In this document: piece by piece, positions 1 through 13,048 of the stretch
Position numbering within the stretch: position 1 is the stretch's first letter
Layout of the letters: each line of letters opens with the position of its first letter
Translations under genes and position numbers: made by a program
IMG/VR virus record: IMGVR_UViG_2675903352_000012
Length of the DNA stretch: 13,048 nt
Strand: one strand, 5' to 3'
DNA from: a virus
Lineage: Duplodnaviria; Heunggongvirae; Uroviricota; Caudoviricetes
Notes under the pieces: model-generated
The model's input: the letters and a program-made list of their open reading frames with translations, nothing else
Database searches by the model: none
Told to the model about the DNA's origin: nothing

Positions 1-18
1 TCACGCCGCATCCGGCAT
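1..18. repeat. REP-like (repetitive extragenic palindromic) element, cut by the window edge
   Basis: Reverse complement of 1-18 is ATGCCGGATGCGGCGTGA, which matches the enterobacterial REP core GCCGGATGCGGCGTGA as I recall it. Only part of the element is inside the window. Confidence 0.45.
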
Positions 19-216
19 GAACAAAGCGCACGTTGTCTGGCCCCTTGCGGGTAAACGCGCCTGCCACAGTTTTTCACCGTTGCTCATGTTGTAAGCGCGC
101 AGGTAGTTATCTGCTGTAGCGGCGATAAACAGCACATTACCCGCAGTAGAGATCGGCCCGCCCAGCATCGGCATTCCCATATTGAACGGTACCGGAACGG
201 GCATCGGGAACGGCAT
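1..216 (-). pseudogene. Short ORF resembling an internal/C-terminal piece of PQQ-dependent quinoprotein glucose dehydrogenase (gene fragment)
   Basis: The translation (PFPMPVPVPFNMGMPMLGGPISTAGNVLFIAATADNYLRAYNMSNGEKLWQ) resembles the Gcd C-terminal propeller region as I recall it. The ORF is closed by an in-frame stop at 262-264 upstream and ends at 1-3 after about 13 divergent codons that run into the REP sequence, so it is at most about 87 codons and not a full gene. Confidence 0.4.
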
Positions 217-527
217 GCTGTCCTGCGGCGAACCAATGCGTTTCTTTTCACAAATTGAACTTTATTAACGGATTCCGCTTATGAATAGTTTTGCTGGTAT
301 ACTGCATGTCTTGCGCTTTGTTGCGGTGCCGAAACCCGCCCGTGCGAAGTGATTTGTTTTTAAATCATATGGTTAGAGATATGAAACATACTGTAGAAGT
401 AATGTTTTTTATGTTCCTGACTTTTCTAGTGTTTACCCGCTGAATATAAAAATCAATCAAAATCATTATGTTGTAGTGATTTTGTGTTCATGCTCGATTT
501 CATTTTTTCTGGATATTAATATTTCAC

Positions 528-549
528 GTGTATCAATGCGTGTATCAAT
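528..549. promoter_or_regulatory. Tandem 10-bp direct repeat GTGTATCAAT x2 just upstream of the integrase start
   Basis: GTGTATCAAT occurs at 528-537 and 540-549 inside an AT-rich stretch (about 240-558) that precedes the integrase start at 562. Candidate operator or recombinase-binding element; function not established. Confidence 0.3.
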
Positions 550-561
550 ATCGGAACGGTG

Positions 562-1761
562 ATGATGTCTGGAACGAATAAGCTCAGCGACAGGAAACTA
601 AAGGCGCTGCAAGGAACGCATAGGGATCGTGTTGAAATGCTTGCTGACGGAGAGGGGTTAGGGGTCAGGTTATCAACTAAAGGGCATGTGAGCTGGGTTT
701 TTTCATATCGCCTTGGAGGGCGTGAGAGTTCAGTTATTCGTCTTACTCTAGGGAATTACCCTGATATTAGTCTGAAAGATGCCAGGATGTGGCGTGAGCG
801 TTGCCGTCAATGGTTGGCTAATGGTCTTGATCCAAAAATTGAACTCCAACTTTTTACTGAAGAATCCCGTGCTCCTGTTACTGTTCGAGATGCGTTGGAA
901 TATTGGTTGGTCAATTATGCAAGACATAAGCGCAAAGATGAGGAATTGATTAGGGCGCAATTCTGCAAACATGTCTACCCCAGAATAGGCCATTATCCGT
1001 TATCACGGTGCGATACTCGCCATTGGGTAAAATGTTTTGATGAGATTCGCGCTATAAGTTCAAAAACGGCGGGGCGTATGTTTCAACTCTCCAAGCAGGC
1101 ATTGCGGTTTTGCAATGTTCGGCGTTATGCCATCAGTGATGCCCTTGTTCATTTAACGTTAACCGATGTAGGGGAATCTGCCGGACAGCGCGACCGTGTT
1201 TTGAGTGATGCCGAACTATCAGATCTTTGGTATTTTGCAAAGGAGAAACATCGGGATATTTATTTTTCCAGATTAATAAAGTTGCTTATTGTCTTTGGGG
1301 CTAGAACTGTAGAGATTCGCCGTTCTCATTGGATTGAATGGGATTTTAATGAATGGGTTTGGATTGTTCCAAGAAATAACAGTAAAAGTAACAAAAAGAT
1401 TATTCGGCCAATTCCCGAAGGTATAAGAGACTGGTTAAAAGAGCTAAAACAGGAAACCGGGAGGACGGGCTTACTTTTGGGTGAGGAGAGAACGCATAGA
1501 GCTGTTTCTCTGAAAGGTCGCAGAATGTATAAAATATTCGGGCATAATGAAAAATGGACGCTACACGATTTAAGACGGACATTTTCAACTGGGTTAAACA
1601 ACATGGGGGTAATGCCTCATATTGTCGAGTCATTATTAGGTCACGTATATAATGCTGGCTCCGCAGAATTTAACTATAATCTTAGCCAGTATATCCCATT
1701 CAAATTAAAGGCTCTAAATGACTGGCTTGAATGTTTAGAAAAAATGGTTAAAGATAAATAA
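562..1761 (+). CDS. int: Tyrosine site-specific integrase, P4/CP4-57 type
   Basis: About 400 aa. The N-terminal region has the P4-integrase-like pattern (LSDRKLKAL...GLGVRLSTKG...ISLKDAR), and the C-terminus carries tyrosine-recombinase motifs HDLRRTF and LLGH. The track ORF begins at GTG 559; ATG codons at 562 and 565 are more likely starts. Confidence 0.9.
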   Translation: MMSGTNKLSDRKLKALQGTHRDRVEMLADGEGLGVRLSTKGHVSWVFSYRLGGRESSVIRLTLGNYPDISLKDARMWRERCRQWLANGLDPKIELQLFTEESRAPVTVRDALEYWLVNYARHKRKDEELIRAQFCKHVYPRIGHYPLSRCDTRHWVKCFDEIRAISSKTAGRMFQLSKQALRFCNVRRYAISDALVHLTLTDVGESAGQRDRVLSDAELSDLWYFAKEKHRDIYFSRLIKLLIVFGARTVEIRRSHWIEWDFNEWVWIVPRNNSKSNKKIIRPIPEGIRDWLKELKQETGRTGLLLGEERTHRAVSLKGRRMYKIFGHNEKWTLHDLRRTFSTGLNNMGVMPHIVESLLGHVYNAGSAEFNYNLSQYIPFKLKALNDWLECLEKMVKDK

Positions 1762-1777
1762 TATGTGAGCGAAAAGA

Positions 1778-2356
1778 ATGACGTTACCACTAAGAGATTA
1801 CTATCCTATTGAGCGCGCGGCAAAGTTATTAGACTGCGATATTGATGATCTTATTCATTGGGCTGTGACAGGCTGCATTCGTATTTGTATAAAAATTGAA
1901 TCTGCATATGGAGTATTAAATATCCCAGATGAAAAAGATGTGGTTAATTTCGATTGTCTGCGTAAGTTTATGGATTCAGAACCATGTAAATCACGGTTAT
2001 CTGACCTTGATGCCATTTCAGAAAGGGCGGCAGAACACCATGGTTTTAATTATATAAAAACCAAGTCGAGAATTATATTTGATTCAATGTGCGAATCTTT
2101 AAGTCATTCATATGTAGCGCCCAAATTTGGTGACATAGCAATTGATACCGCATTTGCTTTGTTAAATTATTATAACAGGGGGTTATATTATGGGGAAAAT
2201 TATCACATATATAGTGTATATCGAATAGCAACGGATGAAAGAGCTGTGGCAGTTGTACCACCAGTATTTAAAGGTATTCAAGAAAAATACCATAAGTATT
2301 TTGTTGAAATAGGCGGCATTTTCGCTTTGGGGGGAAGTTTTTTTTGCCAACTATGA
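1778..2356 (+). CDS. Hypothetical protein, low GC; probably the 5' part of a frameshifted gene of about 350 codons
   Basis: ORF of 192 aa directly after the integrase. A second reading frame is open from 2313 to 2831 and overlaps this ORF's end; the overlap contains a G6 tract (2329-2334) and a T8 tract (2338-2345). A 1-nt deletion in either tract would fuse the two frames. Confidence 0.55.
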   Translation: MTLPLRDYYPIERAAKLLDCDIDDLIHWAVTGCIRICIKIESAYGVLNIPDEKDVVNFDCLRKFMDSEPCKSRLSDLDAISERAAEHHGFNYIKTKSRIIFDSMCESLSHSYVAPKFGDIAIDTAFALLNYYNRGLYYGENYHIYSVYRIATDERAVAVVPPVFKGIQEKYHKYFVEIGGIFALGGSFFCQL

Positions 2357-2558
2357 TTTTAATAAGAAGTTTAAGGCTAACCGAATAATTAATGGCAATA
2401 TTATAATTGCTTCTGACGTTGATATACATATAGGAGTAATTGTTACTGAGGATGTTTCTTTTGATATTGGTGATTTATATATCTTAAAGAATGATTTTTT
2501 AAAAATACAAAATGCTACAAGCTCCAATAGCGAGTTAAGAAAAGATTATGTTAATCCA

Positions 2559-2831
2559 TTGGCAGACACTTTATATTTGTGTGCGGGTAACAATATATTA
2601 AGTTCTGAGGATGGAGAGAAAGATATATGCACCAATAAAAACAATATAGAACGATTATCTAAAACAATGAAGGATTTTTTTCGTGCGATGCTTGTTATTC
2701 ATTATAAAGAACTCGAAAACAATCCGGTAAAACTTGCTGATATATTGACCGCGGAAGCAAAAGAGGCAGGACTCAATATGCGCTTTGATAAAAGTACTAT
2801 ATCAAGATGGATTAAGGCATCATCTCAGTAA
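2559..2831 (+). CDS. Hypothetical protein; probably the 3' part of the same frameshifted gene (frame open from 2313)
   Basis: The track ORF starts at TTG 2559, but the frame has no stop back to 2313 and the first ATG is not until 2667. Low GC like the upstream ORF. Confidence 0.35.
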   Translation: MADTLYLCAGNNILSSEDGEKDICTNKNNIERLSKTMKDFFRAMLVIHYKELENNPVKLADILTAEAKEAGLNMRFDKSTISRWIKASSQ

Positions 2832-2926
2832 GACCAGCAAGCATCTTAATAAGACCTTTAATACTTGCTTTCAAAACTCCGTAAAACAAAAATCTCCCCC
2901 GAAAGTTCAGAAACATAGGGGGAAAT

Positions 2927-3247
2927 ATGACTCAATCCGCATTCATTCCACCAACTCCAGAACAGCGCCGCACCATACTCGCCGAGTATGGCTTTGACTG
3001 CGAAGAACGCATCAGGGAAGAGAAGTGTAAAAAAATGACCACGCTTTCACGCTCCCGGCGCTGGGAACTGGAGAAGATCGGTGCTTTTCCTCCTCGTCAC
3101 TCTTTGGGGCGTTGCTCATGTACCTGGCTGTTAAGTGATGTTTTGTGGTGGCTACGTAATCCGCCAGTTATTGCCAAAGTGAATAACCCATACGAAAACG
3201 CCAAAAAGAAAAGGGAGAGAGAATCCGGTAGCGCCAGAGTTGAATAA
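2927..3247 (+). CDS. alpA: AlpA-family phage/island transcriptional regulator (excision regulator-like HTH protein)
   Basis: 106 aa. Segment MTTLSRSRRWELEKIGAFPPRHSLGRCSCTWLLSDVLWWL fits the AlpA/Vis-type HTH pattern (LSRST.Y.L...G.FP.P..LG.R...W...EV..W). AGGGGG precedes ATG 2927. Position after the integrase matches CP4-57/P4-like layouts. Confidence 0.75.
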   Translation: MTQSAFIPPTPEQRRTILAEYGFDCEERIREEKCKKMTTLSRSRRWELEKIGAFPPRHSLGRCSCTWLLSDVLWWLRNPPVIAKVNNPYENAKKKRERESGSARVE

Positions 3248-3501
3248 GCGTTGGTGGTTTATTGCGTCCATCACTGGGTGGCAAAACTTACTGATCTGAA
3301 CGTATTGCTACATGTGGGGAAAGGAGGCCAAGTACTGACAGCAGAGCAAAAAAAGAAGCTCGCTAAAGCTAGCGAGCCAACCAGTCAAGGATGTGCATTT
3401 AATGCACCTAAAGTCAGCAATAAGAAGTAATAGGCAGAAATGATTATGGCTTTTTTACTCTTAAAAATCAATCACTCAGCGCAATCGCACAAAAATAATT
3501 T

Positions 3502-3541
3502 GCAATATTGCTTGACTCGCTTTTTTGTCATGGCGTATCGT
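3502..3541 (+). promoter_or_regulatory. Candidate sigma70-like promoter with an adjacent palindrome, upstream of the Icd-like operon
   Basis: TTGACT at 3512-3517, an 18-bp spacer, then TATCGT at 3536-3541. The perfect palindrome GCAATATTGC (3502-3511) abuts the -35 element. Pattern only; not verified. Confidence 0.3.
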
Positions 3542-3793
3542 TTGCCCGCACCTCATAAAGCGGGTGCCGGGTTTGACAGCCTGATTGTTAGAGCGGGTAG
3601 CCGCTATATTTCCGTAATGCGGTTTTTTTGTGCCCGTAATTCCACCCCACCCCGTATTATGGCGGGGCGTAATGGGGGAGCCTTTGCGCTCGCTGGTTTC
3701 TCTAACGCCAGTCTGTCAACCCTGTTACGTCCCGCCACCATGTTTGACAGCGTGCTGGCGAGACTCCGTAAATCAGTTAGAGGAGCCGCCAAA

Positions 3794-3967
3794 ATGGCTA
3801 TATCAACACGCCCTGATTTTATCTGGCGCTTTATGCAGTGCCACGGTAAAAATATCCGCCTTCATACCGTTACCGCTGCCAGTGAGCGCGAAGCGCGCGC
3901 CATGCTTCCGGCATCCCGTCTGGTCTTTGTTGCCCGTATCCGTGTCCGGGAGGCGTGCCATGTTTAA
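3794..3967 (+). CDS. Icd/Kil-like small protein (host cell-division inhibitor-like, P4 kil family)
   Basis: 57-aa product MAISTRPDFIWRFMQCHGKNIRLHTVTAASEREARAMLPASRLVFVARIRV... resembles Icd-like proteins of P4-like prophages as I recall them. GAGGAG (3780-3785) lies 8 nt before ATG 3794. The longer track ORF from 3440 has no such support. Confidence 0.55.
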   Translation: MAISTRPDFIWRFMQCHGKNIRLHTVTAASEREARAMLPASRLVFVARIRVREACHV

Positions 3968-4142
3968 GCTCCTTATCACCCTGATTAACTACCAGAACGG
4001 CGACGTTCGCCAGATGATTCATTCCTGGGAATATCCGACTTATGACGATGCATGGCGTGATGCCTGTCGTATGGCATATTCCCGCAATGACAAACAGGGG
4101 CGATTAACCCACAAATGCGCAGTAAAAATCATGGAGGGGTAA
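3960..4142 (+). CDS. Hypothetical small protein (60 aa)
   Basis: ATG 3960 is preceded by GGGAGG (3948-3953) and overlaps the Icd-like stop by 8 nt, suggesting translational coupling. Corresponds to the 3' part of track ORF 3630..4142. Confidence 0.5.
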   Translation: MFKLLITLINYQNGDVRQMIHSWEYPTYDDAWRDACRMAYSRNDKQGRLTHKCAVKIMEG

Positions 4143-4144
4143 CG

Positions 4145-4333
4145 ATGTACGAGATTCATATTAAATTGCGTAATGTGGTAACAGGAGAGGAAGAAAACTT
4201 CCACACGATACGTAAATATAAATCAAAAGGAAAAGCGGCAAGGGACGCTATCAGGTATACGGAAGAAATTGCGCCGAAATATCAATTGCCAGAAGAAGAA
4301 CTCACAGCATCAGTGGTAAAGGTGAAGAAATGA
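4145..4333 (+). CDS. Hypothetical small protein (62 aa)
   Basis: Internal ATG at 4145 (MYEIHIKL...) is preceded by GGAGGGG and sits 3 nt after the previous stop. Confidence 0.5.
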   Translation: MYEIHIKLRNVVTGEEENFHTIRKYKSKGKAARDAIRYTEEIAPKYQLPEEELTASVVKVKK

Positions 4334-4548
4334 AAAGCCGTTCAATATCCCGTAAAAATAATGGCAGTGGTGAAAAACGTTTCTTTGTGTTGGGTTATGC
4401 CGTTAATAAACGTGGGTTAACCAAACATGCACATGCAACGGTATACGGAACGGGACCGGGCGAAGCCATACGCCGCGCAGCCGAAGGGCTGGAAGAGCTG
4501 GGAATGACACATTTCAAAGCGTTGAAGGTGACGCAGCTTTCCGCCTGA
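4330..4548 (+). CDS. Hypothetical small protein (72 aa)
   Basis: Start overlaps the previous stop (ATGA). Same strand and tight packing with neighbours. Confidence 0.5.
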   Translation: MKSRSISRKNNGSGEKRFFVLGYAVNKRGLTKHAHATVYGTGPGEAIRRAAEGLEELGMTHFKALKVTQLSA

Positions 4549-4615
4549 TTCCCGAATTACCAACTGATAACTGAATTAAATTTATATTTCGATCTTAACG
4601 GGTCGGGGAGTTTTT

Positions 4616-4915
4616 ATGTCTGAAAATCAGAATATCCGCAATATATACAAAAAAGAATACGCTGGTTTTTTCACGGAAGATTCCATTGAGAATCTTGAAG
4701 ATGTAATAAATGTTATTGCGCTCCTTTCAGCATTGACAGGTGAAATTAATACCAGTGAGAGAATGCCAGTGCAAATTAATGAAATGGAATCATTAACTAA
4801 CATTCTTTATCGGGAATTACGAGCGATTAAGTCAGGAATGCATACTTCTGGCGGAATTTTTTCATGGCATAGTGCCGAAACCGCCGGGATTGCCAAAGCA
4901 ATAAGTAACGAGTAA
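4616..4915 (+). CDS. Hypothetical protein (99 aa), low GC, directly upstream of the primase gene
   Basis: GGGGAG lies upstream of ATG 4616. By position it could be an epsilon-like or accessory factor of P4-type left operons, but I recognise no sequence similarity. Confidence 0.5.
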   Translation: MSENQNIRNIYKKEYAGFFTEDSIENLEDVINVIALLSALTGEINTSERMPVQINEMESLTNILYRELRAIKSGMHTSGGIFSWHSAETAGIAKAISNE

Positions 4916-4925
4916 TTAATAAAAA

Positions 4926-4950
4926 CCCCACTGCAAAAGGTGCAGTGGGG
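4926..4950 (+). terminator. Perfect 10-bp stem-loop (possible intrinsic terminator or attenuator) abutting the primase RBS
   Basis: CCCCACTGCA (4926-4935), loop AAAGG, TGCAGTGGGG (4941-4950), followed by TGGAGTTTTATATATG containing the GGAG RBS and ATG 4964. Confidence 0.45.
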
Positions 4951-4963
4951 TGGAGTTTTATAT

Positions 4964-7633
4964 ATGAAATCTGACATCAGAAAAGAGATTATTAACCGTC
5001 TTATCCGTGATTACAACTTCAAAGAAGAAAATAACTACCTCCGGTATGGTGTTTGTCCGCAATGTGGAAAGAAAGAGTTGTTTACCAGCCTTGAAAGGCC
5101 GTACATCGTACACTGTGGGCGCGAAAATAAATGCGGTACAGACCTGCTGACCAAAGAACTTTACCCGGATGTGTTTTCATCATGGTCAGATCGTTATATC
5201 AGCACGAAAGATGAGCCATATGCAGCGGCGGCAGCTTATCTTCAGGAAGCGCGCAATATTGCTGTGGGGCCACTGAAGGGCGCATTTACTCAGGAGCGAT
5301 ACCAGGACAAGGAAAACGGCGAACAGGCCGCTACTGTGCGTTTTACGCTGGCTGACGGCGTGTGGTGGGAGCGCATCATAGACCGACCGGGACGCTTCGC
5401 GCGCAAGGCGAATTTTTCCGGCAGCTACAAGGGGTTGTGGTGGGCTTATCCGGGAGCAGATTTAAGCAAGGCCAAAGAAATCTGGATTTGTGAGGGCATC
5501 TTTGATGCCATCAGCCTTAACCAGAATGGCATTGCGGCCATTTCTGTCATGTCTGCCGTGAACTACCCTGATAAGGCGCTGGAAGAGCTGGCGAAGCTGT
5601 GCGGGGATAATCCCCGTCCGGTTATTGTGTGGGCCCTGGATAACGGGCGTGCGGGTGAACGTTACGCGAAAAAACATGCAGAACGCAGCGCCGAAGACGG
5701 CTGGAGAACGGCAGCGGCGTTGCCAGGTAAAAACAACAATAAACGCGACTGGAATGATTTACACATCGCAGGAAAGCTGCGTGGCCATGATGTGAAAAGA
5801 TACCGTTATTACGGTGATTTATTGCTGGCGAAATCTCCAAGAGATAAGGCACTAATAATGTTTTCCTTTCGTGAGCGGAAGGAATTTCATTTTACTTTTG
5901 ATAACCGTGTTTTCTGGTTCAAGCTGGACATTGAGCGCCATATGAAGGCTGTTGAGCGTGTCATTAATGAGCGAAATGTTGACGAAGACGAAGCGCGCAA
6001 AATTGCACTTAAGGAATCCGGCGCTGTAAAAGAAATCGCAAACTGTAACCCAGTGCCGCTTTATTACATTCGAAACAATGACACGGATGAAGCATGGTAT
6101 TACTTCCGCGTTACATTCCCGGATGGTGCTACGGTGAAAAACACCTTTACATCAGGACAATTAACATCCTCATCTGAATTTAAAAAACGCCTGCTGCACG
6201 TGGCAAAAGGCGGTATTTATACCGGAACGACTACGCAGCTTGACGCATTAATAAAAAATGACCTTCCCGCAATAAAAGAGGTTATTGGTCAGGATTTTAT
6301 CGGATACAACAAGGGAATTGGGGCATGGCTGTTTAATGATATTGCCGTTTACAAGGGTAAAACTTATGAAATCAATGATGAGGATTATTTTGAAATTGAT
6401 GGCATAAACGCAAAACCATTAAGCGAAAAACCCACATTACAGATTAACTACAAAAAACCGGATGAATTTACAGCGTCCTGGGTGGAAGATCTCTGGCTGG
6501 CTTTTGGTGAAAAGGGAATTATTACCCTGGCTTTCTGGTTGGGCTCCCTGTTCAGCGAACAAATCCGGGATAAAGAAGAATCCTTCCCCTTCCTTGAAGT
6601 CACCGGGGAGCCCGGAACGGGTAAATCAACACTGATTGATTTTTGCTGGCGGCTGTGCGGTCGTGACAACTATGAAGGCGTTGATCCAACCAAAGGATCA
6701 GAGGCGGGCTGGAAGCGCACCTTTGGACAGGTCGCCGGATTACCTGTTGTTCTGATTGAAGCGGACCGGGGAGACAATGCGCAAAAAAGAGGTGCGTTTG
6801 ACTTCGATAACCTGAAAAGTCTCTATAACGGCGGCGGTATCGGCGTTCGTGGTGTTAAGGCCAACAATAACAACACCTATGATCCGGATTTTAAGGGCGC
6901 TATCGTGATTGCGCAGAATGCGCGGGTAAACGCCTCTCCGGCAATTATTGAGCGTCTGATACGCATATACACCGATAAAAAACGCCATTCACCTGATACC
7001 CGCCTGGCGGCGAGACGGCTGGAACTTTACCCCGTCGAGAAGGTATCTGGGTTTATTCACCGGGCGGTAAGTCAGGAACGGGCGATTATGCAAACGTTCC
7101 TGGAAGTATCTCCAGTTGAAACGGAGCGCCTTTGCGGATGCGAAAATATTCGCCATCCCCGCATCGCCAAAAATCACGCACAACTTATCGCGCTGGTCAG
7201 GGCGCTGAAATGCGTTATTGATATCCCGGATGAATGGCTTGATGCCACATGTCTGGAACTGGAACAAATGGCAACAGCGCAGGTTAAAGCGGCGGCGGCT
7301 GATTTACCGGAAGTGATGGAGTTCTGGGAGGCGTTCGACTTCCTGGACGGCATAACAAAATACGGTGTAAACCACTACGGCAAGGGATGCCGCGAGGGGA
7401 TTGCTATCAGTATTCCGCAACTGGCACAGGCTGCCGCTATTCACCGCGTGGAGATCCGAACTGACCGCGAAATGATTGAGTTGCTCGGAGCCGGACGTTC
7501 CCGACCTTTGACAGGCCGCAAAACCATTCGTAGTGAGGTCTCCAGACAGGCAAACGCCGGAAGAGGGGTCGCCGAGGCCAGAGAGCCGGAAGTACTGAAA
7601 TGCCGGATATTCAGTTACAAGGAGGGGCGTTAA
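4964..7633 (+). CDS. Bifunctional replication protein: zinc-finger/TOPRIM primase fused to a P-loop helicase (P4 alpha-like)
   Basis: About 889 aa. N-terminal CPQCGKKE...HCGRENKCG zinc-binding motif; TOPRIM-like IWICEGIFDAISL and ALDNGRAGER; Walker A GEPGTGKST and Walker B-like VVLIEAD in the C-terminal half. Start taken at ATG 4964 (GGAG RBS) rather than the track's 4940. Confidence 0.85.
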   Translation: MKSDIRKEIINRLIRDYNFKEENNYLRYGVCPQCGKKELFTSLERPYIVHCGRENKCGTDLLTKELYPDVFSSWSDRYISTKDEPYAAAAAYLQEARNIAVGPLKGAFTQERYQDKENGEQAATVRFTLADGVWWERIIDRPGRFARKANFSGSYKGLWWAYPGADLSKAKEIWICEGIFDAISLNQNGIAAISVMSAVNYPDKALEELAKLCGDNPRPVIVWALDNGRAGERYAKKHAERSAEDGWRTAAALPGKNNNKRDWNDLHIAGKLRGHDVKRYRYYGDLLLAKSPRDKALIMFSFRERKEFHFTFDNRVFWFKLDIERHMKAVERVINERNVDEDEARKIALKESGAVKEIANCNPVPLYYIRNNDTDEAWYYFRVTFPDGATVKNTFTSGQLTSSSEFKKRLLHVAKGGIYTGTTTQLDALIKNDLPAIKEVIGQDFIGYNKGIGAWLFNDIAVYKGKTYEINDEDYFEIDGINAKPLSEKPTLQINYKKPDEFTASWVEDLWLAFGEKGIITLAFWLGSLFSEQIRDKEESFPFLEVTGEPGTGKSTLIDFCWRLCGRDNYEGVDPTKGSEAGWKRTFGQVAGLPVVLIEADRGDNAQKRGAFDFDNLKSLYNGGGIGVRGVKANNNNTYDPDFKGAIVIAQNARVNASPAIIERLIRIYTDKKRHSPDTRLAARRLELYPVEKVSGFIHRAVSQERAIMQTFLEVSPVETERLCGCENIRHPRIAKNHAQLIALVRALKCVIDIPDEWLDATCLELEQMATAQVKAAAADLPEVMEFWEAFDFLDGITKYGVNHYGKGCREGIAISIPQLAQAAAIHRVEIRTDREMIELLGAGRSRPLTGRKTIRSEVSRQANAGRGVAEAREPEVLKCRIFSYKEGR

Positions 7634-7635
7634 AC

Positions 7636-8640
7636 ATGCCGATCAGAAAGATGCATGATGGGCGGTGGCTGCTCGATATCAGGCCATGCGGACGTAAAGG
7701 GAAGCGCATCAGAAGAATATTTGACAAAAAATCGATAGCTACAGCAACTGAACGGTACATCATAGCGAACGCCGAAAAGCGCGAGTTTATACAGGGCTAT
7801 CGCGACCGGAGAACGCTTAGCGATTTACTGGAATTGTGGTGGGTTTATCACGGTCAGCACAGGCGAAAGGCAAACACGGATAAACAGCAGCTTGGCAAAA
7901 TTATTAATGAGCTTGGAGCTGGCATGTTTGCGGTAGAACTCGACAAATTAAAAATCATTGCATGGCGATCGCAGAAAATTGCGGAAGGATTAAAGCCGTC
8001 CTCAGCAAACAGATACATGAACAGATTATCGGGGATGTTTACAGCCCTGAAAAAGATCGGTTTGTGGGATGCAGAGCATCCGGTTCGTGGTATTCCTGTT
8101 CTTTATGTAAAGCAGCAGGAAATGGCCTTTTTATCAAAAAACGAGGTCACATTGTTGCTTGACGGGCTGAATGGAGATCAACGAAGGGTTGCGCTCTTGT
8201 GTCTTTGTACCGGAGCCCGCTGGAGTGAGGCCAGCAGATTGCATGGAGAGCAAATAGTTCATCACAGAATAACGTTTCTGGAAACCAAAAACGGTAGAAA
8301 AAGAACGGTGCCTGTGTCGCAGGAAATATGCGATGCCGTAAAAACAAAAGAAACCGGGCGACTGTTTGATGTGAAGTACAGAGAGTTTTGCCGGGCATTA
8401 AAAAAAATAAAACCCGATTTACCGAGGGGGCAGGCTGCGCATGTATTGCGGCATACATTCGCCAGTCACTTTGTGATGAACGGTGGCAACATTCTTGCGC
8501 TACAAAAAATCCTTGGGCATGCGACAATTCAGCAGACTATGGCATACGCACATTTTGCACCGGATTATCTGGCAGATGCCATGAGATTTAACCCGGTAGC
8601 CAACATAGTGATCACCGAAGAAAAAGACCCAGTAGAGTAA
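7636..8640 (+). CDS. int: Tyrosine site-specific integrase, P2-type (second recombinase)
   Basis: About 334 aa. N-terminus MPIRKMHDGRWLLDIRPCGRKGKRIRRIFDKK resembles the P2 Int arm-binding N-terminus as I recall it. Catalytic motifs TGARWSEA, HVLRHTF, LGHATIQQTMAYAH. GGAGGGG RBS (7621-7627) lies inside the primase 3' end; ATG 7636 is 2 nt after the primase stop. Confidence 0.85.
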   Translation: MPIRKMHDGRWLLDIRPCGRKGKRIRRIFDKKSIATATERYIIANAEKREFIQGYRDRRTLSDLLELWWVYHGQHRRKANTDKQQLGKIINELGAGMFAVELDKLKIIAWRSQKIAEGLKPSSANRYMNRLSGMFTALKKIGLWDAEHPVRGIPVLYVKQQEMAFLSKNEVTLLLDGLNGDQRRVALLCLCTGARWSEASRLHGEQIVHHRITFLETKNGRKRTVPVSQEICDAVKTKETGRLFDVKYREFCRALKKIKPDLPRGQAAHVLRHTFASHFVMNGGNILALQKILGHATIQQTMAYAHFAPDYLADAMRFNPVANIVITEEKDPVE

Positions 8641-8669
8641 CCCGCAGAACGCTACATTCACAGCAAAAG

Positions 8670-8696
8670 AGGTCAGTTTCCCGCTGACCTTTTTTG
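8670..8696 (+). terminator. Rho-independent terminator after the second integrase
   Basis: AGGTCAG (8670-8676), loop TTTCCCG, CTGACCT (8684-8690), followed by a T-run to 8695. Confidence 0.6.
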
Positions 8697-8876
8697 TTGG
8701 CCAGAACCAACGGTAACAGCAATGCAATGGTGGCCATATTGCAGTGGTGCCGCCATCAATTTTTTGCCCCCCTGATTATCAGAAAGAGTCAAATAATGAC
8801 GAGATACATTTTAATCACAGAGAGTTAATGAGATAAGTGAGTTTAATTAACATTTTAAAGGGTCGCGCTAAAGTTT

Positions 8877-9186
8877 GGGGGGGGATGCGCAAAGCGGTTA
8901 CAACGGTTACAAATTTAGAATTACTTATTTTTGTATTATATATCAATATATTATAACTGGTCGGATGAGTTACAAAAGCGGTTACAACGCGGTTACATGT
9001 AACCGTTTTGTTAGGTTACAGGCGGTTACAGGTTAAGTTTTTAATTGATTGATAATAAAGTGCTTTTTGAAACCTGTAACCGTTGTAACCGCAAAGCGGT
9101 TACAAATAATATCCATTAAAATCATGTTGTTAAGTGGTGTTTTTGACTGTTGTAACCGTTGTAACCGCTTTGCGCACCCCCCACCG
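8877..9186. repeat. Iteron array bounded by ~35-bp imperfect inverted repeats (candidate replication origin/crr or recombinase arm-site region)
   Basis: Twelve perfect GGTTACA/TGTAACC copies, starting at 8896, 8905, 8980, 8991, 8999, 9014, 9024, 9075, 9084, 9098, 9151 and 9160, with 9-11 bp spacing in both orientations. The left arm (8877-8912, G8 + ATGCGCAAAGCGGTTACAACGGTTACA) is the near-exact inverse of the right arm (9151-9186). The interior is AT-rich. Confidence 0.7.
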
Positions 9187-9409
9187 GATTATGAGGCAGA
9201 GCCCCAAAACAACTGGCCTGACCTCCAACAAAAATGCAACATCAATCATTGATTTTTTGGGGGCTGTCAGTCACGGGGAGTTGCCCTGTTGTTTGGCAGA
9301 AAAATGAAGTATGTACATGCGCGGCGGGGATGGTAAAAAACGTAATACACGCGGCGCAGTTGCCATAAAAAATCTCTCAAAAGCACTCTTTTTGACGCTA
9401 TTGTTCATC

Positions 9410-9436
9410 TGCACAAAAGTGCACAAATTTGCACAA
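9410..9436. repeat. Three tandem 10-bp repeats of TGCACAA
   Basis: TGCACAA at 9410, 9420 and 9430, with a fourth copy at 9502. Non-coding region upstream of the ogr-like gene. Confidence 0.4.
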
Positions 9437-9798
9437 TTTTTTAGAGTAACTTTTTGCCCATCCGGCCCAGTACTGGCGCGCCCGGAGGGCGATTTCGTGC
9501 GTGCACAAAAAACGGTGAGTTTTTCGCGCGCAGGTGACGGGGGAACAGCACGCGTTTCAGGGGGTAAATTACATTTTCGCTAAAGGCTGCGGGAATGCCC
9601 CGACCGGGTTAGTTTTATCGCCAGCCAGAGCCGTTCTTACGGCAAGAGAGAACTGATACGGGGAATGTGACGAGTGAGCATGGGAACGGCGCGCCCGTGC
9701 GTAATACGCGGCGACTGCTGCGGGTTTATTTGATACAGCCAGAGGGGGCGGCAGAAGATATAATAGGTTAAATTTCACACCAGTAAGAGGAGCGTGAT

Positions 9799-9981
9799 AT
9801 GTCTTTCCCTTGCCCGGCCTGTGGCGCTTCAGCCCGCACCCGTGGTCGTTCGTTGGAAGAACACGAACAAAACATCCACAGAACGTATTACCAGTGCAAT
9901 AATATTGAGTGTGGGGCTTGTTTTTGTACGCTTGAGTCGTTTGTACGCATTACTAAGCGCAGGAAGTCGAAAACTTCATAG
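9799..9981 (+). CDS. ogr: Ogr/Delta-family zinc-finger late-gene transcriptional activator
   Basis: 60 aa, MSFPCPACGASARTRGRSLEEHEQNIHRTYYQCNNIECGACFCTLESFVRI. The C-x2-C-x22-C-x4-C spacing and the CP.C..A.ART.R...Y.QC.N..C...F...ES pattern match P2 Ogr / P4 Delta as I recall them. AGGAG RBS 9788-9792; TATAAT at 9759-9764. Confidence 0.75.
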   Translation: MSFPCPACGASARTRGRSLEEHEQNIHRTYYQCNNIECGACFCTLESFVRITKRRKSKTS

Positions 9982-10031
9982 TGATTTGTATAACACAGCC
10001 AGCGAGTGTGACCGGCTGCGTTATTTCTGTA

Positions 10032-10265
10032 TTACGTCGTGTGGTTCTGGTCATTTGCCCAGGCCCACACATCCCCCGCTACATTGCGCCCGTTGCAGTC
10101 TTCTTCCTGCGTTTTCCCGGCCTTAATTCCCTGACTGATAAACATTCTGACGCACTGGGAGTAGTTCATCTCTCTGTCCTGACATATCTGATTTATTTTA
10201 TGGTCGATTTCGTGCGGGATACGAATACAGCGTAATACGCATCGCATTTTCTTTTGTTTTTTCAT
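10032..10265 (-). CDS. Small DNA-binding regulator, probably ribbon-helix-helix (CopG/Arc/MetJ-like)
   Basis: 77 aa from the internal ATG at 10263-10265, with GGGAGG 7 nt upstream on the minus strand. MKKQKKMRCVLRCIRIPHEIDHKINQICQDREMNYSQCVRMFISQGI fits a beta-strand/helix/helix pattern. Divergent from the 10431 operon across a repeat-rich intergenic region. Confidence 0.45.
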   Translation of the reverse strand: MKKQKKMRCVLRCIRIPHEIDHKINQICQDREMNYSQCVRMFISQGIKAGKTQEEDCNGRNVAGDVWAWANDQNHTT

Positions 10266-10430
10266 CGTGTTGCCTCCCTGATTGTTTATGCCGGGATTTA
10301 ACACCCGCGATATAAGAAAGCGTAATACAACAGTATTGTGAGCGTATTACGAGAACAAAATCGGCTGGAATGTATTACGCAATATGGAAAAAATCGGCGT
10401 AAGTAAAAAAATGTATTACAGGAGCAAATA
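10229..10430. promoter_or_regulatory. Divergent promoter/operator region with repeated CGTAATAC / GTATTACG motifs
   Basis: Perfect 8-mers at 10231, 10321, 10344 (complement) and 10372 (complement), plus a partial copy at 10413; further copies at 9341 and 9700. Lies between the RHH-like gene and the 10431 operon. Chance expectation for one 8-mer in about 1.1 kb is far below one. Confidence 0.45.
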
Positions 10431-11141
10431 ATGGATATAACTCAGGCAAGCGCCGAACATCAGGTATGTAAAGCACAGTTTGATACAGCCATGGCAAAAC
10501 TCAGTGAACAGGAATCATTAATCACCAATCTGGAAGCAACTATCGAACAGACGAAAGGGGAGCTGGAATCTCTCGATCGTGACTGGCAGAACTCAATCCT
10601 GTCTGCGCTGGGCGTAAAAACGGAAGCCTCCGCGAAATTATCCATTCAGGCGGGTGTGGCGCGAGAAAATCTTGAGCGTCTGCGGGTGCTGCATGATGAG
10701 GCGCGCATCAGGCTACTGGAGTGTCGTTATAACGCGGCAGAGGCTGGTTGTGCTTACGAAAGCATTGATAATAAGTTACGGGCAGAGATATTTGCAAAAG
10801 CACTTCCCGAACTGATTAACGAGCTGACCCCTGCTCTGTTATTGATTCGTGGTTTATGTGAGCTGCTTGGCCAGCCGCTGTATAACGCAGAAAAGAAAAT
10901 ATGCGAAACACTGAAAGCGACAGATACTGCTGAAAGTGTCGGGATGATTCGCGGCCGGATTAACGATACCGAAAGCGACACCTCCAGCCCGCTGCGTTAT
11001 TGCCCGGAGAAACTCCCGGATTCGGTAAGCCGCGCAATCAGGAACGCCCCTTCACCTGTACAATGGAGCGCAGCGCGACAGAATCCAGAAAAAATGCGCG
11101 ACCTTGCGGAGGGCAGAGAACTCTGCCGGGGGTGGCAGTAA
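10431..11141 (+). CDS. Hypothetical coiled-coil-rich protein (236 aa); possibly Psu/Sid-like or scaffold-like
   Basis: AGGAG RBS 10420-10424. The stop overlaps the downstream start (TAATG at 11139-11143). The N-terminal half has heptad-like, helix-rich composition. Any similarity to P4 Psu is a weak recollection only. Confidence 0.6.
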   Translation: MDITQASAEHQVCKAQFDTAMAKLSEQESLITNLEATIEQTKGELESLDRDWQNSILSALGVKTEASAKLSIQAGVARENLERLRVLHDEARIRLLECRYNAAEAGCAYESIDNKLRAEIFAKALPELINELTPALLLIRGLCELLGQPLYNAEKKICETLKATDTAESVGMIRGRINDTESDTSSPLRYCPEKLPDSVSRAIRNAPSPVQWSAARQNPEKMRDLAEGRELCRGWQ

Positions 11142-12412
11142 TGGGCGGTCTGAATACTCCACATTTGCACGGCGCTGATATAGTGAGCCGACTCAGGGGA
11201 TTAATGTCCCGGAATCGCCTGAAAGCAAACACAGCAAGCATAAGCGATGAGACGCGTCGCGCGCTGGACAATGAATATCAAAAACTGGAGCGTGAGCTTG
11301 AGCTTCACACCCTGCATACTGCAAGCGGTGGGGGTAATAACGACGGCATTGAGCGTTATAATTGCACTGCTGATTCTGTTGTATCACAACGAAATCAACA
11401 GGCTCAGATGGTTTTCAATTGCGCTATCGAGTCGATAACCGGAAAACATCCGAAGGATTTGCACTTTTCCGGTGACACTGCGCGCTATTCGTCAGAAGTT
11501 GAACCCGTTCCTCGCCAGAGTGCAACGCTTGCCAGTGGATGGCAGGCAAATTTCCTTGCTGAAATAACTCCCGTGCCTGTTACGGATATATCAGGTCGGG
11601 TTGTGCTGGTAGACGCTTCGGGGCCGTTGGCACGTACATCGCCACCTCACGAGCGCCGTTCGCCACTACAGGCGCATTCACTGGTTTCAAGGGGCTACCG
11701 CTGCGAGCAGGTTAATTTTGATTTTGCGCTGAACTACGACAATGTTGATGCTCACGCATCCGCAAACGGTCTTGAAGGAAGCGCACGGGCTGCTTTTGAA
11801 CGCCGGAAATGGCTGGATTTGATTCAGATTGGTTTTAACGGTACGCACTATGCCGATACATCAGATCCCGGAACATATCCGGGGCGTGATGATTGCGGCG
11901 TGGGCTGGTTGCAGAAGTTTCGAAATGAAGCGGCGGGAAGGGTTATCAGCGGCCTTTCTGTTTCATCACCGAAAAGTAATACACGCGGTACACACCATAC
12001 GATAGATGCGCTCGTTCTGGATGCCTGGCAATCCATGATTGATGAACAGTGGCAGGAAGGCATTGTGGCCGTATGCAGTCACAATACGCTGGTCCGTAAG
12101 CAATGGCCTTTGATAAACCGTCTTGATCCATCGCAGATGAATCAGGAAATTTTGCTTAACGAGGAAATCATTAAAAATCCTGTTCTGGGGAATCTCCCGG
12201 CTGTGACCGTTCCATTTTTCCCGGACAATGCTGTATTGATCACACCTCTTGCCAATCTGTGTCTGTACTGGCAGCGTGGTTCCGTTCGTGGCCTGGTAAA
12301 AAACGAGCCTCAGTATAATCGTCTCGCGTTCTATGAGTCCTGTAACCTTGACTGGGTGGTGGGGCAATATGAAGCAGGGTGCTTACTGGATGGGATTGAC
12401 TGGAAAGAATAG
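11141..12412 (+). CDS. P2 gpN-like major capsid protein homolog with an N-terminal extension of about 90 aa
   Basis: 423 aa from ATG 11141. The C-terminal 270 aa carry motifs I associate with the P2-family capsid protein: CEQVNFDF, IGFNG, GVGWLQKFRNEAAGRV, IDALVLDA, GNLPAVTVPFFPDNAVLIT, YESCNLDWVVGQYEAGCL. The N-terminal part contains a coiled-coil-like stretch (RRALDNEYQKLERELEL). Based on memory; needs a homology search. Confidence 0.55.
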   Translation: MGGLNTPHLHGADIVSRLRGLMSRNRLKANTASISDETRRALDNEYQKLERELELHTLHTASGGGNNDGIERYNCTADSVVSQRNQQAQMVFNCAIESITGKHPKDLHFSGDTARYSSEVEPVPRQSATLASGWQANFLAEITPVPVTDISGRVVLVDASGPLARTSPPHERRSPLQAHSLVSRGYRCEQVNFDFALNYDNVDAHASANGLEGSARAAFERRKWLDLIQIGFNGTHYADTSDPGTYPGRDDCGVGWLQKFRNEAAGRVISGLSVSSPKSNTRGTHHTIDALVLDAWQSMIDEQWQEGIVAVCSHNTLVRKQWPLINRLDPSQMNQEILLNEEIIKNPVLGNLPAVTVPFFPDNAVLITPLANLCLYWQRGSVRGLVKNEPQYNRLAFYESCNLDWVVGQYEAGCLLDGIDWKE

Positions 12413-12434
12413 CAAGGAAATTTCCGGTAACGTT

Positions 12435-12457
12435 GAGGGCTTCTCAGCCCTCCTTTT
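12435..12457 (+). terminator. Hairpin plus T-tract between the convergent capsid-like and toxin genes
   Basis: GAGGGCT (12435-12441), loop TCTC, AGCCCTC (12446-12452), then CTTTT. It overlaps the toxin stop codon. Confidence 0.45.
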
Positions 12458-12800
12458 ACTTAAGCAGATGCTCTCCGCCAATCAGGGTAATGACTCTTTC
12501 AAGCACATCATTAAATACCCCATCTTCTGCCTCTGTGATTAAGCGCGCTTTCCGCTGACGCCAGTCAAGGGTTTGAATGAGTGTGGTTGCTACAACGCTG
12601 GGGGCGTCCAGATTTGTTACCGGAACTTCTGTGGGAGCATTTCGTATGCTCGTACTTATGGGGCAGCATATGACAAGCCCGGTGAGTCGGTTATATTGCT
12701 CATGGGACAGTATGAGTGCCGGGCGATACTTTCCGATCTCTTTTCCTTTCTGCGGCTCAAAATCCAGCCAGCAAATATCACCACGCTTAGGTACAAACAT
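12456..12800 (-). CDS. MazF/PemK-family endoribonuclease toxin (type II TA)
   Basis: 114 aa. RGDICWLDFEPQKGKEIGKYRPALILS...TGLVICCPISTS matches the PemK/MazF N-terminal pattern (RGD.v..dF.P..G.E....RPa.vlS). GAGGAGG RBS lies inside the antitoxin 3' end; the start overlaps the antitoxin stop. Confidence 0.85.
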   Translation of the reverse strand: MFVPKRGDICWLDFEPQKGKEIGKYRPALILSHEQYNRLTGLVICCPISTSIRNAPTEVPVTNLDAPSVVATTLIQTLDWRQRKARLITEAEDGVFNDVLERVITLIGGEHLLK

Positions 12801-13048
12801 CAGTAATCAACCTCCTCATTGAATGGGGTGGCAATTTCGTCCGCGTGCGCTGTAACTGGCGTTATCCCGGCGAGTAATTCGGCTTCACTCAGGCGACGGC
12901 GTGCAGGCTTTTCTACAAAAAGCCCCTTTTCACTAATTTCAACGTTGACGATATCACCCACTGAAAAACCCGGAACGGTTTTAAGGTTTCCCGTTAGTCG
13001 AAGGGCAATGCTATTACCCCATTTTTGCAATACAACCTGTGTGCGCAT
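12800..13048 (-). CDS. MazE/AbrB-fold antitoxin (SpoVT/AbrB family)
   Basis: 82 aa. LQKWGNSIALRLTGNLKTVPGFSVGDIVNVEI matches the MazE/ChpS pattern (KRWGNS.AVRIP). The start codon is the last three bases of the window, so the promoter lies outside it. Confidence 0.8.
   Translation of the reverse strand: MRTQVVLQKWGNSIALRLTGNLKTVPGFSVGDIVNVEISEKGLFVEKPARRRLSEAELLAGITPVTAHADEIATPFNEEVDY

Follow-up and report, generated by a model that had tools for sequence, protein, structure and literature searches.

The DNA analysed here (the window, 13,048 nucleotides) contains a P4-family phage satellite of Escherichia, inserted at the start of hpt by int1, the P4-type integrase at its left end (Table 1). 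Positions 248-404 of the window align with positions 399-555 of the K-12 locus, placing the start of the island at about 405. The K-12 empty site (L009 514-555) is present twice, at both island ends, in L001, an E. coli locus 99% identical to the window, and in L013; these 42-bp att repeats bracket the entire 12.9-kb element. int1 is the enzyme that sets the chromosomal site of the satellite. One satellite backbone occupies three such sites, gcd/hpt (L001, L013), argW (L010) and a tRNA near ompT (L012). The left-end integrase is different at each of them, and a block consisting of the primase gene, a second integrase gene (int2) and a repeat cluster is common to all three.

As in P4, the window also holds a C4/CI-type immunity RNA together with an Icd-like ORF (3440-3967, matching NCBIfam phage_ICD_like), an Ogr/Delta-like activator and a P4-type integrase at its end. 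The activator ORF matches NF007241 weakly, below the cut-off; an ogr/Delta-like gene lies 3′ of int2, about 0.1-2 kb away, in every satellite relative (L004, L007, L012, L156 and L158), with other small ORFs in between in L007 and L158. Where P4 has sid/psu, the window has a P2-family capsid homologue, and no match to the Psu/Sid families was found among the scanned ORFs (int1, the 192-aa, 175-aa, 99-aa, 90-aa and 236-aa ORFs, the primase, int2 and the capsid homologue). The 236-aa ORF and the capsid homologue form a helper-exploitation module, which is the context for naming the element a satellite of P2-like phages. The P4 cos 19-mer is matched best at 9533 (14/19) and equally well inside the primase gene. 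An earlier note on this DNA had proposed a hybrid P4/P2 element, and the proposal is borne out in the form of a mosaic: int1 of P4 type, a C4/CI-like RNA and crr-like iterons are combined with a P2-family primase, int2, an ogr-like gene and the capsid homologue.

Table 1. Features of the satellite, in window coordinates.
Feature	Coordinates	Strand	Basis
attL, left copy of the 42-bp direct repeat from integration at hpt start	363..404		K-12 comparison
int1, P4-type tyrosine integrase	562..1761	+	Pfam Arm-DNA-bind_3 and Phage_integrase; adjoins attL
C4/CI-type antisense RNA (P4/P1-like immunity RNA) inside Icd-like ORF	3655..3742	+	Rfam RF01695, 72.8 bits (gathering score 45)
Primase-helicase (Toprim and weak DUF5906 SF3-helicase-type match)	4964..7633	+	phrog_1139, 2e-297
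Shine-Dalgarno AGGAGG for int2, inside primase coding sequence	7620..7625	+	Read directly; kept in L067-L071
int2, intact P2/HP1-type tyrosine integrase with satellite-specific 13-residue C-terminal tail, apparently without attP	7636..8640	+	Pfam, structure matches, alignment
Intrinsic-terminator-like hairpin with U tract, end of primase-int2 unit	8661..8699	+	-25.2 kcal/mol, z = -5
crr/ori-like iteron cluster, 11-12 CGGTTACA units	8877..9185		Repeat search, co-variation, P4 crr architecture
Ogr/Delta-like zinc-finger activator	9799..9981	+	phrog_603, 3e-10; RefSeq name in L001 'ogr/Delta-like zinc finger'
236-aa ORF and P2-family major-capsid homologue	10431..12412	+	Pfam Phage_cap_P2, 1.8e-72

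int2 in the satellite replication block

The replication block runs from the primase gene through int2 and a terminator to the iteron cluster. The primase ATG agrees with the RefSeq call in L001, and the protein is 41-51% identical over its full length to the primases of the Peduoviridae phages ESSI2_ev239 and phiCTX. It is of phiCTX/ESSI2 type, unlike P4 alpha, with which it shares a match of only 27 aa. Its C-terminal ~100 aa are presumed to be the origin-binding part. The primase stop codon (TAA, 7631-7633) is followed by two nucleotides (AC) and the int2 ATG at 7636, and the int2 ribosome-binding site lies inside the primase gene, just as the earlier note had described. The same stop-start spacing occurs in all related E. 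coli loci read (L001, L010, L012, L013 and the IMG/VR contigs L067-L071) and in the Yersinia relative; the ribosome-binding site and the spacing are kept from E. coli to Yersinia although the sequences have diverged. From this junction geometry we infer that primase and int2 are translationally coupled.

The earlier note had also recognized a full-length P2-type integrase beside the P4-type one in a single element, which Pfam and structure matches confirm. int2 encodes 334 aa with no internal stop and matches Int_N (PF24624, 83 bits) and Phage_integrase (PF00589, 71 bits), both above their cut-offs. Its best matches among solved structures are 5c6k ('Integrase', 1.3e-78), which we take to be P2 integrase, and 1aih ('HP1 integrase', 1.1e-48). 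In an alignment with 10 relatives, the catalytic residues Arg195, Lys218, His269, Arg272, His295 and Tyr304 are invariant, so that a broken R-H-R-Y set, which would have spoken against the earlier reading, was not found. int2 resembles the integrases of P2-like phages (P2, HP1, P88_4B11 and vB_EcoM-569R5) in its three-domain organization and complete catalytic set. Residues 1-55, the putative arm-binding domain at the N-terminus, align with those of phage integrases (76% identity for allele A). Every E. coli allele has a satellite-type sequence in the first 17-20 residues of this domain, and int2 might therefore recognize arm sites differently from its phage counterpart. The finite dN/dS values obtained for pairs involving a satellite copy lie between 0.07 and 0.22, synonymous sites being saturated in most pairs.

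The primase occurs in 71 of 5426 complete E. coli genomes, and 65 of these 71 carry the entire primase-int2-repeat block. The arrangement had been called unusual, which holds relative to canonical P4; within the satellite family, by contrast, a second integrase is the rule (~65/71 of the primase-bearing E. coli genomes). int2 homologues also follow the replication gene in satellites of Salmonella (L004, L007, L158) and Yersinia (L156), in the order primase-int2-iterons in E. coli and Yersinia and primase-iterons-int2 in Salmonella. Nine independent contexts were read, and in each of them int2 lies inside the element with another integrase at the boundary. The int2 ORF is intact in every copy read across the three genera, except in the deletion derivative L011, in which int2 and the iterons are both lost. 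Judged by its sequence and context, int2 is an intact P2/HP1-type tyrosine recombinase and a fixed internal part of the satellite replication block.

Iterons and attachment sites

The repeat-rich non-coding region noticed earlier downstream of int2 is confirmed. It contains 11 exact copies of CGGTTACA between 8895 and 9167, against 0.3 expected, arranged as 9-bp tandem pairs in both orientations with AT-rich spacers. A 36-nt terminal inverted repeat (8877-8912/9150-9185) encloses the cluster, and a perfect palindrome, CGGTTACATGTAACCG, lies at its centre. The repeats follow the C-terminus of the primase. Type I C-termini pair with CGGTTACA and type II with RGGTTACA, the latter pairing being shared by two int2 alleles with just 59% identity; in Yersinia, CGGTTACA is kept despite an unrelated int2 N-domain. 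What forms the C-terminal 68 aa of the primase in L004 is a free-standing 84-aa ORF in L007, with identical iterons directly 3′ in both. In L158, the iterons are only ~100 bp from int2.

This layout parallels satellite phage P4 (NC_001609), whose order is alpha - talpha - crr - attP - int. The P4 crr is annotated as ten TGTTCACC 'ori type 1 repeats' in 9-bp pairs of both orientations, spanning 300 bp directly after alpha. Likewise, the window has a primase-helicase gene, a terminator, a 300-bp cluster of short iterons in 9-bp tandem pairs of both orientations, and an integrase gene in the same direction as the primase; the replication proteins of the Salmonella relatives are 36-42% identical to parts of P4 alpha. 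Architecture and co-variation together identify the repeats as predicted replication iterons of the P4 crr/ori type, which co-vary with the primase C-terminus and not with int2. In P4, however, the integrase after crr is the sole integrase and has attP (arm repeats TTGGGGGCAT and core) in front of it. In the window this slot is taken by a P2-type integrase without attP, and a separate P4-type integrase elsewhere performs integration.

P2-type integrases require arm sites and accessory factors (PMC3448106). In seven phage-borne relatives of int2, a pair of TG[TA]CCA[CT] motifs, 11 bp apart, lies at the 3′ end of int. These paired arm repeats, tgTGGaCa, fall inside the last int codons and agree with the P2-type arm consensus (PMC3448106). 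Every satellite copy ends in another 13-residue tail, which takes the place of precisely that stretch of phage int in which the arm repeats are encoded; the protein sequence of the satellite tail is conserved between alleles. The tail sequence correctly foretold the genomic context of five further proteins, three from phages and two from satellites. The arm motif was not found in the window even when one mismatch was allowed, and the P2-type pair was not found in the window, L001, L013, L004, L007 or L158. A blastn-short comparison of the att regions of the closest phages with the window and the satellites gave chance matches of 11-19 nt only and no attP homology. P2-like phages have the order cox, C, int and attP at the prophage edge, with a second arm ~300 bp beyond the arm pair at the end of int. 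int2, unlike these, is internal behind the primase and has another tail and neither arms nor core; no C or cox gene was seen beside it. Taken together, these comparisons indicate that int2 has no recognizable attachment site of its own. The intact unused attP that the earlier note had envisaged beside int2, and had suggested seeking by comparing the downstream region with P2-type attP, is accordingly not borne out: the adjoining repeats are iterons that track the primase.

Exchange of int2 alleles with phage integrases

int2 occurs as several alleles, two of which closely resemble phage genes. Over aa 1-321, allele A shares 81% identity with the integrases of Xuanwuvirus P88_4B11 and phage Chuche. 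Allele B (L010) is 87.5% identical to a phage integrase over residues 1-321 and, compared with phage vB_EcoM-569R5, is 91% identical in the core-binding domain and 95% in the catalytic domain. In ~286 E. coli genomes, a prophage int gene resembles allele B solely within nt 127-932 (90.6% identity), and the mosaic borders of this allele are sharp (nt 127 and about nt 930). For allele C, no close phage counterpart was found in the phage collection searched. Between allele classes with only ~39% identity in the core-binding domain, the adjoining spacer and terminator hairpin are >90% conserved. These patterns show, at the level of sequence, that int2 and the integrases of present-day P2-like (Peduoviridae) phages exchange the body of the gene as a cassette, while the flanks of int2 stay satellite-specific. 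Two alleles, A and C, share the hpt site, and allele A also occurs at the ompT tRNA; which int2 allele a satellite carries does not depend on its own integration site.

A second int2-like copy is absent from 21 of 29 genomes with allele A and from 13 of 21 with allele B, so a matched helper prophage is usually not co-resident. The remaining 8/29 and 8/21 exceed a background of ~5-6%, an enrichment confounded by clonal strains and possible second satellites.

Possible roles of int2

Having no recognizable attachment site, int2 probably targets the helper phage and not the island. By elimination and sequence matching we arrive at a reading to which we give slightly less than an even chance: int2 may be a helper-matched orphan integrase, co-expressed with the satellite replication genes and acting in trans on helper att sites. 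The enzyme would be made together with the primase during satellite replication and would work on the att sites of a P2-like helper. Its most likely role would be to excise the helper prophage together with the helper's own Cox, after which helper genes would be amplified and used; in the alternative direction, int2 might block or scramble helper integration or excision. P4 exploits P2 without helper excision, so the need for such an activity is not obvious. Action on helper att sites would, if true, explain the repeated exchange of the specificity domain with phage genes. In a more specific form, which we regard as a serious but tentative possibility and term integrase mimicry, an att-less copy of the helper integrase would serve as a tool for hijacking or interference at helper att sites, kept matched to circulating P2-like phages by swapping of its core-binding and catalytic body.

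The same exchanges might instead have befallen a gene without function. int2 would then be a relic of an old alpha-crr-attP-int arrangement with a decayed attP, repeatedly overwritten by recombination with the integrase genes of co-infecting P2-like phages. The sharp borders of allele B fit this account, as does the contrast between int2, 81-95% identical to phage genes, and the satellite capsid homologue, whose identity to phage capsids is only 35-39%, and L011 exists without int2 and iterons. Frequent gene conversion from phage genes could, in addition, keep int2 intact-looking without selection for catalysis. We nevertheless consider loss of function unlikely, because the ORF is intact in all other copies read in three genera, its ribosome-binding site and 2-nt spacing have outlasted sequence divergence, the satellite-specific tail is conserved as protein, and dN/dS is 0.20 between the two satellite-borne copies L004 and L007. 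L011 has lost the origin as well and is probably a dead element.

Rather improbable is a second integration module, in which int2 would direct the satellite to an alternative chromosomal site through an unrecognised attP in 8641-9798 or elsewhere in the element. In favour, int2 is complete as an integrase, a putative arm-binding N-domain included, satellite integrases are exchanged between elements (PMC8628076), and the P4 integrase also follows alpha-crr on the circular map, so that int2 occupies the ancestral integrase slot. Against this stand the failure to find a P2-type arm-repeat pair anywhere in the window, L001, L013, L004, L007 or L158, the boundary position of another integrase in 9/9 independent contexts and, in L158, the presence of ~100 bp alone between iterons and int2. 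A cognate core, moreover, would have to vary with the allele, whereas the spacer and terminator next to int2 stay nearly constant.

We judge it more doubtful still that int2 is a replication-coupled resolvase of Cre/Xer type, resolving satellite multimers during plasmid-like replication through a site within or close to the iterons. The constant company of primase and iterons in both gene orders, the stop-start geometry suggestive of co-expression and the palindrome in mid-cluster would suit such an enzyme. The iterons, however, remain constant across completely different int2 alleles and N-domains, no site varies together with int2, the arm sites needed by P2-type integrases (PMC3448106) are absent, and resolution gives no reason why the core-binding domain should match different phage integrases time and again. 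For the earlier suggestion of recruitment for resolution or inversion, no evidence was found: beside the very divergent alleles there is no co-varying site, and the high-identity E. coli matches are all collinear single pieces, with no inversion variants. It is almost certainly wrong to see int2 as the end of another prophage or island that adjoins the satellite and has att sites of its own, as published surveys interpret integrases beside alpha (PMC8628076, PMC10085698) and as had been raised as a test of the earlier reading: int2 lies 7.2 kb from the left end of the element enclosed by the att repeats, begins 2 nt past the primase stop, is internal in every context examined and is flanked on both sides by modules that travel together to three chromosomal sites.

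The satellite surveys consulted work from a single integrase per element and set any further ones aside as artefacts, contamination from adjoining elements (PMC8628076, PMC10085698). In the satellite lineage described here, which occurs in E. coli, Salmonella and Yersinia, the additional integrase belongs to the conserved core genes. Satellite-borne and phage-borne P2-type integrases can be told apart by the tail signature, which can help to delimit satellites and P2-like prophages better in genomes. P4-like satellites manipulate their helpers through the epsilon antirepressor, the delta activator and sid/psu. If the proposed action on helper att sites holds, int2 would resemble these genes in being carried by the satellite, acting on a helper function and being related to or directed at P2-like phages. 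To our knowledge, no known satellite function employs a copy of the helper's integrase. Action of int2 on helper att sites would add a new lever beside derepression, late-gene activation and capsid resizing, and integrase mimicry, if true, would constitute a new class of satellite-helper interaction.

Gene content of the satellite element

At 99% identity, the window matches a 12.9-kb island in the gcd-hpt interval of E. coli 08_3323, and comparison with the empty K-12 site places the limits of this island at a 42-bp direct repeat overlapping the start of hpt. The element carries a P4-type integrase gene (int1), a frameshifted cargo gene, an HTH gene, an Icd-like ORF, small ORFs, a primase-helicase gene, a second integrase gene (int2), a repeat region, an ogr/Delta-like zinc-finger gene, a 236-aa ORF with a P2-family capsid homologue, and a PemK/MazE pair. 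Because of this gene content, the element is a P4-family satellite of P2-like phages, albeit an atypical one; neither sid nor psu was found among its genes. The Arm-DNA-bind_3 domain of Int1 bears out the P4-type integrase that the earlier note had placed at the left end. The primase is of the Peduoviridae type (ESSI2_ev239, phiCTX; 41-51% identity over its full length). No family-supported gene was found between 8641 and 9798, where a 90-aa ORF (9311-9583) has no family match. A 99-aa ORF 5′ of the primase was rejected as a P4 epsilon homologue given zero BLASTP matches, and a candidate cos site at 9533 matches at 14 of 19 positions, no better than one within the primase gene.

Features of the window and the basis of their assignment
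Feature	Coordinates	Strand	Basis or detail
Left 42-bp repeat copy (attL)	363-404
int1, P4-type integrase	562-1761		Pfam, Arm-DNA-bind_3
C4/CI-type antisense RNA	3655-3742	+	Rfam RF01695, 72.8 bits; within Icd-like ORF 3440-3967
Primase-helicase ORF	ATG 4964 to TAA 7631-7633	+	Read directly
AGGAGG	7620-7625	+	Read directly; within primase gene
int2 ORF	ATG 7636, end 8640	+	Read directly; 334 codons, 2 nt past primase TAA
Hairpin with U-tract 3′ of int2	8661-8699		-25.2 kcal/mol, z = -5
236-aa ORF and P2-family major-capsid homologue	10431-12412		Capsid gene 11141-12412
PemK/MazF toxin and MazE-type antitoxin	12456-13048	-	Island right end, adjoining attR

Several further features accompany these genes. 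The location of the C4 RNA inside the Icd-like ORF corresponds to the P1/P4-type immunity arrangement. The AT-rich cargo gene (1778-2831, 30-36% GC) adjoins int1 and has no family match; it is frameshifted near 2350 in the window and encodes an intact 350-aa hypothetical protein in the related E. coli locus L001 (9856-10908). Directly upstream of the int1 start, two copies of the direct repeat GTGTATCAAT lie 12 bp apart (526-555) and may be int1 arm-type or regulatory sites. At least five copies of (A/G)CGTAATAC (9337, 9700, and 10224-10420) surround the ogr-like gene and also lie upstream of the 236-aa/capsid operon, where they may serve as activator sites of late-type promoters. The capsid homologue, extended at its N-terminus by ~110-130 aa, shares only 35-39% identity with phage capsids; the 236-aa ORF preceding it has no family match. 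Every int2-bearing satellite examined that had enough sequence contains such a capsid gene, positioned as in the window or, in L004, L012, and L156, between int1 and the Icd-like gene; L007 and L008 lack their left part. A PemK/MazF-MazE pair also occurs in L007, a Salmonella hpt-site relative, in the opposite orientation. Outside the island, a minus-strand 3′ fragment of gcd occupies positions 47-246 and has only 91.5% identity to E. coli gcd; the 5′ two-thirds of that gene, together with a further 72 bp upstream (L001 6201-8324), are missing. The spacer (248-404) shows 93.6% identity to K-12. A non-coli Escherichia whose gcd is truncated is the probable host, and the island's 99% identity to its E. 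coli copy suggests recent transfer.

An internal integrase gene exchanged as a cassette

The coordinates agree with the earlier note's description of a P2-type integrase beginning 2 nt after the primase stop, with its ribosome-binding site inside the primase gene. This placement indicates that int2 would be transcribed together with the primase, and translation is probably coupled as well. Int2 contains a core-binding Int_N domain (Pfam, 83 bits) and a catalytic Phage_integrase domain (71 bits), and matches the solved chains 5c6k (1.3e-78), which we take to be the P2 integrase, and 1aih, the HP1 integrase (1.1e-48). The catalytic residues R195, K218, H269, R272, H295, and Y304 are all present. 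By sequence, the enzyme is thus a member of the P2/HP1 integrase family, and its features indicate an intact integrase of the type carried by P2-like helper phages.

The primase occurs in 71 of 5426 complete E. coli genomes, 65 of which contain the whole primase-int2-repeat block. The same backbone occupies the gcd/hpt interval (L001, L013), tRNA-Arg argW (L010), and a tRNA near ompT (L012). The left integrase differs at each site, while primase and int2 remain internal with an unchanged 2-nt junction; therefore the chromosomal site is set by the left integrase, with int2 unused in the observed integrations. An internal position at three E. coli sites with a shared backbone also disposes of the idea that int2 is the edge of a neighboring prophage. 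P2-type integrases likewise lie 3′ of the replication gene in related satellites of Salmonella (L004, L007, L158) and Yersinia (L156), and the stop-start spacing in L156 is also 2 nt. A deletion in L011 was considered as a site-specific event and rejected; it is evidently illegitimate because its junction has only 2 nt of microhomology. Published surveys found integrases beside alpha in <1% of P4-like elements, ascribed them to neighboring elements, and assumed one integrase per satellite (PMC8628076; PMC10085698). On helper-type or second integrases of satellites, the searchable literature yielded only such attributions of extra integrases to neighboring elements, and no account of an orphan integrase of helper type in satellites was found there.

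At least three very different int2 bodies exist in E. coli (alleles A, B, and C; dN 0.36-0.47 between bodies), with a fourth in Yersinia, and satellites with differing bodies are 87-97% identical in the primase and flanks. The conserved 5′ flank comprises the primase end, the ribosome-binding site, and the first 17-20 codons; the 3′ flank comprises the last six codons, the terminator, and a 230-bp spacer. Over residues 1-321, allele A, carried by the window, shares 81% identity with integrases of Xuanwuvirus P88_4B11, Chuche, and related phages. Allele B, from L010, is 87.5% identical to that of vB_EcoM-569R5 over the same residues (core-binding domain 91%, catalytic domain 95%), and about 286 E. 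coli genomes have a prophage int whose match to allele B, at 90.6% identity, is confined to nt 127-932. The capsid homologue of the satellite, by comparison, reaches no more than 35-39% identity with any phage capsid. Alleles do not partition by chromosomal site: hpt satellites carry A or C, and A occurs at both hpt and the ompT tRNA. Most pairs of copies show saturation at synonymous sites, and pairs with a satellite copy that yield a finite dN/dS give values of 0.07-0.22. A scan of a contig collection returned mostly distant P2-like integrases, since that collection has one genome per species. These comparisons indicate that int2 is exchanged as a cassette, its specificity-determining body tracking the integrases of contemporary P2-like phages. 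Among such phages, P2-like prophages at the pdxB site (L154, L151) have an integrase matching allele A, and their replication gene is adjoined by ParM/StbB-type plasmid partition genes (L154 3710-4985; L151 432-1707).

Absence of a cognate att site and nature of the repeat region

The closest relatives of Int2 fall into two groups according to their last residues. The first ends in ...GG(V/L)xVHxxTT and comprises integrases of genuine P2-like prophages (cox, C, int, host genes); this tail is the translation of two TG[TA]CCAC repeats spaced 11 bp apart, which correspond to the P2-type arm consensus tgTGGaCa (PMC3448106). In the P88_4B11 genome, a second arm pair follows ~300 bp downstream. The second, satellite-borne group has a different tail after ...NPVA(N/G), and this tail rule correctly forecast the genomic context of five further proteins. 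Within the window we found no arm motif at up to one mismatch, no arm pair, and nothing resembling the attP of the nearest phages. The motif count of 0 vs 5.9 expected (P = 0.005) raised the possibility of motif avoidance by satellites, which was dropped, six other satellites having normal single-motif counts. The element thus lacks a cognate site for Int2, and as an integration module int2 fails every test run. In other satellites, GTGGACA-N4-GTGGACA, whose 11-bp spacing fits the arm consensus, lies ~50 bp past the stop of a 419-420-aa left integrase (argW-type L010, 8158-8176; ompT-type L012, 6594-6612; Yersinia L156, 2055-2073) and is absent from the window's hpt-type element; it may be bound by Int2 or belong to a terminator.

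The adjacent repeats comprise 11 exact copies of CGGTTACA at 8895-9167 (vs 0.3 expected), bracketed by a 36-nt inverted repeat. The annotated P4 record has the order alpha, terminator, crr, attP, int, and its 300-bp crr contains ten TGTTCACC "ori type 1 repeats" in 9-bp tandem pairs in both orientations, the same architecture as the window cluster (8877-9185). Natural variation decides the assignment, as the iterons follow the type of the primase C-terminus. Type I (window, L001, L012) pairs with CGGTTACA and type II (L010, L013) with A/GGGTTACA; the int2 alleles of L010 and L013 are only 59% identical, yet both accompany A/GGGTTACA iterons, and L156 keeps CGGTTACA though its int2 N-domain is unrelated in type. 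By these comparisons the repeat region is an origin-type element rather than an attP, and the intact, unused attP that the earlier note envisaged beside int2 finds no counterpart.

We first considered the iterons as arm-type sites of Int2, an idea made attractive by L004 and L007, whose primases are unrelated but which have GGTGATACAG iterons and an almost identical Int2 N-domain in common. It was rejected: the DNA shared by these loci begins in the L004 primase C-terminus, iterons in E. coli and Yersinia follow the primase C-terminus across four int2 alleles, and genuine P2-type arm sites consist of TGTCCAC pairs. A free-standing 84-aa ORF in L007 corresponds to the final 68 residues of the L004 primase, and identical GGTGATACAG iterons lie directly 3′ of this segment in both. 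L007 contains two different iteron clusters (5251-5487 and 5968-6208): TTATCTACC iterons 3′ of a P4-alpha-like helicase, found also in L158 (8620-8900), and a second module, common to L004, of the 84-aa ORF and GGTGATACAG iterons. This arrangement suggests that origin modules are exchanged among satellites.

Possible roles of Int2

The layout is closest to the P4 alpha-crr-attP-int order, with a P2-type enzyme stripped of its attP in the P4 integrase slot; unlike in P4, a separate P4-type module performs integration. A satellite paper on EPIP describes Mycolicibacterium satellites that induce helper prophage excision, with a serine integrase and no reported mechanism.

Of the roles considered, action of Int2 on the helper phage is the likeliest, at somewhat under an even chance. 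This reading has weak points: by place counts per record, most satellite-bearing genomes show no second related integrase, P4 itself needs no helper excision, and a signal like that of purifying selection could arise through gene conversion. A functionless relic maintained by conversion is a reading that we regard as unlikely. That int2 serves a second, unrecognized attP of the satellite is more doubtful still, given the lack of an arm pair or phage attP similarity in the window, and a role in replication-coupled resolution is the least probable of these.

If Int2 is instead directed at the helper, its substrates would be helper att sites. P2 prophages are non-inducible, with Int the likely limiting factor in their excision. 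In the version we favor, Int supplied by the satellite would act together with the helper's Cox to excise the helper prophage when the satellite replicates; the same data would fit the opposite direction, in which Int2 interferes with helper integration or excision.

Follow-up and report, generated by a model that had tools for sequence, protein, structure and literature searches.

An array of GGTTACA heptamers downstream of a PHROG 1139 primase-helicase is the probable replication origin of a satellite of P2-like phages

The window analyzed here (the whole stretch of DNA, 13,048 bp) corresponds to a ~12.5-kb island that in Escherichia coli lies between gcd and hpt. It begins with a P4-type integrase gene (559-1761), an AlpA-like regulator, a C4-type antisense RNA in an Icd-like gene, and several small ORFs. 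These are followed by a primase-helicase, a second integrase of the P2 family, a hairpin (8670-8697), the repeat array that is the subject of this report, and a region of cos homology (9409-9569), and then by an ogr/delta-like gene, a 236-aa ORF, a P2-family major capsid gene, and mazEF. Because of this gene content, combined with a cos region and an integrase of the P88-like type, we interpret the window as a satellite of P2-like phages (P88-like/Xuanwuvirus). Its cis-acting sites cluster in 8641-9790. The genes and sites that frame the array are as follows.

4940-7633, + strand: primase-helicase with Zn-finger, Toprim, and SF3-type P-loop domains; an 897-aa ORF of family PHROG 1139 and the proposed initiator
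7636-8640, + strand: second integrase, P2-Int family, with an intact catalytic set; located between the primase and the array and unlinked to the latter
8670-8697, + strand: terminator-like hairpin with a T run at the 3' end of the primase-integrase transcription unit, upstream of the array; conserved in relatives
8877-9186, no strand: whole repeat array (repeats and arms), the proposed replication origin (ori/crr-like cis region), with an architecture kept 3' of homologous primases in 18 further loci
9409-9569, + strand: homology to the cos region of P88-like (Xuanwuvirus) helpers (77% identity, E = 7e-30, across the end/start junction of NC_049391)

The start of the primase-helicase annotated in relatives corresponds to position 4964, and the true start of the second integrase is 7636. 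The hairpin at 8670-8697 also scores on the - strand. No RNA family was recovered in the array by an Rfam scan, the only match in the window being the C4 antisense RNA at 3655-3742 (RF01695, 72.8 bits), which lies either within the Icd-like gene or upstream of it; this represents a P1/P7- and P4-style RNA immunity module in a satellite with a non-P4-like primase. A tRNA search of the window found none. The region of cos homology does not belong to the array, from which ~220 bp separate it, and represents a cis site of its own; it contains three TGCACAA repeats and is probably the cos site of the satellite. Matches to its first 37 bp occur in about 420 E. coli genomes, presumably through P88-like prophages, and an ORF annotated in relatives at the equivalent of 9311-9583 is probably spurious. 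The satellite encodes its own P2-family major capsid protein, after the 236-aa ORF, which has no family match (window 10431-12412); in one related locus, L003, this gene pair (2760-4698) is placed elsewhere, between the AlpA-like regulator and icd. No homologue of sid or psu was recognized; in place of a Sid-type size determinant, the satellite contributes a capsid protein of its own.

Counted on both strands, GGTTACA occurs 14 times in the 13,048-bp window against an expectation of 1.2, and none of 200 shuffles reached 14. Twelve of the 14 exact GGTTACA/TGTAACC heptamers lie inside 8896-9166, with seven on the + strand (8896, 8905, 8980, 8991, 9014, 9024, and 9098) and five on the - strand (8998, 9075, 9084, 9151, and 9160), which bears out a preliminary description of this DNA that had reported twelve perfect copies in both orientations within about 300 bp. 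A 13th site in the array is a degenerate AGTTACA at 8968 (+), and the two remaining exact copies in the window (6044 and 12341) are isolated and lie within genes. This clustering of 12 exact heptamers and one degenerate heptamer in 271 bp of non-coding DNA is far above chance. The array starts 237 bp 3' of the second integrase, whose gene directly follows that of the primase-helicase, in keeping with the location given earlier, just downstream of both genes. From left to right, it is composed of the following parts.

8877-8912, + strand: left inverted arm, with a run of eight G, GCGCAAAG, and then direct heptamers at 8896 and 8905, 9 bp apart
8912-8967, no strand: first AT-rich spacer (GC 18% over 8900-8959), with an exact IHF consensus at 8941-8953 (+)
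8968-9030, mixed strands: inner left site cluster, with AGTTACA at 8968 (+) and GGTTACA at 8980 (+), 8991 (+), 8998 (-), 9014 (+), and 9024 (+)
9031-9074, no strand: second AT-rich spacer, with an exact IHF consensus at 9042-9054 (-)
9075-9104, mixed strands: inner right site cluster, with sites at 9075 (-), 9084 (-), and 9098 (+)
9105-9149, no strand: third AT-rich spacer, with conserved ATCA and GTTTTTG motifs
9150-9185, - strand: right inverted arm, with heptamers at 9151 and 9160, then CTTTGCGC, and then a C run

The two inverted arms are 36 nt each, 94% complementary, and separated by 237 nt, and each contains two heptamers 9 bp apart. Such arms had been described earlier, and they are real, but the right one had been placed one base off. 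Likewise, the helical-repeat spacing claimed for the heptamers applies within doublets, where the intervals are 9 to 11 bp, but not to the other intervals (7, 12, 14, 16, 51, 53, and 63 bp), which are no multiples of the helical turn. The sites at 8991 and 8998 stand back to back and form the palindrome GGTTACATGTAACC, a pair kept in all aligned relatives. Close relatives have 13 exact heptamers, with one extra (-) copy in the inner right cluster; an 11-bp deletion near 9082 removed one heptamer from the window, leaving 12 versus 13 in the closest relatives. A second 11-bp deletion relative to these lies at ~8830, upstream of the array. Since close relatives differ by 11-bp indels, the small ORFs that can be drawn across the array are not conserved. 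The best identity to a complete E. coli genome is at most 97.1% over the 801-bp region 8650-9450 and at most 95.7% over 8760-9300.

Base composition sets the spacers apart from their surroundings: the flanks have 45-55% GC, the other spacers 30-37%, and the stretch 8900-8959 as little as 18%. By its composition, the first spacer (8912-8967) is a candidate unwinding region. The two exact IHF consensus matches in the spacers are the only ones in the whole window, and they lie in opposite orientations; the second spacer further has an ATTGAT/ATTG core that is kept in relatives. DnaA boxes are not enriched, and no exact match to one occurs within the array. Promoter-like matches are present in the array interior on both strands.

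The heptamers are better preserved than the DNA between them. Among E. coli relatives, identity to the window is 99.7% in heptamer columns versus 88% in spacers, and across genera the corresponding values are 85% and 47% (permutation p <= 2e-4 in both cases), a pattern from which purifying selection on the heptamer sites is apparent. An alignment of 12 arrays from different genera revealed a fixed layout. Its left half consists of a G run, CGGAAA, GTTACAA-n2-GTTACAA, and an AT-rich spacer with the ATTGAT core. The middle has inner sites that include the back-to-back GTTAC(A/G)TGTAAC pair, followed by a second AT-rich spacer. The right half is made up of two or three inverted sites plus a direct one, a third AT-rich spacer, TGTAAC-n3-TGTAAC, and TTTCCG. 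Accordingly, the position occupied by GCGCAAAG in the left arm of the window reads CGGAAA in most relatives (cross-genus consensus GGG..CGGAAA..GTTACAA..GTTACAA) and that of CTTTGCGC in the right arm reads TTTCCG. The base before TTACA, which is G in most lineages, switches at all sites of an array together in a given lineage, GTTACA becoming CTTACA in Arsenophonus and ATTACA in Klebsiella indica and Enterobacter. Read from the aligned sites, such concerted change is the pattern to be expected of a set of sites co-evolving with one binding protein.

To place the array in context, we surveyed 80 loci encoding relatives of the primase, using one genome per species, and scanned each locus (designated below by L and a number) for its densest short-repeat cluster and for an integrase homologue. 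Besides the window, 18 loci have NNTTACA heptamer arrays of the same architecture (~270-310 bp) at 0.2-1.4 kb from the 3' end of the primase gene; their primases are 50-90% identical to that of the window, and they are drawn from at least 10 genera. The genera with arrays are Escherichia, Kluyvera, Erwinia, Izhakiella, Pectobacterium, Samsonia, Klebsiella, Enterobacter, Providencia, Proteus, Xenorhabdus, and Arsenophonus, along with one Mycoavidus locus. The preliminary description had listed, among the findings that together would refute it, that no related element conserved the array; these 18 loci conserve it. The primase-helicase is the only protein of the window common to all array-bearing loci. 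The array, by contrast, is found with very different integrases or with none: in L002 and L004, the integrase at the same position is 53% and 49% identical, respectively, to that of the window, and the array still consists of 13 GGTTACA copies; in L012-L016 and L027, the array is present and the integrase is absent; and L017-L019, L025, L028, and L060 have an integrase gene that is encoded upstream, on the opposite strand. E. coli islands with other outer integrases or insertion sites (gcd/hpt or tRNA-Arg) also keep the primase-integrase-array module. Thus, co-inheritance of the array with the primase, and not with the integrase, is what is observed across these diverged loci.

Array-bearing loci also occur in phages. 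L017 is a P2-like prophage with a repressor, the primase, the array, a cargo gene, and a portal gene in that order, and the gene contexts of L019, L028, and L060 suggest that they, too, are P2-like prophages with the same type of array 3' of the primase. Because L017 is a genuine P2-like prophage that carries the array, phages and satellites share this presumed origin type; and because the same type occurs in P2-like prophages of Providencia and Proteus, the satellite appears to carry a phage-type module of primase plus origin. The scans found no comparable array beside primases that are at most ~51% identical in the enterobacterial P2-like prophages L020-L024 or in Betaproteobacteria, and therefore the link between primase family and origin type is not universal; the scans next to primases of at most ~48% identity likewise recovered none, with the proviso that a degenerate or differently organized origin would escape them.

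Two of the surveyed loci deserve separate mention. In the betaproteobacterial fungal endosymbiont Mycoavidus cysteinexigens (L080), a GTTACAA-type cluster of seven copies with a doublet and an inverted doublet (10530-10810) lies ~3 kb downstream of a 43%-identical primase; it is the sole array that was detected outside Enterobacterales. In Providencia rustigianii (L018, 7794-8690), two complete arrays of different variants (CGTTACA at 8029-8299 and GGTTACA at 8423-8682) and a half array (7805-7884) lie beside a single primase, which is ~96% identical to that of L017, where there is a single GGTTACA array. The multiple arrays of L018 could reflect duplication or capture of an origin, or a path to specificity switching.

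The family of the primase-helicase, PHROG 1139, comprises the replicase of phage phiCTX, Ralstonia phage RSY1, phage Dobby, and Escherichia phage ESSI2_ev239 (41-51% identity). P4 was absent from the phage matches, and BLASTP comparison with P4 alpha gave no similarity beyond the Toprim (E = 0.003) and Walker-A (E = 2e-4) motifs. A sequence search against the PDB gave no match, and the solved origin-binding domain of P4 alpha was not retrieved. Orthology with P4 alpha is thus ruled out, as the likeness is confined to the Toprim and Walker-A motifs. The C-terminal ~200 aa are the least conserved part of the protein. Between the near-identical primases of L017, which has GG iterons, and L019, which has CG iterons, divergence is concentrated in this same stretch, and a change of a C-terminal xGxK motif to IRK or IRT (G to R) matches non-G iteron cores, with two or three independent events, a correlation confounded by phylogeny. 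In a predicted model, the region folds into a helical bundle and a small winged-helix-like domain, and we propose that it is this variable C-terminal region that binds the heptamers. As a separate observation, the window and L004 both have KCRIF at a C-terminal motif (7615-7633) that is otherwise nearly invariant as KCW(V/I)F; R here replaces a W that at least 90% of homologues retain.

Taken as a whole, the sequence evidence makes it very probable that the array is a replication origin, or an ori/crr-like cis region, of the replicon defined by the adjacent primase-helicase. What we observe directly is that the repeats exist, are conserved, and are linked to the primase; from this, we infer that the primase binds the array and that replication fires there. 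Upon induction of the satellite, the primase-helicase would recognize the GTTACA-core heptamers through its variable C-terminal region. The mirror-symmetric layout, with the end doublets pointing inward and sites of mixed orientation inside, would position oppositely oriented oligomers, probably two hexamers, and IHF may bend the DNA at its two consensus sites. Melting of the AT-rich spacers would then allow the SF3-type helicase to load itself and the Toprim domain to prime, resulting in bidirectional theta replication without DnaA. The second integrase would merely sit between the primase and its origin. An iteron origin bound by an alpha-type protein had been put forward in the preliminary description; the tracking of the array with the primase across genera agrees with the first part of that proposal, but the protein is not an orthologue of P4 alpha.

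We considered several alternative explanations. The heptamers could be arm-type sites of the adjacent P2-family integrase, as was also proposed at the outset, in which case the segment would be an attP-like or multimer-resolution site. The integrase is certainly well placed for this, being adjacent and catalytically intact with the residues R-K-H-R-H-Y invariant in the alignment; its N-terminal domain is P2-Int-like, P2-type phages have their attP, with paired direct arm repeats, immediately after the 3' end of int, and the doublets and IHF consensus sites of the array are attP-like as well. However, the array is unchanged beside integrases only 49-53% identical and persists where there is no integrase nearby. 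The phages most closely related in this respect also use other motifs: the second integrase is 81% identical to those of P88-like phages such as Chuche and P884B11, in whose attP, directly 3' of int, TGTCCAC doublets flank the core on both sides, and a second P88-like group, in which the arm repeat is TGTCCAT, has an integrase 87.5% identical to that of L002. These doublets have an 11-bp spacing, a GGTTACA cluster was looked for in the int regions of the nearest P88-like phages and none was found, and TGTCCAC is missing from the 13,048-bp window. Furthermore, the homology of the satellite int to the phage genes ends at residue ~321, just before the phage arm sites, and the sequence on either side of int is conserved among the islands despite the swapping of the int ORF. 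GGTTACA was accordingly rejected as the arm motif of the integrase, and we regard an arm-site function as improbable. A composite of the two functions, with the array serving as both an origin and a recombination site on which the helper-type integrase acts, is likewise quite unlikely. It would entail that the arm-binding domain of the integrase was retargeted to the heptamers, or that the integrase is recruited by the primase, so as to resolve replication products or couple replication with recombination. The evidence argues against it; if true, such a combined site would be of a kind undescribed so far in satellites.

The second integrase gene itself behaves as a cassette that is exchanged among otherwise near-identical islands. 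Three lineages, 49-53% identical to one another, are represented by the window (7636-8640), L002 (8988-9989), and L004 (8990-9991), and two of these are 81% and 87.5% identical to integrases encoded by the likely helpers, two groups of P88-like (Xuanwuvirus) phages. In the satellites, the gene stops just short of the phage arm-type sites, and a matching att site is absent. One may speculate that the enzyme acts in trans on att sites of the helper, for example, in excision of the helper prophage.

A third alternative is that the array is a packaging accessory site, recognized by terminase or its small subunit beside cos, or else a centromere-like partition site serving a plasmid state. Partition and packaging sites, too, can contain arrays of short repeats on both strands, so the form of the array would fit, and it lies only ~220 bp from the region of cos homology. 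Yet in the P2-like prophage L017, the array is immediately next to the primase, and the portal gene, near which cos would be expected by analogy with the P88-like record (there, cos is beside the portal gene), is ~4 kb away. Moreover, the P88-like helpers share the cos region and not the array, and no ParA/ParB-type gene was recognized among the window ORFs searched. A role in packaging or partition therefore also seems doubtful in the extreme.

Still less probable is that the 237-bp interior is a fimS-type invertible switch, flipped at the 36-nt arms by the adjacent tyrosine recombinase and controlling the downstream late genes or cos. Inverted arms framing a ~240-bp segment beside a tyrosine recombinase, with promoter-like matches on both strands inside, are what such a switch might look like, and the possibility of an invertible segment had been raised earlier. 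However, all 61 E. coli genomes with the array are collinear over a single piece covering 82-100% of a query of 541 bp that comprises the array and its flanks, and thus none shows an inversion, although assemblies record the majority orientation and rare flipping would escape. Across genera, the asymmetric inner sites also keep their order and orientation, and the same structure exists in the absence of any nearby recombinase. We accordingly ruled against inversion, no inverted copy having been recovered. Finally, that the segment is a MITE-like or other mobile insertion, an earlier suggestion to which its small size and 36-nt terminal inverted repeats lend some resemblance, is hardly credible, given that it occupies one or two places per E. 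coli genome, all chromosomal, stands in the same context 3' of the primase module in every locus examined, has no visible target-site duplication at the arm ends, and has repeats that extend into the interior, the whole unit co-evolving with the primase.

We return, then, to the array as an origin read by the primase-helicase. Most likely, it belongs to a kind of element already known, an iteron origin beside its initiator gene, well preserved and in that sense unsurprising. A search of the literature for the motif, for the origin of the PHROG 1139 or phiCTX-type replicon, and for this type of satellite found nothing specific. The array would offer a concrete, testable origin for a widespread replicon, that of the PHROG 1139 primase-helicases of phiCTX/RSY1-type P2-like phages and satellites. 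Its fixed mirror-symmetric layout and concerted iteron switches form a natural series for studying how a self-loading SF3-type primase-helicase might read its origin and how origin specificity evolves. The analysis also corrects a tempting misassignment of the repeats to the neighboring integrase, and the array and the adjacent cos homology map the cis-acting sites of the satellite, which should be useful for annotation and for minimal satellite vectors.

Among known systems, the closest functional analogue of the array is the crr/ori of P4, both elements being satellites of the P2/P4 type. In the P4 record, crr (4291-4590) occupies ~300 bp of non-coding DNA immediately 3' of the alpha gene and its terminator talpha (4604-4628). 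Type 1 repeats, the iterons of crr and ori to which the alpha primase-helicase binds, are 8 bp long and occur ten times in crr, in both orientations and in 9-bp doublets. The array resembles it in being a cis region 3' of a terminator with mixed orientations and 9-bp doublets, except that here an integrase gene intervenes, and P4 alpha and the window primase have the same order of Zn-finger, Toprim, and SF3 P-loop domains. In contrast, the P4 type 1 repeat, TGTTCACC, has no copy in the window, and alpha belongs to another PHROG family with only motif-level similarity (the E values of 2e-4 and 0.003 given above). P4 also needs two separated clusters (ori and crr), whereas the array is a single one, and crr is a tandem 120-bp duplication, unlike the mirror-symmetric array. 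A second parallel is with the origins of SaPIs and of the SCCmec elements with Cch/Cch2, in which iterons around AT-rich DNA are located directly downstream of the gene for a self-loading initiator helicase. In SaPIs, the iterons directly downstream of rep are read by the C-terminal domain of Rep, and for both groups specificity resides in the C-terminal domain of the helicase, which apparently binds as two hexamers (PMC7581432). These systems differ in their Gram-positive hosts, in the helicase family, in having a separate primase protein, and in the lack of any sequence relationship. Like the array, P2-type attP sites directly follow a P2-family int gene and have paired direct repeats and IHF-like sites; they differ in the arm motif and its 11-bp spacing, and the array is not inherited together with the integrase. 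A further comparison is with the replication module of the P2-like phages of the phiCTX/RSY1/ESSI2 type, which have a primase of the same family (PHROG 1139; 41-51% identity); the enterobacterial prophages L020-L024 differ in having no such array, and the P2-like prophage L017 has the same type of array directly 3' of its primase.

Follow-up and report, generated by a model that had tools for sequence, protein, structure and literature searches.

Which protein reads the short palindrome CGTAATAC that recurs around the control region of a capsid-gene operon in an E. coli satellite element, and does this array form a regulatory circuit? An earlier note on this DNA proposed a dedicated and possibly autoregulated circuit for the capsid-homolog operon. 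Our analysis supports that proposal as read from sequence, because the array recurs in relatives and its sequence switches along with the predicted DNA-reading strand of an adjacent small regulator. We consider it rather probable (roughly 0.6) that the motif comprises the operators of an autoregulated, satellite-encoded ribbon-helix-helix (RHH) repressor acting over an Ogr-dependent late promoter.

The Element and Its Gene Context

Judged by its gene content, the window (the whole 13,048-nt stretch analyzed here) belongs to the P4-like satellites found in E. coli and carries a P2-family capsid homolog. The features that define P4-like satellites, which are elements of about 11-13 kb, namely an integrase, an alpha-type Toprim primase, a C4/CI RNA (Rfam score of 72.8 bits), a cos-like segment, and an Ogr_Delta gene, were all detected, along with an Icd-like gene, and the element is bounded by gcd and hpt. 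Prophage immunity of the element apparently resides in the P4-type C4/CI RNA, and Rfam gave no match within 9200-10430. No Psu or Sid family match was obtained among the window ORFs, the place of the capsid-size genes sid and psu being taken by a 236-aa gene and the capsid homolog. The former (10431..11141, plus strand) is the first gene of the regulated operon; family searches with its product gave no match, and its similarity to P4 Sid was weak and collinear (E = 0.51). The latter (11141..12412, plus strand, 423 aa) is a P2-family major capsid homolog (Pfam Phage_cap_P2, E = 2e-72; PHROG 70) sharing 34-38% identity with the capsids of P2-like phages. An ogr/delta-like zinc-finger gene (9799..9981, plus strand, 60 aa; Pfam Ogr_Delta, E = 2e-11, and annotated in RefSeq) is located 450 nt upstream of this operon and is itself preceded by a TATAAT at 9759-9764, recognized by inspection. 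Of 5426 complete E. coli genomes, 57 contained the control region of this lineage, and no description of the subfamily was found in the literature searched.

A Clustered Palindromic Motif

We found seven exact copies of CGTAATAC, starting at 9341, 9700, 10231, and 10321 on the plus strand and at 10029, 10344, and 10372 on the minus strand, all of them confined to 1.04 kb (9341-10379) of the 13 kb window, which agrees with the previous count of at least six in about 1.1 kb. This clustering is non-random: dinucleotide shuffles contained a mean of 0.23 copies and none of 200 reached seven. The core of the motif is the 7-bp palindrome GTAWTAC, nested in a 9-bp palindrome, YGTAWTACR, and the sequences around the individual copies show no relationship to one another. 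Besides the exact copies, there are two one-mismatch variants, TGTATTACA at 10412-10420 and CGTATTACC at 9884.

Four sites, which we call A, A', B, and C, lie between the small divergent gene and the capsid-homolog operon. Site A (CGTAATACA, 10321..10329, plus strand) covers the predicted -35 region of the regulator promoter, whose predicted -10 element TTAAAT (10296..10301, minus strand) corresponds in the alignment to a GATAAT conserved among relatives and whose start is predicted near 10289 on the minus strand. Sites A' (CGTATTACG, 10343..10351) and B (TGTATTACG, 10371..10379) follow on the minus strand. The inverted pair 10321/10344 and the copies upstream of the operon start, which lie 110, 87, and 59 nt from 10431, were recovered as previously described. 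Site C, the variant TGTATTACA (10412..10420, minus strand), is a candidate operator located directly before the Shine-Dalgarno sequence, at a distance of 18 nt from the operon ATG (10431). The small divergent gene contains a further copy (10231..10239, plus strand), as had been noted, in the codons Cys-Val-Leu-Arg, of which Val-Leu-Arg belong to the predicted DNA-reading strand of the protein. The least conserved copy (10029..10036, minus strand) runs across the stop codon of this gene; near this gene end, the relative L069 has a motif copy and L074 has none. The variant CGTATTACC within ogr (9884..9891, plus strand) is a doubtful site, with no equivalent seen in relatives. The two remaining copies are located to the left (9341..9348, plus strand, an exact match to CGTAATAC) and to the right (CGTAATACG, 9700..9708, plus strand, a full 9-bp palindrome that precedes the ogr start by 99 nt) of the cos-like segment.

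The hexamer GCGGCG had also been reported next to these last two copies, and it is indeed present 2 nt after the 9341 copy and directly after the 9700 copy; the adjacency is not conserved. In two E. coli variants (L012 and L065) it is not kept beside the retained motif, and we rejected it as a motif part. Its occurrence after the 9700 copy is explained by a terminator-like hairpin with a T-run (9707..9722, plus strand), of which it forms the 5' arm; positions 9710, 9716, and 9718 of this hairpin change in variants with the pairing kept, as seen by inspection.

The Adjacent Small Protein Defines a New RHH-like Family

The gene divergent from the operon (10035..10265, minus strand) encodes a protein of 77 aa with a predicted strand R8-C-V-L-R-C-I-R-I-P17. 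It was previously described as RHH-like, and fold prediction and fold searches are consistent with an RHH fold, in which an N-terminal beta-strand precedes two helices. Assignment to RHH families by sequence failed: the Pfam matches to CopG_antitoxin (E = 0.04) and RHH_9 (E = 0.15) were both below the cut-off, a PDB profile search gave no RHH match, and hhalign against Arc returned a non-significant probability of 0.4%. The single segment paired in this last comparison, IRIPHEIDHKIN with LRWPREVLDLVR, would place the strand Leu at Arc Gln9, R15 at Arg13, and P17 at Pro15. One source labels a family member as an 'Arc family DNA-binding protein'.

A first search with the small protein recovered close relatives only, plus L002 from a noisy assembly, and more distant members were reached by an exhaustive HMMER search combined with a profile search. 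These members, collected in alignment A2, are 28-38% identical to the window protein and define a new RHH-like family, confined to a single gene order, primase-(int2)-cos-ogr-RHH> <240aa <P2 capsid. Scanning metagenomes with the A2 profile added one lineage (L092/L093), and the same scan of IMG/VR added nothing new. The resulting ten regulator lineages come from E. coli, Salmonella, and metagenomes, one variant being listed in 965 sequence-collection blocks of Salmonella contigs. Homologs of the 236-aa protein all came from E. coli or metagenome/run assemblies at an identity of at least 89%, which makes them useless for footprinting, and a capsid probe of GTDB genomes and IMG/VR yielded only near-identical satellites and true P2-like phages (34-38%), the latter without the motif.

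A Separate Putative Ogr-type Dyad in the Predicted Late Promoter

No sigma-70 consensus promoter was found upstream of 10431. Likewise, a search of 9200-10430 gave no perfect match to TGT-N12-ACA, and a canonical P2 Ogr site was rejected there. Alignment with relatives alone made visible a candidate P2-type activator dyad with one mismatch, TGT-N12-AGA (10337..10354, plus strand), which can also be read as TGT-N15-ACA. In L069, L071, L074, L077, and L092, these alignment columns read as a perfect TGT-N12-ACA, which in all five lineages sits between sites A and B. Downstream of it, a conserved AAAnAT block (AAAAAT, 10389..10394, plus strand, in the window) is the predicted -10 element, with a predicted start near 10401. 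Taking this block as the -10, the dyad center falls at -55.5 from the predicted start, a geometry matching P2 PO and P4 Psid; for P2 PO, our reference was the GenBank annotation, in which the activator site is centered 55 nt before the annotated start. By the same reckoning, sites A, A', B, and C would be located at -76, -54, -26, and +16, with A' inside the dyad spacer as an extra, lineage-specific copy and B between the dyad and the -10.

With this separate dyad placed between A and B, an Ogr-type activator would have a site of its own, and the Ogr-like protein probably uses this TGT-N12-ACA-type dyad between the motif copies. This bears on a first alternative, in which the 9-bp palindromes would be compact activator sites for the Ogr/delta-like zinc-finger protein instead of repressor operators. 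The outer triplets of the motif are TGT/ACA in most lineages (TGT-N3-ACA), the same half-sites as in the TGT-N12-ACA of P2; each of the eight relatives analyzed in full has a recognizable ogr-like frame; and both ogr and the capsid operon are preceded by motif copies. We nonetheless regard this alternative as unlikely, because the canonical dyad is separately present at the position expected for the activator, and the copies at -26, at +16, and inside the RHH gene occupy repressor-like and not activator-like positions. Half-sites 6 bp apart would in addition call for a dimer geometry other than that of P2, with its 15-bp spacing. The ogr gene of L069/L070 is interrupted by an in-frame stop codon in its CxxC, and seven motif copies are still present in this lineage.

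The Array Is Conserved and Changes with the Predicted Regulator Strand

Conservation in related elements, the absence of which the earlier note had named as evidence against its proposal, was evident. In diverged relatives, the array is found at equivalent positions, flanking the activator dyad, over the regulator -35, on the V-L-R codons, and beside cos. Site A aligns with TGTAATACA or CGTAATACA in L069, L074, L079, and L077 and with TGTTATACA in L071, and is also present in L092. Site B aligns with TGTATTACA in L069, L074, and L079, with TGTCTTACA in L077, and with TGTCWGACA in L072 and L076. In the window, L069, and L074, the centers of A and B are 49-50 bp apart. Site C is a degenerate TGTnWTACA in relatives, and its operator status is uncertain since an exact match to the lineage motif occurs only in the window and L071. 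Within the regulator gene, GTA TTA CGN (Val-Leu-Arg) is kept in five of the six V-L-R lineages, with synonymous differences in the neighboring codons.

The motif changes together with the predicted recognition strand of the regulator. Lineages with a V/I-L-R strand use GTAWTAC, and the I-R-R clade uses GTCNGAC at the same places. Counted per control region as GTAWTAC/GTCNGAC, the V-L-R loci gave 9/0 (window), 7/0 (L069), 6/0 (L074), and 5/0 (both L077 and L079), and the I-R-R loci 0/3 (L072), 1/3 (L076), and 0/5 (L080); L092, with an I-L-R strand, has TGTAATACA at site A. Hence, a Leu-to-Arg change in the strand accompanies an A:T-to-C:G change in the motif. This covariation essentially represents one evolutionary event, given that the three I-R-R loci form one clade. 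Also counting against our preferred reading, L071 has GTATTAC on its V-L-R codons but TGTTATACA at its intergenic sites, and L076, a mosaic, has a window-type CGTAATAC left of cos despite its I-R-R regulator. The I-R-R clade also carries its own Ogr-specific residues, which would favor the zinc-finger protein as the reader; against this, zinc-finger similarity and motif class do not go together, as the window Ogr is 58% identical to that of the I-R-R class and 42% to that of L077.

The same comparison weighs on a second alternative, in which the motif would be read by a protein encoded elsewhere (one of the helper phage, for example Cox/Apl-like or terminase-associated, another satellite protein, or a regulator of the host) and would serve mainly in packaging or protection at cos, the promoter copies being secondary. 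Some families of host regulators have operators similar to short GT-N-AC palindromes. The window and L072/L080, with their two motif classes, are inserted next to hpt at one and the same position of the E. coli chromosome, which argues against a single host factor, and motif class follows the strand of the adjacent regulator. The capsid-gene loci of P2-like phages contain zero or one copy, and P4 has one GTAWTAC in 11.6 kb against 0.73 expected.

Within E. coli, we compared 14 variants, in which 1 of 72 motif positions was variable against 13 expected, which indicates purifying selection. In L012 and L065, the block 9277-9408 is replaced (32% identity), yet AAAAACGTAATAC is exact, in a surviving island of 13 nt. 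The 9700 copy is invariant, with variation in the neighboring 9690-9699 and at 9710, and site A' is invariant as well; the 10029 copy carries C10035T in 4 of the 14 variants. In light of these data, a chance or compositional cluster, or duplication remnants without function, is hardly credible. Although 8-mers can cluster randomly and two copies lie in coding sequence under codon constraint, polymorphism is depleted at motif positions, the copies differ in their surrounding sequence, the shuffles never reached seven copies, and the positions are kept across relatives whose regulators are only 28-38% identical.

Two further candidates were rejected. A 13-nt repeat, TTTGATACAGCCA (9729 and 10479), considered as a second operator, was not consistently kept even in close variants. 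An invertible switch, suggested by a second tyrosine recombinase and the inverted copies, does not agree with the collinearity of all 57 E. coli copies, nor with L071 and L077, where int2 is absent and the motif retained; this last observation also favors the RHH protein as the reader.

Motif Copies Flank the cos-like Segment

The segment 9409..9575, which contains GGTGACGGGGGAACAGCAC and carries a hypothetical CDS in RefSeq, is the only part of 9180-9990 common to more than 1100 E. coli genomes, where it has about 80% identity and is unannotated. We take it to be cos from its resemblance to the P2/P4 cohesive end. A blastn match was obtained in seven of the eight relatives scanned, the exception being L077. 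The earlier note had placed the motif around the control regions of both ogr and the capsid operon; this stands for the capsid-operon side, and the 9341 and 9700 copies instead flank cos, with no evident ogr operator. The 9341 copy is situated about 67 nt left of cos, and a lineage-type palindrome occupies the same distance in L074, L079, L080 (GTCCGAC), and L072 (a hybrid GTCATAC). Between cos and ogr, the relatives carry from one to three copies of their lineage type.

The cos-flanking copies are left unaccounted for by simple repression of a promoter. They are superfluous under such a model and, in favor of a reader encoded elsewhere, lineage-type copies accompany cos in the window and in all seven relatives where it could be placed, often some 65-67 nt to its left. 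The densest and best-aligned cluster, however, is at the divergent promoter region and not at cos, and altogether we hold the non-adjacent reader to be quite improbable. The lineage-specific copies on one or both sides of cos could alternatively mean that the regulator itself bridges or coats cos, coupling release of the capsid operon to availability of the cohesive end for the helper terminase, a speculative idea to which we give little weight. If true, it would represent a satellite-encoded packaging gate or specificity factor, set in a P4-like subfamily that makes heads from its own capsid protein and not through Sid/Psu. The copies beside cos raise a possible link between gene expression and packaging.

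Proposed Model and Comparison with Known Systems

Returning to the autoregulated RHH repressor, one dimer of the 77-aa protein (10265-10035) would bind each YGTAWTACR palindrome. RHH proteins are obligate dimers that contact short palindromic or repeated sub-sites with their beta-sheet, and for the present protein this would fit, indirectly, the 9-bp palindromic form of the sites and the Leu-to-Arg change at a predicted DNA-facing position that accompanies A:T-to-C:G in the site. The capsid-homolog operon, from 10431 onward, would be driven by a P2/P4-type late promoter that combines an Ogr/delta dyad near -55 with a weak -10 and lacks a -35. With operators A and B on either side of the dyad, A' inside it in this lineage, and C after the predicted start, a bound repressor would exclude the activator, RNA polymerase, or both, since its sites flank or occupy the dyad and the promoter, and the operon would thereby be silent in the lysogen. 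Site A over the regulator -35, together with the copy on the V-L-R codons, would imply negative autoregulation, and the copies beside cos and upstream of ogr would bring that region under the same control. We infer here that the RHH protein is the binder, that it acts by repression, and where transcription starts. The pairing of Leu-to-Arg with A:T-to-C:G offers a directly testable specificity code, and the two strand/motif classes represent two naturally orthogonal candidate repressor/operator pairs.

Among known systems, the proposed arrangement resembles Arc/Mnt of P22 immI (Pant/Pmnt), in which a small phage-borne RHH repressor acts at divergent promoters through operators over core promoter elements, with autoregulation, and an N-terminal beta-strand, with the R-x-P signature predicted here, reads DNA. 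It differs in that the regulator has no significant sequence similarity to Arc/Mnt and the controlled promoter is predicted to depend on an Ogr-type activator. Moreover, Arc binds one 21-bp operator as a tetramer, whereas here 9-bp palindromes occur in five to nine copies over about 1.1 kb, including cos and the regulator gene. The Omega repressor of the inc18 plasmid pSM19035, another RHH protein, binds contiguous 7-bp heptads in the setting of plasmid copy number and partition, whereas the units here are 22-50 bp apart or more and the setting is the late genes of a satellite.

A satellite-encoded repressor divergent from the operon that it would silence recalls SaPI Stl and the PICI repressors, for which relief presumably comes from helper activity; we know of no antirepressor for the RHH regulator. 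Those repressors are larger HTH proteins acting on excision and replication, whereas the RHH protein is found at a morphogenetic operon. The predicted late promoter itself is closest to P2 PO and P4 Psid, with which it would have in common a TGT-N12-ACA dyad centered some 55 nt ahead of the start and at 80-95 nt from the first ATG, a weak -10, no -35, and head-morphogenesis genes downstream. It departs from them in the window by the one-mismatch TGT-N12-AGA dyad, the extra palindrome in the spacer, and the repressor-type palindromes on its flanks. P4, the textbook phage satellite, is currently described as having its late genes under Ogr/delta activation and an immunity that resides in RNA, and, unlike the window, it is without such a palindrome array. 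The subfamily described here swaps sid/psu for its own P2-family capsid gene and would add a protein-repressor layer on the late promoter.

Gene Content of the Satellite

The element is a P4-like satellite whose integration site in E. coli lies between gcd and hpt. It carries an integrase, an Icd-like gene and a Toprim primase, directly 3' of which lies a second tyrosine recombinase, int2 (7636-8640, +; Int_N and Phage_integrase). These are accompanied by GGTTACA iterons (8877-9185), a 167-nt cos-like segment (9409-9575), a 60-aa Ogr/delta zinc-finger gene (9799-9981), the small RHH-like gene of 77 aa (10265-10035, -), a 236-aa gene with a P2-family major capsid homolog (10431-12412) and, between the capsid gene and the right end, mazEF (12456-13048, -). 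Neither sid nor psu was found in this satellite, which represents a subfamily without both. The capsid homolog aligns with P2-family capsids from about residue 120 on only, and its first 120 residues or so therefore form an N-terminal extension; the 236-aa protein produced no family match and a weak collinear alignment with P4 Sid (E = 0.51, 26% over 151 aa).

The cos-like segment is the only part of 9180-9990 common to more than 1100 E. coli genomes, and we take it to be cos from its resemblance to the P2/P4 cohesive end. The RefSeq CDS covering this site (WP_000281924.1, a 90-aa hypothetical protein; 9311-9583, +) is probably spurious, because the conserved segment carries no annotation in the more than 1100 other genomes. 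A P4-type C4/CI immunity RNA (3655-3742, +; Rfam C4 antisense RNA, 72.8 bits with a gathering cut-off of 45) falls within an ORF annotated in RefSeq as an Icd-like protein region. The integrase is followed by a 192-aa ORF (1778-2356, +) without a family match; its counterpart in the locus L001 (4768-5820) is a 350-aa hypothetical protein, and therefore the window carries a shorter or disrupted version of this ORF.

A Palindromic Motif Conserved within E. coli

Seven exact copies of CGTAATAC were found in the 13,048 nt (9341+, 9700+, 10029-, 10231+, 10321+, 10344- and 10372-), all within 1.04 kb, against a mean of 0.23 in dinucleotide shuffles, none of which (0/200) reached seven. Allowing one mismatch added TGTATTACA (10412-10420) and CGTATTACC (9884-9892). 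When both strands are considered, the repeated unit is the 9-bp palindrome YGTAWTACR, built around the 7-bp core GTAWTAC, and three copies (9700, 10231 and 10344) are full CGTAWTACG palindromes. The copies at 9341 and 9700 flank the cos-like segment, the small gene bears one copy over its stop codon and another on its Cys-Val-Leu-Arg codons, and the 165-nt divergent intergenic region holds four. On recheck, all positional details reported in the earlier note were correct. A second candidate, the 13-nt direct repeat TTTGATACAGCCA (9729-9741 and 10479-10491), was set aside as probably non-functional; one exact copy precedes ogr and the other falls within the 236-aa gene, with a variant form at 9985-10002, and close variants often retain one copy only.

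Of 5426 complete E. coli genomes, 57 contained the control region, in every case collinear and at no less than 96.8% identity. An alignment of 14 variants over 1261 positions contained 231 variable positions, of which a single one fell within the 72 motif positions, where about 13 were expected (P = 0.012 in a conservative subset without the recombinant block); this was C10035T, in the copy at the small gene's stop codon. In the loci L012 and L065, the block 9277-9408 is replaced by sequence 32% identical, yet AAAAACGTAATAC is exact. Of the two copies for which the earlier note recorded an adjoining GCGGCG, the one in this block lacks it there although AAAAACGTAATAC is kept; at 9700 the hexamer serves as the 5' arm of a hairpin resembling a terminator. 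Lineages exchange the segment left of cos by recombination, L012 and L065 carrying an unrelated block at the equivalent of 9200-9408.

Recurrence of the Array in Distant Relatives

Searches with the 236-aa protein and a first search with the small protein returned near-identical sequences only; relatives of the latter, 28-38% identical, were reached by an exhaustive HMMER search followed by a profile search. Wherever the context was readable, the gene order was constant (primase, int2 in most cases, cos, ogr, the small gene facing a gene of about 240 aa, then the P2-family capsid), in lineages from Salmonella (L069/L070 and L074/L075), E. coli (L072/L073) and run or metagenome assemblies (L071, L076, L077/L078, L079, L080/L081 and L092/L093). 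L080/L081 adjoin hpt, the chromosomal site of the window. Neither this satellite subfamily nor its regulator turned up in the literature that could be searched.

Among these relatives, L071 and L077 lack int2. The interval from int2/primase to cos contains dense arrays of iterons (window 8877-9185, L069 9842-10042, L074 9281-9481, L072 8559-8749) of lineage-specific sequence, GGTTACA for the window, GGTGATACAGG for the elements from Salmonella and GGTGTAACAGG for L072, which the primase presumably recognizes as replication origin. Each lineage has its own toxin-antitoxin pair in the space from the capsid gene to the right end, mazEF for the window, relB/parE for Salmonella (L069 4179-4734) and hicAB for L077 (434-1026); L069 has an additional mazEF between the regulator and int2.

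The earlier note had taken the motif copies to suggest a control circuit of the capsid-homolog operon, and this reading gains support from the relatives, where the array recurs at equivalent positions. The aligned divergent intergenic regions present, in order, a conserved minus-strand -10 (GATAAT) for the small gene, site A (10321-10329 in the window), a dyad (perfect TGT-N12-ACA in L069, L071, L074, L077 and L092), site B (10371-10379) at 49-50 bp from site A, a conserved AAAnAT block (AAAAAT in the window, 10389-10394) and site C, immediately before the Shine-Dalgarno sequence.

The sequence of the copies follows the residues of the small protein's predicted DNA-reading strand. Over the interval that starts about 130 nt left of cos and ends at the ATG, GTAWTAC/GTCNGAC numbers were 9/0 in the window, 7/0 in L069, 6/0 in L074 and 5/0 in both L077 and L079, all with V-L-R strands, and 0/3 in L072, 1/3 in L076 and 0/5 in L080, all with I-R-R. 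This match was predicted after L072 and then held in L076, L077, L079 and L080. L092 (I-L-R) has TGTAATACA at site A, and therefore Leu-to-Arg is the change that accompanies C:G in place of A:T as the third base pair of the core; L071 (V-L-R-A) has TGTTATACA three times. The lone GTAWTAC of L076 lies in a segment left of cos nearly identical to that of the window, including CGTAATAC, and this locus is a mosaic of an I-R-R regulator and a window-like block. A host factor cannot explain the two motif classes, because the window and L072/L080 share chromosomal site and species. The covariation amounts essentially to one evolutionary event. We conclude that the motif is real, non-random, conserved in position and co-varying with the adjacent regulator. 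In the I-R-R loci L076 and L080, the cos-ogr interval includes two or three tandem units of about 125 bp, each with GGTGTCTGACAGTA, and operator number therefore changes by repeat expansion.

Lineage-type copies also adjoin cos wherever cos was located (L077 gave no blastn match and L092 was outside the comparison), often 65-67 nt to its left (window, L074, L079, L080 with GTCCGAC and L072 with a hybrid GTCATAC). The cos-ogr interval holds one to three copies at variable distance from the ogr -10. These cos-side copies could repress ogr or transcription through cos, or have a role in packaging.

Predicted Promoter Geometry and Probable Autoregulation

TGT-N12-ACA is the consensus of P2 late promoters (PMC3931495). 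In the P2 PO annotation the activator site is centred 55 nt before the annotated start, with GAAACT as the -10. If the AAAAAT of the window serves as a -10, the start is predicted near 10401, which would place the dyad (TGT at 10337, N12, AGA at 10354) at -55.5 and sites A, A', B and C at -76, -54, -26 and +16. Compared with the relatives, the window dyad has one mismatch and encloses an extra operator-like copy, A' (10343-10351), within its spacer; repressor and activator would therefore compete directly.

On the minus strand, a predicted -10 (TTAAAT, reverse complement of 10296-10301) would set the -35 over site A. A further copy, at 10231-10239, sits on the V-L-R codons, and GTA TTA CGN is retained in five of the six V-L-R lineages despite synonymous differences in neighbouring codons, which indicates selection at the DNA level. 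Both observations agree with negative autoregulation. As judged from sequence comparison, we favour, at a probability of about 60%, an operator array of an autoregulated RHH-like repressor, superimposed on a late promoter of the Ogr type that would drive the satellite's own capsid operon.

The Candidate Binder and Known Systems

The palindromes might instead be bound by the Ogr-like protein, and four observations argue against this: the canonical dyad expected for that protein is located between the palindromes, and its zinc-finger similarity does not follow motif class, the window sharing 58% identity with the I-R-R class and 42% with L077. In L069/L070, moreover, the Ogr-like frame has an in-frame stop within the first CxxC (VFPCP*CGSS..., some 610-625 nt before the 240-aa gene begins; seen in two independent Salmonella assemblies, with no gene called there), and seven copies are still present. 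The fourth observation is the absence of int2 from L071 and L077, which retain the motif.

For the small protein, the RHH fold assignment is weak. True P2-like phages have 0-1 motif copies around their capsid genes, and the 11.6 kb of P4 contain a single GTAWTAC, where 0.73 would be expected. Compared with Arc by hhalign, the small protein gave a single paired segment, IRIPHEIDHKIN with LRWPREVLDLVR, in an alignment that was not significant and that pairs R15, C13 and L11 with Arg13, Asn11 and Gln9, the DNA-contacting positions of Arc. A palindrome of 7-9 bp is the size that one RHH dimer reads, as in the omega heptads and MetJ boxes.

What the first reader, a model, noticed from the sequence alone, without database searches (positions are those of the whole stretch)
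10032..12457. Orphan P2-type capsid homolog with an N-terminal extension in a satellite-like element
The gene at 11141-12412 appears to encode a P2 gpN-family major capsid homolog. It has no neighbouring terminase, portal, scaffold-protease or head-completion genes. It sits in a two-gene operon behind a coiled-coil protein, downstream of an Ogr/Delta activator, next to a divergent small regulator, and is followed by a MazEF-like pair. P4-type satellites normally borrow the helper's capsid protein rather than encode one, and the region after the late genes is where such elements carry variable anti-phage cargo. Possible roles are a capsid mimic that poisons or senses helper/competitor assembly, a satellite-owned capsid subunit, or a size-redirecting factor.
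Basis: partly seen in the sequence, partly recalled or inferred. Interest (0 to 1): 0.8.

Follow-up and report, generated by a model that had tools for sequence, protein, structure and literature searches.

The report
Phage satellite carrying own capsid gene
A 13-kb phage satellite integrated in E. coli encodes a relative of P4's capsid-shrinking Sid protein and, fused to it in one operon, its own diverged copy of the helper phage's major capsid protein; the papers I could search treat P4-type satellites as borrowing all capsid protein from the helper.

Summary
Window 11141-12412 encodes a 423-aa P2-family major capsid protein homolog (Pfam PF05125, E 2e-72; 34% identical to P2 gpN over gpN 3-340). 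It carries about 85-110 extra N-terminal residues. No portal, terminase, scaffold-protease or head-completion gene is nearby.

The window is almost a whole satellite, 12,953 bp between att repeats, inserted at the 5' end of hpt. It has a P4-type integrase, AlpA, a primase, an iteron origin, an Ogr/Delta activator and a 160-bp block about 81% identical to the portal-proximal (cos-position) region of P88-like Peduoviridae. These are the likely helpers.

The four-gene module (Ogr/Delta, small divergent gene, Sid-like, capsid-like) is present in 13 of 13 satellite loci from at least eight enterobacterial genera. It is absent from 25 of 25 true prophage loci. Both genes are under purifying selection.

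Best reading: a core morphogenesis module in which a Sid-like cage and a satellite-owned capsid subunit build small heads. It is not defence cargo and not a prophage remnant. I found no published description. I class it as a new variant of a known kind.

The parts
381..404 (+). attL core: a duplicated copy of the first 24 nt of hpt (ATGAAACATACTGTAGAAGTAATG). The partner copy (attR) lies about 290 bp beyond the window end.
   Evidence: A 32-nt direct repeat sits 12,953 bp apart in L001; the right copy overlaps the hpt start codon. Exact position in the window.
559..1761 (+). P4-type tyrosine integrase with an arm-binding domain
   Evidence: PF13356 plus PF00589. BLASTP against P4 Int gives E 2e-17.
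2927..3247 (+). AlpA-family regulator/excisionase
   Evidence: PF05930 at E 3e-7, above its cut-off. phrog_2790 at E 5e-30.
4940..7633 (+). Primase-helicase-type replication protein (Toprim; relatives also carry Zn_Ribbon_Prim and DUF927). The RefSeq start corresponds to window position 4964.
   Evidence: Similarity to P4 alpha is only local (E 2e-4).
8896..9166 (.). Candidate replication origin: 12 GGTTACA iterons on both strands
   Evidence: 14 copies in the window against 1.2 expected; 12 of them fall in this 270-bp stretch.
9398..9570 (+). cos-like packaging block: three TGCACAA repeats plus the core GCGCGCAGGTGACGGGGGAACAGC (9526-9549).
   Evidence: The core is conserved, with one or two substitutions in some members, in satellite loci from E. 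coli, Klebsiella, Erwinia and Salmonella. The block is about 81% identical over 160 bp to a non-coding block about 300 bp beyond the 3' end of the portal gene of P88-like phages and prophages. The 19-mer GGTGACGGGGGAACAGCAC matches the P2 cos sequence at 14 of 19 positions (my count).
9799..9981 (+). Ogr/Delta-type zinc-finger late-gene activator (single domain, 60 aa)
   Evidence: PF04606 at E 2e-11. Present at the same position in 13 of 13 satellite loci.
10032..10265 (-). Small divergent gene (77 aa), possibly a ribbon-helix-helix regulator
   Evidence: Only weak CopG/RHH hits (E 0.04-0.15). A homolog at 32-41% identity sits in the same position in 13 of 13 satellite loci.
10266..10430 (.). 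Control region of the Sid-like/capsid operon: GTAATAC/GTATTAC repeats and an ACAAAA box shared with the P88 late P/O promoter region. No sigma-70-like promoter was found here.
10431..11141 (+). Sid-family protein (236 aa), inferred external capsid scaffold
11141..12412 (+). Satellite-lineage P2-family major capsid protein homolog (423 aa): N-terminal extension of about 85-110 aa plus a complete HK97-type body
   Evidence: The satellite sequences group as one clade. dN/dS 0.12-0.20 in the comparisons not affected by a wrong start call. The equivalog model TIGR01551 is not reached, at 132 bits against a cut-off of 220.
12435..12452 (+). Terminator-like hairpin that closes the two-gene operon
12456..13048 (-). 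MazF/PemK toxin (12456-12800) and MazE-like antitoxin (12800-13048): accessory cargo at the right end of the element
   Evidence: PF02452 at E 4e-25. NF007312 MazE at E 3.5e-4. This slot holds different genes in related satellites, for example UDG in Klebsiella and a MazEF pair in the opposite orientation in Salmonella.

Best explanation
The window is a P4-type phage satellite, 12,953 bp between its att repeats and inserted at the 5' end of hpt. It parasitises P88-like (Xuanwuvirus-type) P2-family phages.

**Shown by computation.**
- The element has its own integrase, AlpA, replication protein, iteron origin and Ogr/Delta activator.
- It has a copy of the helper's portal-proximal (cos-position) block.
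- It has a translationally coupled operon encoding a Sid-family protein followed by a full-length, diverged, selectively maintained P2-family capsid protein.
- It has no other head, tail or lysis genes.

**Inferred.**
- When a helper is induced or infects, helper Ogr and the satellite's own activator switch on the operon.
- The Sid-like protein binds the apex of the satellite's own capsid subunit, the region that corresponds to the gpN 'sir loop'. It ties capsomers into a small, probably T=4, procapsid.
- This procapsid is built on helper-supplied portal and scaffold-protease.
- Helper terminase cuts the shared cos and fills the small head with the 13-kb genome. That genome is 0.36 of the P88 genome, against 0.35 for P4 relative to P2.
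- Helper tails complete the particle.

**Left open.**
- Whether the shell is made only of the satellite subunit or is a mixture with helper capsid protein.
- The role of the N-terminal helical extension. It may be a built-in scaffolding (delta-like) or docking segment. Some lineages lack it.
For: **It is a satellite.**
- Island content and borders.
- The cos-like block is about 81% identical to the portal-proximal block of P88-like phages. Its core is conserved in the satellite loci.
- 37 of 53 E. coli genomes that carry the satellite hold at least one extra copy of that block. About 20% of all genomes hold one.
- The Sid-like/capsid pair itself is single-copy in nearly every genome, so the extra copies are not copies of this element.

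**The partner is Sid-family.**. The family's invariant C-terminal PSPxQ motif aligns with Sid residues 219-224 (TPAQRK), the segment that touches the gpN sir loop.

**The capsid homolog is complete and maintained.**
- It aligns to gpN residues 3-340.
- 18 positions are invariant across 33 satellite and phage sequences.
- dN/dS is 0.12-0.20.
- One cluster alone holds 764 intact 423-aa members.

**The pair is core.** 13 of 13 satellite loci carry Delta, the small gene, the Sid-like gene and the capsid homolog, and none carries Q, P, O, M or L. 25 of 25 phage loci show the reverse.

**Hints of a specific Sid-like/capsid interface.** Two of the six positions diagnostic for the satellite clade fall at the start of the sir loop, at gpN 187-188.

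**Operon structure.** TAATG overlap, a terminator, and no sigma-70 promoter but a helper-late-promoter-like box upstream.

**Precedent.** SaPIbov5 Ccm is a satellite-encoded capsid homolog that is built into small capsids (PMC8569155).
Against: - There is no experimental evidence of particles, of small heads, or of either protein being in them.
- The AF2 model of the capsid homolog is poor (pLDDT 57), so lattice competence is judged from sequence only.
- The residue before the presumed gpO cleavage site (F31 in gpN) is not conserved in the satellite clade.
- The gpN K64/E102 inter-capsomer pair is S/R in the window protein, although E102 also varies among phages.
- P4 shows that Sid alone can redirect helper capsid protein, so the need for a satellite subunit is unexplained.
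- One-base translational coupling suggests roughly equimolar output. That fits about 60 copies of each per particle better than the roughly 4:1 ratio a whole T=4 shell would need. This is inference only.
- The N-terminal extension is variable and is missing from the roughly 360-aa versions.
- The cos assignment rests on position and similarity, not on mapped DNA ends.
- The co-occurrence count is inflated by clonally related genomes.
Confidence: 0.6

Rival explanations
1. Ccm-like division of labour. The shell is built mainly from helper capsid protein, and the satellite subunit takes only special positions, such as the pentons or the roughly 60 Sid-contacting hexamer positions. From there, together with the Sid-like cage, it forces the small geometry.
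For: [quoted passage not shown] The one-base coupling of the Sid-like and capsid genes suggests similar copy numbers. The satellite encodes no scaffold, protease or portal, so its subunit must fit the helper's assembly line.
Against: Satellite capsids are at most 46% identical to any sampled helper-type capsid protein. Nothing in the sequence singles out a penton or hexamer role. This rival overlaps with the best explanation and differs only in shell composition.
Confidence: 0.25
2. Interference only. The capsid homolog is a dominant-negative decoy that co-assembles with or titrates helper capsid, scaffold or portal proteins and so suppresses helper or competitor phage. It is not part of the satellite's own particles.
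For: Satellites commonly block their helpers. The homolog is diverged, has an unusual N-terminus, and does not reach the equivalog cut-off for true P2 capsid proteins.
Against: It is always paired and translationally coupled with a Sid-family scaffold. The whole fold is kept under purifying selection, which goes beyond what a poison requires. The element carries a helper-type cos-like block and has a one-third genome size, which together imply it needs small heads. There is no hit to known defence models.
Confidence: 0.1
3. Anti-phage defence cargo. The capsid-like protein would be a sensor or bait, working with the neighbouring MazEF pair or another effector against unrelated phages.
For: P4-like satellites carry defence hotspots (PMC9122126). 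A toxin-antitoxin pair lies immediately downstream.
Against: The capsid gene is conserved while the downstream slot varies or is empty: UDG in Klebsiella, a MazEF pair in the opposite orientation in Salmonella, and a single 82-aa gene before hpt in the second E. coli variant. MazEF is convergently transcribed and separated by a terminator. There is no PADLOC hit.
Confidence: 0.03
4. A decaying remnant of the head operon of a P2-like prophage that happens to lie beside a genomic island.
For: RefSeq annotates it simply as 'P2 family phage major capsid protein'.
Against: No other phage structural gene lies within 10 kb in any of the 13 loci. The satellite sequences form one deep clade. dN/dS is 0.12-0.20. 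The ORF is intact in hundreds of genomes. The gene lies inside the att-bounded 12.95-kb element.
Confidence: 0.02

Closest known systems
Satellite phage P4 (Sid, Delta, Psu; helper P2)
   Same: Both are integrative elements of about 12-13 kb with a P4-type integrase, AlpA/Vis, their own primase-type replication protein and iteron origin, an Ogr/Delta activator and a copy of the helper's cos region. Both have a Sid-family all-helical protein of about 240 aa. The satellite-to-helper genome ratio is about 0.35 in both.
   Different: This element carries its own P2-family capsid gene where P4 has none. It has no Psu. Gene order is delta, small gene, sid-like, capsid rather than sid, delta, psu. 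Delta is single-domain (60 aa against 166). The replication protein is barely similar to P4 alpha. The cos-like block matches P88-like phages, not P2. The Sid-like protein is recognisable only by profile and structure comparison.
SaPIbov5 Ccm (Staphylococcus aureus; helper phage phi12)
   Same: Both are single capsid-protein homologs encoded by a cos-type satellite that has no other head genes. Both have an N-terminal extra segment. Ccm is built into small capsids and is the size and shape determinant (PMC8569155).
   Different: The capsid lineage is unrelated (HK97-like with a delta domain, against P2 family). The host is Gram-positive and the element is a PICI. Ccm acts alone, whereas here the homolog is coupled to a Sid-type external scaffold.
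[quoted passage not shown]
   Same: These satellites also encode a major capsid protein. PmCI172 has a capsid homolog and makes small heads with a Mu-like helper (PMC6092414).
   Different: cf-PICIs carry a full head module: capsid, portal, protease, connectors and terminase subunits. This element carries the capsid protein alone, and tblastn finds no portal, terminase, scaffold or head-completion gene. PmCI172 has no Sid-like protein (PMC6893505).
P2 gpN and other Peduoviridae major capsid proteins
   Same: Same Pfam family and HK97-type fold elements. The satellite protein is colinear with gpN residues 3-340 and shares 18 invariant residues with phage capsid proteins.
   Different: Identity is 34-46%. 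The satellite sequences form a clade of their own. They have an added N-terminal segment of about 85-110 aa and lack the C-terminal tail. The window protein has an altered and shorter sir loop. The gene is never next to O, M, L, P or Q.

Membership tests
P2-family major capsid protein (Pfam PF05125) | Score above the Pfam gathering threshold across the capsid domain | tested here: met
   244.6 bits against a cut-off of 27, covering profile positions 38-327 of 327. gpN 7jw1_A is found at E 2e-56.
P2-family major capsid protein, functional equivalog (TIGR01551) | Score above the curated equivalog cut-off | tested here: not met
   132.4 bits against a cut-off of 219.65.
P2-family major capsid protein, functional equivalog (TIGR01551) | Encoded in a head operon with scaffold-protease O, terminase M and P, portal Q and head-completion L | tested here: not met
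   None of these five genes occurs in the 13 satellite loci, while all are present in the full-length phage loci. Island content is shown.
P4-like satellite | Integrase, AlpA-type regulator and Ogr/Delta activator | tested here: met
   PF13356 plus PF00589, PF05930 and PF04606.
P4-like satellite | Alpha-type primase-helicase | tested here: inconclusive
   A Toprim primase-type protein of 889-897 aa is present. It shares only local similarity with P4 alpha (E 2e-4 around the Walker A region).
P4-like satellite | Sid (size determination protein) | tested here: met
P4-like satellite | Psu (decoration / polarity suppression protein) | tested here: not met
   No window protein that I scanned hits PF07455, whereas P4 Psu scores E 1e-88 in the same kind of scan. 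No Psu domain appears in any related locus.
P4-like satellite | Epsilon (helper derepression protein) | tested here: inconclusive
   The window's small ORFs have no Pfam hit. The Erwinia relative has PF25738 Derepression and DUF5375.
P4-like satellite | Carries the helper's cos site | tested here: inconclusive
   There is no P2/P4 cos within 3 mismatches. A conserved block about 81% identical to the portal-proximal region of P88-like phages is present. Cohesive ends have not been mapped.
Sid/Psu family | Binds hexamers of the capsid protein and forms an external cage | not testable with these tools
   The only hint is that the invariant PSPxQ motif aligns with the Sid segment that contacts gpN, residues 219-224.
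Ccm-like satellite capsid homolog | Satellite-encoded homolog of the helper's major capsid protein, with no other head genes | tested here: met
Ccm-like satellite capsid homolog | Incorporated at specific lattice positions, with the N-terminal domain removed by the helper protease | not testable with these tools
   The VEP-type motif after the gpN cleavage site is partly kept (SEVEPVP), but the residue before it is not conserved.
Capsid-forming PICI | Own portal, protease, head-tail connectors and terminase small subunit | tested here: not met

The most novel reading that the evidence does not exclude
This is a previously unrecognised lineage of P4-type satellites, helped by P88-like Peduoviridae. 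It has taken over the capsid shell itself. A co-evolving pair, an ancestral single Sid/Psu-type cage protein and a satellite-owned capsid subunit, builds small heads largely or wholly from satellite protein on helper portal, protease and terminase. The satellite would then be insensitive to helper 'sir'-type escape mutations. It would be a natural intermediate between P4, which has no head genes, and capsid-forming PICIs, which have all of them.
Probability: 0.35. Interest if true: 0.75.

Novelty: new variant of a known kind. Interest (0 to 1): 0.66.

Why it matters
P4 is the textbook case of a satellite that encodes no structural protein and reshapes the helper's own capsid protein with Sid. 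This family keeps a Sid-type protein but adds its own capsid subunit. That raises several directly testable questions:
- Why does a satellite need its own subunit?
- Does a Sid-like cage recognise satellite protein or helper protein?
- Can diverged P2-family subunits co-assemble in one shell?
- How did Sid and Psu arise? This family has a single Sid/Psu-type gene.

It also identifies P88-like prophages as probable helpers with their own satellites. The helper-type cos-position block is present in about 20% of complete E. coli genomes.

The Sid-like gene is not found by plain sequence search against P4 Sid (BLASTP E 0.5). Homology-based satellite finders that rely on Sid and Psu may therefore miss or mis-score such elements; I could not run one to check.

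In practical terms, a two-gene module that may specify a small head is of interest for engineered transducing particles.

Tried and rejected
1. **P2/P4 cos 19-mer.** There is no match within 3 mismatches, and short-word BLAST of the P4 and P2 cos regions against the window gave only noise. The cos-like block was found instead as a conserved non-coding block.
2. **N-terminal extension as a fused piece of scaffold gpO.** gpO is the gene upstream of N in P2. BLASTP gave E 1.3 and hhalign against 30 gpO homologs gave probability 0.4%, so I rejected the idea.
3. **AF2 model of the capsid homolog.** With a 24-sequence alignment the pLDDT was 57. That is too poor for fold comparison, so the model was not used beyond the secondary structure of the N-terminus.
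5. **Canonical Ogr site TGT-N12-ACA.** It is absent upstream of the operon. Only a looser ACAAAA box is shared with the P88 late promoter region.
6. **PADLOC.** It gave nothing for the capsid homolog or the small divergent gene, and only a coiled-coil artefact for the Sid-like protein.
7. **dN/dS of the N-terminus for L096/L099 and L097/L101.** I discarded these values. My start-codon choice for L099 and L101 ran into non-coding sequence, and those proteins are really the short form of about 360 aa.
8. **The 'deletion in the sir loop' as a satellite hallmark.** I withdrew this. Most satellites have the same loop length as P88-type phage capsids, and only the window, Salmonella and second E. 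coli variants are shorter.
9. **P0225.** It appeared to carry ten repeats of the Sid-like C-terminus but is an unrelated tandem-repeat protein.
Full report
**1. The observation**

The ORF at 11141-12412 (+) is real.
- It matches Pfam PF05125 (Phage_cap_P2) at E 1.8e-72, far above the gathering score, over profile positions 38-327 of 327. It also matches phrog_70 'major head protein' at E 9e-77.
- BLASTP against P2 gpN aligns residues 86-419 with gpN 3-340 at 34% identity (E 1e-68). phmmer against all PDB sequences finds gpN of the P4 procapsid structure 7jw1 at E 2e-56.
- In 50,697 phage records every match is below 60% identity, and the best are about 35-39%.

The first 85-110 residues have no counterpart in phage capsid proteins. 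In the AF2 model, which is otherwise poor (pLDDT 57), they form two helices (12-29 and 36-61, pLDDT 65-84) followed by a disordered linker.

The 236-aa gene (10431-11141) ends in TAA, which overlaps the capsid ATG by one base. A GC-rich hairpin with a T-rich tail follows the capsid stop at 12435-12452. No sigma-70-like promoter precedes the pair.

**2. The element**

The window is 99.1% identical to a stretch of E. coli strain 08_3323, where the island lies between gcd and hpt. A 32-nt direct repeat 12,953 bp apart brackets it. The right copy is the start of hpt and the left copy is at window 381-404, so the element inserted into the 5' end of hpt and restores it.

Gene content, left to right:
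- P4-type integrase (BLASTP to P4 Int E 2e-17)
- AlpA
- an Icd-like protein
- small ORFs
- a Toprim primase-type protein
- a second tyrosine recombinase
- twelve GGTTACA iterons in 270 bp
- a conserved non-coding block (see section 3)
- Ogr/Delta, the small divergent gene, the 236-aa gene and the capsid homolog
- MazEF

No portal, terminase, scaffold-protease, head-completion, tail or lysis gene is present.

**3. The helper**

The P2/P4 cos 19-mer is absent. Aligning the region upstream of Ogr/Delta from relatives in E. coli, Klebsiella, Erwinia and Salmonella revealed a conserved non-coding block. It contains three TGCACAA repeats and the core GCGCGCAGGTGACGGGGGAACAGC, at window 9526-9549.
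- The block is about 81% identical over 160 bp to a non-coding stretch of phage P88 and its relatives (Xuanwuvirus, Peduoviridae). That stretch lies about 300 bp beyond the 3' end of the portal gene, which is the position cos occupies in P2.
- Two randomly sampled E. coli matches at 80-82% identity are P88-like prophages with the same layout.
- By my count the 19-mer within the core matches P2 cos at 14 of 19 positions.
- The block occurs in 1150 of 5426 complete E. coli genomes. 56 of them match at 90% identity or more (the satellites) and the rest at 60-90%.
- 37 of the 53 listed satellite genomes carry at least one additional copy, against about 20% of genomes overall. The Sid-like/capsid pair itself is single-copy in nearly every genome (61 places in 57 genomes).

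I infer that P88-like phages are the helpers and that this block is the shared packaging site. The ends have not been mapped, and the genome sample is clonally biased.

The element is 0.36 of the P88 genome (35,814 bp). P4 relative to P2 is 0.35.

**4. The partner is a Sid homolog**

The 236-aa protein has no Pfam or PHROG hit. Pairwise BLASTP to P4 Sid is colinear but not significant (E 0.5).

A full HMMER scan of 1.84 billion cluster representatives found only about 20 relatives. Most are 236-276 aa long and 23-39% identical.

A profile of 17 family members gives these results:
- hhalign against a 15-member Sid alignment: probability 73%, E 3e-5.
- hmmsearch against all 177,635 distinct PDB sequences: Sid (7jw1_E) is the top hit, at E 0.059, colinear over profile 14-166 and Sid 17-183.

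AF2 with a 14-sequence alignment gives a confident model (pLDDT 93.4, pTM 0.78). It is a long helical hairpin (3-58 and 65-146) followed by short helices. That is the architecture described for Sid (PMC7552001).

| Search against the PDB | Sid (7jw1) | Psu (3rx6) | Other hits |
|---|---|---|---|
| Foldseek | rank 1; TM 0.49/0.49 over 242 columns | rank 2 | – |

The Foldseek E values on their own are no better than those of coiled-coil noise. The agreement of rank, coverage, two programs, two sequence methods, protein length and genomic context is what makes the case.

In a global profile alignment, the family's invariant C-terminal motif PSPxQ falls on Sid 219-224 (TPAQRK). That segment contacts the gpN sir loop. 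This point is suggestive only.

**5. The pair is conserved core, not cargo**

Protein search shows a separate group of long capsid homologs (360-497 aa, 41-52% identical to the window protein). They come from Escherichia, Salmonella, Klebsiella, Erwinia, Pectobacterium and Symbiopectobacterium. A score gap separates them from genuine phage capsid proteins.

Contexts from four lineages show the same module after a primase gene: Ogr/Delta (+), a 76-107-aa gene (-), a gene of about 240 aa (+) and the capsid homolog (+). The Erwinia island also carries homologs of P4 epsilon (Derepression) and ORF106.

One scan of 185,579 species genomes returned 39 loci. With tblastn:
- All 13 loci whose capsid is at least 42% identical have the Sid-like gene, Delta and the small gene upstream, and none of Q, P, O, M or L.
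- All 25 loci whose capsid is at most 38% identical have none of the three satellite genes. Every full-length locus among them has Q, P, O, M and L; the truncated contigs show only some of these.
- One Symbiopectobacterium locus looks degraded.

In a neighbour-joining tree the satellite capsids form one clade. The closest phage proteins are the P88-like group (mean 40-42%, maximum 46%). Diversity within the satellite clade (minimum 38%) is as large as the distance between P2 and P88 (42%).

dN/dS is 0.12-0.20 for the capsid gene in the comparisons not affected by a wrong start call, and 0.09-0.59 for the Sid-like gene; the highest values rest on 14 or fewer differences. The N-terminal 50 codons evolve faster than the core.

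Variable genes sit elsewhere. Some lie between the replication gene and the cos-like block (DUF4238, HicAB). Others lie at the right end (MazEF, UDG; the Erwinia locus has GmrSD and a type I R-M system downstream, possibly outside the element).

**6. How it probably works**

- *Shown:* the parts list and their conservation.
- *Inferred:* late activation, binding of the Sid-like protein to the satellite's own subunit, small heads, and packaging by helper terminase.

Weak support for a dedicated interface: two of the six residues that are diagnostic for the satellite clade fall at gpN 187-188, inside the sir loop (183-224). The window protein also has a shortened and recoded loop, with D206T, Y207H, L221M and the acidic 189-191 replaced by VSS.

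Upstream of the operon the satellites share an ACA(ACA)AAA box with the P88 P/O late-promoter region, 75-108 nt before the start codon.

Whether the shell is all-satellite or mixed, as with Ccm pentons in SaPIbov5, cannot be decided here. The one-base coupling hints at similar copy numbers of the two proteins, which would fit about 60 copies of each.

The N-terminal extension is not derived from scaffold gpO. It carries lineage-specific low-complexity repeats in one E. coli variant and is absent from the forms of about 360 aa. It cannot be universally essential, and a delta-domain-like or docking role is a guess.

**7. What is known**

Surveys of P4-like satellites and their hotspots list int, alpA, alpha, epsilon, sid, delta and psu as core genes. 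One of them states that P4 lacks structural genes, and none mentions a capsid homolog (PMC8628076, PMC10085698, PMC9122126, PMC13586616).

A review notes that no obviously Sid-like proteins are known outside P4-like elements (PMC6893505). Full-text searches for gpN or capsid homologs in P4-like satellites found nothing relevant.

Satellite-encoded capsid homologs are known in other families: Ccm in SaPIbov5, PmCI172, and cf-PICIs. The library does not hold most subscription papers, so an earlier description cannot be excluded.

**8. Verdict**

What is new here is the identification of:
- the partner as a Sid homolog;
- the element as a nearly complete 12.95-kb satellite of P88-like phages, with its own copy of their cos-position block;
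- the Sid-like/capsid pair as the conserved morphogenesis core of a multi-genus satellite lineage.

It is a new variant of a known kind, combining P4-type piracy with a Ccm-type owned capsid subunit.

Noticed in passing
window 8896-9166: Twelve GGTTACA iterons on both strands lie within 270 bp (14 in the whole window against 1.2 expected), embedded in longer repeats such as CGCAAAGCGGTTACAA. This is probably the satellite's replication origin, downstream of the primase gene.
   Followed up: partly
window 9311-9583: RefSeq annotates a 90-aa hypothetical protein here. The ORF lies over the conserved non-coding cos-like block shared with P88-like phages, so it is probably not a gene.
   Followed up: partly
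window 9342-10413 and 11976: The heptamer GTAATAC/GTATTAC occurs ten times here. Four copies lie in the 165-bp region between the divergent 77-aa gene and the Sid-like gene. A 17-nt version (AAA[C/A]GTAATACACGCGG) recurs at about 9338 and, inside the capsid gene, at about 11972. The Salmonella relative has GTATTACACGCG at the equivalent promoter. These are possibly operators for the 77-aa protein.
   Followed up: partly
window 7600-8640: A second tyrosine recombinase (Int_N plus Phage_integrase, phrog_1) lies directly after the primase gene. It is detected in nine of the 13 related satellite loci and not in the other four, so it is accessory. Its role is unknown.
   Followed up: partly
window 1-246: The left flank is only a fragment of gcd. 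Window 47-246 matches an internal part of gcd in strain 08_3323 at 91.5%, and about 2.1 kb of that gene is missing between this fragment and the att site. In the source genome gcd therefore appears truncated and more diverged than the island.
   Followed up: partly
window about 529-552, with a partner beyond the window end (L001 4807-4830 and 17527-17550): The tandem GTGTATCAAT motif (GTGTATCAATGCGTGTATCAATAT) is present just inside both ends of the element. These are likely arm-type integrase binding sites.
   Followed up: no
window 1778-2900: This AT-rich stretch (GC 32-37%) carries ORFs of 192 aa and 90 aa. The near-identical island in strain 08_3323 has one 350-aa hypothetical gene here. 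The window copy may be disrupted by indels: the two sequences differ by 31 alignment gaps overall.
   Followed up: no
L002/L094/L095, L008/L096/L097 and window/L093 (capsid and Sid-like genes): In closely related satellite pairs, synonymous divergence of the capsid gene is about 2.7 to 6 times that of the adjacent Sid-like gene in four of five pairs (0.07 vs 0.012; 0.15 vs 0.028; 0.97 vs 0.36; 0.90 vs 0.31). It is about equal in the fifth pair (0.035 vs 0.028). This suggests a recombination boundary between the two genes.
   Followed up: no
P0009 and P0012 (E. coli variants of the capsid homolog, 497 and 474 aa; locus L005): The linker between the N-terminal helices and the capsid body contains tandem low-complexity repeats of the form SSHSESGEFS.S.PLASSARTAS. 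The extension varies in length between lineages.
   Followed up: no
P0004 (534 aa, from a Logan assembly): This protein joins the N-terminal 360 residues or so of the satellite primase to the C-terminal 175 residues or so of the capsid homolog. It is evidently a deletion derivative of the same element.
   Followed up: no
L132 and L133 (P88-like prophages), about 5400-8050 and 6370-7450: In P88-like prophages the genes around the cos-like block, between the ParM/partition genes and the portal gene, differ from one prophage to the next: DUF4760 plus hypothetical genes in one and an ead/Ea22-like gene in the other. This resembles the cos-adjacent hotspot described for P2.
   Followed up: no
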